Assembly (NCBI GenBank): GCA_937969415.1
Contig: CALBWK010000044.1
Location: forward strand, 67-64,066
Source: an uncultured Saprospiraceae bacterium
Lineage (GTDB): Bacteria; Bacteroidota; Bacteroidia; Chitinophagales; Saprospiraceae
Direction: 5' to 3'
Length of the DNA stretch: 64,000 nucleotides
In this document: positions 1 to 64,000 of the stretch, piece after piece
How positions within the stretch are numbered: the first letter of the stretch is position 1
How the letters are laid out: every line of letters starts with the position of its first letter
The notes under the pieces: model-generated
Databases searched by the model: none
Seen by the model: the letters and a program-made list of their open reading frames with translations, nothing else
What the model was told of the DNA's origin: nothing
Position numbers and translations under genes: made by a program

Positions 1-1829
1 ACAATAATTGCAACTTATTTCCACAAAATTATCGGTACCTGAGTCAAAATCATATGTACCAGTAAGGCCTTCAAAAATGTTATTTCGTATTATACTTTGA
101 TCACTACTTACAGCCGTAGCGACAATCGTTGATACATTATTTTCTGAAACGAACCGATTGCCATAAATCCTATAATTATTGACACCTGGTCCAAGATCGT
201 CAGCTTCCATACTAATTTTAGGGTCAGAAGTATTTCTGTCGAAAAAAGACCAACAAATATCAACCCTATTACCTTTCAGAACTTTTACATCTGAAAACTG
301 ATTGAAATAACAATTTGCCAAACCAAAAAAGTCCAAATTATTAGTGATAATGTCTGACCCAATGAATGTAGGTCTACTTAGTGCTTCACCTGTAGAAATA
401 AATAACCTATGAGCACCTGATGTACTGTTCGCTGTAATATGACTCTCTAAACATCTGACCCCTTCAAACTTGACCGTTGAGTCAGTAATTTCCAGTTTGC
501 TTTGAATAAACCTACAGTTAGAAATAAAAATATTATCACTAGTAGAATTATAATGTATATCCATTCCATAATTACAATCAAGGAATGTCACAAAATTAAG
601 ATCGATTTCAGTTGAAGATAGATCAATACCAATATTGGCTTGATTTATATCCACCCCATTCATAGAAATTTCTCCATCTGGTTCTACAGAAATCCCATTC
701 CACCGATCTCCACAAGTAAAGTGAACATCAAAGATAGACTGCTCAGCAATCAATCTACCCGAACTGGTGACTGCAATACCTAATCCTCTGCCTACAAAGA
801 TCGTAGCACCTCTAAATATAACCTCTGAGTCTACAATCAAATTCTGCTCTACCCTCCACTCGCCAGTAATTATATCTCCTGAATTTACTATACTCTGAGT
901 TAATAATGGAGAAGTGAAAGTTCTGCTCGGACATTCAGTTTGAAAATTGTCAACATAAATACTATGTGATCCATTAAGTTTCGCAATCATACGATCACCC
1001 TGACCATCAGTAAAGTTTCTTACAAAGCCTCTACAGTTGCCAGAATTAAATCCTGACATAACATTCGTCTCCCATATAGGCTCATAATACAAATTGCCGT
1101 TTGCATCTAATTGATATCCATAATTAACTGGAAATGGTTCAAAATCACCATTGGGTAAACTACAGAGCCCAACCGACTGTGACCAATCAACCCAACAGCC
1201 TTCATCTTCTGGTGTGGCAGGGTCATCAACTTGATATATTGGCCAAATAATTGTCGGGCTATTCTCCTCAGTTTCATGTCGAGGGACGATCGGTGTGTCC
1301 AATACAAAGTCCCTAGCATCATCGACACCTAATGGATCACCCACTTCCCAATCTGGAGGCAAATCTGATGGGCACCCACCGAAATGTTCTAAATCCAACA
1401 AATGCGCCAACTCATGGGCAAGTGTCCCATTTGGTTCAGAATAAGCTCTACTACCAGGTATACCATTCGCCTGACCTGTAGTTCCACCACAAGATGGTGG
1501 GCAATCTTCAACCAAATATACATGAATGAAATTGGGGTCAAACTCAATTGTGCAGTTCCCTTCAGTTAAAAAAGGTTCTGGTGAATTATGGAATAAATCA
1601 TCGTCTACCAAAATCTCTTCACACCAATTAAATCCGATACCATGGTGACCGTAAGCTTCTTCGCAATAATCTTTAGAACTTGTAACTATTGTGGGATCTA
1701 GTCGTTTCCCTTGAGAATCTTGACCTATCCATAGTTTGACATTGACATAATGTGTAATCTGACTAGTAGCTTCAGTCAAAAAGCAGAAAGAAAGAAAGAA
1801 AGAAAGAAAGAAAATTTGAAATTATACAT
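1..1829 (-). CDS. Secreted zinc-metalloprotease-like protein with repetitive beta-helix-like C-terminal part. The 3' end runs off the window. The only ATG is out of frame with the ORF body across a (TTTC)7 tract.
   Basis: Hand translation of the minus strand is open from 1779 to 1. It is absent from the supplied track because no stop lies in the window. It contains HELAHLLDLEH (HExxHxxxxxH) at 1416..1384. The ATG at 1829 reads MYNFKFSFFLSFFLSAF and then hits TGA at 1778..1776. The body frame is offset by one nucleotide. Confidence 0.6.
1786..1813 (-). repeat. Perfect tetranucleotide SSR: (GAAA)7 on the plus strand, (TTTC)7 on the coding strand, inside leader-peptide codons
   Basis: Direct reading: g at 1786, 1790, 1794, 1798, 1802, 1806 and 1810, each followed by aaa. 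Confidence 0.95.
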
Positions 1830-2163
1830 ATCTAAAGTTGTTGATTACATTCTTACATAACTGCCAGGAAGTGTATTTGGCAGATAATGCATATAGGTGA
1901 AAGTTAGCAATAAAAGTCTATTTCTCAAAACATTGAGAAAATTAACGTATGTAAGAATTTCTAATTCGAAATACCAAAATCAACAAAAGAGGAATCAATA
2001 TAAGGCAAGGAAGTAGGTGGATTAAGACGAATCTAGGGTAAGCCAAGTCTGTGATAGCTGCAATGAGAAACACATTCAGAACTCAAAAGAAAAGCACTTA
2101 CCATATTTTCAGGTTCATTGAAAGCCTTTCGTGTAGTTTTACTTCAAGAGCAAACTCACTCCC

Positions 2164-2565
2164 CTACTTGGGATCCGTCATTATCGCATTGACTTGATAA
2201 CGCCAAGCCATATCTAGAATGGCGACGACACTTTCATTTGGTGCTGACTCATTAGGGACAACAACTACAGAAACTTTCTTTGTTCTTTTTTTCTGGTCTC
2301 TGATCTTTTTTTCTATGGTACTCTTTTTTGCTGGACTGCCATCAAGCAGATAGGTGCCATTTTTCTTGATGGTCACTGTAGAGGGCGGATATTTTGGTTG
2401 ATTGCTCTGTGTCTTTTTTGACTGCCCAGGCAATTGCAAGTTGAGTGCATTGGGTACAACAGATGAAGAAGTCAACATAAAGAATATCAACAACAAAAAG
2501 ATGATATCCGTCAGTGATGACATACTGAACTCTGCGCTGACTTTACTATTTTTCTTCATTCCCAT
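2164..2565 (-). CDS. exbD: Biopolymer transport protein ExbD/TolR
   Basis: 133 aa with a single N-terminal TM segment (SSLTDIIFLLLIFFMLTSS). Tandem with a paralog and downstream of ExbB. Confidence 0.85.
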   Translation of the reverse strand: MGMKKNSKVSAEFSMSSLTDIIFLLLIFFMLTSSSVVPNALNLQLPGQSKKTQSNQPKYPPSTVTIKKNGTYLLDGSPAKKSTIEKKIRDQKKRTKKVSVVVVPNESAPNESVVAILDMAWRYQVNAIMTDPK

Positions 2566-2573
2566 AGCCCGTA

Positions 2574-2963
2574 TTATTTAATTGGTTGCGTCGCGATATG
2601 CGCTCTAAGTTTCAGAGAGTTGGCAACTTTCATAGCATCATTAATCTTTTTCCACGGCACACCTACTTCAGCGACTATTGCAAGGGAAGCATTTTCCCTA
2701 TTTGTCATCTGATTTAATTTTGTTCTGATAGCACTTTTGAGGCCAGAGCTGGTAACTTTTTTACTATTGAATGTAAGCTTACCGTCCTTGGTCATCATTA
2801 CGACGAGATCACTCGGCGCTAGCGTCGTACTGTTGGACTCTGGCAGTGTCATATTGATCTGTACCACAGATGAGGTCAACATAAAAAAGATCAATAGCAA
2901 GAAGATGATGTCCGTCAATGACGACATACTAAATTCTGCACTTACTTTACTTCTCTTTTTCAT
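2574..2963 (-). CDS. exbD: Biopolymer transport protein ExbD/TolR (tandem paralog)
   Basis: 129 aa. The N-terminal 35 aa are nearly identical to the 2164..2565 product. Confidence 0.85.
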   Translation of the reverse strand: MKKRSKVSAEFSMSSLTDIIFLLLIFFMLTSSVVQINMTLPESNSTTLAPSDLVVMMTKDGKLTFNSKKVTSSGLKSAIRTKLNQMTNRENASLAIVAEVGVPWKKINDAMKVANSLKLRAHIATQPIK

Positions 2964-2981
2964 ATTGAGGTATTGGGACTA

Positions 2982-3659
2982 TTAGACAGTAGGTTCTTGA
3001 AGAAGATCCATAAACTCTATAGAAGTCATCTCCATTTTGTTGATTGCTTTGTCTACTTGAGACACGAGGTAGTTATATCCTACAAAAGAAATAATACCTA
3101 TAAAAAGTCCTATCGCCGTTGTAATCAAGGCTGTAAAGATACCCCCCGCAAGAACGTCAGGTGTGACATTATCTTCTACTGACATTTTATGGAAGGCCAT
3201 AATCATACCTGTTACCGTTCCGAAGAACCCTATCATCGGTGCTGCTCCAGAGATACTGGCCAACGCAGATAAATTTTTCTCTAGCTTAAAGACTTCTAGG
3301 TTACCGACATTCTCGATAGCTGCATCGATATCTCTGAGTGGCTTACCGATTCTAGCAATACCTTTTTCGACCATTCTAGCATAAGGCGAATTAACACCTG
3401 CGAGCATTGCCTTGGCACCTGCTATATTTCCAGACGTAACGGCAGCTCTGATATTATTCATAAAGCTTTCGTCGATTTTCGTTGCCTTTTTTATCGTAAA
3501 GAATCTTTCGAAAAAGATGAATACCGCTAGTATTGAGAGAAGAAGCAACATAACGTTGATCGTCAGTCCCAAAATACCACCACTTCCGAGAATCTCTATG
3601 ATGTTGATTGACTCAGCAGCTGCATCATCAGCTTGTAAAAAGAATCCTAAATAGCCCAT
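2982..3659 (-). CDS. exbB: MotA/TolQ/ExbB proton-channel protein
   Basis: 225 aa with three TM segments. Conserved GAAPMIGFFGTVTGMI motif. Located upstream of two exbD genes. Confidence 0.9.
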   Translation of the reverse strand: MGYLGFFLQADDAAAESINIIEILGSGGILGLTINVMLLLLSILAVFIFFERFFTIKKATKIDESFMNNIRAAVTSGNIAGAKAMLAGVNSPYARMVEKGIARIGKPLRDIDAAIENVGNLEVFKLEKNLSALASISGAAPMIGFFGTVTGMIMAFHKMSVEDNVTPDVLAGGIFTALITTAIGLFIGIISFVGYNYLVSQVDKAINKMEMTSIEFMDLLQEPTV

Positions 3660-3715
3660 AATTATATTAGTTCGATGATAAACGGCTCATATCGGCCGTA
3701 AATTATTAGATGTAA

Positions 3716-3723
3716 CAAATTTA
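3716..3723 (-). promoter_or_regulatory. Candidate Bacteroidota -7 box (TAAATTTG on the minus strand) for exbB
   Basis: Exact match to TAnnTTTG, 57 nt upstream of the exbB start. The short motif could occur by chance. Confidence 0.25.
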
Positions 3724-3863
3724 TGCATAATAAAACATATTACAACTAATCATTATTTGATATCACTAAAAGTGCGCCAAAATTTCTTAAAGTCATCTTT
3801 AAGTCTGTAGAATAGGGATAAAAAGTAGTTCTTTTGCACCCTAAACCTAACAACTATAGCGCT

Positions 3864-4808
3864 ATGGCAAAGATTCTAATTAATGATGGCATCCACCCTA
3901 CTGGACAAAAAATGCTAGAAGAGGCTGGCTTTGAAGTAGATCTCAACAAAATCGCTCAGGATGATCTGATGGCTAGACTACCAGAATACGATGCTATATG
4001 CGTCAGAAGCGCTACAAAAGTGAGAGAAGCACTCATCACGGCTTGCCCTAACTTAAAGGTGATCGGAAGAGGTGGCGTCGGACTGGATAACATAGATGTA
4101 GACTTTGCCAAGTCTAAAGGTGTTGCAGTTATCAATACCCCTGCTGCAAGTTCTAGGTCCGTAGCAGAGCTAGCCTTTGGACATATGCTAAGTGTCGCTA
4201 GGTTTCTATACAAATCTAATAGACATATGCCCAAGGATGGGAATACCACATTTAAGGCATTGAAGAAGTCCTACTCTAAGGGATTTGAACTGAGTGGTAA
4301 GACACTTGGGGTTATAGGTCTAGGTAGAATCGGCCAAGAAGCGATAAAAATTGCTCTCGGAATGGGTATGAAAGTCCTCGGAGTCGACCCCTACGCAAGT
4401 GATGTATCAGTAGATATACAATTAGGTGATACAAAAGTCTCAGTGCCTGTAACCAAGGTAACGATGGACGAGATGCTGGCTCAAGCAGATATTATAACCT
4501 TACATATACCGTTTACTGGAGCTCCTGTCCTGTCTACTTCTGAGTTTGCAAAAATGAAAGATGGTGTAGTCCTTGTCAATGCGTCTAGAGGTGGTACTGT
4601 CGATGAGGCAGCGCTCCTGGCCGCTCTAGAATCTGACAAAGTAAGAGCAGCTGGATTAGATGTCTTCGAGAATGAGCCTACGCCTCGCCAAGAGTTATTG
4701 CAACATCCCAATGTCTCTTGTACACCACACATAGGGGCCTCTACTGCAGAAGCACAAGAAAACATCGGTATAGAACTAGCAGAAAAGCTAATCAGCCAAC
4801 TCAGCTAA
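3864..4808 (+). CDS. D-isomer-specific 2-hydroxyacid dehydrogenase, probably short-form D-3-phosphoglycerate dehydrogenase
   Basis: NAD-binding motif GVIGLGRIGQE and a C-terminal HIGAST motif. I prefer the ATG at 3864 (MAKILINDG) over the TTG at 3834. Confidence 0.8.
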   Translation: MAKILINDGIHPTGQKMLEEAGFEVDLNKIAQDDLMARLPEYDAICVRSATKVREALITACPNLKVIGRGGVGLDNIDVDFAKSKGVAVINTPAASSRSVAELAFGHMLSVARFLYKSNRHMPKDGNTTFKALKKSYSKGFELSGKTLGVIGLGRIGQEAIKIALGMGMKVLGVDPYASDVSVDIQLGDTKVSVPVTKVTMDEMLAQADIITLHIPFTGAPVLSTSEFAKMKDGVVLVNASRGGTVDEAALLAALESDKVRAAGLDVFENEPTPRQELLQHPNVSCTPHIGASTAEAQENIGIELAEKLISQLS

Positions 4809-4823
4809 GCGCCTGACATTCAA

Positions 4824-5390
4824 CTAGTTACTAGCACCCAAAGGCAACAGCTCTAGGTCAAATACCAGTGGCTCGTGAGGACCTACATAGCCTGGAAATC
4901 CTCTTTCACCATAAGCTAGACGAGAGGGAATAAGTAGCTGGGCTCTTGTGCCGGGATTCATCAACTTGAGGGCTTCATTCCATCCTGGTATCATCTGACC
5001 GACATTGAACATCAGTGGTTGGTTTCTTTTATAGCTAGAGTCAAAGATTTTCCCATCTAATGTGTAGCCTGAGTAATGTGCCTTGCAAGGCTGTCCGTGT
5101 ACATAGGGCGCTCCATTGCCAGCTTGGTGTATGGCGTAGTAGAGACCAGAATTGGTTCTTTTGACATCTAACTCTTTTTCTACGGCATAATCAATCAAGC
5201 GATTTTCGTCCTTCTGGGCTTGCGTGCTAGGATTATCGTGGTAGTTGACATAGAGTTTTGAGATACCCATCATATCAATTTTCTTCTTAGGAGCTGCCGC
5301 AGTATTCCCGACTGATGAAGGGTTTGTCTTATCACTTTTACAACTAGGAAGAATTAGTGTTAGGACTAACAGAATTAAGCAATGTCTCAT
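4824..5390 (-). CDS. FKBP-type peptidyl-prolyl cis-trans isomerase lipoprotein (GldI-like architecture)
   Basis: Leader MRHCLILLVLTLILPSC. FKBP core: YSGYTLDGKIFDSS...GWNEAL...LLIPSRLAYGERG. Confidence 0.8.
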   Translation of the reverse strand: MRHCLILLVLTLILPSCKSDKTNPSSVGNTAAAPKKKIDMMGISKLYVNYHDNPSTQAQKDENRLIDYAVEKELDVKRTNSGLYYAIHQAGNGAPYVHGQPCKAHYSGYTLDGKIFDSSYKRNQPLMFNVGQMIPGWNEALKLMNPGTRAQLLIPSRLAYGERGFPGYVGPHEPLVFDLELLPLGASN

Positions 5391-5513
5391 AATTGGATTT
5401 TCGACCAAAAATACGGTTTAGAAGATAGTTAATATCCTAAGATGCTTAAGTAGGTGTATATTTACACATAGTTTTTTCATTATATGTAAAAACCACTCAG
5501 TCAAAGAATTACA

Positions 5514-6101
5514 ATGCACAAAACAGCCATCCCCAATGGTATATTTTTAGGAGTTGCTATGATGATCTGCTCGTATGTCATCTATATGGTGAACCCCGAC
5601 AAGTTCTTTCAAGCTAGACCGTTGCTGCTCTTATGTATCATATTTTTGATATTCCTCAAGACCGGTTTGGAAGCTAAAGCTGCTAATGGCCAGTATATCT
5701 CGTTTGGACAAGGTTTCAAGAATATGTTTGTCACCGGAGCTATCGGTATATTTCTGTGTGTGTTTTTTGAGTATTTCTTAGTCAACTACCTCAAAACGGA
5801 CTTGATAGAAATCAAACAAGCCATGGAATTAGAATCCATAGAACTCACACGAGAAGTCTTAAATGGCAAGATGGAAGAAGCGATGGATATAGCAGAAGAG
5901 CAAATAGAAAATGGCGTCACCATCAGCTTCAATAGCTATCTACAACAGTTCCTAACAAAGTTATTTATGCCAGTAGCGGCAGTGGCAGCTCTCATCGCTC
6001 TCATTATCAAAAGAACACCACCCCACTCTAAAGATGGTATAGCAAATACAAATAAAGATCCTGAAAATCGTTATGTCATTAACAAGGATAGAGAAGAGTA
6101 A
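5514..6101 (+). CDS. Multi-pass membrane protein, DUF4199-like
   Basis: 195 aa with four hydrophobic segments. It abuts a GT2 gene, a common Bacteroidota arrangement. Confidence 0.6.
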   Translation: MHKTAIPNGIFLGVAMMICSYVIYMVNPDKFFQARPLLLLCIIFLIFLKTGLEAKAANGQYISFGQGFKNMFVTGAIGIFLCVFFEYFLVNYLKTDLIEIKQAMELESIELTREVLNGKMEEAMDIAEEQIENGVTISFNSYLQQFLTKLFMPVAAVAALIALIIKRTPPHSKDGIANTNKDPENRYVINKDREE

Positions 6102-7033
6102 TGCAGCTGACCATCGTCGTACCCCTATACAATGAAGAAGAATCTCTACCAGAGTTGGTAGCGTGGATAGACCGTGTGTTGACAACCTACCCACTGACCT
6201 ATGAGATCATTATGGTCGATGATGGTAGCACAGATACTTCATGGACAGTCATCAAGCAACTCAAGGAAAAATATCCAACGATTAAGGGCATCAAGTTCAG
6301 AAGGAACTATGGAAAGTCAGCTGCACTCAATACTGCCTTTGCTCAAGCTCAAGGGGAGGTAGTCATCACAATGGATGCAGACCTACAGGATAGCCCTGAT
6401 GAAATACCTGAACTCTATGAGCTTATCAAAAAGGAAGGTTATGATATAATCTCTGGTTGGAAAAAAAATAGGCACGACCCTATATCTAAGACTATTCCGA
6501 CAAAACTATATAACTGGGCCACTCGCAAAATGTCAGGGATCCACCTGCATGACATGAATTGTGGACTCAAATCTTACAACGGCGAGGTTATCAAAAACAT
6601 AGAAGTGTATGGAGAGATGCACCGCTACATCCCCATAATGGCCAAGAATGCGGGCTTCGATAAAATAGGTGAGAAAGTAGTCCAACACCAAGCTAGGAAG
6701 TATGGTATATCCAAATTTGGGTTGAGTCGATTTAGTAGGGGCTTATTAGATCTGATGTCCATCACGTTTATGGCCAAATTCAGCAAGCGGCCGATGCATT
6801 TCTTTGGGTCAGTTGGACTGATATCTGGAATATTAGGCACCGTCCTTTTGGCAACATTGACAATACAAAAAGTATTTTTTAATGTTCCGGGTATTGCAGA
6901 CCGCCCTCTATTTTTCTTAGGGATACTATTGGTCATAGTGGGTGTGCAATTATTTATTGCAGGATTTCTAGCGGAAATGATTTCTAGAAGTACAGAACGA
7001 AGAAACGAATATGCGATTTCAGAAACCATCTGA
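6101..7033 (+). CDS. Family 2 glycosyltransferase (polyprenyl-phosphate sugar transferase type)
   Basis: Motifs VVPLYNEEESL, DDGSTD and MDADLQD, with two C-terminal TM segments. Confidence 0.85.
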   Translation: MQLTIVVPLYNEEESLPELVAWIDRVLTTYPLTYEIIMVDDGSTDTSWTVIKQLKEKYPTIKGIKFRRNYGKSAALNTAFAQAQGEVVITMDADLQDSPDEIPELYELIKKEGYDIISGWKKNRHDPISKTIPTKLYNWATRKMSGIHLHDMNCGLKSYNGEVIKNIEVYGEMHRYIPIMAKNAGFDKIGEKVVQHQARKYGISKFGLSRFSRGLLDLMSITFMAKFSKRPMHFFGSVGLISGILGTVLLATLTIQKVFFNVPGIADRPLFFLGILLVIVGVQLFIAGFLAEMISRSTERRNEYAISETI

Positions 7034-8163
7034 TGATGTCTAGGAAAGTAATTTTCATCGGACCGGCTTATCCTTACAAAGGTGGTATTGCAGCCTTTAA
7101 TGAAAGTATGGCCACCACTTTTCAGGAAAATGGATGGGACTGTAAGATTTATACCTTTTCTGATCAATATGCTGTCGCAACAAAAGACAAACTAACCACT
7201 GAGGATCCCCGACCCAACCTAACAATCAGACGAGGGATATACTCCTTTAATCCCTTGAACTGGCTCAAAATATCGAAAGAGATAGTCGATGAACAACCAG
7301 AACTCATCGTCACACAATATTGGATGCCCTACTTGGCGCCGGCGTTTGGGACCATATTCAGAAGTGTCAAAAAAGAACTACCTCAAGTTAAGATTGCCAC
7401 TATTGTGCACAGCTTCAAGCCACACCAGAGTAAAATCGGCGATAAGCAACTCAATAAATTTCTAGCTAATAGAAGTGATTCTTTAATCTGCTTATCCGCA
7501 GGCGTAGAAGAAGAAATCCTTAGTTCTGGCACACAACAACCAGTCACTAAACTTTTTCACCCCATATATACACATTACGGCCTACCCTTAGATACTACAG
7601 TTGCCAAAAAGAAACTGGGATGGAAAGAAGACAAGAAACATTTTCTGTTTTTTGGAGAAGTAAAAAACTATAAAGGTCTAGACATATTACTCTCTGCCTT
7701 ACCTACAGAAGAAGGATATAAAAATAAATTTGAGTTACATATCGCTGGAGAGTTCATTGAGTCAAAGAAGAAATATTTTAGACAAATCGTCAAACTAGGA
7801 CTCAAAGAATATATAGAAATCAAGAACGAATATATACCCAACGAACTCGTCCCAGATCTCTTCTGTGCTGCGGATGCCGTTGTAACGCCTTACAAAAACA
7901 GAACACAAAGTGGTATCATTCCTATAGCTCTGCACTTTGAGCGCCCCATAATTGCAACTACTGCTGGGGATCTTTCTAATGATATCCAGCACTACCAACT
8001 CGGTCTTGTCAGCGCTCCAGACATAGAAGCACTCAATAAAAATTTAAGAAATTTTATCGACGACAAGTGCCCTATCTCTTCTGACTACTCTGTTATCAAA
8101 GAGAATATCTCTTGGCAATCTTTTTATAACGCCTTTAATCAATCTCTGAACTCTACTCATTGA
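7033..8163 (+). CDS. GT-B fold glycosyltransferase (GT4-like)
   Basis: 376 aa. Start overlaps the GT2 stop. C-terminal E-x7-E-like region (FGEVKNYKGLD...PYKNRTQSGI). Confidence 0.7.
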   Translation: MMSRKVIFIGPAYPYKGGIAAFNESMATTFQENGWDCKIYTFSDQYAVATKDKLTTEDPRPNLTIRRGIYSFNPLNWLKISKEIVDEQPELIVTQYWMPYLAPAFGTIFRSVKKELPQVKIATIVHSFKPHQSKIGDKQLNKFLANRSDSLICLSAGVEEEILSSGTQQPVTKLFHPIYTHYGLPLDTTVAKKKLGWKEDKKHFLFFGEVKNYKGLDILLSALPTEEGYKNKFELHIAGEFIESKKKYFRQIVKLGLKEYIEIKNEYIPNELVPDLFCAADAVVTPYKNRTQSGIIPIALHFERPIIATTAGDLSNDIQHYQLGLVSAPDIEALNKNLRNFIDDKCPISSDYSVIKENISWQSFYNAFNQSLNSTH

Positions 8164-8981
8164 TGCGTACTTACGACGGCCTTAATCTCTACACTAAAGC
8201 GTGGACTATACCTGATGCAAAGGCAGATATAGTTTTGACGCATGGCTTCTTTGAACATTGCGAACGCTACTTTGCGGAAGCGGCTTATCTTAATGAGGCA
8301 GGATATTCAATATACAGTTATGACCAGAGAACACATGGGCGATCAGAAGGTAAGCGCCGATCCTACATCTCTGACTTCAAGGCTTATAGTAAGGATTACA
8401 AGCAGTATCTAGAAAAACTTTCGCTAGGAAAAGAAAGACCTTATTTCTTATTAGCACATAGTATGGGCGGCTTGGTGCAAGCAACACATCTCATAGAACA
8501 CAACATAACAGATGCCAACTTTAGAGGAGCACTCTTTACAGCGCCATTCATTATGCCAGATAGAAATACGGCGCCTGCTTTGCAAAAAGTCGCTGGAGTA
8601 GTAGGCACCTTATTGCCTACGTTGAAGGTCATAGAGATCGACTCTACAGCTATATCAAGAGATCCGGAAGAGATAAGAAAATACAACGCCGACCCGCTTA
8701 TCTACACGGATAAGATGTACGCTGCTTCTGGTTATCAATTAATAAAACAAACAAAGAAGATACAACCAGAACTCTCTAAGATTACTTGTCCAATTTTGAT
8801 TTTGCACGGCACAGACGATAAGTTGGCTGAGATCGAGGGCAGTAGACTCTTATATACCAAAGCATCTTCTACGGACAAAGAACTTGTAGAATTCCAAGAC
8901 TATAAGCACGAAATAACAAGAGACCTAGGCAAAGAAAAAGTGTTAGCAACTCTCAAAAACTGGATGAATGCAAGAGTATAA
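8160..8981 (+). CDS. Alpha/beta hydrolase, lysophospholipase/monoacylglycerol-lipase-like
   Basis: Nucleophile elbow AHSMGG. HGFFEH oxyanion region. C-terminal HG.DD and H residues. Confidence 0.8.
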   Translation: MMRTYDGLNLYTKAWTIPDAKADIVLTHGFFEHCERYFAEAAYLNEAGYSIYSYDQRTHGRSEGKRRSYISDFKAYSKDYKQYLEKLSLGKERPYFLLAHSMGGLVQATHLIEHNITDANFRGALFTAPFIMPDRNTAPALQKVAGVVGTLLPTLKVIEIDSTAISRDPEEIRKYNADPLIYTDKMYAASGYQLIKQTKKIQPELSKITCPILILHGTDDKLAEIEGSRLLYTKASSTDKELVEFQDYKHEITRDLGKEKVLATLKNWMNARV

Positions 8982-9747
8982 TCACAAGACAATTTTCATA
9001 TTCTTATTCAGTTGTCTTTTGCTTAGCACTTGTAAACAGACGCCTCAAAGGCCTGCCGCAGTTATACAGTCAGAAACACCGCAAGAACAATCAACACCAC
9101 AAGAACAATCTTCACTCATTTATGAAGTAAGACAACCCACTCTCTCTAACAAACAACCACCCGTACTTATTCTACTACATGGCTATGGCAGCAATGAGAA
9201 AGACTTGTTTTCTTTTGCACCGGCTATTCCTGAGCAATTCTTAGTGATCTGCCCTCAAGCACCTATCCAATTAGCTGACAATAAGTACAGTTGGTTTACA
9301 CTCAATAGACAACAGACAGAATTCAAGTACAATGCTGACGAGGTCTTAAATACCCTACAGCTCCTAAGAAACTTTATTCAAGAAATAAAGACAAAGTACA
9401 AGGTCGACAAGGACGGAATCTATATAGGCGGATTCAGTCAAGGGGCTATAACAACCCTTAGTACTGCTCTACTGTTTCCCGAAGAAATCTCTGGTGTAGT
9501 TTGCCTTAGTGGCGCACTCTATCCTGAAATAAAAGATAAACTACAAAAGTCCTCGAATCTCCCGCGACTTTTTATGTCACACGGCACACAGGACCAAGTT
9601 CTTGATATTCAAAACATAGATTCTGCTCAACAGTTTCTAAAGGATCAAGGCTATGAAGTAACTTATAAGAAATACGATGCGGCGCACACCATCACGCGTC
9701 AAAATTTATCTGATATGGTCAACTGGTTAGCGATCCAAGTTCAATAG
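8968..9747 (+). CDS. Secreted phospholipase/carboxylesterase-family alpha/beta hydrolase
   Basis: Leader with LLSTC. GFSQGA nucleophile elbow. LLHGYGSNE motif. Confidence 0.75.
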   Translation: MQEYNHKTIFIFLFSCLLLSTCKQTPQRPAAVIQSETPQEQSTPQEQSSLIYEVRQPTLSNKQPPVLILLHGYGSNEKDLFSFAPAIPEQFLVICPQAPIQLADNKYSWFTLNRQQTEFKYNADEVLNTLQLLRNFIQEIKTKYKVDKDGIYIGGFSQGAITTLSTALLFPEEISGVVCLSGALYPEIKDKLQKSSNLPRLFMSHGTQDQVLDIQNIDSAQQFLKDQGYEVTYKKYDAAHTITRQNLSDMVNWLAIQVQ

Positions 9748-9748
9748 T

Positions 9749-10393
9749 ATGAGAGAACATCTTCGATTAACTAGAGAAAAAAACAACGAAGAGTATTGGA
9801 ATATTCTGACACACGGCCTCGGAGTGATACTTAGTTTTATAGGCATCTTTTATCTACTTTCAAACACAAAATTAGATGACACAGACTTCAAACTGACGTC
9901 TATTTTATTGTTCGGATTTAGTTCTATAGTGGTCTATATCACGTCAACACTGTATCATTATAACTGGAACAGTCCGTATCGATCTATATTTCGAACGGCA
10001 GATCATATCAGCATTTTTTTTCTGATTGCGGGGAGCTACAGCCCTTTCTTGCTGATCACTTTTACTGAGGAGACAGGATGGAGGTTATTTATTATCATCT
10101 GGTTGATGGCATTTGTAGGCTCGATTTTCAAGTTCTTTTTTACTGGGAAATATGAGATATTTTCTTTGGCATTTTATGTAGCGATGGGATGGACAGTGCT
10201 CATAGAATTTAAGGAGTTTATGGACACAACCCCAGAGCTTACATTCTATCTTCTTATTGCTGGAGGAGCGATGTATTGTATAGGCGTATTCTTTTATCGC
10301 TTAGATAATATGAAATACAACCACGCTATCTGGCACGTTTTAGTCTGTTGTGCTAATTTTCTACACTTCTATGCAGTAGCGACAATACTCTAA
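9749..10393 (+). CDS. Hemolysin III / PAQR family channel protein
   Basis: 214 aa with seven TM segments. Motifs ADHISIFFLIAGSYSPF and HAIWHVLV. Confidence 0.85.
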   Translation: MREHLRLTREKNNEEYWNILTHGLGVILSFIGIFYLLSNTKLDDTDFKLTSILLFGFSSIVVYITSTLYHYNWNSPYRSIFRTADHISIFFLIAGSYSPFLLITFTEETGWRLFIIIWLMAFVGSIFKFFFTGKYEIFSLAFYVAMGWTVLIEFKEFMDTTPELTFYLLIAGGAMYCIGVFFYRLDNMKYNHAIWHVLVCCANFLHFYAVATIL

Positions 10394-10401
10394 GAATCCG
10401 A

Positions 10402-11484
10402 TTAATGTTGTACTACAAAGGATTGACCATAGGTCCTTTCACCATACTGAGCGATGAGATTGTAATGACCATTTGCATAGTGAGAAGTATTAAGTACAGT
10501 TTGTCGAGTAGTTGGTTTCAATTCCTGTAATACTTTCCCCTCATTCGATAAAATCATTATTGTCTGAGGAACTTCAGAAAACTCAATGTAGACGGCTGCA
10601 TCGGCAGGATTAGGTGACACAGATGTTATAAATCCTAGATCCAATTTAACATCCTCAACTGAAGTACGAAGTCCATATTCGTTTATTCTAAATTCTCTAG
10701 CATTAAGAATTTGTCTGGACAAGTAATCACCCTCCACATAAGGTGATACCAAGGCTACAACTCTCAGATGCTCTGGATTCTGATCACTAGGAATCAGGTA
10801 AGTATAATCGTTGGTGTAAGTTTCTCCCAATTGTATGTTCTCAGGAAAAGAAACTTCTGTACCCCAGTGACCATCAATTATCTCACGGACCACATCCATA
10901 TGCGTATAGTTCCAAATAATATCGCCCAAGCCCTCTAGAGGATGTCCTACTTGGTCGTTATAATAGCTATGTTGCTCTACTCCTCTGACATAATCTTCGA
11001 CAATCATAACGGTAAGTCTGTAGTCAGCAATCGAAGGCAATGACTCAAATACTGAGGCTAGACTAAAAGTCAATTCTCGCTCTACTCCATTATAAGAGAG
11101 GTTCTGTATATCTAGGGAAACTACAGCTTCTTCACCCACACGATCGACTATACCTTGTTCCAGGTTAGTCACAGTAGTATATAGTCTACCGTTGATTGGG
11201 GCTCTATCGATCATAGCTTGTGGTACACCATTGACACCTAGGTCATCCCACAAGGCAATGCTTTCTTGATTGGTCAGTGGATTGTCTATCCAAGTCACTG
11301 GCTTATGATGATTAACTCTAATAGTGTTAGGGTATTGTTCCATCAAGTTATCAATGACTATAGAAGCATTAGGGCATTGCCCACAATAGGCATTGGTAAA
11401 TTTTTCTATCAGCACTGTTTTTTGGGCGGTGCCAAGTCGGCACACAAGAGCTAAGAAAAGAAATAGGTATAAAGACTTGTTCAT
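10402..11484 (-). CDS. Secreted thioredoxin-fold (Omp28-like) protein with a T9SS C-terminal sorting domain
   Basis: Signal peptide. CGQCP motif. C-terminal VSPNPADAAVYIEF...GHYNLIAQ...FVVQH is typical of Por_Secre_tail domains. Confidence 0.65.
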   Translation of the reverse strand: MNKSLYLFLFLALVCRLGTAQKTVLIEKFTNAYCGQCPNASIVIDNLMEQYPNTIRVNHHKPVTWIDNPLTNQESIALWDDLGVNGVPQAMIDRAPINGRLYTTVTNLEQGIVDRVGEEAVVSLDIQNLSYNGVERELTFSLASVFESLPSIADYRLTVMIVEDYVRGVEQHSYYNDQVGHPLEGLGDIIWNYTHMDVVREIIDGHWGTEVSFPENIQLGETYTNDYTYLIPSDQNPEHLRVVALVSPYVEGDYLSRQILNAREFRINEYGLRTSVEDVKLDLGFITSVSPNPADAAVYIEFSEVPQTIMILSNEGKVLQELKPTTRQTVLNTSHYANGHYNLIAQYGERTYGQSFVVQH

Positions 11485-11548
11485 ATTATGGCACTTAAAT
11501 AAGAAGCTTTGAAGGACAAAAATATAAGGACTTAACTAAGCAAGCTGC

Positions 11549-12127
11549 CTAATTATCAAATTCCTTGAGCACTCGACGGCATCTTACCTTTATTGCTGCA
11601 GAGCCCATAGGCATAATCTCTTTAACGAGGGCAACCAATTCTGACTGAAGTTCTGGGTACGATCTCGCTATCTTCTGTAGTACTGTGAGCCCAAAAGCTC
11701 TGAGAGCAATGGCATGTTTGGGGTTCTCTACATAGTCAAAACACTTATCGCAGAGATGGCCTTCGAGGTCTTCAGGCAGGTCAATATCTTCAAAGATTCT
11801 TAGGATATTTCGAGCTACGGCATCGTGCTTTGGGTTATCTAGAGTTTTGACCATTTGCTCTAGATACGGGGCAACCAGCTTATGATTTTCTACGCCTATC
11901 ACGCCTACAGACCAGGAGCTGCGTTGGCAGTATTGTAAGTTGTCATGAAAGAAAAAATGCATCAAGGCTTTCATTTTTTTTGCAGAATTGCCTACGTAGG
12001 TGATGAGTTCATTTCTAAGCGCTTTAGAATGGCCTTTCTCCAGGATTTCTCTAATGTGTTCCCGCTCCTTCATAGCCCAAAGATAATCTAGATTGCCTTT
12101 CACATCTAAGGATAATTTATATAACAC
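11549..12127 (-). CDS. Hypothetical helical-repeat protein (possibly AlkD-like DNA alkylation repair fold)
   Basis: All-helical 192 aa ORF. Start is uncertain: GTG at 12127 or ATG at 12073. Assignment is by weak resemblance only. Confidence 0.4.
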   Translation of the reverse strand: MLYKLSLDVKGNLDYLWAMKEREHIREILEKGHSKALRNELITYVGNSAKKMKALMHFFFHDNLQYCQRSSWSVGVIGVENHKLVAPYLEQMVKTLDNPKHDAVARNILRIFEDIDLPEDLEGHLCDKCFDYVENPKHAIALRAFGLTVLQKIARSYPELQSELVALVKEIMPMGSAAIKVRCRRVLKEFDN

Positions 12128-12155
12128 ATATTTATATTATTTAATATGAAAACTC

Positions 12156-12163
12156 TATGTTTG
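12156..12163 (+). promoter_or_regulatory. Candidate -7 box TATGTTTG for metG
   Basis: Exact TAnnTTTG match 72 nt upstream of the metG ATG. Confidence 0.3.
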
Positions 12164-12234
12164 CAGCAAGCCCATTGACTAGTATCGACATCCCAAAGAT
12201 CGATTGATTATGAATTCTTAGGATTTAGATTACG

Positions 12235-14376
12235 ATGAGAGAGATAAATAGGTACTTAGTCACAGCAGCGTTGCCTTACGCCAATGGGCCTTTACATATA
12301 GGCCACCTTGCTGGAGCTTACCTTAGTGCAGATATATATTCCAGATACTTAAGACTTGCGGGACAAGATGTCGTCTTTATTTGTGGCTCTGACGAACATG
12401 GGGCAGCGATAACAATAAAAGCACTCAAAGAAGACAAAGAACCTCAGGAAATAGTAGATACTTACCACGCCTTATTTCAAGATACTTTCCAGAAAATGGG
12501 TATCTCGTTTGATAAGTATCACAGGACCTCAGCAGAGCTTCATCATCAGACTTCCCAAGACTTTTTTAGAGAACTACACAAGCGTGGCGAATTCATAGAA
12601 AAAGAGTCCGAGCAATACTATGATCCTGTAGCAAAGCAATTTCTAGCAGATAGATATATAAAAGGGACTTGCCCTAAATGCAATCACGATAGCGCCTATG
12701 GCGATCAATGTGAAAAATGTGGGAGTGCACTAAGTCCTACAGAGCTCATCAATCCTGAAAGTACTCTAAGTGACGGAAAACCAGAACTCAGAACCACCAC
12801 TCATTGGTTTCTTCCTTTGGACAAATACGAAGTGTGGCTCAAGGAATGGATCAACAAAGGTGAGCTCAACGGTGAGCAACTACACTTCCCAGAGGAGTGG
12901 AAAAACCACGTGCTCGGTCAGTGTCGTTCTTGGTTAGATAATGGTCTGCATCCAAGGGCGATGACTAGAGACCTCAGCTGGGGAGTCGATGTACCCCAAG
13001 AGATAAAAGGTGCTGAGGGCAAAAAGCTTTATGTCTGGTTAGATGCACCTATCGGATATATCTCTGCAACAAAAGAATGGGCTGCGGAAAACGATAAAAA
13101 TTGGGAAGATTATTGGAAGGCTGACGATAGCGCTCTGATCCACTTCATAGGAAAAGATAACATCGTTTTTCATTGCCTCATCTTTCCATCTATCCTGAAA
13201 GCGCATGAGGGCTATGTTTTGCCTTATAATGTTCCTGCCAATCAGTTTATGAATTTGGAAGGAGATAAGATCTCTACTTCTAGAAACTGGGCCATCTGGG
13301 TGCACGAGTACCTAGAAGATATGCCAGATAAGCAAGACGAGTTGCGTTATGCATTGGCTAAGAATATGCCCGAACTCAAGGATAGCGAATTCACTTGGAA
13401 GGGGTTTCAAGATGCCAACAATAACGAACTGGTTAATAACCTCGCTAACTTCATTAATCGGGTTGTCGTCTTGACCAATAAATATTATGAAGGTGTCGTG
13501 CCTGATTTTGATGAAGATTCAAGCTTTATTGGTCCTGAAGGAGAAGAAAGCTTACCTGCTTTCCATGATAGTGAGCTCGTAAGACTCAATGATCATCTTC
13601 TTGATTATCGACAACAGATGAGCAAGTACGACTTTAGAGGAGGCCTCAAGACGCTGATGCTGATCTCTTCACAAGGAAATCAGATACTCCAAGCTAACGA
13701 GCCATGGAAACTTATCAAAGAAGACGAGGAAGCCGTCAAGCCTATTATGAACTTAATGCTACAGTATCTCAAGGTATTGTCAGTAGGTATGCGACCTTTC
13801 CTACCCTTCTCTGCAGATAAGATGATGGACTTACTTAATCTGCCTGCAATTACTGAAGACGGAGAACTCAATGCTATAGGAGAGTTGCTCTGTGAAGGAG
13901 AATTGATAGTACCTGTCGGTCATAAGATTGGTGCGCCGTCGCACTTGTTCTCTCGTATAGATGATGAAGTCATCAAGGCACAAGTCGACAAACTAGAAGC
14001 TACCAAAGTTGCCTCTGCTGCTGCAGCTACTCCAGCGGCACCACTAAAATCAACAGTTCAGTTTGATGACTTTATGAAGATGGACTTGCGAGCAGCGACA
14101 ATCATAGAAGCCAAAAAGGTTAAAAAAGCAGACAAGCTCCTAGAATTGACACTAGATGTCGGTTTTGAAAAAAGAACAGTAGTCTCTGGCATAGCACAAC
14201 ACTTCTCTCCCGAAGAAGCTGTGGGACAGCAAGTTACGCTATTGGCCAATCTCGCTCCCCGAAAAATAAGAGGCGTAGAATCACAAGGAATGATCCTTAT
14301 GGCAGAAAACGGTGATGGTAGTTTGAAATTTATCCAGCCTACAGAGGGTACTGAGAACGGCAGCTCCATTAGCTAA
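12235..14376 (+). CDS. metG: Methionine--tRNA ligase with a C-terminal tRNA-binding (EMAP/Trbp111-like) domain
   Basis: HIGH motif (PLHIGHLAG). Zinc knuckle CPKC..CEKC. KMSKS variant KISTS. C-terminal FMKMDLRAATI...VVSGI. Confidence 0.97.
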   Translation: MREINRYLVTAALPYANGPLHIGHLAGAYLSADIYSRYLRLAGQDVVFICGSDEHGAAITIKALKEDKEPQEIVDTYHALFQDTFQKMGISFDKYHRTSAELHHQTSQDFFRELHKRGEFIEKESEQYYDPVAKQFLADRYIKGTCPKCNHDSAYGDQCEKCGSALSPTELINPESTLSDGKPELRTTTHWFLPLDKYEVWLKEWINKGELNGEQLHFPEEWKNHVLGQCRSWLDNGLHPRAMTRDLSWGVDVPQEIKGAEGKKLYVWLDAPIGYISATKEWAAENDKNWEDYWKADDSALIHFIGKDNIVFHCLIFPSILKAHEGYVLPYNVPANQFMNLEGDKISTSRNWAIWVHEYLEDMPDKQDELRYALAKNMPELKDSEFTWKGFQDANNNELVNNLANFINRVVVLTNKYYEGVVPDFDEDSSFIGPEGEESLPAFHDSELVRLNDHLLDYRQQMSKYDFRGGLKTLMLISSQGNQILQANEPWKLIKEDEEAVKPIMNLMLQYLKVLSVGMRPFLPFSADKMMDLLNLPAITEDGELNAIGELLCEGELIVPVGHKIGAPSHLFSRIDDEVIKAQVDKLEATKVASAAAATPAAPLKSTVQFDDFMKMDLRAATIIEAKKVKKADKLLELTLDVGFEKRTVVSGIAQHFSPEEAVGQQVTLLANLAPRKIRGVESQGMILMAENGDGSLKFIQPTEGTENGSSIS

Positions 14377-14386
14377 ACACTCACAA

Positions 14387-15085
14387 TTATTTTCTTATAA
14401 ACTGGTAGCCCCCTTTTTCTGTGCCCCATACTTGGACTTTATCGGAAGTAAAACCTTGTTCCCAGCTCATAATCTGGCCTTTTCGGACCTTAAGGATGGT
14501 AGAAGCATAGCTAGCACCCTTATCGGAATTGATACAATGATCCATTCTGGTAGAGCCTGAGTAGGAACCGTCAGCGTGCTGGATCACATAGAGAGTGCAA
14601 CCTTCTTCCTCATCTAGGAGTGAAAGATCAAACTGGTCAAAATATGCTGGACTTTTCCATTTACCGACAACAGAATTGGGATCGGTCAACTTATATCTTT
14701 TGATCTCAAAACCGCCATTGTTGTCTTTGAGGAGCTCATAGATGCGCTGCTTGACAGGTGTGGCTTCTAGTCCCTCTATAGCTTGTTCGACATATAGGTA
14801 TTTAGTTGAGCGAGAAGACCAGATAGGCGCAGTATGGAGTAAGATATTGTGTAATGATGAATCTGGTGCCATCACATTTTCGGAAATGAAGGAGCCCGTC
14901 ATATCAGTGACTAGGCCTGTCAAGTTGGTTGACTTCGTAATATTGTCCAGAACTGATCCATTACTTTTAGTCTTTGTAACTCTTGTATTATTGCTAGACC
15001 TCGATTTTGAGCTCGTCTTACAACCAGAAACAAGTATCAATAAACACAACAGAAAGGAAGAGCAAAGGCTATATGGCAGTTTCAT
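14387..15085 (-). CDS. CpcT/CpeT-family (DUF1001) lipocalin-like lipoprotein
   Basis: Leader LILVSGC. Family-like pattern YVEQA...RIYEL...GC.LYV...GSYSGST...C...VWG...GGYQFIRK. Confidence 0.6.
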   Translation of the reverse strand: MKLPYSLCSSFLLCLLILVSGCKTSSKSRSSNNTRVTKTKSNGSVLDNITKSTNLTGLVTDMTGSFISENVMAPDSSLHNILLHTAPIWSSRSTKYLYVEQAIEGLEATPVKQRIYELLKDNNGGFEIKRYKLTDPNSVVGKWKSPAYFDQFDLSLLDEEEGCTLYVIQHADGSYSGSTRMDHCINSDKGASYASTILKVRKGQIMSWEQGFTSDKVQVWGTEKGGYQFIRK

Positions 15086-15252
15086 CTAAGAGATTAGAGT
15101 ATTGAGTAAAAAAGGCTTTTGAGTCAAAAATCAAAGGTATAATTTCCAGTCATTCTTGAGTTATATCAGCACAGTGTATTAGACGAAACAATATCCAAAT
15201 AGGTTCAGGTAGACACAAAATAAAGTTGACTATGGTAATCCATAGTAAGCGG

Positions 15253-15260
15253 TATATTTG
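15253..15260 (+). promoter_or_regulatory. Candidate -7 box TATATTTG, which would give a very short leader for the DUF4105 gene
   Basis: Exact TAnnTTTG match ending 12 nt before the ATG at 15272. Confidence 0.3.
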
Positions 15261-15271
15261 ATAATCATCCT

Positions 15272-16438
15272 ATGCGACAAATACGCTTCATTTTCATATT
15301 CTTATCTGTCTTTACAGCTGTAGATAGTCTATCAGCACAGCTGTCAGATAATGCTGAAATATCACTTTTGACTTGTCGAAGGGGGGACGATATCTATAAT
15401 ATGTATGGTCATACGGCCATACGCATTACAGACCCTGCAGTCAGGATGGATCAGGTCTATAACTATGGGGTTTTTAGTTTTAGTGAGCCGGGCTTTTTGA
15501 TGAAGTTTCTAAGAGGCAAATTACTATATAGGCTAGAAAAGGGTTCCTACCAGAGATTTTCCAAAAATTATATTCCAAGCGAGCGGTATGGTGTTGCCAA
15601 GGGAAGATCCATCATTGCCCAGAGCTTAAATCTGACCACAGAAGAAAAGAACAAAATATATCAAGCCCTAGAGACCAATTGTCTACCAGCTAACAAGTCT
15701 TACTACTACGACTTTTTCTTCGATAACTGCTCTACGAGGTGTAGAGACCTGTTTAGGAACGAATTGCCTGGCTTAGCCTATCCAACCGAGGCAGAGCATC
15801 CCCACACATTCAGGACCTTGCTTGACGAGTACACAGATGTATGGCCATTTACAGATTTGGGCCAAGATCTCATCGTAGGGTCAGTTGCTGATCAGATTGC
15901 TGGAGTCGAAGGGGAAATGTTCTTACCTGAATTTCTACAGTCAGTTCTAGATCGCACAACCCTCAATCATAAGCCTTTTGTCAAGGAAACTAAGTTGCTA
16001 CTAGACTATGAAGACCTAGAGTCAAGTCGCGGGGAGCAGCCGTGGCCATGGCCAGTCATCATTTTTGGCTTCTTACTCATTCTAGAATTTGTCCGATTTA
16101 TAAAAAGGGAGGCTTTGTCTCAGTCTAAATGGCTGCGCCGTGTAGATAGCCTCTGGTATTTTATCTTAGCTATCGGTGGATTGATTATCTTATTGATGTG
16201 GTTTGGAACAGACCACCTGACAACTAAGAAGAACCTCAATCTCTTATGGATGAGCCCTCTCTTTTTTATTTATCTCGTATCCCGATCTCGTTTAGTGGGA
16301 TTGATTTTGGGGATCTTAATGCTAATTGCGATACTTCTCTCTCCTTTGATACAAAGCTTACACCCTGCCGTTTTAATGATTATCGGCATCACTTTACTTA
16401 AAATATGTAGTCATTCTCTGGTCTTGCGGAAAGCCTAA
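15272..16438 (+). CDS. DUF4105 (Lnb N-terminal periplasmic domain) protein with a C-terminal membrane domain
   Basis: Signal peptide. SLLTCRRGDDIYNMYGHTAIRI motif. Four or five C-terminal TM segments. Confidence 0.7.
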   Translation: MRQIRFIFIFLSVFTAVDSLSAQLSDNAEISLLTCRRGDDIYNMYGHTAIRITDPAVRMDQVYNYGVFSFSEPGFLMKFLRGKLLYRLEKGSYQRFSKNYIPSERYGVAKGRSIIAQSLNLTTEEKNKIYQALETNCLPANKSYYYDFFFDNCSTRCRDLFRNELPGLAYPTEAEHPHTFRTLLDEYTDVWPFTDLGQDLIVGSVADQIAGVEGEMFLPEFLQSVLDRTTLNHKPFVKETKLLLDYEDLESSRGEQPWPWPVIIFGFLLILEFVRFIKREALSQSKWLRRVDSLWYFILAIGGLIILLMWFGTDHLTTKKNLNLLWMSPLFFIYLVSRSRLVGLILGILMLIAILLSPLIQSLHPAVLMIIGITLLKICSHSLVLRKA

Positions 16439-16580
16439 ATAGTCTGGTTTCTGAGTGCTTATCTGACTTTTTGTCAATAAAAGAGCAGATCTACACCACA
16501 ATTGACAGATAATTGTTGTTAGGGTAGCAATGGTATCAATATTGACATACCATAGCCTGAAGTAAAGACAAAGAAGAGAT

Positions 16581-18995
16581 ATGTTTAAAAACCTGATTAT
16601 ACCTGCTCACGCAGATGATATAAAAGACGCTGAGATTCTTCCATTTTTCTCCATAGCTGAAGATGAAGAAAATGATAAGAACGCAGAGAATTATCCTGAC
16701 GAGATTCCCATTCTAGCGCTTAAGAATACTGTGCTGTTTCCAGGCGTCGTCATTCCGATCACTGTCGGGAGAGCAAAATCTGTCAAAGCAGTAAAGGAAG
16801 CACATACTTCTGACAAACTCATAGCCGTATTCTCCCAAAAGGTAACAGAAATAAAGGATCCTTCTGCAGATGATTTGTTCCAGACAGGTACCATAGCTAG
16901 AATCATCAAGGTCCTAACTATGCCCGATGGCAATAGCACGGCAATACTTAAAGGTGTCAAAAGAGGGAAGCTGATAGAGATGTCTCAAGAGGAGCCTTTT
17001 CTCAAGGGTGTCGTTGCTCAGTTTCCAGAGAACTCATCAGAAGATGTCAAGTTCAAAGCGAGAATTAGCAGCATCAAAGACTTGGCTAAGAAGATTATCG
17101 AGTTATCACCGCAGATCCCCAATGAGGCCAGTTTGATGCTCGCCAATATTAATAAAGATGCACATCTGCTCAACTTTATTTGCTCTAATCTGAACATCTC
17201 TACGCCAGAAAAACAAAAACTATTAGAGATGGAGGACCTGGTAGAAAAAGCCAAAGTCGTCCACAAAAAAATAGACGAAGAGATGCAGATGGTCGAAGTA
17301 AAAGGCCAGATAGAATCTAAAGTCAGGGGAGATATAGAAAGGCAACAGAGAGATTATTTTCTCAATCAGCAGCTTAAAACCATCCAAGACGAACTTGGCG
17401 ACAACCCTGCCAAAGAAGCCATCCTCGAGCTAGAGACTAGGGCAAAAGACATGAACTGGCCTGAGCCAGCCGCGGCGCATTTTCAGAAGCAACTGGCCAA
17501 AGCCAAAAGAATCAATCCTCAGGTTGCAGAATACTCTGTCACCATCAGTTACTTAGAGTTAATGCTGGATCTCCCGTGGGAGACTTATACTGACGACAAC
17601 TTTAATCTCAAAGATGTCCTGAAGGTTCTTGATGATGATCATTATGGTCTCGAAGATGTCAAAGAAAGGATAATGGAACACCTTGCCGTCCTCAAGCTTA
17701 AAGGAGATATGAAGGCACCTATCCTCTTGCTCGTCGGACCTCCGGGTGTCGGCAAGACGAGTCTAGGAAAGTCTATTGCTCGAGCACTCAATAGAAAATT
17801 CATCAGAATGTCACTGGGTGGTCTGCACGACGAAAGTGAAATCAGAGGCCACCGTAAAACCTATATCGGTGCTATGCCCGGGAGGATTTTGCAGTCGATT
17901 AAAAAAGCAGGCTCTTCTAATCCTGTCTTCATCTTAGATGAAATTGATAAGGTAGGAAAGGACTTCAGAGGGGATCCCTCTTCTGCTTTGCTAGAGGTAC
18001 TCGATCCTGAGCAAAACACAACTTTTTACGATAACTATTTAGAGTTAGATTACGATCTCTCTAAGGTAATGTTTATTGCCACGGCCAACTCTTTGAATAC
18101 CATTCAATCGGCCTTACTCGACAGAATGGAAGTCATTCAAGTGAGCGGCTACTCCGAAGAAGAAAAAGCAGAAATTGCTAAGAAGCACTTGATACCAAAG
18201 CAGATAAAAGAGCACGGCCTCAAGAGCAGCGATATCAAAATTTCTAAAGCGACGCTTGCTGCCTTGATCGGATCCTACACTAGAGAATCAGGTGTCAGAT
18301 CTCTGGATAGAGTTATAGCAGGTGTTATGCGAAATATCGCCAAGAAAAAAGCGATGGAAGAGACTTATGATAAGTCAATTAAGGAGGAAGCTCTTTTTGA
18401 TATCCTAGGGCCCAGCAAATACGATAGGAAAAAGATTACCAAAGTCAATAGACCTGGCGTAGCGATAGGATTGGCGTGGACGCAAGTAGGTGGTGACATC
18501 TTGTACATAGAAGTGAGTTTGAGTAAAGGAAAAGGCAAGCTTTCGCTGACTGGAAACTTAGGCGATGTAATGAAAGAATCTGCAACAACAGCACTGAGTT
18601 ATCTCAAATCTCATGGAGCTGGGTTGGGCATAGAGGCTGAGCGCTTTGAGCAAACAGATGTACATATCCACGTGCCTCAAGGGGCTATCCCTAAGGATGG
18701 ACCAAGTGCAGGGATAACGATGTTATCTGCATTGACCTCTGCATTTCTTGGTAAGAAAATGAAGTCCGGAATAGCAATGACTGGAGAGATAACCCTACGG
18801 GGACAGGTCTTACCTGTAGGTGGTATAAAAGAAAAAATACTCGCAGCTAAGCGAGTGGGGCTTAATCACATTATACTGTGTCAAGCTAATGAAAAGGACA
18901 TATTGAAGATCAATAAGGACTTCATCAAAGGTCTAGATTTTACTTATGTAGATCAGATGGAAGAAGTTCTTAAGGCTGCTCTAGGTGTTGGCTAA
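16581..18995 (+). CDS. lon: ATP-dependent Lon protease (endopeptidase La)
   Basis: 804 aa. Walker A GPPGVGKTS. Walker B ILDEIDK. Protease serine motif PKDGPSAGITM. Confidence 0.97.
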   Translation: MFKNLIIPAHADDIKDAEILPFFSIAEDEENDKNAENYPDEIPILALKNTVLFPGVVIPITVGRAKSVKAVKEAHTSDKLIAVFSQKVTEIKDPSADDLFQTGTIARIIKVLTMPDGNSTAILKGVKRGKLIEMSQEEPFLKGVVAQFPENSSEDVKFKARISSIKDLAKKIIELSPQIPNEASLMLANINKDAHLLNFICSNLNISTPEKQKLLEMEDLVEKAKVVHKKIDEEMQMVEVKGQIESKVRGDIERQQRDYFLNQQLKTIQDELGDNPAKEAILELETRAKDMNWPEPAAAHFQKQLAKAKRINPQVAEYSVTISYLELMLDLPWETYTDDNFNLKDVLKVLDDDHYGLEDVKERIMEHLAVLKLKGDMKAPILLLVGPPGVGKTSLGKSIARALNRKFIRMSLGGLHDESEIRGHRKTYIGAMPGRILQSIKKAGSSNPVFILDEIDKVGKDFRGDPSSALLEVLDPEQNTTFYDNYLELDYDLSKVMFIATANSLNTIQSALLDRMEVIQVSGYSEEEKAEIAKKHLIPKQIKEHGLKSSDIKISKATLAALIGSYTRESGVRSLDRVIAGVMRNIAKKKAMEETYDKSIKEEALFDILGPSKYDRKKITKVNRPGVAIGLAWTQVGGDILYIEVSLSKGKGKLSLTGNLGDVMKESATTALSYLKSHGAGLGIEAERFEQTDVHIHVPQGAIPKDGPSAGITMLSALTSAFLGKKMKSGIAMTGEITLRGQVLPVGGIKEKILAAKRVGLNHIILCQANEKDILKINKDFIKGLDFTYVDQMEEVLKAALGVG

Positions 18996-19072
18996 TATCA
19001 TTGGCGGTTAAAAAGTCGTTAAAGACTCTTTTTAGCGTTGAAGATTCACCATTTTTAGTGTTAACACTGGAT

Positions 19073-19729
19073 ATGAAACATTTACTACTTCTTAGTCTAC
19101 TCTGCTTGAGCTCTATAGCTATAGGGCAGAATACCCCTCAGGATGCAAAGAGACAAGTGATACAGTTCAGTGGTGTTGTCGTTACCCAAGATGAGTTTGG
19201 CGAAATGATACCCTTGCCATACACCAGCATTGGCATTAAGAATACGGCAAGAGGGACTTACTCAGAGACTGACGGATTCTTTTCATTGGTTGCAGAAGTG
19301 GGTGACACGTTGGTGTTTTCAAGAATTGGATTCAAGACAAGTGAGCATACAGTTTCAGATTCTCTAGAATCCAAGTTTTACTCTTGGTATCAGGTAATGT
19401 CTAAAGATAACATCCTGCTTCCAGAAGCAGTGATCTATCCTTGGCCAGATAGAGATCATTACAAAATTGAATTTCTAGCACTAGATGTTTCTAACGAACT
19501 AAGGGAAAGAGCGGAAGCGAATTTGGCTGCAGAAGTTCTCGAAAGAATGAAGTACGAGGTAGCATTAGATGGTGAAAATGCCCACGAGATTGAGCTGGCC
19601 AAACAGCAATTTGAATATCAATATTCAGGTCAATATAAACCTCAGAAAATCTTTGATGTTGTCGCTTGGTCACAGTTTATTAAGGCTTGGAAAAGAGGTG
19701 ACTTCAAACGAAAAAAGAAAAAAAAATAG
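19073..19729 (+). CDS. Secreted carboxypeptidase-regulatory-like domain protein with a lysine-rich tail
   Basis: Signal peptide MKHLLLLSLLCLSSIAIGQ. GVVV...GFFSL..VGDTLVFSRIGFK pattern. The ATG at 19073 is preferred over the TTG at 19001. Confidence 0.6.
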   Translation: MKHLLLLSLLCLSSIAIGQNTPQDAKRQVIQFSGVVVTQDEFGEMIPLPYTSIGIKNTARGTYSETDGFFSLVAEVGDTLVFSRIGFKTSEHTVSDSLESKFYSWYQVMSKDNILLPEAVIYPWPDRDHYKIEFLALDVSNELRERAEANLAAEVLERMKYEVALDGENAHEIELAKQQFEYQYSGQYKPQKIFDVVAWSQFIKAWKRGDFKRKKKKK

Positions 19730-19845
19730 ACTTCAGGGAAGTCAAATCCCCAGCGACAGCCCAAATTCTAAGAGATTTAACACATATCAATGCGGTAATA
19801 CGATTTAGGTAGTGTACCTTCGAAGTAACCCCTAAATTCTTAATT

Positions 19846-20208
19846 ATGCCAATTAAATGTCTTGAGTGTAAGACTGAGCTATTTGGTAGAGCAGATAAAA
19901 AATACTGCTCTGACTACTGTCGCTCGGCTTACCACAACAAAAACAATTCTGACTCCAACAACTTTATGAGAAACATCAATAATATCCTGCGTAAAAACAG
20001 GCGTATATTGATGCAATTTAATCCTGGAGATAAATCAAAAAAAGTAGCCAAAGTGGACCTACTCGATGAAGGATTTAAATTCAGTTACTACACGAATGAG
20101 TATATCACCAAAGCAGGAAAAATCTACCACTTTTGTTACGAGTATGGTTATCTAGACCTAGGTAGTGGGAAGTATGCTATAGTGAAACGGAAAGAGTACG
20201 TGGAATAA
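19846..20208 (+). CDS. Hypothetical zinc-ribbon protein
   Basis: N-terminal CLEC..x13..CSDYC four-cysteine motif. 120 aa. Confidence 0.55.
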   Translation: MPIKCLECKTELFGRADKKYCSDYCRSAYHNKNNSDSNNFMRNINNILRKNRRILMQFNPGDKSKKVAKVDLLDEGFKFSYYTNEYITKAGKIYHFCYEYGYLDLGSGKYAIVKRKEYVE

Positions 20209-20227
20209 GATATTAAATAAATATATA

Positions 20228-20788
20228 ATGTATAAGAATCTGATAGCTATACTTTTAGTAGGGACTTTCTTCTGCAGCTGTCATAATGAGAAGGGAACAG
20301 TGCAGGAGGTCACTACCTCAGAGTTGAAGACCGAAAAGACGAAATCTTCTATCAATGTAAAGGATCAATCGCATCTCAACACTGCTGGTCTTTTGTGGAC
20401 AGAGCTATCAGACGCTTTAAATTATGAGAGTGCAGGCAGCAAAATGATTCTTTTGGATATCTATACACCGTGGTGTGGTTATTGTAAGCTGATGGATAAG
20501 AAGACCTTTTCGGACAAAGCCACACAAAAACTCCTCAGTGAGAACTTTGAATTAGTCAAGTTTAATGCTGAAAGTAGAGATAGTATTGATTTCAATGGAA
20601 GGAAATACGGATGGAGATCAGATGGTAAGAAAGGGATACATGAGTTAGCCGCGCAATTAATGGACGGAAAGCTTTCCTATCCGACTCTTATATTTCTAGA
20701 CAAAGACCTCAAAACTGTCAGAGTATCAAGAGGTTACAAGAATCCTGCGGAGCTGACACAAGAGGCTGAAATGGCTTTAAGATCATAA
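20228..20788 (+). CDS. Secreted thioredoxin-fold protein (DUF255-like)
   Basis: Leader ending FFCSC. WCGYC active-site-like motif. Confidence 0.7.
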   Translation: MYKNLIAILLVGTFFCSCHNEKGTVQEVTTSELKTEKTKSSINVKDQSHLNTAGLLWTELSDALNYESAGSKMILLDIYTPWCGYCKLMDKKTFSDKATQKLLSENFELVKFNAESRDSIDFNGRKYGWRSDGKKGIHELAAQLMDGKLSYPTLIFLDKDLKTVRVSRGYKNPAELTQEAEMALRS

Positions 20789-20829
20789 ATTATTTACTAT
20801 ATTAGTCGAATAACTCGAAAACGTACATT

Positions 20830-21387
20830 ATGCTTAGATTTTTGCTTGTTACAACCGCATTTTTCCTATCGTTCACATTGATTGGGCAAGACAAAGCACA
20901 TCCTGTATTTGTATCAACTGCAAATCTTGAATTGATAGAAAAAGAATCCGCAGAATATTCTCAATACACTAAAGATCTCAAGCAGGCCCAGGCTAATGAA
21001 GACAGACAAGCTATCTCGGAGGCTCAAGGAAATATGGATAGATTGCTAGAGAAAATTATCTTCAGAAGTCAATTTATAGATCCACAGTTAGCAAATCATA
21101 TGGACTTGGATCAAATCCGTAAGCTTAAGCAAGAGTGGGTAGACGGAATTGGATTTAGATACTATATCAATTTAGAGAGGTTCAGAGGCACCCCTGGATT
21201 GACGGAAATTCAAATGACACCGGCACAATACAAGGATTATGTCGATAGTACAAATGAACTGAAAGCGCTAAAGGAAGTCTTTAATTCTACCCAAAAGAGA
21301 ACTTCAGAGCAATTAACTGCTTATTCTGATAATCTTATCAAGGCAAACGAGTTAGTTAGCTCTAGAAGAAGCTTACTTTTACGTTAA
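20830..21387 (+). CDS. Hypothetical secreted helical protein
   Basis: Signal peptide MLRFLLVTTAFFLSFTLIGQ. No recognisable motif. Confidence 0.5.
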   Translation: MLRFLLVTTAFFLSFTLIGQDKAHPVFVSTANLELIEKESAEYSQYTKDLKQAQANEDRQAISEAQGNMDRLLEKIIFRSQFIDPQLANHMDLDQIRKLKQEWVDGIGFRYYINLERFRGTPGLTEIQMTPAQYKDYVDSTNELKALKEVFNSTQKRTSEQLTAYSDNLIKANELVSSRRSLLLR

Positions 21388-21443
21388 TATTAAAAAACTA
21401 TAAAGTCTTAATCTCCTAGGACTTCCACATCTGAACACTATAT

Positions 21444-21836
21444 ATGTCTTTCGAAACAGAGGGTATACTTCACAAAGTATTTGATACAGAGAACAAGACA
21501 GATACCTTTCAAACAAGGGAATTCGTCATCAAGCACGAGGGCAATTACCCACAGTTTATCAAATTCCAGTTGACTCAAGATCGTTGTGATCTAATTAGCA
21601 ACTTCAAAGAAGGTGATAATCTTAAAGTCTCTTTTGATCTTAGAGGAAGAGAGTGGAATGAGAGATATTTTACGAATCTCAATGCGTGGCGGATTGAAGG
21701 TGCTGCAGTGGAGAAGAAAGCAGAAGTAGCTGCTTCTGGGCCTCCATCTAACTTCGACCCTATAGATGCGCCGACAGTAAGTAGTGCAGATGGAGAAAAA
21801 CTGTCTGCCGAAGACTTTGAGGATTTGCCATTCTAA
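21444..21836 (+). CDS. DUF3127 (OB-fold-like) protein
   Basis: Family-typical N-terminus G.L.KVF..E.KTDTFQ.REFVI....YPQ.I.FQL with an acidic tail. Confidence 0.65.
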   Translation: MSFETEGILHKVFDTENKTDTFQTREFVIKHEGNYPQFIKFQLTQDRCDLISNFKEGDNLKVSFDLRGREWNERYFTNLNAWRIEGAAVEKKAEVAASGPPSNFDPIDAPTVSSADGEKLSAEDFEDLPF

Positions 21837-21935
21837 AAAGTAAGTACTTCGATTTAACCTAGCGTTGATCGTGTCTTGACCTACTACTCATTAGCCTTTA
21901 ACCTAAAAAGCTAACGAACCCTTTGATATAGCGAC

Positions 21936-21965
21936 AAAAAAAGCCTTACTCCTTTACAGAGTAAG
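21936..21965 (-). terminator. Rho-independent terminator downstream of bcp
   Basis: 7-bp stem CTTACTC/GAGTAAG (21945..21951 and 21959..21965), followed on the minus strand by U7 (A-run at 21936..21942). Confidence 0.6.
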
Positions 21966-21996
21966 ACTTAAGCTTTCGTATTATTTAATATATGTT

Positions 21997-22464
21997 TTAT
22001 GCTTTTTCGGAGATAGCCTCTAATAGCTGTTCTCCGTGTATTTTGGTTACGACTTTCTCTATAATGTCCATAACCTTACCCTCTTCATCAACAATTACAG
22101 TAGTTCTGTAAACACCTTCGATCTCCCGACCCATAAATTTCTTAGGACCCCATAAACCGAAATCATTGATCATTTTCTTATCAGTATCTGCCAGCAACGA
22201 GTACTGAAATTCATACTTATCTATAAATTTCTGATGTTTTTTTGGCTTATCTGGGCTAACACCAAAAACCTCAAAGCCCGCTTTGCTGATGTTTCTATAA
22301 TTATCTCTTATACTACAAGCTTCTTTTGTGCATCCAGGAGAATCATCCTTGGGATAGAAGAATAGTATATATTTCTTTCCAATTAAACTGTCTGAAGAGA
22401 CAGGCTTTTCATTTTGATCAAGTAATTCGAAAGCTGGAACTGGTTTGCCTATAGCAATTTTCAT
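21997..22464 (-). CDS. bcp: Thioredoxin-dependent thiol peroxidase (peroxiredoxin Bcp)
   Basis: 155 aa. FFYPKDDSPGCTKEAC peroxidatic cysteine motif. Confidence 0.92.
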   Translation of the reverse strand: MKIAIGKPVPAFELLDQNEKPVSSDSLIGKKYILFFYPKDDSPGCTKEACSIRDNYRNISKAGFEVFGVSPDKPKKHQKFIDKYEFQYSLLADTDKKMINDFGLWGPKKFMGREIEGVYRTTVIVDEEGKVMDIIEKVVTKIHGEQLLEAISEKA

Positions 22465-22582
22465 AGCACTGATTTGTGCATTTATAACAGCTAATCGACA
22501 ATACTGTTCAACTTATTGGAGAAATAATTAAACAAAATAAACGGTTAAATCAGATAATCGACAAGTCACAGCAGCGCCAATT

Positions 22583-24271
22583 TTAGATATTTCTCTCATA
22601 ACGATTGACATTACCGCAATGATCTATGACTATCAGTTTGAAATTAAGAGGGCCCTTTGGTAGTCTGTCTTTATCCGAAAACGACAAGAGATCATTCTTT
22701 GCATCATACTTCATCCTAATCCATTTGCCATTGAGCTTGGCCATAAATCTCAGATCATTGGTACTTCCATCTGGGATGAGATTATCAGTAATCTTCAGTT
22801 TCCATGGTGTTGAGAGTGTTGGAGAGAAACTAATGGGCTCTATGCTCGGAGCAATAGTGTCCTTGTATAGAGACAATACGCCTATTTCATCCGGCCTCGC
22901 TAACAACTTCTTACCGATAGTATCCGCAGCAAACTGGCGCTTTTTACCATTTGCATCTACTTTGATCAAGGACCACTTATTAGGATCAGAAATTGGTAAC
23001 GGACAATAGATGTGATATTTTCCATTGACAGGAATATATCGATCCCCTATAATAACCGAAGGGCACTTTTGTCCATCTATACTCTTAACTTCATAATTGA
23101 TATCTAATGCTGTGGGATAAAAGAAACTATTGGGTCCAAAGTGGACATCAAAGTACCCTGCACTATGGTTATATGTGGTATCGCATACTAGTACAGAAGG
23201 TGCACTAGGTTTGGACAAATTGGTCGACCTGGCAACAAAATTTAGTACAGATTCATTGCCATATAGGTCATAAGCTCTAATGCTAATTCTTTTGCTATTG
23301 CTGTCCTTAAGATCAATTATTCCGTCTCCAGCTTGTTCCTTATAATATGAAAAAGGGTTGCATCTTGCCCTATACATAAGATAGACCTTCTGCCCATGTA
23401 GTTGCTTGCGCTCATAATCCCAGAAGGCATTAATATATCTGGTCTCATCAAAAGAAAACTCATCGGCCTCCCAACTCATAAACAACTTACCATCTACAAA
23501 TAACTCAAACCCATAAACACCATTCTTATTCCAAGAGCCATCCATTCTATCAAACATCTGAAGGCCCACTCCCAAGAACCCAGTTTCAACCTCAATAGTG
23601 TCTTGGTATAATCTGTATGATTTCGACTTAGGATTAAAGTACTTAATCTCTTTCTTGACGATATATCCCTCAGCACTTAACTGATGCAGGTGTAAGCTTT
23701 CGAGTGTTGGCGACCTCTGATCAGTAGGTCCTATTCCAAAAAACTCTGGGTTAAGTGGTTTTTCCGTCTTTGTTTCTCTCAGCTCAAAATGTAGATGAGG
23801 GCCAAAAGAACGACCCGTGTTTCCCATCTCGCCTATCTTCTCACCCTTGAGGTAATTAAATTGACTAGGTCGTAAGTATATGTCTACTTCAAAAGATTCT
23901 AAAGCATATTGAATTTCCTTAACGTAAGCTTCGAGCTCATCTGTAAAAGCGGACAAGTGAGCATAGACGGAGGTATATCCATTGGGGTGATCTATGTATA
24001 AGACATTTCCATAACCACCACTCTGAATCTTAATTCTCGATATGTACCCATCCCCGACTATCTTAATGCGGTCACCACTCTGACCATTAGTTGACTTGAT
24101 ATCAATACCCGCATGGAAGTGGTTGGGTCTCAACTCCATAAAGTTGCCTGTAAGTTTGATAACGTGGTCCACTGGAGATATGAAACCCAAACTATCTAAC
24201 CCCTTCGATATGCCACTAAAAGGTATAAGTAAAACTAAGATCAAACAAAACTTAAGGGACTTAGGCATCAA
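22583..24271 (-). CDS. Secreted M23 (LytM-type) metallopeptidase with a large C-terminal extension
   Basis: HFHAGIDI and GPHLHFELR metal-ligand motifs. Signal peptide. 562 aa. Confidence 0.88.
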   Translation of the reverse strand: MMPKSLKFCLILVLLIPFSGISKGLDSLGFISPVDHVIKLTGNFMELRPNHFHAGIDIKSTNGQSGDRIKIVGDGYISRIKIQSGGYGNVLYIDHPNGYTSVYAHLSAFTDELEAYVKEIQYALESFEVDIYLRPSQFNYLKGEKIGEMGNTGRSFGPHLHFELRETKTEKPLNPEFFGIGPTDQRSPTLESLHLHQLSAEGYIVKKEIKYFNPKSKSYRLYQDTIEVETGFLGVGLQMFDRMDGSWNKNGVYGFELFVDGKLFMSWEADEFSFDETRYINAFWDYERKQLHGQKVYLMYRARCNPFSYYKEQAGDGIIDLKDSNSKRISIRAYDLYGNESVLNFVARSTNLSKPSAPSVLVCDTTYNHSAGYFDVHFGPNSFFYPTALDINYEVKSIDGQKCPSVIIGDRYIPVNGKYHIYCPLPISDPNKWSLIKVDANGKKRQFAADTIGKKLLARPDEIGVLSLYKDTIAPSIEPISFSPTLSTPWKLKITDNLIPDGSTNDLRFMAKLNGKWIRMKYDAKNDLLSFSDKDRLPKGPLNFKLIVIDHCGNVNRYERNI

Positions 24272-25283
24272 TATTTTCTAACAACTCTTCTAAACTATGC
24301 AGCGCCTGCAAATGTGACAATTCTCCTGCAGATATGCTTAAGGATAACGTTTCCATTCGCTCTTTTATACTTTTCTTTTCTGCCATTCTTCTATACAGCA
24401 AGCCTTTTTGACCTTCCCTAAATCTCATAAGCTCCTGTTGCAAACGGAATTGTGCAAGGCGATCGCTCTTTTCCATATGTGCATAGTAAGCTCTTATTTG
24501 TTGGTCCAGCTCACTAATATATTCTGAAGTCATAGAACTAAAGAGTGCACATCGAGGTTTCCACGACCATTCATTAATAGAAAATAAACTTAAGGCAGAA
24601 CGATAACTATCTCTACTGGTTTGGGCAACAGATTTGAGCTCACCATCAGCTTTAGTAATCAACAGCAAATCTGCCATTTCCATTATGCCTCTTTTGATTC
24701 CTTGCAGCTCATCACCGCCACCTGGTTGTAACAACAGTATGAAGAGATCCACTAGATCTCGGACTTCATACTCAGACTGGCCTACACCTACTGTCTCTAT
24801 AAAGATGTAATCATAATCAGCCATCTCACACAGACAGATGGCATCGGCCGTAGCTGGTGCTACCCCACCTAGTGCCAGCGCAGAAGCCATAGGCTTTATA
24901 AAAACACCGTCTATTCCCACTAACGCATCCATACGCGTCTTATCTCCGAGTATACTTCCTTTAGTTGTATAACTCGTGGGGTCTACTGGGAGTATAGCTA
25001 CTTTATATCCGCTATCCTTTAAGTGCTTGCAATAGGTATTAAGAAATGAGCTCTTGCCTACACCAGGTGCTCCAGTAATGGCAATTCGCTTAACATCTTT
25101 CTTACGAGGTAGGGTTGCATAAGCCGACTTTAGAAAGTGCTTATCGGCGGCAAGTGTACTTTCCGCCTTAGATATAAGATGGCTTAATATCTGCGTATCT
25201 GTTTTGATGAGTTTTTGACATTCTTCAAGCGTATAAGCTTTAGTAGTCTGGCGGCGATATGATGGATTGATATGCTTGGGCAT
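24261..25283 (-). CDS. meaB: G3E-family GTPase MeaB/ArgK
   Basis: P-loop GAPGVGKSS. ETVGVGQSE motif. TKAD specificity motif. Overlaps the M23 gene by 11 nt. Confidence 0.88.
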   Translation of the reverse strand: MPKHINPSYRRQTTKAYTLEECQKLIKTDTQILSHLISKAESTLAADKHFLKSAYATLPRKKDVKRIAITGAPGVGKSSFLNTYCKHLKDSGYKVAILPVDPTSYTTKGSILGDKTRMDALVGIDGVFIKPMASALALGGVAPATADAICLCEMADYDYIFIETVGVGQSEYEVRDLVDLFILLLQPGGGDELQGIKRGIMEMADLLLITKADGELKSVAQTSRDSYRSALSLFSINEWSWKPRCALFSSMTSEYISELDQQIRAYYAHMEKSDRLAQFRLQQELMRFREGQKGLLYRRMAEKKSIKERMETLSLSISAGELSHLQALHSLEELLENIDA

Positions 25284-25307
25284 ACTTTACTTTACAGATA
25301 CTGCTTA

Positions 25308-26111
25308 TTAGCCCATTTCCGCAACTCGGATCATCTCATCTTCTACCCTGTGTACCAACTCCACATAATGAGGGTCTCTTTTAGTATGTCTATTTCTTTC
25401 GATAGGCAAATCAACATCTATATGCGAAACAAATCTGGAAGGAGCAGACTTCATTATATAAATATCATCTGCCAGATACACTGCCTCCGAGATGTCATGT
25501 GTAACAAAGACGATAGTTGATTGGAATTTTCTCCATATACTCGTCAGGAGATCTTGCATCTGCAATCTCGTTCTGATATCCAGAGCACCAAATGGCTCGT
25601 CCATCAGTAGAATATTGGGATTAGCTAGAAGACTTCTGGCTATAGCAATTCTTTGTAATTGGCCTCCAGACAAGGTCGGATATTGTGCATACTTGTGCTC
25701 ATGTCCTTCTAGACCTACAAGACGAATGATCTCCATCGCCTTTTCTTGACGTTCACTTTTGGAGGCACCCTTATAGTTCATTGCAAGACTAACATTCTCT
25801 AGAACTGTCAACCAAGGTAAGGAAGAGTATTGCTGAAAGACCATACAAACTCTCTCCGCCTCGCTAACTTCTTTTCCATTTATAAGAACATTGCCTTCTG
25901 TAGGTTTCTGCAAGCCTGCCATATATCTGAGCAAGGTCGACTTACCACTTCCTGACATACCTAGAATGACAACAAACTGTCCTTGCTCTGGCTTGTCCTC
26001 AACTAGAAACTCAAGATCTTTGATAATCCAGTTTTGACCACCATCATAAGATTGGCCTATACCTTTGAGATCAATTATATTTGAAAGGCCTGTATCGTTA
26101 AACTTGAACAT
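25308..26111 (-). CDS. ABC transporter ATP-binding protein (NitT/TauT-like)
   Basis: Walker A GMSGSGKST. Signature LSGGQLQRIAIA. Walker B LLMDEPFGALD. The ATG at 26111 overlaps the permease stop; the alternative start is 26150. Confidence 0.9.
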   Translation of the reverse strand: MFKFNDTGLSNIIDLKGIGQSYDGGQNWIIKDLEFLVEDKPEQGQFVVILGMSGSGKSTLLRYMAGLQKPTEGNVLINGKEVSEAERVCMVFQQYSSLPWLTVLENVSLAMNYKGASKSERQEKAMEIIRLVGLEGHEHKYAQYPTLSGGQLQRIAIARSLLANPNILLMDEPFGALDIRTRLQMQDLLTSIWRKFQSTIVFVTHDISEAVYLADDIYIMKSAPSRFVSHIDVDLPIERNRHTKRDPHYVELVHRVEDEMIRVAEMG

Positions 26112-27237
26112 CGACAGTATTCTTTTTGGTATAGGAAATAAAAATTCCATAAAGCATAAAAGCCACGCCTACTAGAATGGACAGAAGCAAGAAAGTACTT
26201 AAAGAAAAACCACTCAACGAAACTGTCGGCAAATCAAGAAACGAATTCGCCATCACAGCAAATGTCAACACTCCTAACCAAAGTTGTACACCAATCTTGG
26301 CTTCCTTGAGGCCAGACCGCATACTCTTGTAGTTCTTATAAGGAAAGAGCAGCTTATCTATGAGTTTAAATATTTGGTCTTGCAGAAATCCGATCACGAC
26401 AATAATAATTAGTATCGCAAATACTTTTTCTAATTGTCCTTGTCTTGCCTTAATAAATATTAATGAGCCTATACCGCCTTGTCGATTAACCAACTCAGCA
26501 ATTATGATGTAGGTCCAAGATATAGCCGTTAAGACCCGCATATCATCCATCACCTTTGACATCACGGAAGGAAAATAAACAGATTTTATAGTCTGCCAAC
26601 TATTCGCATTAAGTGTGAATACTGTCTTAAGATAAACGTCTTCTACTTCATAAATTCTCTGAACAATTACAGGCAGTAGATAGACCAATATACCGAAAGC
26701 AAGAAAGGCTACCTTCATTCCATTATAAATTCCAAACCAAGCGACAAACAATCCTACTAAGGCCGAAAGCGGCAGGAATCTTATAGCATCAACCTGTTTG
26801 CTAAACAAGCCTCTAAACAAAGGAATCAATCCAATAAGGAATCCAAGTGGTATGGCTATCAGAACTGCCCACACATAACCTTGGATATTGATCCATATAG
26901 ATTGCAGCATATTTGAGACAAGCTTGTCATCATTAATAAGGCTACCAAAAGAACCTGCCACCCGCTGTGGGGGTGGCAGATTAGGATATACTTTTTCAAA
27001 TTCTGTTGCATTGGCGAAAGCCAAACTATCCGCAACAGCGAGTGAATCTAGATCTATATTATGGTCACCAGATATAGAGCTTGGCAAATGTGTATCAAAG
27101 CCTTCTATAATAGGCTTGTCTTTAGAAAGAAACTCTGCCATTACCCACCAAAAAAAGATGAATAAAAGAAAACCTACCAGTCCCAACAACAACGACTGGT
27201 TTTTAGACAGTTCTCCTCTTAGTTTAAATAAATCCAT
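26098..27237 (-). CDS. ABC transporter permease (extended, 379 aa)
   Basis: Multi-pass membrane protein located between the binding protein and the ATPase. Permease core around SWTYIIIAELV...GGIG. Confidence 0.8.
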   Translation of the reverse strand: MDLFKLRGELSKNQSLLLGLVGFLLFIFFWWVMAEFLSKDKPIIEGFDTHLPSSISGDHNIDLDSLAVADSLAFANATEFEKVYPNLPPPQRVAGSFGSLINDDKLVSNMLQSIWINIQGYVWAVLIAIPLGFLIGLIPLFRGLFSKQVDAIRFLPLSALVGLFVAWFGIYNGMKVAFLAFGILVYLLPVIVQRIYEVEDVYLKTVFTLNANSWQTIKSVYFPSVMSKVMDDMRVLTAISWTYIIIAELVNRQGGIGSLIFIKARQGQLEKVFAILIIIVVIGFLQDQIFKLIDKLLFPYKNYKSMRSGLKEAKIGVQLWLGVLTFAVMANSFLDLPTVSLSGFSLSTFLLLSILVGVAFMLYGIFISYTKKNTVDVQV

Positions 27238-27252
27238 CTTTTTCTATTTATA

Positions 27253-28890
27253 CTATCCGGCGATCAGCTCGAAATCTGTTCTTCTGTTTTTGGCCTTTCC
27301 TGAATCTGTATTATTGTCAGCCACTGGTTTGTCTGGGCCATTACCGACGACCACGAGCCTATTTCTTGGAAATCCGTGTACTTGAATCAAGTACTCTGCA
27401 ACAGACTCTGCTCGTTTTTTAGAAAGCAGCACATTGGCTTGATAGCTTCCTGTATTATCCGTATTACCTTCCACTCTTATTCTCATATTTCCAAATGCTT
27501 TGGCTATATCAACAAACTCTTTATCGATAATATATTTTGCATTTTCGTCAAGCTTATACTGTGCTGTAGGAAACGAAATACTTACTGCCTTTGTGGCTAC
27601 GGCTTCTTTCTTTTCATCCGCTTTAGTTGGAGCAGTATAAACCTTCTGCGCCTCAGCATTATGCATACCACCTTGTAAGCTTGTGGACGTAACCAATCCT
27701 GGGTAAGCAACTAATCTCCAATTAGGCACCCTTCCTTCTATAAAGCCTAAGTCTTTGTATTTATCACCCATAGTAGTATAGAGTTTCTCTCCATCCATAC
27801 CCTTGTAGGCACTATTAAGACCAAAGAAATTTTGATTATCCCCATGCGTGGTTAATCTTACATTATCTATCATCTGAAGCGCATCATCTGTGGATAACGC
27901 TACACCTCTATCTGTAAATTCTTCTGCCAGAATTTTGGCAGCTTTTGTTTTGTTAGACTTATTGCTATTTATTTCTGCAGCACCTCTCATCCATCCTTCA
28001 TATAGTTTTCTAAGTCTATCTTCATTGTTTTTAACATACTCCCTCTTTGCCATAAAGACATCTGCAATAATATTGGCAGCAGACTTAGAATTCTCCAATA
28101 CTCTGGCTCCTGGAACTTCTTTGACTGCAAGAATATCATCTGGACTCCAGACCACGGCAGCATCGACTCTTTGCGATTTAAACACCTGTGCAGCATCAAT
28201 AGCACTTGTTTGTGGAACGATCTCAACATCTTTGGTTGTCAAGCCTCCTGCTTCAAGAAGCCATATCAAAAACGAATGCGATGGTGTCAATTCTGCAACA
28301 GCGATCTTTTTTCCTTTCAGATCAGAAACCTTATTGATACCTCTACGAGCGACTATTGCATCACCACCTCTAGACCAATCGGCTTGCCATAAGATAACTG
28401 GGTCAAAATCACTTAGACCATTTACTTCTGTCGGGAATGCATCTATCGTCTGCCAGAGCAAATTCACCTCGTCAGCTCTAAAGGCATTTCTAGAAGCTTC
28501 AAAATCATCCAAGACTTTGAACTCTACTTTCAAGCCATACTCTTTGAAAAATCTTGATCTTGTATTCGCCTCAAACCCTTCATTGAAATATTGGCCACCT
28601 GCATAGCCCCCCCAAGTAACGACGCCAATCTTAATGACATCATCATCAGAATTACTAGATGTATCAGATTTATTTCCAAAAAGTCCTCCTTTCTTGTCAG
28701 ATTTCTTGGTTTGGGCTGATGATTTTGTAGTAGAGTTAGATCCAGAAGTAGACTGTGCTTCTTCAGTCTTATTCTTTACCATCTCGCCGAGTTGTGTATT
28801 ATTACAACCCCACTGGGCTAGAAAAAATACTGCGGCTACAATTAATAAGGTAATCAGTAATTTGGAAAATGTAGTTAAACGTTTTGCCAT
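27253..28890 (-). CDS. Membrane-anchored NMT1/NrtA-like substrate-binding domain fused to a C-terminal OmpA-like peptidoglycan-binding domain
   Basis: N-terminal TM segment and S/T/K-rich linker. Periplasmic-binding-like core. C-terminus RIRVEGNTDNTGS...NVLLSKKRAESV...NRRTDFEL is the classic OmpA_C motif. Confidence 0.75.
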   Translation of the reverse strand: MAKRLTTFSKLLITLLIVAAVFFLAQWGCNNTQLGEMVKNKTEEAQSTSGSNSTTKSSAQTKKSDKKGGLFGNKSDTSSNSDDDVIKIGVVTWGGYAGGQYFNEGFEANTRSRFFKEYGLKVEFKVLDDFEASRNAFRADEVNLLWQTIDAFPTEVNGLSDFDPVILWQADWSRGGDAIVARRGINKVSDLKGKKIAVAELTPSHSFLIWLLEAGGLTTKDVEIVPQTSAIDAAQVFKSQRVDAAVVWSPDDILAVKEVPGARVLENSKSAANIIADVFMAKREYVKNNEDRLRKLYEGWMRGAAEINSNKSNKTKAAKILAEEFTDRGVALSTDDALQMIDNVRLTTHGDNQNFFGLNSAYKGMDGEKLYTTMGDKYKDLGFIEGRVPNWRLVAYPGLVTSTSLQGGMHNAEAQKVYTAPTKADEKKEAVATKAVSISFPTAQYKLDENAKYIIDKEFVDIAKAFGNMRIRVEGNTDNTGSYQANVLLSKKRAESVAEYLIQVHGFPRNRLVVVGNGPDKPVADNNTDSGKAKNRRTDFELIAG

Positions 28891-28915
28891 CTTGTTTTAT
28901 ATTAAAGTTAATCAG

Positions 28916-29869
28916 TTAGTCAAAAAAATTATCGTATTGATTGCCTCGATTTTGTTTGATGGGCTCCTTGATAGGAGCATTCAGATCGAGGGTGTTATGG
29001 TCATCATTTGCATCCAAAATAAGTTGTTCCTTGGACTCACCTAAAAGTAAAGAGGTAGATTCTTTTTCCCACTTCTCCAACATCTCCATTCCTTTCTCTT
29101 CGAAAATTCCATTTTGCAAATCTATAGAAGCCATAAACTCTTCTGACATTTCCATAAATCGCTCCATCTCCCCTACTTTACCACTGACATCATCAGCTAT
29201 CGCTTCCAGAGCTTGGTCAAACATTGCTCTTTTATCTGTATCTCCCTTGATGATGGACATAGCAGATTTCATTGCAGAGTGTCCGGCCATCATAGCTTTA
29301 TGCTCCTGCTCTTTGAGTTCTATCTGATCTTCTATGTCTTCTGTAAGGATAAATGAGTTATCGTACATTTTATTGAGAACTCTATAGAGCACCTCCATTC
29401 TCTTGTAAAGATCTCCCAGTTTCATATTGGATTCCTGGAGACGTCCAGCTTTTCGAGTCTTCAGAATGACTTGGGCATTTTCATTGCTAGCTTTGGCTTT
29501 ACTGGCCAAGTCCATATTGGCTTTGATGTTCTTTTGATTGTTGACCATCATCTCTTTGAGCTTATGCATCTGGACTCTCATCTTGCCTATCTGCTTCCGC
29601 ATTTTCTTGAGATTTGATCTCAAGTCAGAGACATAGGCTTTGAGTATGGCCATAGGGTTAATCTCCACAAAAAGCCCTGTAATCCAGCGCATTACGCTTT
29701 TGTACATATACCCTACGAGGTTACGAGCTTTGCTATCTAAGGCAGTAAATACTATAAGTGCCAGCGAAAGAAGTAAGACCAAAAGCCCTCCTGTTGATTG
29801 GGTCAGCGTGAACACAAAGCCTATTAGCGCAGGCAATAACCAGCCTACTACGCCTAATAAGCCCACCAA
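28916..29869 (-). CDS. Two-TM membrane-anchored PspA/IM30-like coiled-coil protein
   Basis: Two N-terminal hydrophobic helices followed by about 230 aa of long heptad-rich helices (NPMAILKAYVSDLRSNLKKMRKQ...GEMERFMEMSEEF). Uses a non-ATG start (TTG 29869 or GTG 29866). Confidence 0.5.
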   Translation of the reverse strand: MVGLLGVVGWLLPALIGFVFTLTQSTGGLLVLLLSLALIVFTALDSKARNLVGYMYKSVMRWITGLFVEINPMAILKAYVSDLRSNLKKMRKQIGKMRVQMHKLKEMMVNNQKNIKANMDLASKAKASNENAQVILKTRKAGRLQESNMKLGDLYKRMEVLYRVLNKMYDNSFILTEDIEDQIELKEQEHKAMMAGHSAMKSAMSIIKGDTDKRAMFDQALEAIADDVSGKVGEMERFMEMSEEFMASIDLQNGIFEEKGMEMLEKWEKESTSLLLGESKEQLILDANDDHNTLDLNAPIKEPIKQNRGNQYDNFFD

Positions 29870-30188
29870 GAAGATTATTCCTGTGATGCCTTCAGGCCTT
29901 TTCCAAAAAGATTTCTTGTTGATGTGACAGTAAATTTAACCTTGAGAAAATATATGTAAAAATAACATATATCCTATACTATTAGGATTCTCTAGGTTCA
30001 ACTCTATAACTGAGGCAACAATTCCTTAATTATGGGAATATCCACCAAAAGCTTAGGCTCATAGACTTCAAGACCAGATGGGTCGACAAAAAAAACCCCC
30101 ACTCTCAGAAAGAAAGTAGGAGTCCAGCTATTATAATTACACTTATCAAAAGGACAAGCATTACGACTTTAACACGGCTTAATTTTAT

Positions 30189-30251
30189 TTAGAAGTCTCC
30201 GCCATCTTCTGTGATTCCGAGAAAAACAAGTATTGCATTGATGATTTCCAT
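30189..30251 (-). CDS. Candidate 20-codon micro-ORF: MEIINAILVFLGITEDGGDF
   Basis: ATG..TAA read by hand. It is divergent from the 30548 gene. A T8 run lies about 95 nt downstream on the minus strand. There is no coding evidence beyond ORF integrity. Confidence 0.2.
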   Translation of the reverse strand: MEIINAILVFLGITEDGGDF

Positions 30252-30334
30252 GGTATAGATTTTTAGTTGGTATTAAAAAACTATCTAAAAGTATACCACA
30301 GCTTAAGGCAATAAAATCACAGTTTAAGTACATT

Positions 30335-30349
30335 TGGGACATACAAAAT
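30335..30349 (+). repeat. 15-nt direct repeat TGGGACATACAAAAT, copy 1
   Basis: Identical 15-mer recurs at 30476..30490, 141 nt away, in the divergent intergenic region. Confidence 0.9.
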
Positions 30350-30475
30350 CTACTAGATGAAACAACATCATTTGCTTTTTGTAATCAAGATTTAGTTGTT
30401 TAAACCCTAAACTCAAAATTCAAAAACAAATAAACACTGTAACAGAGTGCTTAAAAATTATATAAAATAAAAATA

Positions 30476-30490
30476 TGGGACATACAAAAT
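30476..30490 (+). repeat. 15-nt direct repeat TGGGACATACAAAAT, copy 2
   Basis: Identical to 30335..30349. It ends 58 nt before the ATG at 30548. Confidence 0.9.
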
Positions 30491-30547
30491 AATAAAAACA
30501 AGCTATACCTTTAAATCGTATATCCTTGAAAACCAACAACATAAACT

Positions 30548-32077
30548 ATGGAGGACCTAAAAAAACTAGCTGAATATGTGTCAAGGCAAAAAGTGAAGCA
30601 AATCCAAATTATTACTGACAAAGAGAGTTTTAAAGGAAAATCTAGGCTTTTGTACGAATCAATCATAAATGGGGACGTAAAAACAGACTTAGAAGCCCAA
30701 GAATTACTCTATAAAAAAACCGATCCTGAGAACTACAGAAAATTGAAATATAGACTGAGACAAAAACTTATCAATACGCTTTTCGTTGTGGATGGTCATC
30801 AATATGGCAAAGGGAAGAAAGAAAAAGGTGAGGTCAATCTCATAAAAACGTGGGCAGCAACAGAAATTCTTACCCATAGGCGATTACAAGGCCTATCAAG
30901 ACACATACAAGCACAAGTCCTGAAGACGGCCATTAAGCTTGACAGATTAGATATAGCTCTCCCAATAGCAATAGATCAAAGACGCAGATATGGTATTTCC
31001 GAATTCAATCAAAAGAAATTCGACAAGTATAATGAGTTGGTTAAAGGACTCACAGCTCAATATAATTTTCAAATAGAAGCTTCCGAATATTATACACAAT
31101 TAGGTAGCATTGTTTCTCACAAGTTAAAATACGACCAAGAAGAATTAAAAAAAATTAGAAAGCGACTTGAAGAAATGAGGACTGAGTTAAAAAGATTTAA
31201 AAACTTCAACTCGTCATTTTTTGTTTTTAACTCAGTCTATTTTGCAGGAATGCTTGATAATGACCATATGTTAAAAAAGTCTATTTGCGACCAAGCGTTG
31301 GCCTACCTAGAGAAGTTTCCTGAGACGCCACCAATAATGCACTTTTCTTTCACTCAAAAAAAAGCACTAGTCGTCTTAGAAGAAGGGCAACTAGAATTAG
31401 CGCTTTTCTACCTCGATGAATTGAAAAAAATTAGTGTCAAACCTGGCTCTATTTCTTGGCAATGGGTCAGGAACTACAGAAGCTTGATACATTTTAGTAC
31501 CAAAAATTACAAAGAAGCCTATAGAATAACAGCTAGCATTATCAATAACACAAAAGCTTTCAATAACCTGAAGTCGACTATGAAAGAACACTGGTATATC
31601 AAAGAAGCATACTTGGCTTTCTTGATTTCTGCTGGCAGACTTGACGATTCTAAAATCAAAGATAAAATCAAGCGACCATTTAGATTGGGTCGCTTTATGA
31701 ATGAGGTACCTCAGCCTTCTAAGAATAAAGTTGGCTACAACTTAAGCATCGTAATTATTCAGTTCTATTTTACATTAATGAAAGGTGACATTATACGAAT
31801 TGCAGAAAAACTTGAGAGCCTTAAACAATACAGTTTCAGATATCTTAAAGGGAAAAAGTATATAAGAGCTAGAACTTATATCAAGTTATTACAAAAACTA
31901 AAAAACCCCTTATTAGATGCCAACCAGGTAAGAACAAAGTCTAAGAACCTCTTGAAAACTCTGTTAGAAAATCCACATGATTTTTCTACAGAAGTAATGG
32001 ACAGAGAAATAATACCCTATGAGCAACAATGGGATGAATTGATGAATTACATATTGAAATCAAGAACTGCTTCTTAG
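30548..32077 (+). CDS. Hypothetical cytoplasmic all-helical (TPR/solenoid-like) protein, 509 aa
   Basis: Long ORF that is visibly AT-rich and lysine-rich. No signal peptide and no catalytic motif recognised. Confidence 0.6.
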   Translation: MEDLKKLAEYVSRQKVKQIQIITDKESFKGKSRLLYESIINGDVKTDLEAQELLYKKTDPENYRKLKYRLRQKLINTLFVVDGHQYGKGKKEKGEVNLIKTWAATEILTHRRLQGLSRHIQAQVLKTAIKLDRLDIALPIAIDQRRRYGISEFNQKKFDKYNELVKGLTAQYNFQIEASEYYTQLGSIVSHKLKYDQEELKKIRKRLEEMRTELKRFKNFNSSFFVFNSVYFAGMLDNDHMLKKSICDQALAYLEKFPETPPIMHFSFTQKKALVVLEEGQLELALFYLDELKKISVKPGSISWQWVRNYRSLIHFSTKNYKEAYRITASIINNTKAFNNLKSTMKEHWYIKEAYLAFLISAGRLDDSKIKDKIKRPFRLGRFMNEVPQPSKNKVGYNLSIVIIQFYFTLMKGDIIRIAEKLESLKQYSFRYLKGKKYIRARTYIKLLQKLKNPLLDANQVRTKSKNLLKTLLENPHDFSTEVMDREIIPYEQQWDELMNYILKSRTAS

Positions 32078-32090
32078 AATTTAGAATGAT

Positions 32091-32777
32091 TTATAACAGA
32101 TGTTGCTTCATCTTCGCAATGTCCTCGCTGATCTGTTGGGTCACAATATGATAAGCCACATAAAAGCCATCCTTGGTTGCCTGTACTTTGGCACTGGACT
32201 GGTTAACTTTCTGCTTATTGGCCTCAAGTGCCTTTTCTCCTGCTTCTATCTCTTTTTGCAACTTAGAGATCTGGGCTTGTCTTTGTTTGATACCTTCTTC
32301 TAGTCTTTTGATTTCCTGAGCTTGTGTATTGACTTGCCTATTGGTTTGATTCTTAAAGGCATCAAGAAACTTAGCTTCCTCTTTACCCAGCACCTTAAGG
32401 TATCCTTCTGCGCTGCTAACCAATTTCTGCGGAGTTGCACCCATAGACTTAGCCATAGCAAGCGCTGACTTGAATCGAGTGCCCTCATCCATATCCACGT
32501 TACTGAGATTCTGGACTGCCTGCTTATACTCTAGGTAGTCAAAGCCTTCTGGGTTATTCTCTTCAAGTGCACCTAATAATCTGTTGACAAACTTCTCTTG
32601 AGGCTTCCCTTTAGGTGGATTGTTCTTATCATATCCTTTTGATGCAGGGGCTTGAACACCTGCCTTAGAGGCCTGTCGGGGAGCGGCTGGAGAGGATTTG
32701 GTCTCACCAGAAGGCTTAGCACCGCCCTCTTGCTCTTCCTCAATAACAAATAGCGATTTTAACTTCTTGAACATCAT
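32091..32777 (-). CDS. Hypothetical protein with a P/A/K-rich linker and a C-terminal coiled coil
   Basis: 228 aa. Convergent with the 30548 gene. Confidence 0.55.
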   Translation of the reverse strand: MMFKKLKSLFVIEEEQEGGAKPSGETKSSPAAPRQASKAGVQAPASKGYDKNNPPKGKPQEKFVNRLLGALEENNPEGFDYLEYKQAVQNLSNVDMDEGTRFKSALAMAKSMGATPQKLVSSAEGYLKVLGKEEAKFLDAFKNQTNRQVNTQAQEIKRLEEGIKQRQAQISKLQKEIEAGEKALEANKQKVNQSSAKVQATKDGFYVAYHIVTQQISEDIAKMKQHLL

Positions 32778-32850
32778 TAGAATTTACTTCGCCAAATATA
32801 CCGACTCTGTGCCTTAATAAACCCACCTATCCCGTGCTTGTTACTATCTT

Positions 32851-33285
32851 GTGCCTATGTATGTCTTTAAGACCAAAAAGAGAGTGCGATATGCAGAGAC
32901 GGACAAGATGGGCTATCTCTACTACGGTCACTATGCCAAGTATTACGAGATCGGCCGTGTAGAAGCGCTTAGAGACCTAGGACTATCCTACCAGAAAATG
33001 GAAGATCAGTACGGTATTATGCTGCCTGTACTAAGCTTAGAAAGCAGGTTTAAATTACCTGCATACTATGATGAAGAACTAGAAGTCATTACTCTACTAA
33101 AAGAGCCTCCTTCTAAGATGATAACTTTTCATCACGAGATCGTTAATCCTAAAGGAATGATCATCAACACCGCAGTTGTCAAGTTATTCTTTGTAGATAT
33201 GAAAACCAACAAGCGGGTAGAAACTCCAGTCCATCTAGCCGAGAAGCTAGAACCTTATTTTGATAATTACCATAAATCTACCTAA
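32851..33285 (+). CDS. Acyl-CoA thioesterase, 4HBT/YbgC family
   Basis: N-terminal VRYAETDKMGYLYYGHY hot-dog catalytic Asp motif. Confidence 0.85.
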   Translation: MPMYVFKTKKRVRYAETDKMGYLYYGHYAKYYEIGRVEALRDLGLSYQKMEDQYGIMLPVLSLESRFKLPAYYDEELEVITLLKEPPSKMITFHHEIVNPKGMIINTAVVKLFFVDMKTNKRVETPVHLAEKLEPYFDNYHKST

Positions 33286-34255
33286 CGATTTGGGCCTATC
33301 TAAACTTCCAATAATCCAACTACTTATTGATTTCTGTAAGAAATCTTCCTTACCAGGGTTTTCGGGTGTGTCGATATATAATGTGGCAACATTTGTATGG
33401 GGAGAAGCGATGAAAGAAGACAATGATATCGTAACAAGATCAAATTCGATAGCCTTCAATTTTTTTCTATCACTCTTTCCGACGATCATCTTCCTATTTA
33501 CCTTGCTGCCGCTATTTCCAGTCTCCACAGATTACCTACAGATTTTTCACGATTCTACGAGAGGCTTTATCCCAGATCAAGCGCACGAATATCTTTTCAA
33601 TATGCTTGCAGGTGTCGTTTCTACTCCACGTAGTGGCTTATTATCTGTAGGTTTCTTTTTTGCCTTGGTATTTTCTAGTTCTGGTATGGTGACGTTGATG
33701 TATGGCTTCCATAAAAGTTACGAGAGAGTCTTCAATAAAAGAAATTACATTCAGAACCGACTTCTCGCCATAGGACTAACAATTCTAGTCGCCGGGATTT
33801 TTGTGACCTCAATTTTCTTAATCATATTTGGTTCTCCCTTACTACAACTTCTCATTGATAAAATCAATCTCAATAGCTACTCAGCAGTTGTATTTAATTT
33901 TGCTAAATGGTGGATCGTTGTACTCGTTATCTATACAGGCATCACCTTAATCTACAGATATGGCTCCGCGATGAAGGAAAGAATTAAGTGGATCAACACA
34001 GGGGCAATCTTAGCTACCATCCTCTCCATTTTCACCTCATTAATTTTCTCCTTTTTTATCAATTCTTTTGGTCGGTACAATGAGATTTACGGATCGATAG
34101 GTGCCCTAATTGTGCTCCTACTATGGATACAGATTAATGTCTTTGTTGTACTGATTGGCTTCGAGTTCAACGCCAGTATTGCCGTTCACAAAGCAGAGCT
34201 CTACACTCAAAGTAATAGGGGAAAAGAAGTAAACTCTAAGGATGAAGAGCAATAA
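33260..34255 (+). CDS. YihY/BrkB-family membrane protein
   Basis: Six TM segments. AFNFFLSLFPTIIF and GALIVLLLWIQI motifs. TTG start is uncertain. Confidence 0.8.
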   Translation: MIITINLPNDLGLSKLPIIQLLIDFCKKSSLPGFSGVSIYNVATFVWGEAMKEDNDIVTRSNSIAFNFFLSLFPTIIFLFTLLPLFPVSTDYLQIFHDSTRGFIPDQAHEYLFNMLAGVVSTPRSGLLSVGFFFALVFSSSGMVTLMYGFHKSYERVFNKRNYIQNRLLAIGLTILVAGIFVTSIFLIIFGSPLLQLLIDKINLNSYSAVVFNFAKWWIVVLVIYTGITLIYRYGSAMKERIKWINTGAILATILSIFTSLIFSFFINSFGRYNEIYGSIGALIVLLLWIQINVFVVLIGFEFNASIAVHKAELYTQSNRGKEVNSKDEEQ

Positions 34256-34765
34256 CTATCTGAACGTGACATAACAGCCGATAGCAGCACTTTCAGAATA
34301 ATCTACCTCATCTCCGTCTTGCAACCGACTCAGCAGAGATTCTAAGTCTCGATTCTGAATAATACGACGTCTTTTACCTACTCTAACATAGCTATCATCT
34401 ATCCGCCCCCGATAGAGCATCTTCTTTTGCACATTATCATAAATCACTACCTCAGGCGTAATGGTTACACCAAACTCCTTTGTCTTAGTCGCAAAATATT
34501 CTAGTTTCAAAGGAATCGTAACGTTATACTTTTTCTTGAAGTCGGTAATTCCTTTCTCAGTAGAATACCGACTAGGAAACAAACCTACAAATCGAATATC
34601 CTCATCAGAATATAGACTATCCAACCGATTAATCTCAGGAGCATAGTACTCACAGATTCTACAATCCTCACCTAGGAAATAATAGACTGTATATCTAGAC
34701 GTATCTGCATCCCCAGCAAAAGCAACCCCACAGAACAGAACAAATAACAGTACCAAATACTTCAT
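34256..34765 (-). CDS. Secreted thioredoxin-fold-like protein
   Basis: Signal peptide. CRIC motif in a YFLGEDCRICEYY context. 169 aa. Confidence 0.5.
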   Translation of the reverse strand: MKYLVLLFVLFCGVAFAGDADTSRYTVYYFLGEDCRICEYYAPEINRLDSLYSDEDIRFVGLFPSRYSTEKGITDFKKKYNVTIPLKLEYFATKTKEFGVTITPEVVIYDNVQKKMLYRGRIDDSYVRVGKRRRIIQNRDLESLLSRLQDGDEVDYSESAAIGCYVTFR

Positions 34766-34841
34766 AGCTCCAAGATAAAGGAGACACAGCTAACAGTCCA
34801 CTTTTATAAGATGGAACGGCGTTAAATAAACTCTAAATGGC

Positions 34842-36068
34842 TTATACCACTTCTGCAACTGTAAAGATACTCCCTGTGACCAAGATCAAATCGTCTTGTT
34901 GGGCTGATAACTTTGCAGCTGCTAAAGCTCTTGCAATAGAAAGGTACGTTTTACCGTATAGTTCGGCTTGAGCCGCCTCATCACACAACGCTTGTGCTTT
35001 CATCGCTCTCGGGATCTTAGCAGCAGCGAAATAGTACTTTGCCTCCTTAGGAAAATAAGGAAACACCAGACCCAGGTCTTTATCAGAAACGACGCCGATA
35101 ACTATATGCAATTTTCGGAATTCAAGTTTCTTGACTTCTTCAAACAAGGTGCTGATGCCCATTTCATTATGGGCACTATCCGCTATTATCGTCGGCTCAG
35201 AATCAATCCGCTGAAAGCGCCCCATATACCCCCACTGCGCTAGACCAATAGATAGAGCTTGTTTTACTTTCTCTTGAGGAAGCGAAATACCTATCTCACC
35301 TAGCGCCGCGACGGCCAAGTTCAAATTTTCCTTCTGATAATCAGGAAACAATTGATGTATGGAAGCAGGCACCAAATTGGTCTCTGCATACATCAATCTA
35401 GAATTCCTAGCCTGAGCTTTTTTAGCAAAGACAGCAGACGTCTCCTTTTGCTTTCGACCTATGATAACAGGTATCTCCTTCTTGATGATCCCTGCTTTCT
35501 CTCCTGCAATCTCCGGCAGTGTCGTACCTAAGAAGTTCATATGATCATAGCCGATATTAGTAATTACAGACAATACTGGAGTGATCACATTGGTAGAGTC
35601 GAGCCGCCCACCAAGACCTGTCTCTATGACCGCATAGTCAACTTGCTCTTCTTTAAAATGATTAAATGCCATCGCAACAGTGATCTCAAAAAAGCTTGGC
35701 TTTTCCTTCAGATCAAAAACGCCTTGGCCAATTAAGCCATTAACAAATGACTTTACTGCACGCTTAGGAATCATCATTCCATCGACTTTGATCCGCTCAC
35801 GATAGCTCTTATAGTGTGGCGAGGTATATAAGCCGACTTTATAGCCTGCTGCTGAGAGCAAAGACGCTATAAAGAATGACGTTGAGCCTTTTCCGTTAGT
35901 CCCTGCAATATGGATTGATTTGAAATGCCTATGTGGGTGGTCGACAAGGGCATCGAGATACTCAATATTCTTAAGATCCGTCTTAAATGCTTTGGGCCCT
36001 ACTCTCTGAAACATAGGAAGTTGCTTGAACAAAAAAGCTTCGATATCCTTGTACCTCGTTATATTCAT
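34842..36068 (-). CDS. folC: Bifunctional folylpolyglutamate synthase / dihydrofolate synthase
   Basis: HIAGTNGKGST P-loop and an ETGLGGRLDSTNV motif. The ATG at 36068 is preferred over the TTG at 36089. Confidence 0.92.
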   Translation of the reverse strand: MNITRYKDIEAFLFKQLPMFQRVGPKAFKTDLKNIEYLDALVDHPHRHFKSIHIAGTNGKGSTSFFIASLLSAAGYKVGLYTSPHYKSYRERIKVDGMMIPKRAVKSFVNGLIGQGVFDLKEKPSFFEITVAMAFNHFKEEQVDYAVIETGLGGRLDSTNVITPVLSVITNIGYDHMNFLGTTLPEIAGEKAGIIKKEIPVIIGRKQKETSAVFAKKAQARNSRLMYAETNLVPASIHQLFPDYQKENLNLAVAALGEIGISLPQEKVKQALSIGLAQWGYMGRFQRIDSEPTIIADSAHNEMGISTLFEEVKKLEFRKLHIVIGVVSDKDLGLVFPYFPKEAKYYFAAAKIPRAMKAQALCDEAAQAELYGKTYLSIARALAAAKLSAQQDDLILVTGSIFTVAEVV

Positions 36069-36184
36069 GTCATTGCGCTCGGAGGCCAATACTAATAAAT
36101 GTTCTAGACTAATCTTTCAATTCCTCTAATTTTCGAGATATCAAACGGTACAATTTTATAATAGCAGGTGGAGGATTAGCGGGA

Positions 36185-37267
36185 TTGAGTCTAGCCTACA
36201 GGATACGTAAGGAAAGTCAGTACGACAATCATTCCATCCTCATCTTAGACAAAGACAGCAAGACGAAAAATGATAGGACCTGGTGCTTTTGGAGCAGAGA
36301 AGAGGGCCTCTTTGATCATATCCTTCATCACAGCTGGGAGATCTTAGATTACAAGACCTCTGCCTATCAAAAAAAGATGTCTATCTCGCCTTATAAGTAC
36401 AAAATGATACGGGGGATAGACTTTTATGAGTACGTCTTGGACTTCTTACAGAAGGCTCCAAATACTACTTTCAGCCGAGAATCGATATCCGAAATTACTG
36501 AGGACAGTAACAGTGCACGAGTCGTAACCACCAACAACACGTATGAAGGTGACTATATCTTTAAAAGCTATCCTGATAGGTTAGATAATATCAAGGACCA
36601 CTTTGTCTGGCAACATTTCAAAGGCTGGGTAGTCAAAACAGAAAAGCCATTCTTCGATCCAACACGAGCCACCCTTATGGATTTCAGAGTAGACCAAGGC
36701 GATGACACCAGATTCTTCTATCTCCTCCCGACCTCCGAGACAGAAGCACTAGTAGAGCTGGCTATTTTTTCACCTTCCATACCAGAGAGCAACTACTACG
36801 ACAACTTCTTGAATACTTACCTCAAAGAAGAAGTTGGCCTAACCAACTGGACTATCACACACGAGGAGGTTGGCGCTATCCCAATGACCTCGCATAACTT
36901 CCAGACCGATAATTCTAAAAGAGTGATCAGAATAGGGACCAATGGCGGGGCGGTAAAAGCCTCCTCTGGTTATGCCTTTACTAGAGTGCAGAAACAAGTA
37001 GCTGCCGTAACGAATCAGATAGCGTCTGGCCAATTCAGACCACAAAGAAAAACGAGATATGATCTCTATGACAGCGTGTTGCTTAATGCCATCCTAAAGG
37101 GAAAGACAACAGGAAAGGTAGTCTTTGATGGGTTGTTTAAAAATTTGTCTGGGCCGACAATATTTAAATTTTTAGATGGTGAGGGCAGTCTATGGACGGA
37201 TCTCAAAGTATTTACCGGGCCACCTACTCTACCCTTTCTCAAAGCATTCCTAGAGGAAATCTCTTAA
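36185..37267 (+). CDS. Lycopene cyclase family (CrtY-like) flavoprotein; the true N-terminus probably lies upstream
   Basis: Family-like length and core. The in-frame upstream codons encode KRYNFIIAGGGLAG (dinucleotide-binding motif), but there is no ATG/GTG/TTG before 36185. Confidence 0.7.
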   Translation: MSLAYRIRKESQYDNHSILILDKDSKTKNDRTWCFWSREEGLFDHILHHSWEILDYKTSAYQKKMSISPYKYKMIRGIDFYEYVLDFLQKAPNTTFSRESISEITEDSNSARVVTTNNTYEGDYIFKSYPDRLDNIKDHFVWQHFKGWVVKTEKPFFDPTRATLMDFRVDQGDDTRFFYLLPTSETEALVELAIFSPSIPESNYYDNFLNTYLKEEVGLTNWTITHEEVGAIPMTSHNFQTDNSKRVIRIGTNGGAVKASSGYAFTRVQKQVAAVTNQIASGQFRPQRKTRYDLYDSVLLNAILKGKTTGKVVFDGLFKNLSGPTIFKFLDGEGSLWTDLKVFTGPPTLPFLKAFLEEIS

Positions 37268-37327
37268 CAGATATGTATTGGATAAAAGCTACTTTAGTTC
37301 TACTAACTTCAAAACAAAAGACAACAT

Positions 37328-37540
37328 ATGGAAATGGAAACTATTATCTCACTTGGCTTTCTTATTATTGGTGGGGGCTTTGTCGGCACCTTACTTATGG
37401 CTATAATAAAGATGCTTGGCATCCCGAAGCCACCTAACAAAAGTTTGGCTCAGCACTTATTTGGTATATTTAAACTGGCCATAATATTTACAATTCTGCT
37501 TGTGCTCTTTATTGCTTTTGTTGTCGTTCCAAATTCTTAA
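37328..37540 (+). CDS. Small two-TM membrane protein
   Basis: 70 aa with two hydrophobic helices. Ends 3 nt before def. Confidence 0.45.
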   Translation: MEMETIISLGFLIIGGGFVGTLLMAIIKMLGIPKPPNKSLAQHLFGIFKLAIIFTILLVLFIAFVVVPNS

Positions 37541-37543
37541 CCT

Positions 37544-38179
37544 ATGCGCTTAGCCCACCTCTCAGTAATTTTATTTTGTGCTTTGATCACGATAAGTTGT
37601 TCAAGAAAAACAACAACAACCCTAGATCAATCTTCTGCATCGGAAAGAACGAAATTTGATGCCCAACAGAAATCTCTACTCTTATCAGGCTCTGCTTCTG
37701 ACCCTATGAGATTGTTCCTAACAACCAACGAAAGCGACTCACTATTACTGAGACAACGAGCAGCTGAAGTCATCCCCAACCCTTCAGATCCCTTACTTAA
37801 TGCGTGTATCGACAGATTGCTGACTACAGTCCAGGACAGTATGTCATTGGGGGTGGGCATAGCAGCGCCTCAAGTCGGCATACTCAAGAGAATCATCTGG
37901 GTGCAAAGATTTGACAAAGAAGGGTTCCCATTTGAGGTCTATCTCAATCCTGTTATTAAGCAATACACCAAGAAAAAACAAAACTGTATGGAGGGCTGCC
38001 TTTCTATTCCTGACAAGCAAGCAGAGACGAAAGTGAGGGCCTATGCTATATTATTAGAGTATGACACCAGAGAAGGAGAGCACATAACCGAGATGGTTGA
38101 GGACTTTACTGCAGTGATATTTCAGCACGAAATAGATCACCTCGATGGCAAGCTCTTTATCGATTTGCTAGAAGAATAA
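37544..38179 (+). CDS. def: Peptide deformylase with an N-terminal lipoprotein-type leader and extension
   Basis: All three Def motifs are present: GIAAPQVG, EGCLSIP and HEIDHLDG. N-terminus MRLAHLSVILFCALITISC. Confidence 0.88.
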   Translation: MRLAHLSVILFCALITISCSRKTTTTLDQSSASERTKFDAQQKSLLLSGSASDPMRLFLTTNESDSLLLRQRAAEVIPNPSDPLLNACIDRLLTTVQDSMSLGVGIAAPQVGILKRIIWVQRFDKEGFPFEVYLNPVIKQYTKKKQNCMEGCLSIPDKQAETKVRAYAILLEYDTREGEHITEMVEDFTAVIFQHEIDHLDGKLFIDLLEE

Positions 38180-38191
38180 GTGGAAATGAAA

Positions 38192-39157
38192 TTAGAGACT
38201 GACCTTGGTAGATAGTACTGCCGCTTTTTCAAAGGCAACGGCTAACTTAATAACATCAACTGCAAGATCTGTGTTAGGTGCCTTGCGCTTTTTACCTAGG
38301 ACAGTCTGGCCAAAATGATGCAACTGCAAGTACTCTGAAAAAGTAAACCCTTCAGTACCATCGTGATAGATATCTACTTTCTCTCCTGTATCCTTATAAA
38401 GTTTAAATGATTTATTGTTGGTATTGGATATAAGAATCTGGCCCTTATTTCCATAGATATTAATGTAACTCTGCTCTTTTTTTATTGCTGGCTGGATGAT
38501 CAGATTTATACTAGATGATTTTCCTGTCAGGCCTTTACAGATGATGGTGTTATTATTTGTAGTGACTTCGACATCTGTTATCTGATCAGCGAGCAACCAC
38601 TGACACAATTCAATTTCATCTAAGGCATTATCCAATATGCTGCTACCACTAGAGGCTTCAAACTGTCTGTTGAGCCCACTGAAGAAGGCGCTATCCAGAC
38701 TTATATGATTGATTACACCTATATCACCTCTATCTATTATTTGCTTAGCTGCACTCAGCTGTGCATCGAAATGTACTAGAGAAGAAACCATCACAAACTG
38801 GCTCGGACGGCTTTGCGCAGCCTTGTGCACAGATTCTGCATCTTCGACATTAAGCGCAATTGGGTCTGCGATGAAGACATGTTTGCCTGCCTCTATCGCA
38901 GCTATAGCTAGCAAGGGTCTCCTGCGCGGATCACCGAATATACAGACAGCGTCTATGTCGTGATTCTCTATCAAGGATTTTTCGTCTGAGTACACATACT
39001 CTAGAGAAAGATCATTCTTAGCCAAGAGCAACTCCTTTTGGGTTCTTCCGACTGCACCCATCAGCGTTACATCCTTAATATGGTCTTTGAGCAAATGCGC
39101 ATATCTCTCTCCTTGCTGCTCCAATCCTAGTATGCCTACTTTGACTTGATAGAGCAT
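38192..39157 (-). CDS. Gfo/Idh/MocA-family oxidoreductase
   Basis: N-terminal Rossmann-like KVGILGLEQQG region. Typical length of 321 aa. Confidence 0.65.
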   Translation of the reverse strand: MLYQVKVGILGLEQQGERYAHLLKDHIKDVTLMGAVGRTQKELLLAKNDLSLEYVYSDEKSLIENHDIDAVCIFGDPRRRPLLAIAAIEAGKHVFIADPIALNVEDAESVHKAAQSRPSQFVMVSSLVHFDAQLSAAKQIIDRGDIGVINHISLDSAFFSGLNRQFEASSGSSILDNALDEIELCQWLLADQITDVEVTTNNNTIICKGLTGKSSSINLIIQPAIKKEQSYINIYGNKGQILISNTNNKSFKLYKDTGEKVDIYHDGTEGFTFSEYLQLHHFGQTVLGKKRKAPNTDLAVDVIKLAVAFEKAAVLSTKVSL

Positions 39158-40029
39158 CAGAGATGTCGTTCTGCGTGATAACTTGATCTGACAAGTGGTC
39201 CACTTTCTACAAAATCGATGCCCATCTTAAGGCCTTCTTCTTTGTAGAAAGCAAAGGTGTCTGGATGGACATATTCCTCGACAGCTAAGTGCATCTTAGT
39301 TGGTTGGAGATACTGCCCTATGGTAACCACATCACAGCCATTGTCGTGCAGATCTTGCAGTATATGTAGAACTTCTTCTTTTGTTTCTCCTAGTCCTACC
39401 ATAAAGCCTGACTTGGTCCGCTTGCCTGCATCTTTGGTTCTTTGGATTTGTTCCAAACTTCTATCATACTTGGCTTGCGGTCTGACCTTACGATAAAGTC
39501 TGCGCACTGTTTCCATATTGTGGGACACGACTTCTTGCCCACCCTCTATCATTCTATCCAGTGCATCCCAATTGGCTCGCACATCGGGAATTAGCGTTTC
39601 TATAGTTGTTTCTGGAGATTGTTCTTTGGTTTGTACGACGGTCTGATACCAGATCTCTGCTCCCCTATCCTTCAACTCATCCCTGTTGACTGAGGTAATA
39701 ACGGCGTGCTTGACCTGCATCAATCTTATCGCTTCTGCTACTCTAGTCGGCTCATCTGCATCATACTCAGGTGGTCTCCCAGTCTTTACGGCACAGAAAG
39801 AGCAACTCCTTGTGCATACATCCCCTAGTATCATAAAGGTCGCTGTACCTGCTCCCCAGCACTCGCCCATATTGGGGCAGTTACCGCTTTGGCAAATGGT
39901 GTTGAGCTTATACTCATCCACGAGCCTTCTGACACGTTTGAAATCTTCACCCGTTGGGAGCTTGACTCTTAGCCAATCTGGCTTTTTAGCTCTTTTAGGT
40001 GTCTTTGATACTATCGGTAGCTCTAACAT
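39157..40029 (-). CDS. lipA: Lipoyl synthase
   Basis: CTRSCSFC radical-SAM cluster motif plus an N-terminal [12 protein letters not shown] cluster motif. Confidence 0.96.
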
Positions 40030-40032
40030 TAA

Positions 40033-40848
40033 TTAATTGCTTCTTCTTCCAAATTGGAAATTCAAATATAGCTTGAAGAAAAATCTCGAATTGGATACTT
40101 CTTCAGTTTCTACAACAATAGGAATCTTGCTTGGAAATGCATCCACCATAATCCCTGTCTCAAAAGCCTTGACATATTCGTCAAAAGCTCCTAAACCAAG
40201 ATGTAAACCCAACTTGGCTTGTATTCCTGCTCTCACTTTCAGCTCGTCAAAGCCACTAAAGAAAGATGATCTAGAACTAATACTGCCTTCATCCAGAAAC
40301 TTGTCAGCATTATCCTCAGAGAAACTTTCTGATCTGATGGTCGGCACTTGCTGGTTATCTATGACCTCTACATAAATAAGGTCTAACTTATAAGGCTTGA
40401 GCAAAGCTAGTGAAGGGCCAAACTCATAGACATAACCTACTGCAAGACCATTACGTTTTTCCTTTTCAGACAGATACTTTTTAGTTCCAAAACCGCCTCT
40501 CACATTTATCAATGAGTTGATCTTGCCAAAGGCATAGGAACCTGACCGTCCGAGAGTCGAAAACTTGGTTTGAGTCTTTTCTCGACTATCTCGAATGTAG
40601 CCCAATTCTAGGTGATAGTACTTGGTCTTGTTATAAGACTTGATCTCTCCAACATTATAAGCAATGGCGGCTCCATCTTCGTGCAGTCGCAAATCTATGG
40701 ACCATTCCTTCTTGTAGATAATCCCCTTCCAGTCTATCTCTACCAACTTCGGCTTAATGATACGTTGTGCATCCAATGATGCTAGCATCATAAGCGATAG
40801 AATACAAGCTGCTATAAGTCTAAAAGCCATAGGTATAAAGATAACCAT
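40033..40848 (-). CDS. Hypothetical secreted protein, probable outer-membrane beta-barrel
   Basis: Signal peptide. Alternating hydrophobic pattern. C-terminal aromatic-rich end (YLNFQFGRRSN). Confidence 0.5.
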   Translation of the reverse strand: MVIFIPMAFRLIAACILSLMMLASLDAQRIIKPKLVEIDWKGIIYKKEWSIDLRLHEDGAAIAYNVGEIKSYNKTKYYHLELGYIRDSREKTQTKFSTLGRSGSYAFGKINSLINVRGGFGTKKYLSEKEKRNGLAVGYVYEFGPSLALLKPYKLDLIYVEVIDNQQVPTIRSESFSEDNADKFLDEGSISSRSSFFSGFDELKVRAGIQAKLGLHLGLGAFDEYVKAFETGIMVDAFPSKIPIVVETEEVSNSRFFFKLYLNFQFGRRSN

Positions 40849-40929
40849 ATATCAGTGCGAGTAGTTCTCAAAAGCTAGAGATGTCTTCTAAACTCTCTAG
40901 CCATAGGCGCACTCCACTGGTGTAGTATG

Positions 40930-42354
40930 CTAGTCCGCAGTCCGCACAGTAGTCGTTTCATTAATCCAGCAGCCCACTTTAAAGGAGCTCCCTGCTTTGA
41001 TACTTCTCTGAAAGATGTCTTCTTTCTTAGGCATATACTGCGTATACGTGTTGATTAACTTGCCTGCTTCTGCAGCAGTAGCAGGATCTTTCTTGGCTTT
41101 AATCCATTGATCTATGGCCGGCCAAGTCACTATCTGGCTGTCCCAGCCTGTACCTGGGCCACAAAGAGGCCCACTAGAAGCATAGAGCTTACCTATGAGC
41201 AAATGTGGCTCGCCTGAGTTAGGGTCATATTGAGAAGATTGTCTTGCATATTGTCGTGACTTAGGATAATTCTTGATATCACCGTAGTAGATCTTAGCGT
41301 TGAGCAAGGAGTACTTTGCTTTTTTGGCCACATCATCTGTAGAAGCTATAAACTCATCAAATAACTGGACAGCTTCCTTATATCTGCCTTCTGTATAGGC
41401 ATTATAGGCTCTCTTAAGTGGGCCATCTGGTGGAGGTGGTGTATAGCAGTTGGTTTGCTTAGACTGTGCTGCCTCAGTTACTGATGCAGAGGATTTATCA
41501 CAGCCACCCCATAAGAGTCTACTATACGTCCTATTGATGGTCTCGCAGTCTGTAGGATTGGCTTTCATCAGGGCTAAGTACTTGTCCTCATAATAACTAC
41601 AATCATACAGACCCTCTATACCTTCTAGATTTTCGAGACGAGCAGGCGCATAGGCATTGATGATCTTCCAAGCTTCTTTGTTCTTTCCACTTGCTGTCCC
41701 ATAATCGATAGCTGAGAGTAGTGCGGTGGCATATTTTCTTCCTTCTACTACGGTGATTTCTTCTGCTACAATCTTATCTGAGAGCAACTTGGCAAAAGGA
41801 TTGATCACAAAGTAGTCTACCTTCTCTCCTTTTCCATCTACGGCTTCTTTGAATAAAGTGTAGGTCTCATTAGGATCAGAGTGCTCATAGTAGTAATAGT
41901 ATCGATCAAAGGCCTTTCTACCTGCGACATAAGCTGGCTCGCCAAAACACTCTACTCGCTTATCATAGATGGCCATAATGGTGTCTAAATACTCTTTCTT
42001 CTCAGCAGCTACTGTAGAGCGCTCATAAAAGAACTTATAGATCTTGATCCCATCTTCAAACTGATACTTGATAGAGCCATTAGCTGCAGGTGCACCGTAA
42101 TAAGCTTTTTTCCAAAGTGGGAAAGCTTCATCATATTTCTCTGCTTTGACGAGATCCTTATACAATACATAAGCCGTACTGACGTCATCATTGGCACCAG
42201 CGCTTAATTCATCTAGTGTAAGGCAAGGATTGTTCACTTTGGGTTCTTCCTTGACAGGTGGAGGTGGTGTCTCCACAACAGTTTCCGTGACCTTAGGTGT
42301 GCAGGCCAGACCTACCAAAACGACCAATAACAAAAAGTATTTGAGCTTATTCAT
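40930..42354 (-). CDS. TPR-like lipoprotein, 474 aa (paralog of 47234..48658)
   Basis: Lipobox VGLAC. Shared blocks with the paralog: W.KAY..APAA.G...Y...G.KIY, LIG.LYA and KVGCWI.ET..VR. Confidence 0.65.
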   Translation of the reverse strand: MNKLKYFLLLVVLVGLACTPKVTETVVETPPPPVKEEPKVNNPCLTLDELSAGANDDVSTAYVLYKDLVKAEKYDEAFPLWKKAYYGAPAANGSIKYQFEDGIKIYKFFYERSTVAAEKKEYLDTIMAIYDKRVECFGEPAYVAGRKAFDRYYYYYEHSDPNETYTLFKEAVDGKGEKVDYFVINPFAKLLSDKIVAEEITVVEGRKYATALLSAIDYGTASGKNKEAWKIINAYAPARLENLEGIEGLYDCSYYEDKYLALMKANPTDCETINRTYSRLLWGGCDKSSASVTEAAQSKQTNCYTPPPPDGPLKRAYNAYTEGRYKEAVQLFDEFIASTDDVAKKAKYSLLNAKIYYGDIKNYPKSRQYARQSSQYDPNSGEPHLLIGKLYASSGPLCGPGTGWDSQIVTWPAIDQWIKAKKDPATAAEAGKLINTYTQYMPKKEDIFQRSIKAGSSFKVGCWINETTTVRTAD

Positions 42355-42445
42355 ATGAAGGCTTTGTTCATTAGATGCTAAAATTACGTAGAGGGTTCTA
42401 AAGGACTTCTTAAAATGCCTATAATTACCACTTAAATAATGCTAG

Positions 42446-43540
42446 ATGAGCAAAAAAAAGTTGTTAGTCCTCACCGGAGGAGGTGATTGCCCAGGGCTTA
42501 ATGCCGTTATCAGAGGCATCCAGAAGGCCGCTACCCAAGATGGAGAGTGGGAAGTATACGGCAGTATAGAAGCCTTTAACGGCATTATGAAAACGCCTAC
42601 GGAGATCATCAAATTGACGCCTTCTAAGGTTGGCGGTATCCACGTCAAGGGTGGGACCATCCTCAAGACGACCAATAAAGGCAATCCACTATCCTTTCCT
42701 GTCGAGCATAAAGATGGTAGCATTACCTACAGAGACATCAGCGCTGACCTCGTCAAAAAGATACAAAAAGCGGGATTTGACGCTGTCATCAATATCGGTG
42801 GTGATGGCTCCCAGGCTATCTCTAAAGCCCTCTATGATAAGGGGCTCAATATCATTGGCGTCCCTAAAACCATAGATAATGATCTTAGCGCAACGGATAT
42901 CACTTTTGGTTTCAGCACGGCTGTGCAGATAGCGACTGATGCCTTCGATAAGCTCGTCACTACGGCCAGCAGCCATAATCGGGTGATGATTCTAGAAGTT
43001 ATGGGTCGCGATGCAGGATGGATTGCCCTCCATACAGCTATTGCAGGAGGTGCCGAACTCTGCTTGATTCCAGAGATTCCGTTTAATCTAGATACAGTGA
43101 TCAAGGTGATCAATAAGCGTTATAAAAAAGGAAAAGGCTTTGTCAACATCGTTATCGCTGAAGGTGCCAAACTAGATGGCAAGACTATCGGCAAGATGGC
43201 CGAAGGCGATATGAATATCAAACTAGGTGGCGTCGGCAATGCCCTCAGGAAAGCCCTAGAAGACCACGGCTGCGAACCAGATGTCAGAGTCGCTGTACTC
43301 GGCCATATACAACGTGGTGGTACCCCAGTAGCATTTGATAGGATCTTAGCGACGGCCTTTGGCGTACGAGCTTTTGAGTTGGCCAAGAAGGGTCGCTTTG
43401 GTCGGATGGTTACGTATACCAACAATGATATCAAAGACACTACTCTAGCTAAGGCTATTAAGGACTACAATTATGTCAAGAAGAGTAATTTCTTAATTAA
43501 GACAGCGAAGCAGGTGGGGATTTCTTTTGGAAACGGGTAG
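42446..43540 (+). CDS. pfkA: 6-phosphofructokinase
   Basis: Motifs TGGGDCPGLNAVIRG, GGDGS, PKTIDND, MGR and GHIQRGG. Confidence 0.93.
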   Translation: MSKKKLLVLTGGGDCPGLNAVIRGIQKAATQDGEWEVYGSIEAFNGIMKTPTEIIKLTPSKVGGIHVKGGTILKTTNKGNPLSFPVEHKDGSITYRDISADLVKKIQKAGFDAVINIGGDGSQAISKALYDKGLNIIGVPKTIDNDLSATDITFGFSTAVQIATDAFDKLVTTASSHNRVMILEVMGRDAGWIALHTAIAGGAELCLIPEIPFNLDTVIKVINKRYKKGKGFVNIVIAEGAKLDGKTIGKMAEGDMNIKLGGVGNALRKALEDHGCEPDVRVAVLGHIQRGGTPVAFDRILATAFGVRAFELAKKGRFGRMVTYTNNDIKDTTLAKAIKDYNYVKKSNFLIKTAKQVGISFGNG

Positions 43541-43560
43541 GCAGCGCTCTCGGGCTAGGC

Positions 43561-43704
43561 TTCTTAGTGCATAGTTTATTAGTGCATAGTGCATAGTGGG
43601 GCTGGCCGCGATGGCCTAGCTTCTAATTGTAAATGATGAATTATGAATTACTGGAGGGTTGGCCGCTTGTCACTCAATTGTAAATTTTGAATTATGAATT
43701 ACTG
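43561..43704. repeat. Degenerate tandem repeat cluster in the pfkA-ATPase spacer
   Basis: TTAGTGCATAGT occurs at 43564 and 43579, plus GCATAGT at 43591. A 29-mer AATTGTAAATnnTGAATTATGAATTACTG occurs at 43625..43653 and 43676..43704 (27 of 29 identical). TGGCCGC occurs at 43603 and 43660. Confidence 0.85.
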
Positions 43705-43891
43705 TTCACAATATTGAACTACCACTTTCTATTCCGATCGTAGCGGAGCGCAGAAGAGGAATCTTCTTCTTTTAGTGCTCCTGAGACTAGATGCAAGGGT
43801 AGTTCATTTTGCAGAGAACCCCCTCCCCAAGCAGTCATAAGACTTAATGAGTTCTTGGGAACTAATCTAAGCTGTAATTGGTATACAAATT

Positions 43892-43928
43892 GTAATATAC
43901 ATTTTGTAATATACAAAATGTATATTAC
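43892..43928. promoter_or_regulatory. Perfect 15-bp inverted repeat with a 7-nt spacer (candidate operator or hairpin) upstream of the ATPase gene
   Basis: GTAATATACATTTTG-taatata-CAAAATGTATATTAC. It ends 53 nt before the ATG at 43982. Confidence 0.6.
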
Positions 43929-43981
43929 TTTTAGTATGGCGCTAGCAAAAGAGACAAGCTCATAGCATAGAACAAACCCTA

Positions 43982-45115
43982 ATGACAGAGATTAAGAATC
44001 CATTTATAACAAAGGGCTATATCAGCGAAGAATACTTCTGTGACAGAGAAGAAGAGACAGCTGATATCCTATCTGCTATCAACAATGGCAGAGACCTTAT
44101 CCTATACGGAAAGCGAAAGATGGGTAAATCAGCACTCATTAAGCATGTCTTTCACCAACTAGACAACAAAACCATTTCGACTTGGGTAGACCTCTTGCCC
44201 TCAGGCAACTTTGATGACTTCCTGACGCTGACAGCCAATGCCGTGCTCAATGCCTTTGAAGAAGAGGATCCTCTTTATAAAAAGATCTGGGCAGGAATGA
44301 AAAAGCTACGGCCTACCGTCACTTATGATGAAGTATCGGGCACACCAAATGTTTCTTTTGATCTTAGTGACACATCTGCTCGAATCAATACCCTTTCAGA
44401 ACTGATAAGACTTCTTGCCAGCAGCTGTAAGAAAGTCGTCATTGCCCTTGATGAGTTTCAGCAAATACAACAATATCCAGAACAGAATATTGCAGAGCAC
44501 TTAAGAACACTTCTCCAATCTCTACCCAATGTCACCGTCATATTTTCTGGAAGTGATCAGCATATGCTCTTGGACATGTTTAACAAAATAGATCAGCCCT
44601 TTTATGAATTTGGTCAACATCTCAAACTAGGCCCCATAGATTCAGATAAATACGTTGACTTTATCGAAGCCCACTTCAAAAAGAATAAAAGACAAATAGA
44701 ACGCGGCGACATCTACAATATCATCGAATGGTGCAACAACAGAACGATGAACATTCAAATACTCGCCAATCGACTCTATAGCCTACATCAAAAAACCATC
44801 TCAGAGGCCGATATCCAAAATATGAAAGACACTATCCTCAAAGAGAAAGAGGACATTTATTATACACTGAAGCGAGTCGTGAGCAAAGGACAATGGAACG
44901 TCTTGTCTGCCTTTGCTAGAGAAGGAAAAGTATATGCTCCTTATGGAAAGGCTTTTATGCAAAAACATGGCTTTACGAACTCTTCGATTATACGGCGTGT
45001 CGTACAGTTTTGTCTTGAAAGAGGCCTGCTCTATCAGAGTCACGATGGAGAAGAAAGCTTCTTTGAATTGGATGATGTATTTCTGAGGCGATGGGTTGAG
45101 ATGACGACGATATAA
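43982..45115 (+). CDS. Orphan P-loop ATPase (Arch_ATPase/DUF234-like) with a C-terminal winged-helix-like region
   Basis: Walker A GKRKMGKS. Walker B VIALDEFQ. C-terminal WNVLSAFA...RRVVQFCLERGLL. Confidence 0.7.
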   Translation: MTEIKNPFITKGYISEEYFCDREEETADILSAINNGRDLILYGKRKMGKSALIKHVFHQLDNKTISTWVDLLPSGNFDDFLTLTANAVLNAFEEEDPLYKKIWAGMKKLRPTVTYDEVSGTPNVSFDLSDTSARINTLSELIRLLASSCKKVVIALDEFQQIQQYPEQNIAEHLRTLLQSLPNVTVIFSGSDQHMLLDMFNKIDQPFYEFGQHLKLGPIDSDKYVDFIEAHFKKNKRQIERGDIYNIIEWCNNRTMNIQILANRLYSLHQKTISEADIQNMKDTILKEKEDIYYTLKRVVSKGQWNVLSAFAREGKVYAPYGKAFMQKHGFTNSSIIRRVVQFCLERGLLYQSHDGEESFFELDDVFLRRWVEMTTI

Positions 45116-45185
45116 TAGCATATAACTTTTTATTTCCCAATAAATAAAACTACTTTACAACTATTAACTAATAAAAATTGTGATC

Positions 45186-45742
45186 ATGAGAATTTCTTCT
45201 TTCTTCTTTCTTCTTTCTTCTTTACGCTAAGTACTAACTCAATTTTAGCGCAAGATGATTGTAACCCAATCTTTGAGATTATTGATGCCTCTAACTATTC
45301 TGATTCAGACCCTGATGCCACATATCCTAACCAAGACAATGATGCATGCAGTGATGTAATAATTACTTTTGTCGGTATGCCCGCAGACTGTGACTGCCAA
45401 CCTACTTCCGTAGTTGTAACAACAATAATAGAAAATGAAGAAATACGAATAGTGCAGTTTTCAAATCAGCTCTTTAATGTATTTAGAGATGAATTACCTT
45501 TCAATGGTCTGCCAAATATGTTTCCGTTCAATCAATGGGAGTTCTTAGCAGTAGGAGGCTTTATTTCCCAAAGTAATGTAATTCCATTTAACGTCGGAGT
45601 AGGTGAAAGTTATGTTTTTGATCTATGGACAAATATTGAAACATTTCCACTCAATATAAATACTAGTTTAGATTGCAATGGAGATGGAATCGCAGAGTTT
45701 TCAGTTAATACAGAATCTAACATCTTTGTGGAATGTCACTAA
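45186..45742 (+). CDS. Small Cys-rich secreted protein. Its ATG and leader are out of frame with the ORF body across a (TTTCTTC)4 tract, giving an apparent OFF state.
   Basis: The ATG at 45186 reads MRISSFFFLLSSLR-stop (TAA at 45228). The body frame is open from 45119 to 45742, with its first canonical start only at 45377. One extra heptamer would give MRISSFFFLLSSFFFTLSTNSILAQDDCNP... Confidence 0.6.
45193..45223 (+). repeat. Perfect heptanucleotide SSR, (TTTCTTC)4 plus TTT
   Basis: Direct reading of 45193..45220 as four identical 7-mers. Confidence 0.95.
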
Positions 45743-47172
45743 ATGTAAAAATACAATTAGCAGTACTCTGCTTTTTCCTTTTAAACACGCTTAGTTACGG
45801 TCAAAACTTGCTAGGAACAATATCGAATCCCACTGCAAATTTCAGACAGGAGCTAAGATTTCTCTCTACTGATACCGTTATACTTGCTTCTATAGATTTT
45901 GACAATATAGACAACGAACCATTCAGTAGATATGTCTATAATGGTAATGATTGGGTATTCGATACAAAAGAAAACATAAGACTTAATGACAATGCATCCT
46001 TAACGGACTATGCGTTATCCTGCGATGGCCGTACGTTGATAACCTTGTCTATAATAGATCGACTAAGTCCAAATTCAGATAGAGTGACAGCACAAATTGA
46101 TGTGTTCCAGAAAACCAATGCAGATTGGATATTAATTCAGAAAATTGACTCTCTAGACTTAAGGACAAATGGTGATTTTCTTTCACTTAGATTCAGCATA
46201 TCAGATGATGGTGGGGTTCTAGCTTTAGTAGAAATCGATGGTTCAGCCTCAGGTGGTGACGATCAAGCATCTATATTTACAATATACAACTTAGACTTTG
46301 TCTCTAACAATTACAGATCAGTCTATGCAGACACCTTGGTTTCTTTTAGGATATGGGATGCAAGGATAGATATTTCTGGAAATGGACAAACTGTTGCTAT
46401 AGGCCAAAAAGAGCAAGCAAGAGAAACATTAAGCATTTATGATCAAAACACAGAATGGGAAAAAACTGAGAGTTTAAATATAAACAATAGTTCAGCTCCT
46501 AATACTCCTAGTTCTTTGCCCAGTATAAATTACGACGGTAATCTAATAAGTTTTGTAAAAAATCCAGCACCACTAACAAATGTTGAGTCTTACAATTTGG
46601 TCTACAACAGACAAGAACAACGCATAGACAGCCTACCCACTAGGGGACCAGGCATAGTGCTCGACAGGCATAAAATAAGCAGACAAGGAAATAGATTACT
46701 CTCAACACACGGAGATGAAGGTCAAATCTTACAGGACACTGTACAGTACTACTCGATGATGAAATATGAAAATGGTGATTGGATAAAAGAATTCCAAATC
46801 GCCTATGATGTACTCCCAATTGGCTATACAGCTGGAACAAACTTACAGTTTGATTGCGCAGGGCAAAGATTCTCTACCAGTGATCTGGATGGCGTCATTT
46901 ACATTTATGATCTAGATAGGATCAATTCTGTTGCGGAGATACACCATAATGAGAATCTTGTCATCTATCCTAATCCACATCGACATAACTTTTATATTGA
47001 TGGAGAGCATATAAGGAATCAGTCTGTACGAGCCTACGACTTACTAGGTCACCAAGTCTCTATTCAGGGTAATCATATCGATGGATACGAATTAGTTGGA
47101 CCATCTGGAATATATACAATTAGGTGGGAAGACAAACAGAATTATTTTACTCAAAAAATTATCAAGCTCTGA
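45733..47172 (+). CDS. Secreted beta-propeller-like repeat protein with a T9SS C-terminal sorting domain
   Basis: Signal peptide. Recurrent S.DG..L/I blade-like motifs (LSCDGRTLI, ISDDGGVLA, ISGNGQTVA, INYDGNLIS). C-terminus VIYPNP...GIYTIRW...QKIIKL. Start overlaps the upstream ORF by 10 nt. Confidence 0.7.
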   Translation: MSLNVKIQLAVLCFFLLNTLSYGQNLLGTISNPTANFRQELRFLSTDTVILASIDFDNIDNEPFSRYVYNGNDWVFDTKENIRLNDNASLTDYALSCDGRTLITLSIIDRLSPNSDRVTAQIDVFQKTNADWILIQKIDSLDLRTNGDFLSLRFSISDDGGVLALVEIDGSASGGDDQASIFTIYNLDFVSNNYRSVYADTLVSFRIWDARIDISGNGQTVAIGQKEQARETLSIYDQNTEWEKTESLNINNSSAPNTPSSLPSINYDGNLISFVKNPAPLTNVESYNLVYNRQEQRIDSLPTRGPGIVLDRHKISRQGNRLLSTHGDEGQILQDTVQYYSMMKYENGDWIKEFQIAYDVLPIGYTAGTNLQFDCAGQRFSTSDLDGVIYIYDLDRINSVAEIHHNENLVIYPNPHRHNFYIDGEHIRNQSVRAYDLLGHQVSIQGNHIDGYELVGPSGIYTIRWEDKQNYFTQKIIKL

Positions 47173-47173
47173 C

Positions 47174-47216
47174 AAAAAAAGGCGGCACCTGAAAATTCAG
47201 ATGCCGCCTTTACTTT
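47174..47216. terminator. Terminator hairpin between convergent genes, strongest for the minus strand
   Basis: 9-bp stem AAGGCGGCA/TGCCGCCTT with an inner CTGA/TCAG stem. Flanked by A7 on the left and a T-rich stretch on the right. Confidence 0.75.
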
Positions 47217-47233
47217 ATCATACGAAGATACGC

Positions 47234-48658
47234 TTACTGGTATCTTACTTTAACTGTCTCTCCTATCCAGCAACCCACTTTCTCTGAGTCACCTTTCTTG
47301 ACCCCTCTCATAAATCCTTCGTTAGAATCTGGAAGAGAAGATCTGTACTTACTCGCTTTCTTACCTGCTTCTTCTGCTACTGTTGGGTCTATGGACTTAG
47401 CATAGTTATACTTGTCTATAGCTGCAATAATCGCCAATCTCTGATTCCAAGAGTCGCCGCAGTTTCTTGCAGTTGTCGCATATAGATCACCGATCAACAT
47501 AAATGGTCTACCGTAGTTAGGTCTTAACTTAGCCGCGGCTAGGGCTGTCTTTCTGGCATCACTATACTTCTTCAATTTTCTTCCTTGGATAGAGGCCTTA
47601 GAGAACATATAGCCAGCTTTCTTGCTAGGGTCTGTCTCGTTATTGATCGCTTCGTCGTACTTGGCTACCGCTCCTGCAAAATCTCCTGCATCGTAGGCTT
47701 TCTTTGCGAGGATAGCTGGGTTATTGGCTTCAAACTCTGCTTTTCTTGCTGCATTGGTTGTAGCCGCATAAGTCTTCCACTTTCCATCTAGTTCTACTAA
47801 TAGAGGATCATCCTCAGCACAACCTCTTTTCTTAAGCAGGCCTACTAGATTCTTTAACTGCTCCATATTTTCTGGGTCAGCATCATAAAGAGCCTTGTAT
47901 TTTGGCTTGAAGAAATCGCAGTCGAAAATCTCCGTCTCTATAGGACCAAACTTTGTCTGTGCTGCCTTCCACGCTTGATCGTAATAAGTACCTAATCTTT
48001 CATTATTCTCTAGGTTGTACTTCGCGATACCTTCCATTTGCTGGAAGTACTCTACAGCTTTTTCCTTTTCGATTTTTCCTTTTTGGAATTGATACACGAC
48101 GATCGACGCTAGTGGATCGAAAACAGTATACTCCACATCATTGCCCGACAACTCTATGGCCTTATTAAGTGACTCCAGATTTTTAGAGTAAGGAGAGTTC
48201 AGTGTATAGAACATATCATAGGCTTTTCTACCATAGACATATCCTATTTTAGATTGGATACATTCTGGCTTGCCGACACACTTCGTAGGGACGACACTAC
48301 CATCTTCGTAGGCAGCAATCGCTTCATCATACAGTCTGTCGATAGTCGCTTTGTATTCTTCTTTTTTGGCAGCATCCGTTTCGTTCTGAAACTTGTTGAT
48401 ATAAATCTTGACACCATCGATAAAGTGATAGTCTCTCTTACCATCTGCCGCGGGAGCAAGCTCGTATGCTTTCTGCCAGTTCTCGAAGGCCAAGCCCCAA
48501 TCTTCTGACTTAATAGCTTGTCTATAAATCGAGTGTGCATTAGATGCATCATCCATAAATGATTCTCCCTCCCAATTCTTAAAACTCTGAGAGAATGCTA
48601 CTTGCGTAAAGCCCATCAAGAGGACTGCTCCTAGTAGTATTGATTTTGCTATGCTCAT
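47234..48658 (-). CDS. TPR-like secreted protein, 474 aa (paralog of 40930..42354)
   Basis: Signal peptide. Same length and same conserved blocks as the paralog, including the C-terminal KVGCWIGETVKVR. Confidence 0.65.
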   Translation of the reverse strand: MSIAKSILLGAVLLMGFTQVAFSQSFKNWEGESFMDDASNAHSIYRQAIKSEDWGLAFENWQKAYELAPAADGKRDYHFIDGVKIYINKFQNETDAAKKEEYKATIDRLYDEAIAAYEDGSVVPTKCVGKPECIQSKIGYVYGRKAYDMFYTLNSPYSKNLESLNKAIELSGNDVEYTVFDPLASIVVYQFQKGKIEKEKAVEYFQQMEGIAKYNLENNERLGTYYDQAWKAAQTKFGPIETEIFDCDFFKPKYKALYDADPENMEQLKNLVGLLKKRGCAEDDPLLVELDGKWKTYAATTNAARKAEFEANNPAILAKKAYDAGDFAGAVAKYDEAINNETDPSKKAGYMFSKASIQGRKLKKYSDARKTALAAAKLRPNYGRPFMLIGDLYATTARNCGDSWNQRLAIIAAIDKYNYAKSIDPTVAEEAGKKASKYRSSLPDSNEGFMRGVKKGDSEKVGCWIGETVKVRYQ

Positions 48659-48676
48659 AATCAGTTAATTTATTTC

Positions 48677-50032
48677 TTAGTTGTATTTTCTCTTAATAAA
48701 CCACTCGTCATCATTGAAAGTAAAACTGAAGGTCAATCTTACATATCTTTCCTCGATGACTGTATTTCTTCCTTTAAGTCCCAAGGTCAAACCTAGGTTG
48801 GCGTGGGATATTTTTCTCTGATAGAAGAAAGGCAATCCTAAGCCAAATGTCACTCCCATATCTTCAAGATCTACTCCGTTATTAGCTGGTATCTCTGTCG
48901 GCAGTTTATGGAAGAAACCTCCAAATCGGTAGTAGACTCTAGAAAAATAGTTTCCTACTGACTTGTAGTTAGGACGAATATATCCGCCAAAAGATAATTT
49001 ATAGGTGTCCTTTAAGTTTCCGTTAACTAAGCTGTAGTTGGCTTGTGACCAATTTGTCAGTGTATAATTAACACCCAGAGACAACTTCTCTCCACTATAG
49101 AAGGTCGCACCTATGCCTAATTCGCTAGGCAATTTGCTGCGAATACCCGTTTGGGTAGCACTTGTTAAAGTATCTCGATTGACGGCTTCACCTTGGAAAA
49201 AGGCGGCGGTACCTTGAAAAGTAGTCAAATCAGTAGTTAAGCCTGACTGCGAGTTACCGTGGATACCAAAAGTGATTCTCCTATCTTTTTTCTTTAGTGG
49301 ATCTCCGTCCTTCACTTTCCCTTTTAGATTAAGCGTATAGAGAGCTCCAAGTCGCCACAGGAAACCCCTGTAGCCAAAGCGCTCTTCAACTAAGGCTGTT
49401 TCCGAGACTATATCTTGTAATTCAATAATATTTTGCGTCAAATTCTGACCAAATAGATACCCTAGATTGACTCCAGCTGAAAATTGCTTGTATCTAAATC
49501 CAGTACTCCAAGTAAAATCAAAGGTTCCTCCTGATCCTCGAAAATTCCTAGTGACCGAACCTATATCATCTAAAATTACTGTAGACGCCACGTCATAACC
49601 TACACTCGTGTAAGGCTTAAGTGTAAAGCCCATCCCAAGGCTGTAATCCCTTTTTTTTCTATCAAGAATGTCATTGACAACATTCTGCAAGGGAAAGGCA
49701 AAGGAGATATACGAGATGTTACCTGTCCATATCTCTGCTTGGCTTCCATTGCGCTCTGTAAACGAGGAATTCCTAGCTTGGAGTCCGACGTCAAAGGAGG
49801 TCGCCCTCAGGTAAGCCAAGCTTGCTGGATTGACGATATTAATATCGTAACCAGTGTGAAAGGTAGCTCCAAGGCCTCCCATCGTCTGACTGGCAACGAA
49901 ATTATTATCTGCGATATCTCCAAATCCAAATCTGGAATAAGGAGAATTGTCTTTCGGCTGAGCAAAGAGCATCAAGGGTAAAAACCCGAGCGCAAATACA
50001 GCCTTGTTAATGATTGTGTTCAAGAATTGCAT
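48677..50032 (-). CDS. Outer-membrane beta-barrel protein (porin/FadL-like)
   Basis: Signal peptide. NSPYSRFGFGD N-terminal motif. Alternating-strand pattern. C-terminal aromatic end. The ATG at 50032 is preferred. Confidence 0.6.
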   Translation of the reverse strand: MQFLNTIINKAVFALGFLPLMLFAQPKDNSPYSRFGFGDIADNNFVASQTMGGLGATFHTGYDINIVNPASLAYLRATSFDVGLQARNSSFTERNGSQAEIWTGNISYISFAFPLQNVVNDILDRKKRDYSLGMGFTLKPYTSVGYDVASTVILDDIGSVTRNFRGSGGTFDFTWSTGFRYKQFSAGVNLGYLFGQNLTQNIIELQDIVSETALVEERFGYRGFLWRLGALYTLNLKGKVKDGDPLKKKDRRITFGIHGNSQSGLTTDLTTFQGTAAFFQGEAVNRDTLTSATQTGIRSKLPSELGIGATFYSGEKLSLGVNYTLTNWSQANYSLVNGNLKDTYKLSFGGYIRPNYKSVGNYFSRVYYRFGGFFHKLPTEIPANNGVDLEDMGVTFGLGLPFFYQRKISHANLGLTLGLKGRNTVIEERYVRLTFSFTFNDDEWFIKRKYN

Positions 50033-50726
50033 TAAGTCCTTTAAGTAGGAAATTAGGAGCCACAAATATCTTAGAATCTAAGTGTTCTCCAAAATAAGTG
50101 GCATCACCACCAGTCAATATAACGGTCATTTTACCTCTTTTCTTGGTTAAAGTTTTGATAAAAGCCTCGATTTCGAGTTTTACACCCCAAACCGCACCAT
50201 TCTGAAGTGCCTCTTTTGTACTCGAACCGAGCTGCTCTTCATTCCAGTTTCTAGATACTAGAGGCAATGCAGAGGTAAAATGGTGCATCGCCTTTAATCT
50301 TAATTCCACTCCAGGTGCAATATTGCCTCCAAGATAGGTCTTTCCATTCTCAAGATAATCATAGGTCATACAAGTACCTATGTCTATTACCAAGGCAGAT
50401 TGTCCAGGGTATGTTACAGCCGCAGCAACCATTACTGCGAGACGATCTAGGCCTAACGTCTTAGGGGTCCCATATCCATTTGCAATGGGTACAGCCGTCT
50501 TATGACTTAAGGTCAGCAGCTTATGGTGCTTCTTCAAATAAGTAAGGAAATAGGGCTTCTCTTTTCTAACCGAAGAAACGATAGATCTAGCAAAAGGGTA
50601 CTTTTTATACAACGCCTTGATATCCTTGACCAAGACCTTCTTATGTCTAGTAACCTCTAGCAACTCACCATCTTGGTAAATAGCCAGCTTAATAAAGCTG
50701 TTTCCTATGTCGACAATGAGATTCAC
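50007..50726 (-). CDS. coaX: Type III pantothenate kinase
   Basis: N-terminal NLIVDIGNSFIKLA and a C-terminal GGDA motif. The GTG start at 50726 lies 7 nt after the purH stop. Confidence 0.88.
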   Translation of the reverse strand: MNLIVDIGNSFIKLAIYQDGELLEVTRHKKVLVKDIKALYKKYPFARSIVSSVRKEKPYFLTYLKKHHKLLTLSHKTAVPIANGYGTPKTLGLDRLAVMVAAAVTYPGQSALVIDIGTCMTYDYLENGKTYLGGNIAPGVELRLKAMHHFTSALPLVSRNWNEEQLGSSTKEALQNGAVWGVKLEIEAFIKTLTKKRGKMTVILTGGDATYFGEHLDSKIFVAPNFLLKGLNAILEHNH

Positions 50727-50733
50727 TAAGGCC

Positions 50734-52263
50734 TTAGTGCTTGAAGTGGCGTATACCTGTAAGGACCATAGGAAGTCCATTTTCATTACAGTAATTGACA
50801 CTTAGATCATCCTTAATAGAACCTCCTGGTTGTATAATCGCTTGTATACCTGCCTTGTGTGCAATCTCTACACAGTCAGGAAAAGGGAAAAAAGCATCAG
50901 AAGCCATAACCGCTCCTGTGGTATCAAAGCCAAACTTATGCGCCTTGGCAATAGCTTGAAGGCAAGCATCCACTCTAGAGGTCTGCCCGCAACCCATACC
51001 TAGTAGTTGATTGTCTTTGACGAGTACTATGGTATTGGACTTAAGGTGCTTGGCCAACTTGCCCGCAAAAAGAAGGTCTTCTATCTGCGCTGGAGTGGGC
51101 TGTTTTTCTGTAACACACTTCAGTTCTTGTTCTGTTTCAACTTTAAGATCCGTGTCTTGGGCGATAACCCCATTGAGGATACTCTTATGGCTTTGCTGCT
51201 GACGAGCATAAGTCTTGATTTTGAGGAGTACCCTCTTTTTCTTTTGAGTGAGGAGCTCTTTAGCGTCAGCGTCAAAGTCTGGGGCAATAAGTACTTCGTA
51301 AAAGAGCTTGTTGATTTCCTCGGCAGTCTTCAGATCAATAGCCGTATTGGATATCAATATACCACCAAAGGCTGAGACATTATCTCCTGCTAGTGCTGCT
51401 GCCCAAGCCGCGCTTACACTATCTCTTGTCGCTACCCCACAGGCATTGGTATGTTTGAGTATAGCAAAAGTTGGAGGCGCATCTTGGAACTCAGACATCA
51501 ACTGAACAGCTGCATCTACGTCCACTAGATTATTGAAGGATAGGGCCTTACCTGAAAGCTTATCAAATACAGCATCTAAATCTCCAAAATAGGTAGCTGC
51601 TTGGTGGGGATTCTCTCCGTACCGCAGACTTTCGCCACTATTATAGGATTGCTTGAAGCTAGGCTCTGATACGAGACCGCCACTATTGAAATAATTGAAG
51701 ATCGCTGTGTCATAATGAGAAGAGGTCATAAAGGCTTTAGCAGCCATCAACTTTCTCTCTTCTAATGTTGATGTTGCATCTTTCTCAAGGACTTCCTCTA
51801 AAAAGCCATATTGGTCTTGTGACGGGATGATCAAGACATCATTGAAATTCTTAGCGGCAGCTCTGATAAGGGCTATTCCACCGATATCAATTTTCTCGAT
51901 GATTTTTGCTTCATCATCAGTACCCTTTACTGTATCCTCAAAAGGATAAAGATCTACCACGACTAGGTCTATTTCAGGAATCTCATATTTGTCGAGTTGA
52001 GATAAGTGATCATCTTCTCTTCTAGCGAGTATACCTCCGAAGACCTTAGGGTGTAGCGTCTTGACACGACCATCTAAGATAGATGGATAAGAGGTCAGAT
52101 CTTCTACCTTTTCGGGTTTAAGGCCATGCTCTTCTAGATGACGAAAGGTTCCTCCTGTGGAGTAGATGGTTATATCTGAGTCTTTAAGTAGACTTATAAC
52201 CTTATCGAGGCCGCCTTTGTCAAAAACTGATATGAGGGCTGATTTAATCTTCTTACTAGACAT
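50734..52263 (-). CDS. purH: Bifunctional AICAR transformylase / IMP cyclohydrolase
   Basis: 509 aa. ALISVFDK MGS-like N-terminus. KTLHPK motif. C-terminal IRHFKH. Confidence 0.96.
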   Translation of the reverse strand: MSSKKIKSALISVFDKGGLDKVISLLKDSDITIYSTGGTFRHLEEHGLKPEKVEDLTSYPSILDGRVKTLHPKVFGGILARREDDHLSQLDKYEIPEIDLVVVDLYPFEDTVKGTDDEAKIIEKIDIGGIALIRAAAKNFNDVLIIPSQDQYGFLEEVLEKDATSTLEERKLMAAKAFMTSSHYDTAIFNYFNSGGLVSEPSFKQSYNSGESLRYGENPHQAATYFGDLDAVFDKLSGKALSFNNLVDVDAAVQLMSEFQDAPPTFAILKHTNACGVATRDSVSAAWAAALAGDNVSAFGGILISNTAIDLKTAEEINKLFYEVLIAPDFDADAKELLTQKKKRVLLKIKTYARQQQSHKSILNGVIAQDTDLKVETEQELKCVTEKQPTPAQIEDLLFAGKLAKHLKSNTIVLVKDNQLLGMGCGQTSRVDACLQAIAKAHKFGFDTTGAVMASDAFFPFPDCVEIAHKAGIQAIIQPGGSIKDDLSVNYCNENGLPMVLTGIRHFKH

Positions 52264-52351
52264 ATTGAGATCTTGCTGTTAAGCCTGCAAAAGTACTGAA
52301 AGGCTAGAGATTCTAGCTAACTAGGAGGGGCAGAGATGACAAAAGCGCTGG

Positions 52352-52939
52352 TTAACTTCTGAAGTCCAGAATATTGCCCATCTCGTAACAAATCCTACAA
52401 CGAGGTTCATAGATGTCTTTCTCCCCCAGGACTACCCTCTCTTTATCTGATGATAGTCGATAGGAATGTGTAGCGAGGCTACCGCAATGTGGGCATATAG
52501 CGTGGACTTTAGTAATATATTCTGCCACAGCAAGCAGGTGTGGTATAGGACCGAATGGAATACCTCTGAAATCCATATCAAGTCCAGCAACGACAACTCT
52601 AATGCCTTTTACGGCCAACTTTTGGCAAACGATCGTCAACTCTTCGTCAAAGAATTGGGCTTCATCTATACCTACGACATTAACTTCACTGACGTGGTCA
52701 TAGATATCAGTACTCTTGGAAAGCGATAGCGAAGAGATGGCCTTATCATCATGTGACACGACAGCATCATCAGCATATCTGGTGTCCTGATTGGGTTTGA
52801 AAATCTGTACTTTTTGGTTGGCAATCTTCGCTCGATTCAACCTTCTGATGAGTTCCTCTGTTTTTCCTGAAAACATAGAACCGCATATGACCTCGATCCA
52901 GCCGCTGCGCTGGCCTCTGAAATTGGGTTCTAAAAACAT
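52352..52939 (-). CDS. tdk: Thymidine kinase
   Basis: [15 protein letters not shown]-loop. C-terminal zinc motif CPHCG...CRIC. Confidence 0.95.
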
Positions 52940-53054
52940 TATGAGAAACTAATTATTGAGTAAAAGCAGTTAAATCAATGTGAAATCATCTAAAACATAG
53001 ATGGAATCGGTCAAAATAGGAATTATAATTGCAAAGTAAAAAGAAAAGGAAACA

Positions 53055-53708
53055 ATGAATCTGGACAAAACTGCCTCAGCACTCAAAAGGATCAATAGAC
53101 TCTACGAATTGATTTCTGAAATGGGAGAAGCAAGTACCACAGAGCAGGACTTGCTTAAAGCGTATGTCAAGGATCTGTATAAAGCGGTAGCTGATGGCGA
53201 AGAGCTCTCTGTCTCGGATACTCCAGTAGCCAATACTGTTGCACCTAAGCTTGCAGCTGTGCCTACCCCACCACCTGTAGCTCAACCAGTTGCGCAGCCA
53301 GCACCTGAGCCAATCCCGGAGCCTGAAGAAGTTGTACCAGAACCAGTTGTGGAACAAGTGGCACCGCAACCTCAAAGAAAGGTACCAACTGCCGTCAATG
53401 CTGAGTTGACCGAACTGTTTCAAACTGAGAAAATAAGTGAGCTTTCTGACAAATTGAGCTTTAGCCCTATTAGTGATCTTACCAAAGCGATGGGCTTGAA
53501 CGAAAAGATATTCACAGTCAACGAGTTGTTTGAGGGGAACAACGCAGAGTTTCAGAATCTAATGGTCGCTCTTAATGGCTTAAACAGCTATGACGAAGCC
53601 AAATCTGTATTGATGTCGAGTGTAGCGACCAAGTATGAATGGTCTAAACCAGGCAAAATGAAAAAAGCTCGAAATTTTATAAAACTCATTCAAAGAAGAT
53701 ACAACTAG
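53055..53708 (+). CDS. Hypothetical protein with a central Pro/Val/Ala-rich linker
   Basis: 217 aa. PTPPPVAQPVAQPAPEPIPEPEEVVPEP low-complexity linker between two helical parts. Confidence 0.5.
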   Translation: MNLDKTASALKRINRLYELISEMGEASTTEQDLLKAYVKDLYKAVADGEELSVSDTPVANTVAPKLAAVPTPPPVAQPVAQPAPEPIPEPEEVVPEPVVEQVAPQPQRKVPTAVNAELTELFQTEKISELSDKLSFSPISDLTKAMGLNEKIFTVNELFEGNNAEFQNLMVALNGLNSYDEAKSVLMSSVATKYEWSKPGKMKKARNFIKLIQRRYN

Positions 53709-53713
53709 TTTAG

Positions 53714-54469
53714 TTGGATGCCTCTGCAAAAATATTCAAGACTGCACTCAAGTATAGCTTAAGCCTTGTCGGTCTTATCTTTGCAATACACATTTATACT
53801 TTTTATTTTAATATCTCTCTGACACACTGGGGCATATTTCCTCGAGAAGCAACTGGGCTTGTCGGGATATTAACTGCGCCCTTTATACATGGGAGTTGGC
53901 ATCATCTCTTTTCTAATGCTGCTCCATTGTTGGTCACAACGACCATAATATACTTCTTCTACCCTCGTGTCGCCATTGCCAGTTTCGTATTCATATACAT
54001 ATTGACGGGTATAACTGTCTGGCTATTTGGCAGAAGCTCTTTTCACATAGGAGCGAGTGGTGTTGTGTATGGATTGGTATCATTTATTTTTTGGACTGGC
54101 ATCTTCAGACGTAATATCAAGTCTATCATTTTAGCCCTGGTCGTGACCATATTGTATAGTGGTTACCTGGGTGGGATTGTACCATTTAAGGAAGGGGTCT
54201 CGTGGGAGAGTCATCTTCTTGGAGGTATTATGGGCATCTTTGTAGCCTTCCTCTTTAAGGGTATCATCGAGCAAGATGAGGAAGATTATGATCCGTGGGA
54301 AGAGGAAAAAGATCAAGAGGCGACTTATTTTTTCTCTAGAGATGTATTTGCTATGACACGGCAGGAACGTTGGGAGATGGAACAAGAGAAGATAAGATTA
54401 GAACAAATCAGACTAGCCCAAGAAGAGCAACATCGACTCGATCAACTCAACGATTTAGATATAAACTAA
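53714..54469 (+). CDS. Rhomboid-family intramembrane serine protease with a charged C-terminal tail
   Basis: HIGASGVVYG catalytic serine motif. ESHLLGGIMG histidine motif. TTG start. Confidence 0.8.
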   Translation: MDASAKIFKTALKYSLSLVGLIFAIHIYTFYFNISLTHWGIFPREATGLVGILTAPFIHGSWHHLFSNAAPLLVTTTIIYFFYPRVAIASFVFIYILTGITVWLFGRSSFHIGASGVVYGLVSFIFWTGIFRRNIKSIILALVVTILYSGYLGGIVPFKEGVSWESHLLGGIMGIFVAFLFKGIIEQDEEDYDPWEEEKDQEATYFFSRDVFAMTRQERWEMEQEKIRLEQIRLAQEEQHRLDQLNDLDIN

Positions 54470-54477
54470 TCCGCGTA

Positions 54478-55302
54478 CTAGGAATTGTGGTGGGCTTCTA
54501 TCGCCTTTCTAACAGAACCAAATTTTAGCAGCAATTCATTAGCAGCCTTGTAATCCAGACCAGTTTTATCAATTACCATCTTGGTGCCGCGATCGACCAA
54601 CTTATTATTACTGAGTTGCATATCTACCATCCGATTATCGACTACCCTACCTAACTGTATCATCACGGAGGTACTTATCATATTCAGAATAAGCTTCTGC
54701 GCAGTGCCTGCTTTCATACGCGTACTCCCAGTCACAAACTCAGGTCCGACTTCACAGACGATAGGATAATCTGAATACTCAAGCATCTTAGCGCTTGGAT
54801 TACAGACGATACAGCCTGTTACTATACTTTTTGCTTGACAATCTCTGAGAGCACCAACGACATATGGGGTCGAGCCTGAGGCGGCTATACCTATAAGGAC
54901 ATCCGTATCATTGATATTATATTCTGACAAATCTTTGAATCCTTGAACCTCGTCGTCTTCTGCAAACTCGACAGCTTTGCGCATAGCTCCATCCCCTCCT
55001 GCCATTAAGCCTATCACCCAATCATGAGGAACTCCGAAAGTTGGTGGACACTCAGAGGCATCTACTATGCCTAGACGACCACTCGTGCCTGCACCTATAT
55101 AGAACAGACGACCACCGATGGACATTTTTTCCACTATGATATTGACTAGCTTTTCTATAGAAGGTAATATGCTAGCAATCTTTTGTGGAACAGTGTGATC
55201 TTCCTTGTTGATATTATGCAACAGCTCTGCTGTAGACATTTTATCCAAGTGTCTATACTTAGATTCTCTTTCTGTTGTCTTGGGATTTTTCATAAAATTC
55301 AA
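54478..55302 (-). CDS. murQ: N-acetylmuramic acid 6-phosphate etherase
   Basis: SIS domain with GAGTSGRLG, ECPPTFG and TGSTRMKAGTAQK motifs. Confidence 0.92.
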   Translation of the reverse strand: MNFMKNPKTTERESKYRHLDKMSTAELLHNINKEDHTVPQKIASILPSIEKLVNIIVEKMSIGGRLFYIGAGTSGRLGIVDASECPPTFGVPHDWVIGLMAGGDGAMRKAVEFAEDDEVQGFKDLSEYNINDTDVLIGIAASGSTPYVVGALRDCQAKSIVTGCIVCNPSAKMLEYSDYPIVCEVGPEFVTGSTRMKAGTAQKLILNMISTSVMIQLGRVVDNRMVDMQLSNNKLVDRGTKMVIDKTGLDYKAANELLLKFGSVRKAIEAHHNS

Positions 55303-56789
55303 GAGACATATTCTTTAGCGTACGTTTCTTTTTTTGTTAAGATTAATAAACCAATAAAAGTGATTATCCCATTCAACAATAATAACTCAAAGCCAAACTT
55401 ATACCCTGCAAGCCACGCTTCAGAATTGTTATTGATTATATAAGTTAGAACAGGCGACAAAAGACAAACAACAGGCACTAATGGGTCTCTTACAATTAAT
55501 TTTGTAAAAAAACCAAAAGCAAATAGACCAAGCAAGGGTCCATAAGTATAGCCTGCTATCGAAAAAATAGCCTTGATAACGGCATCATTATTTATCTGAT
55601 AAAACAATAGAATAACGATAAATAATAATACAGAAAAACCAATATGGGTGATAAGTCTGGTACGCCTTTTTTGTTCTTCACTCCTCTCATCTTTTTCAAA
55701 ACCTAGAATATCTATACAAAATGATGTGGTCAAAGATGTCAACGCTGAGTCCGCTGAGGAATAAGCCGCAGCGATAAGACCCAAGACAAACACAACCCCT
55801 ATGGCTGCTGGTAGATGTTCGAAAGCTAACATAGGAAAAAGTAGATCGGATTTCTCAGGCACATCAACACCTAGACTAGCAGCATAGATATACAACATAG
55901 CTCCCATCCCAAGAAACAATAGATTGACAAATATCAAACTGAGGCTAAACCAAAACATATTCTTCTGAGCCTCTCCTAGATTTTTACAAGTGAGGTTCTT
56001 TTGCATCATATCTTGATCTAAGCCTGTCATCACAATAGCAATAAAAGCACCTGCCAAAAACTGTTTGAAGAAATTTTTAGAATCTGACCAGCCTCCTTCA
56101 AAATAAAATATCTGTGCATATTCACTTTGCTTGACGGTAGCTATAAGGTTACCTAGTGACAATTGCATTTCAGAACCGATAGCCAATATGGTCGCAACGA
56201 CTGCTACGAGCATACAGGTCGTCTGTAGTGTATCTGTCCAGACTATTGTCTTTATCCCACCTCTATAAGTATAAATCCAAATAAGAACAATCGCGATCAT
56301 CACAGTCAACCAAAAGGGCAATCCATAATGATCCATTACAAAGGTCTGTAGTACAATTGCGACCAAATACAATCTGAATGAAGCCTGAACCAACCTAGAG
56401 CCTAAAAAGAAAAAGGCGCCAGTCTTATAGGAGACCTTACCAAATCTGCCTTCCAAATAGGTATAGATAGAAGTCAGATCGAGTCTGTAATACATCGGCA
56501 TCAGCACTGTTGCAATAACCAGATATCCCAGCAAATACCCTAAGACCATTTGCATATAGGAGAACTGACTCTCAGCAACCCAACCTGGCACTGAGACGAA
56601 AGTGACCCCTGAGAGAGAAGCGCCTATCATTCCAAAGGCAACCAAATACCAGGGAGATTGTCGCTTAGCATTAAAGAAAGCTTGGGTATCTGCCCCTCTA
56701 CTGGTAATATGAGAAACCAATAGTAAAACCAAAAAGTAACCAACGATAGTGGCTAACAGAACGATAGGGGAAATTCCATATGCAGACAT
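55299..56789 (-). CDS. Sodium:solute symporter family transporter
   Basis: 496 aa with about 13 TM segments. Overlaps murQ by 4 nt. Confidence 0.85.
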   Translation of the reverse strand: MSAYGISPIVLLATIVGYFLVLLLVSHITSRGADTQAFFNAKRQSPWYLVAFGMIGASLSGVTFVSVPGWVAESQFSYMQMVLGYLLGYLVIATVLMPMYYRLDLTSIYTYLEGRFGKVSYKTGAFFFLGSRLVQASFRLYLVAIVLQTFVMDHYGLPFWLTVMIAIVLIWIYTYRGGIKTIVWTDTLQTTCMLVAVVATILAIGSEMQLSLGNLIATVKQSEYAQIFYFEGGWSDSKNFFKQFLAGAFIAIVMTGLDQDMMQKNLTCKNLGEAQKNMFWFSLSLIFVNLLFLGMGAMLYIYAASLGVDVPEKSDLLFPMLAFEHLPAAIGVVFVLGLIAAAYSSADSALTSLTTSFCIDILGFEKDERSEEQKRRTRLITHIGFSVLLFIVILLFYQINNDAVIKAIFSIAGYTYGPLLGLFAFGFFTKLIVRDPLVPVVCLLSPVLTYIINNNSEAWLAGYKFGFELLLLNGIITFIGLLILTKKETYAKEYVS

Positions 56790-56804
56790 ACCGCTAAGAT
56801 AGGA

Positions 56805-58073
56805 TTACGGACGAGCTATCTGTAATAGCTGGCTATAGACTTTGCCCCAACCAGCCCAGCCTTCTGCAGCGTAGAAAGAGCTGTTATGCCAAATAAACGA
56901 GCAATGGCCACCAATTGACTTAAGTATTTGGATGAGTGGTAATATCTGCTCTATAGCATCTTGAGGATCAAGCTTTTTATATTTTCTAAGCGTAACATCC
57001 ATAATACAAAACGGAACCACCTTGAGTGAAGTCATCGCATCCTTTTCCAAGTCATACCAAAAGAATGGCCGACTAGTGCCCGCTCTAAAACCTATGGAGT
57101 CTGCATAACCCATAGTATGATCTTCTAGCAAACCACAAGCGATGAGCCTCTTATAAGTCTGAGGGAGGGACAACTTAAGATAGTGTTGACGAGATTTCTG
57201 GATGGGTCGCCCTATGAGGGAAGCCAAAGTTTTAATCTCTTTATTAAGTAGTTCTTGACTGCTGTTGGAAGCATAAGAAGGATGTATGGCTATATGATGT
57301 TTCTCGTTGAGCTGTTTGATTACTTTGATAAAATGGGGATCAGTAGGTGGTAGGGATCTATCGTGTTCAGACTTGCGGGCAGTGAGTATAAAGAAAATAG
57401 GGTCAAAGCCATTTTGCTGATTGGCCACTATCATTTCTTGATACTTATCAAAAGGATCCTGCCCTAGCCTAGCCTTTATTTTTTCTGTTTGTAGTGTCAA
57501 AACATCTCTAGTGAGTGTGGCCAAGCTGAACAAAAAGGGTTTGCCTTTATAGGCATAGATGTGATCTACGTCTATAGTCGAAGTTGCTGAGTACTCAGGC
57601 CTTTTGATTGATACTGCGTAAAGCTCTTCACATTTGGAGATCATCTGGTTTATCCATATGTCAACAACTGGAAATTCTAGCAATCCCTTTTTCGTTAATT
57701 GGCTTGCAGAGGAAAGATACCTGCCGTGCTCATCGACATCTTGGGAATTGTACTCTTCGACTCTTGCTAGCAGGAAAAATACTGTAGCAAATAAATCGAA
57801 GTTGGATATACCTTCAGTAAATTCTAAGGCTGCTTCGATATGAGGAAGAGTCTCGAAACTAAACTTTGTAAAGTAAGTGGAATTTTGAATGGAGCAAATT
57901 CCTTCTAATTTTTCTCGAGTATAATTTAGTTTGATAGTATGTTGACTCGCTAAGAAGCCAAGTTTGTCTGTAGTTACAACATACTTAAGACCAAGTGTCT
58001 GCACGAATATAAAGTCAAATACATAGTCCAACTTACTAGACAATACATCGGTCAATATGTGTGCTTTCATCAA
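56805..58073 (-). CDS. Hypothetical protein (possibly polysaccharide-deacetylase-like)
   Basis: 422 aa ORF in the murQ/symporter string. Function not recognised with confidence. Confidence 0.45.
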   Translation of the reverse strand: MMKAHILTDVLSSKLDYVFDFIFVQTLGLKYVVTTDKLGFLASQHTIKLNYTREKLEGICSIQNSTYFTKFSFETLPHIEAALEFTEGISNFDLFATVFFLLARVEEYNSQDVDEHGRYLSSASQLTKKGLLEFPVVDIWINQMISKCEELYAVSIKRPEYSATSTIDVDHIYAYKGKPFLFSLATLTRDVLTLQTEKIKARLGQDPFDKYQEMIVANQQNGFDPIFFILTARKSEHDRSLPPTDPHFIKVIKQLNEKHHIAIHPSYASNSSQELLNKEIKTLASLIGRPIQKSRQHYLKLSLPQTYKRLIACGLLEDHTMGYADSIGFRAGTSRPFFWYDLEKDAMTSLKVVPFCIMDVTLRKYKKLDPQDAIEQILPLIQILKSIGGHCSFIWHNSSFYAAEGWAGWGKVYSQLLQIARP

Positions 58074-58822
58074 GCTAACTTAGGATATTTTATAGAGCTC
58101 AGGTAGAGTCCTTGCGCTGGAACTGACCAGGCTCTTTGAAGGCGCTCTTGCTTATCCATTGCTACTTTGACATCTGATAGTTCCAAGCGCTTCAATCCAA
58201 CATTCAAAGTCATTCCAACAATAAGTCTTACCATTCCTCTTAAGAAACGGTCAGAGGTTACTTTATAATGCCATTCGTCAGCATTAACAGAAATCCATTC
58301 AGACACAGTTAATGCACACTTGTATGTATCATTGTCAGCGTGGGTCTTACAGAAAGGCAAGAATTCCTTGTAGTCTAACAAGAGTGCAGCTGCTTCATTC
58401 ATCAAGTTCAAATCTGGAAGTCCTGACTGGTCATATCTATAAACCGTATGCTGTCTAAAGGGATCCTTCCCGAAGACCATTTTATAGGTATAGGATCTTG
58501 CAACGGCATCGAAGCGTGCATGGTGTGAAGACTCTACATCTTTAATAGTGTAAATACGTATATCTCTGGGCAAGAGATTATTGAGTTTGTAGACGAGATT
58601 CTCTGTGCTAAATCTTTCTGGTAAATCTGTGTGTAGGTAGTATTCCGAGGCGTGCACAGCTGTATCTGTACGACCACACCCGACAACTTGTATAGGCGCA
58701 TTATACATAGTAGACAGTGCAGCTTCTATGGTAGCCTGTACAGTAGGATCAGATGGTTGAATCTGCCAACCGCAGTAGGCAGCACCATTATAGGCTAGTC
58801 GTATAAAGTACCTGCGGGTCAT
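58070..58822 (-). CDS. truA: tRNA pseudouridine(38-40) synthase
   Basis: GCGRTDTAVHA catalytic Asp motif. FLRGMVR motif. Confidence 0.93.
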   Translation of the reverse strand: MTRRYFIRLAYNGAAYCGWQIQPSDPTVQATIEAALSTMYNAPIQVVGCGRTDTAVHASEYYLHTDLPERFSTENLVYKLNNLLPRDIRIYTIKDVESSHHARFDAVARSYTYKMVFGKDPFRQHTVYRYDQSGLPDLNLMNEAAALLLDYKEFLPFCKTHADNDTYKCALTVSEWISVNADEWHYKVTSDRFLRGMVRLIVGMTLNVGLKRLELSDVKVAMDKQERLQRAWSVPAQGLYLSSIKYPKLA

Positions 58823-58878
58823 AGACTCAAATATACATCAGTATAGCATCTCCAATGTGGGTGATTGTATGTGGACAT

Positions 58879-58912
58879 AAAAAAACAGCCTACCTTTTGA
58901 GTAGACTGTTTT
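58879..58912 (-). terminator. Rho-independent terminator downstream of sucD
   Basis: 8-bp stem (58886..58893 and 58901..58908, with one G-U pair on the minus-strand RNA), followed by U7. Confidence 0.7.
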
Positions 58913-58934
58913 GTAATTAATTTTCCTTTTTCCT

Positions 58935-59948
58935 CTAAGACAAACCTAGTTTGGTCAATACTTTTTGAAGCGTATCTGCTTTTAAATCATCGACGTGTGC
59001 ACTGATGCCGATAGAATTGGCATAGGCTACTAAATCAACTTCTTTCATTTTAGTGATTTCACTTTTAGACTTCACTTCTTTTCCCATAAGCTTAGCCATC
59101 GTCTCACCAATGTCTGCCGGAGAGTTGACTACAGAAATTCCACACTCTCTCATTATGGCCATCTTAGCTTCTGCAGTGTCATCTTTGCCTCCTACAATAG
59201 CACCTGCATGGCCCATTGTTCTACCCTTAGGAGCAGTCTGTCCAGCAATAAAACCAACTACTGGCTTAGTGCCGTTTTCTTTGATCCATCTTGCCGCATC
59301 CGCTTCCATATTTCCACCTATCTCACCAATCATAACGATGCCGTCAGTATCTGGGTCATTCATAAGAAGCTCTACCGCTTCTTTAGTTGTTGTACCTGGT
59401 ATGGGGTCACCGCCTATGCCGATGCAAGTAGATTGGCCCATTCCGGCCTTAGTGACTTGATCAACCGCTTCATATGTCAAGGTTCCAGATCTTGATACTA
59501 TACCTATTCTTCCTGGATTATGAATAAAACCTGGCATAATACCCACCTTCGCCTCGCCAGGAGTCATCACGCCTGGACAGTTTGGCCCGACTAGTCTACA
59601 GTCCAAATCATTGATATAAGCTTTCACTTTGACCATATCTTGGACAGGTATACCCTCTGTTATGCAAATGATAACTTTGATCCCAGCACTTGCCGCTTCC
59701 ATAATTGCATCACCAGCAAATGGAGGCGGTACAAATATGATAGAAGTATCAGCCCCAGCTTGCTTCACTGCTTCATCGACAGTATTCCAGACAGGCTTAC
59801 CTAAGTGCTCTTGGCCACCTTTACCGGGTGTTACTCCACCGACTATAGGAGTGCCATATTCGATCATCTGACCTGCATGAAAACTACCCTCTTTACCAGT
59901 GATCCCCTGGACAATTATTTTAGAATCTTTTGTGACTAATACTGCCAT
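58935..59948 (-). CDS. sucD: Succinate--CoA ligase subunit alpha with a C-terminal extension of about 45 aa
   Basis: Motifs [20 protein letters not shown] and MGHAGAI. The extra tail follows the canonical ...[12 protein letters not shown] end. Confidence 0.93.
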
Positions 59949-59954
59949 TATACT

Positions 59955-60260
59955 TTACTTAATTAAGATTATTTCTTCGTTTTCTTTATGAAAGAGGTAT
60001 TTCTCTCTTCCGTACTTTTCTATATTCTTGTTGATCGTTTCTCTTTCTACTACTGCTTCATCTAGCATACGTTCATAATCCGTTTTCTGGTTCTCCAGCT
60101 TCTCTACGTTATTGGATAATTTGAATTGCGTAATGAAATTGTATTTATCAAAGAATGCCAACCAGACTAGAAACACTAAGGTCGTTAAAGTGTACTTATT
60201 CACCCAACCTTTGTCTTGTTTCTTGCCTTTACTCTTTTTAACTGTCTTCTTCTTTGCCAT
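59955..60260 (-). CDS. Septum formation initiator (FtsB/DivIC-like) protein
   Basis: 101 aa. K-rich N-terminus, one TM segment, then a coiled coil. Confidence 0.65.
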   Translation of the reverse strand: MAKKKTVKKSKGKKQDKGWVNKYTLTTLVFLVWLAFFDKYNFITQFKLSNNVEKLENQKTDYERMLDEAVVERETINKNIEKYGREKYLFHKENEEIILIK

Positions 60261-60296
60261 AATTACATATTATAATTATCAAATATATGTAATCTA

Positions 60297-61574
60297 CTAC
60301 TTTAATATAGCTTTTCCTGGGTAGTAAGCCATTGAGCCTAGCTCTTCCTCTATTCTTAACAGTTGATTGTATTTCGCCATTCTGTCCGATCTAGAAGCAG
60401 ATCCAGTCTTAATCTGTCCAGTATTGAGGGCTACAGCAAGGTCTGCGATAGTTGTATCTTCTGTCTCTCCAGATCTATGACTCATAACAGAAGTATACTT
60501 ATGAGCTCTAGCCAATGAGATGGCATCTATGGTTTCTGACAAAGTGCCTATCTGATTTACCTTGATAAGAATACTATTGGCGGCACCATCTTTAATACCA
60601 CGAGCAAGTTTCTCAGTGTTTGTAACAAATAGATCATCTCCGACCAATTGAATCTTATCTCCAGTCGCTGCTGTTAAGTCAGACCACGCTTGCCAGTCAT
60701 CCTCATCTAGGCCATCCTCTATAGAGAAAATAGGATATTGCTTAGCCCAGTCAGTCCAGTAAGCGACCATATCTGAAGAGCTTAGCTTCTCATTAGTGGA
60801 CTTATGGAATACATACTTCTTCTTTGTATAGAATTCGGATGCAGCCGCATCCATTGCTATCCACACATCTTTTCCAGCTTTGTACCCAGCTTTACTAATA
60901 GACTTTAAGACAATTTCTATTGCTTCCTTATTGGATCCAATATTAGGCGCAAAGCCTCCTTCATCACCGACATTGGTAGATAGACCTTTGGATTTGAGTA
61001 CTGACTTGAGAGCATGAAATATTTCGACACCCATCTTCAATGCTTGAGAGAAAGTCTCCGCACCGATCGGTACTACCATAAACTCCTGAAAGTCGATACT
61101 ATTATCTGCATGTGAACCACCATTTAAGATATTCATCATCGGTACTGGTAGCGTGTGAGCATTGACCCCGCCTACATACTTATAAAGTGGCTGTTGTGTC
61201 TCTAAAGCTGCAGCTTTCGCTACAGCGAGGGATACACCGAGTATCGCATTGGCTCCTAACTTGGCTTTGTTGCTCGTCCCATCAAGGTCTATCATCAACT
61301 TATCGATGGCTCTTTGCTCTTCGACTTGTACGCCAATTAGGGCACTTCTTAATTTTTTATTGACATTGGCAATGGCCTTAGAGACACCTTTACCATTCCA
61401 GTGTTTTTTTACCCCATCTCTGAGTTCTACTGCTTCGTATTTTCCGGTAGAAGCACCAGAAGGAACTGCAGCTCTTCCTAAGTAACCATTCTCCGTGATT
61501 ACATCTACTTCAATAGTTGGATTTCCTCTTGAATCCAAAATTTGTCTAGCGAATATTTCTCCTATTCTACTCAT
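60297..61574 (-). CDS. eno: Enolase
   Basis: SHRSGETED motif. GAPNILNGG-type motifs. 425 aa. Confidence 0.97.
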
Positions 61575-62689
61575 ACAGTTACTTGTTTGCTTTTATTGAG
61601 CATCTCTATAAAATCGTCGAATAGATATCGAGAATCGTGTGGTCCAGGAGATGCTTCCGGATGATATTGTACTGAAAAAGCTTGAGTGCCTTTAATTCTT
61701 ATTCCTTCGATGGTATCGTCATTGAGATTCATATGTGTGACCTCCACTTGATCGTGGGCAGAGATAGCTTCTGGACTAACACCAAAGCCGTGATTCTGGC
61801 TCGTCACTTCACACAAGCCTGTAACCAGATTCTTAACAGGATGATTAATGCCTCTGTGCCCATTATGCATTTTATATGTTGGGATGTCGTGAGCGAGTGC
61901 TAATAATTGGTGACCTAAACAGATACCAAACATCGGTTTGTTCTCTTTAAGTAAAGTCTTAATTGTCTCTATGGCATAATCCATAGAAGCAGGATCGCCA
62001 GGCCCATTTGACAAAAAGAAACCATCTGGTTTGTAGGCTAATATTTCACTTGCAGATGTTTTGGCTGGAAAGACTTTCACTTTTGCACCACGCTTAGTGA
62101 AACAACGAAGTATACTTTTCTTCGTACCAAAATCTAAAACAGCTATTGAAATATCTGCATCATCTTTTCCCAACTCATAAGATTTATCAGTGCTGACTTT
62201 AGAGGCCAGTTCCAAACCTTCCATAGACGGAATAGCTTTGCACTTTTCTTTAAGCACTTCTATATCTAGCTCATCCGTAGATATAAGACAATTCATTGCT
62301 CCTTTATCTCTTATATGCTTAACTATTGCACGTGTATCCACTTGGTGAATACATACTATGTTGTTTTCAACAAAATAGCTTTGAATATTCTTGTCTGCTT
62401 GGCTTCGAGAAAAGACATGGGAAAAATTCTTACAAACCAAGCCAGCTATCTGAACTTTGCCAGATTCAACTTCTGTATTCTTGGTTCCATAATTTCCAAT
62501 GTGTGCATTGGTCGTCACGAGAACTTGACCTGCATATGAAGGATCTGTAAAGATCTCTTGATATCCCGTCATTCCTGTATTGAAGCATAGCTCTCCAGTA
62601 CCGATACCTTTTATACCCGCAGCTTTACCTTTGAAATAAGTACCGTCTTCAAGAAGAAGCACAGCATTTTGGAGTTGAGTCTCTGACAT
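61571..62689 (-). CDS. carA: Carbamoyl-phosphate synthase small (glutaminase) subunit
   Basis: GICLGHQ catalytic cysteine motif. [12 protein letters not shown] motif. Confidence 0.95.
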
Positions 62690-62780
62690 TGACTAGATTT
62701 AACTTGGCCCAAATATAAGCAATGACTATCATATGATATTCAGCAATAAAAGCTATTCACCACGTTATGGTTAAGGGACT

Positions 62781-62813
62781 AAAAAAAAGCAGGACATACC
62801 AAATATGCCCTGC
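62781..62813 (-). terminator. Rho-independent terminator downstream of rplQ
   Basis: 10-bp stem (62789..62798 and 62804..62813, with one G-U pair on the minus-strand RNA), followed by U8. Confidence 0.75.
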
Positions 62814-62846
62814 TTTATATCTTGAAAATTCATTAAGAAATGAATT

Positions 62847-63329
62847 CTATTCTTCTTCTTGAGAAGTTGACGCTGCTGCTGTTGCCGCTGCAGCTGCACC
62901 ACCTTTCTTCTTACCACCTCTTCTTCTTCTAGATCCACCTTTCTTAGCGCCTGCACTATTTGTATAAACGTCATTAAAGTCAACAAGCTCAATCATAGCC
63001 ATCTCTGCACCATCACCTTTTCTAAACCCTGTCTTGATTACTCTTGTATATCCACCTGGTCTACCTGCTATTTTGGGTGCCACGGTCGAGAATAATTCCG
63101 TAACAGCATACTTGTTTTGGAGGTAGCTGAATACAGTACGTCTAGAGTGCTGTGTGTCAGTCTTTGATTTTGTCATCAACGGTTCCACATAAACTCTTAG
63201 CGCTTTAGCTTTAGCCAATGTCGTATTGATTCTTTTGTGCTCTATTAGCGCAATAGATAAGTTTCTTAATAGAGCTCTTCTGTGCCCTTTCTGTCTTCCT
63301 AAGTGGTTGAATTTCTTTCCGTGTCTCAT
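62847..63329 (-). CDS. rplQ: 50S ribosomal protein L17 with a basic/Ala-rich C-terminal tail
   Basis: [12 protein letters not shown]...[10 protein letters not shown]...GGYTRV. Confidence 0.96.
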
Positions 63330-63455
63330 ATCTGAGAATTAAGTTATATCACTGCTTTTCGAAACTCTAATCGACCTGTTACTAGATCAAAAGCGGTTAA
63401 TATCATTTTATAATAAGGATCCGAGTTATCGGGTCGATACGATCCTCTAAATTCT

Positions 63456-64000
63456 TTACTCTTCGTCCAGCTTGTACTTAGAGAGATCCATTCCAAAGGT
63501 CAGCCCTTTGTTCTGTAATAGCTCTTCTATCTCCACTAATGATTTCTTTCCGAAGTTTCTGAACTTCAACAACTCATTAGTATCGTACTTAACCATCTCT
63601 CCAAGAGAGTTGATTTTAGCTGCTTTAAGACAGTTGTAAGCTCTTACTGAAAGATCTAAATCCTCTAGAGGCGTCTTCAGTAGCTTACGCATATGTAAAA
63701 TATGCTCGTCAACAATATCATCTTCTCTGCTCTTCTCTGTTTCGAACGTAATGTTCTCATCAGTTACAAGCATCAAGTGTTGTATCAATATTCTAGAAGC
63801 TTCCTTGATGGCATCTTCTGGATGGATCGTACCATCAGTTTTGATATCTATATTGAGTTTTTCGTAATCCGTTCTTTGTCCTACCCTTGTGTTCTCAATT
63901 TTATAAGCCACATTTTTGATAGGCGTGTAAATCGCATCTACTGGGATAACACCGATTGGCGCATCCTTAGGAAGTGTTTCTCCTGCTGAAACGTAGCCTC
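63456..64000 (-). CDS. rpoA: DNA-directed RNA polymerase alpha subunit (partial; the 5' end lies beyond the window)
   Basis: The frame is open to position 64000 (..[33 protein letters not shown]..). C-terminal-domain motif [10 protein letters not shown]. Confidence 0.95.

Follow-up and report, generated by a model that had tools for sequence, protein, structure and literature searches.

The small gene at positions 45186–45742 of the window (the whole 64-kb stretch of DNA that was analysed) is probably a slipped-strand phase-variable (contingency) gene of the Opa/NeuO type, captured in its OFF state. Its start codon is followed by a perfect heptanucleotide repeat whose unit length cannot be divided by 3, so that any unit gained or lost in replication would shift the ATG at 45186 into or out of the frame of the gene body. 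With two, five or eight units, the gene would specify a precursor such as MRISSFFFLLSSFFFTLSTNSILA|QDDC…, destined for Sec export and for cleavage before the Gln residue. With three or four units, translation would end after 14 codons; the sequenced state, with four units, would therefore be OFF. The reversibility of this switch, its rate and any adaptive value are inferred; the number of units is only four, which is low compared with classical contingency loci, so that switching may be slow. The slipped-strand mechanism itself is textbook material. Its setting is less familiar, namely an uncultured marine member of the Bacteroidota and a cassette that carries a T9SS-cargo gene; a search of the literature found no paper tying slipped-strand variation to T9SS cargo.

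The heptamer tract and the reading frame of the small gene

The repeat begins 7 nt after the ATG and consists of four perfect TTTCTTC units (45193–45220) followed by a partial unit of 3 nt (TTT). Its coding (plus) strand contains pyrimidines only, and its codons supply the signal peptide with a hydrophobic core. TRF placed it at 45193–45223 (period 7, 4.4 copies, 100% matches), in agreement with the four perfect units described in the initial annotation. When read from the ATG at 45186, the plus strand gives MRISSFFFLLSSLR, an ORF of 14 codons (45186–45230) terminated by the TAA at 45228–45230. The frame of the gene body, on the other hand, is open from 45119 to 45742, i.e. for 207 codons without a stop, but its first ATG, GTG or TTG is found at 45377, 86 startless codons from its beginning. 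Both the short ORF and the long startless frame had been pointed out from the sequence, and both were recovered as described. Among the open frames of the window with at least 150 codons, that at 45119–45742 is alone in having a startless head of more than 40 codons that is not an antisense shadow.

The insertion in silico of one heptamer unit joined the two frames, rendering the full precursor MRISSFFFLLSSFFFTLSTNSILAQDDCNPIFEI; frame arithmetic indicates that a loss of 14 nt (two units) likewise re-joins the ATG to the body. The earlier proposal that one unit gained or two units lost would join the frames and generate a signal peptide thus held for the insertion by construction and for the loss by arithmetic. 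By the same arithmetic, the gene is in frame (ON) with 2, 5 or 8 units, and OFF with 3, 4, 6 or 7. In the joined frame, the remainder of the signal peptide, TLSTNSILA (45224–45250, plus strand), ends at a predicted SPI site (ILA/Q), beyond which lie the 163 residues of the mature small protein, counted from the Gln, and the stop codon (45251–45742, plus strand); the family alignment, codon usage and pN/pS values all bear on this last segment.

Perfect SSRs with a unit of 1–12 nt, three or more copies and a length of 15 nt or more were counted throughout the window. Only two were found: the heptamer tract and a (TTTC)7 tract at 1785–1813. In 200 third-order Markov simulations, the mean number of SSRs with a unit of at least 4 nt was 0.105, and none of them reached 24 nt, which agrees with the earlier judgement that two independent occurrences make coincidence less likely. 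In addition, given the peptide FFFLLSSFFF and the codon usage of the genome/window, the probability of obtaining a perfect period-7 repeat in the DNA is 1.3 × 10–5; the heptamer repeat is therefore a DNA-level feature and not a by-product of the peptide encoded.

The second tract, detected both by TRF and in the SSR census, is (TTTC)×7.25 on the minus strand (1785–1813; (AGAA)×7.25 on the plus strand). It follows an ATG at 1829 from which the minus strand reads MYNFKFSFFLSFFLSAF*, a short ORF (1776–1829) that would correspond to the OFF state. A long open frame of more than 600 codons, also on the minus strand (1–1821), runs off the start of the window; it reads …FCFLTEATS|QITHY… (…FCFLTEATSQITHY…) and contains the zinc-protease-like motif HELAHLLDLEH. 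Joining the ATG at 1829 to this frame needs either one additional TTTC unit or the loss of two. The initial annotation had seen the same design at 1786–1813, one unit away from being in frame, and this was confirmed. The (TTTC)7 tract would switch a large secreted protein that resembles a protease, just as the heptamer would switch the small gene. The second-locus protein had no homologue at E ≤ 1e-10, nor did it match any Pfam or NCBIfam family significantly. Relatives of the locus sought through ExbD all have other genes in this slot, while an ExbB-based search returned no matches.

The small-gene family and its cassette

The body of the small gene is a real, conserved gene. Its annotated product, P0001, has 121 aa, begins at the ATG at 45377 and is devoid of a signal peptide. 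A word-index homology search with the mature protein matched nothing but the protein itself (P0001), whereas an exhaustive HMMER search covering 1.84 billion representative proteins retrieved P0002 (191 aa, 58% identity, E 5e-58), P0004 (171 aa, 34% identity to the window protein) and P0007 (176 aa, 26% identity to the window protein). P0003, P0005 and P0006 were set aside as family members, since they are repetitive, larger proteins that were matched over short stretches. The family alignment shows invariant Cys residues and the motifs DAC-D, C-x-C and DC[ND]G[DN]G; the window protein is accordingly Cys-rich, with the motifs DACSD, CxC and DCNGDG. Six invariant residues (E18, S23, D40, A41, C42 and D44) are encoded 5′ of the ATG at 45377, which for this reason is not the native start codon. 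The codon usage score of the body frame was +0.09 bits per codon, versus –0.75 and –1.30 in the other two frames, and it was at least as high before position 45377 as after it. Translation from 45377, considered in the initial annotation as a finding that would count against the proposal, is thus contradicted both by the invariant residues and by the coding-type codon usage upstream. The native start codon is instead the ATG at 45186–45188 (plus strand; ATG AGA ATT, MRI), as first suggested: the same ATGAGAATT start is kept in L083, whose protein is only 26% identical, and in L088. When the gene was compared with its orthologue in L081, pN was 0.26 and pS 0.75 (saturated); since pN is well below pS, purifying selection must have dominated the history of the small gene.

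In the ON state, the leader MRISSFFFLLSSFFFTLSTNSILA|QDDC has, as judged by eye, a positive n-region and a hydrophobic core. A Gln residue comes right after the hydrophobic leader in every member of the family (ILA|Q in the window, IYS|Q in P0002, LPA|Q in L083 and AFG|Q in P0004). According to the Q-rule of the Bacteroidetes, signal-peptidase I substrates expose a Gln after cleavage (PMC5837995, PMC10653852). The small protein is therefore predicted from its sequence to be a Sec/SPI-exported protein of the Q-rule type, cleaved at ILA|Q. As to the earlier claim that the gene specifies a secreted protein, the leader agrees with it; a T9SS sorting domain, however, was found in the product of the partner gene and not in the small protein, which matched no Pfam or NCBIfam family. 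The structure model of the small protein was weak (pLDDT 60.7) and all-beta, and its matches were generic Ig-like beta-sandwiches (best E 7.5e-3, TM ≤ 0.45); the modelled mature protein is probably a beta-sandwich, a fold so generic, in a model of this quality, that a function cannot be read from it.

The small gene heads a two-gene accessory cassette (45119–47172, plus strand), whose limits correspond to a blastn gap relative to L091. The cassette is placed exactly between the stop codon of an ATPase gene (45115) and a shared terminator. Its second gene (45733–47172, plus strand) has a start that overlaps the end of the small gene by 10 nt, and encodes a T9SS-cargo protein of 479 aa that has a separate signal peptide (…SYG|QNL) and ends in a type A sorting domain (PF18962, Por_Secre_tail, 29.9 bits versus a cut-off of 27; TIGR04183, 31.5 bits versus 23). 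The terminator, a GC-rich hairpin of 15 pairs (47178–47211, no strand assigned), marks the end of the cassette transcription unit and is common to the cassette and to a convergent gene encoding a 474-aa protein; the same hairpin lies directly 3′ of the ATPase gene in L091. Because the small gene overlaps the start of its partner, and because both share one terminator, it is proposed that the OFF state may lower expression of the T9SS partner as well, by loss of translational coupling or by polarity; some 500 nt just 5′ of the overlapping start codon would be left untranslated in that state. In all four lineages of the family, the gene next to the small gene on its 3′ side encodes a protein of ∼480 aa, and the pair overlaps by 4–10 nt in L082 and L083. 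The partner has a Por_Secre_tail match in L082, in L083 and, as a split gene, in L089/L090; none is on record for L081.

The cassette is dispensable, being missing or swapped in the closest relatives. These have 85–87% nucleotide identity to the window and keep the flanking gene order, with the cassette absent or replaced. In the closest, L091 (85% nucleotide identity), the blastn alignment breaks off at 45118 and picks up again at 47172, with nothing in between, while in L092, L095 and L096 the same slot is filled by a SIMPL gene and a gene for a 211-aa protein. When the window was compared with the L089 lineage, the flanking proteins were mostly 76–82% identical (58–59% for two poorly conserved ones), versus 33% for the small protein and 29% for the T9SS protein. 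The T9SS partner shows allele replacement in a sister lineage. Taken together, the cassette swaps in this slot and the replacement of the T9SS allele indicate that the diversifying pressure on such surface proteins is strong. Within the window the ATPase gene, the T9SS gene and the body of the small gene are all intact, the SSR being the sole disruption of the cassette. No relatives were found among viral contigs, and an Rfam scan of the window gave no matches. A sigma-70 promoter scan was uninformative: it returned 9 sites when 8.7 were expected, and this promoter type is the wrong one for Bacteroidota.

Repeat variation and competing explanations

If the tract is subject to slippage, alleles differing by whole units should occur among otherwise near-identical sequences. 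One such case was found. L098, a 7.2-kb Logan contig from run ERR9287622 that represents an independent assembly of the same strain and carries the exact T9SS protein of the window, contains three heptamer units, versus four in the window. On the 3′ side of an intergenic repeat, the two sequences could be aligned over 5,355 positions with 0 mismatches and a single gap, of 7 nt, corresponding to one heptamer; over 6.2 kb, they otherwise differ by 1 SNP and by one 38-nt indel in the intergenic repeat. The three-unit allele reads MRISSFFFLLYAKY* and is also OFF. The number of repeats is therefore polymorphic among near-identical genomes, as judged from two alleles in two assemblies; the length heterogeneity that the initial annotation had proposed to look for is thus present at the assembly level. 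The alleles seen for the strain have 3 and 4 units, both of them OFF, and the two assemblies do not include an in-frame allele. A search of metagenomes for the exact flanks separated by a variable gap gave 0 matches.

A repeat at the 5′-end of the gene was found in three of the four lineages of the family, although its nature varies: a 7-mer in the window, a 10-mer in L083 and an upstream 7-mer in L081. In L083 and L088, which carry the 26% homologue, a perfect (GTTCTTCTTT)×3.8 tract comes after the ATGAGAATT start and places the ATG out of frame; subtracting one decamer unit from L083 gives MRILISFFFVLLCSSNTLPA|QDC…. These two contigs have equal decamer numbers and may stem from the same sample. 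The L081 gene (58% homologue) starts in frame at a TTG and carries three heptamer units, of which one is imperfect; just 5′ of its start there is a perfect (TCAGTTA)×3.4 tract. In 170 kb of related loci, the 5′-ends of members of the small-gene family were the sole places with perfect SSRs of 15 nt or more; the background, measured in 1.24 Mb of unrelated control loci, was 10 such SSRs. Tuned phase variation is expected to show itself in SSRs placed at the N-terminal end (PMC3315296). The 7-mer, the 10-mer and the upstream 7-mer within one family, together with the tetramer in an unrelated protease-like gene, are the basis for a broader reading, possible but rather doubtful, in which leader or 5′-end repeats would be a recurrent, independently re-evolved switch for swappable secreted-protein/T9SS-cargo cassettes within an uncultured clade of marine Bacteroidota.

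The explanation that competes best with a selected switch is that of a plain, recent pseudogene, in which an incidental T/C-rich repeat in the leader slipped in a dispensable gene that now drifts neutrally, with no selected switching. It would account for the fact that both alleles known (3 and 4 units) are OFF, for nearest relatives that either do not have the cassette or have a replacement, and for a codon usage score of the body that is near the low end among the genes of the window. It also finds a parallel in the P0004 lineage. There, all seven contigs, which come from several metagenomes, read ATGAAACGT(ACTTCTT)×1.9…TAG, so that an out-of-frame leader is fixed. Further frameshifts have accumulated in both genes, namely a 1-nt deletion in the small-gene body in L086/L087, and an A5-to-A4 frameshift in the T9SS gene in four of five close contigs (L084, L085, L089 and L090). 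The pN/pS ratio of the small gene in this lineage is 0.27–0.61, versus ≤0.03 in the neighbouring gene. From its sequence, the P0004 lineage looks like one with a locked-off, decaying gene, and a profile scan of metagenomes added further contigs of this lineage only. Out-of-frame orthologues undergoing decay had been named beforehand as what would indicate a plain pseudogene; they were thus found in a weak form, in one sister lineage (seven contigs) in which the tract has only ∼1.9 units.

Several observations made in the window itself, however, render a plain pseudogene unlikely. The body of the small gene (207 codons) has acquired no additional stops or frameshifts, the partner gene is fully intact, and the heptamer tract is perfect and uninterrupted. 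A second, unrelated gene for a secreted protein, within the same 64 kb, is also one unit out of frame. In addition, incidental decay does not explain why, in diverged members of the family, the same 5′ position is occupied by perfect repeats that are independent of each other and differ in their units. It should be considered that the pseudogene would in any case have arisen by the same SSR slippage, and that it differs from a switch on rate and selection alone.

Expression of the gene in spite of the frame break, be it by programmed ribosomal frameshifting or transcriptional slippage on the T/C tract, or by a start at 45377 or from a non-canonical codon, is very improbable. It is true that the annotated P0001 begins at the ATG at 45377, and that the decamer unit of L083 contains a TTG, so that an in-frame TTG is always on hand and was in fact the start chosen by the gene caller. 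The repeat unit of the window, however, contains no ATG, GTG or TTG, and a start at 45377 would drop 42 conserved mature residues (E18, S23 and DAC-D among them) along with the signal peptide. Recoding would require a –1 shift in the window, a +1 shift in L083 and L082, and none in L081, so that no single rule fits; besides, the heptamer does not conform to the canonical X XXY YYZ pattern of a slippery site, and the RNA 3′ of the tract is no more structured than shuffled versions of it (z = –0.23). Programmed frameshifting and alternative initiation were rejected on the grounds of the conserved upstream residues and of this unstructured downstream RNA.

The least credible explanation is an assembly or sequencing artefact, the true tract being in frame and the window and/or L098 being wrong: although the length of the tract is discordant between the two assemblies, an error of one 7-nt unit in a tract of 24–31 nt is atypical for short-read or de Bruijn assembly, neither assembly gives an in-frame length, out-of-frame leaders also occur in two unrelated and independently assembled metagenome lineages, and the three-unit contig cannot be a collapsed four-unit (31-nt) tract because Logan assembly uses k = 31, which requires k-mers spanning both flanks, and these are found in three-unit molecules only.

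Comparison with known contingency systems

A slipped-strand switch in the small gene would have its closest parallel in the opa genes of Neisseria, in which (CTCTT)n repeats are located within the leader-peptide codons (PMC3960869; bioRxiv 10.1101/2020.09.16.300947). In both cases the codons between the initiator and the mature protein include a pyrimidine-rich repeat, whose unit length is not a multiple of 3 and from which the hydrophobic signal-peptide core is translated; slippage by whole units shifts the frame of the ATG, and the product is exported (as is predicted for the small protein). The differences are also clear. The unit has 5 nt in opa and 7 nt here, and the opa tracts are longer, being ON at 6, 9 or 12 units in the cited text, versus the 3–4 units seen here. 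The proteins have no sequence relationship, and the opa genes belong to a host-restricted pathogen, whereas the small gene belongs to an uncultured marine member of the Bacteroidota, where it heads a two-gene cassette with a T9SS-cargo gene. For opa, the switching rate is ∼1e-3 per cell per generation.

A heptanucleotide is used by neuO of E. coli K1, which has (AAGACTC)n repeats at the 5′-end of its coding region, with 3–53 units, and is ON when their number is a multiple of three; the gene is OFF in 66% of genomes (PMC13001214). The small gene resembles neuO in having a 5′ coding heptanucleotide of which one length class in three is ON, and in that neuO tracts can be as short as 3 units. In neuO, however, the repeat is part of a cytoplasmic enzyme encoded by a prophage-borne gene, whereas the present repeat belongs to a predicted Sec signal peptide, and the search of viral contigs revealed no phage relative. 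In nanH3 of Gardnerella, a poly-C tract is located just after the signal-peptide codons (bioRxiv 10.1101/2020.09.16.300947). As with P0001, an out-of-frame length leads to annotation from an internal start, without the signal peptide. The nanH3 tract is nevertheless a homopolymer and not a heptamer, and its length variation within a strain was established by cloning and sequencing, whereas here two assemblies were compared.

Among the Bacteroidota, including those of free-living habitats, the on/off variation known so far is mainly due to DNA inversion; the surface structures of Bacteroides, for instance, undergo phase variation by means of invertible promoters. The likeness to the small gene lies in the on/off variation, within one phylum, of products that are secreted or located at the surface, and the difference in that site-specific DNA inversion, and not repeat slippage, is responsible. 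If the broader reading given above, that of a recurrent switch, is correct, the 5′-end repeats would represent a repeat-based contingency system in a phylum and in a free-living habitat known mainly for inversion. Such a switch might serve as an escape from phages or grazers directed at surface proteins. Confirmation of the phase variation itself would mean that free-living marine Bacteroidota share slippage-based bet-hedging with Neisseria, Haemophilus and E. coli K1, and that what is switched are secreted proteins and, probably, surface proteins delivered by the T9SS. There is also a consequence for annotation, since the true start of the small gene was missed, and similar genes are systematically mis-called in metagenome-assembled genomes.

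Gene content at two variable slots

The interval from the stop codon of the ATPase gene to the shared terminator (window 45116-47177) is a cassette-swap site. In the window it holds the small gene for the secreted, Cys-rich protein together with the T9SS gene; in L091, the closest relative, the corresponding interval (12840-12900) is empty, while in L092 (6946-8312) it contains a SIMPL gene and a 211-aa gene, the same pair that occupies the slot in two other close relatives, L095 and L096. The DNA flanking the slot shows 85-89% nucleotide identity.

Another variable slot was seen 3′ of the ExbB-ExbD-ExbD genes. In the window (1-2160, minus strand) this position is taken by the large protease-like gene, putatively controlled by (TTTC)7; downstream of ExbD in the relatives L099-L103 it is filled either by two genes, one of 315 aa and a Por_Secre_tail gene of 153 aa, or by a single Por_Secre_tail gene of 512 aa.

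Neighbouring genes in the P0004 sister lineage

Among the contigs of the P0004 lineage, in which the leader is out of frame, the T9SS-cargo gene of L087 (∼4450-5900) is an entirely distinct allele from that of L082 (2522-3972), with 56% nucleotide identity, although the DNA flanking the gene is 97-98% identical between the two. A divergent allele within near-identical flanks suggests, on sequence comparison, that this surface-protein gene was replaced through recombination. A homopolymer in the same gene (L082:3245) reads A5 in L082 and A4 in L084, L085, L089 and L090; with this difference, the gene is split into 250 + 243 aa in the latter four contigs and remains unbroken (484 aa) only in L082.

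The C-terminal codons of the ATPase gene are also read in another frame in L082 (1840-1880), as in L084-L087 and L089, when compared with the window (45080-45115), the protein ending in …LRGG* in this lineage and in …LRRWVEMTTI* in the window. L086 and L087 bear an additional 1-nt deletion farther upstream in this gene. The entire neighbourhood appears to be decaying in the P0004 lineage.

Repeat tracts

Both leader repeats, 45193-45223 (31 nt) and 1785-1813 (29 nt), are pure homopyrimidine/homopurine mirror repeats, the coding strand being the pyrimidine strand in each case. Repeats of this kind are able to form H-DNA (triplex), and such candidate structures could make the two tracts more unstable.

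In L081, the locus of the in-frame homologue, a perfect (TCAGTTA)x3.4 heptamer repeat (36-59) lies 22 nt 5′ of the TTG start. Between this repeat and the ORF lies a stop codon in the same frame, and the repeat could be a candidate switch in the promoter or 5′-UTR.

Degenerate 7-mer and 14-mer repeats were also found in the PFK-ATPase intergenic region (window 43565-43922). L098 (820-880), a contig from another assembly of the same strain, has two copies of a ∼38-nt unit of this region (TAGTGCATAGTGGGGCTG…TAGCTTCT), against one in the window, which constitutes a second difference in repeat length between the two assemblies.
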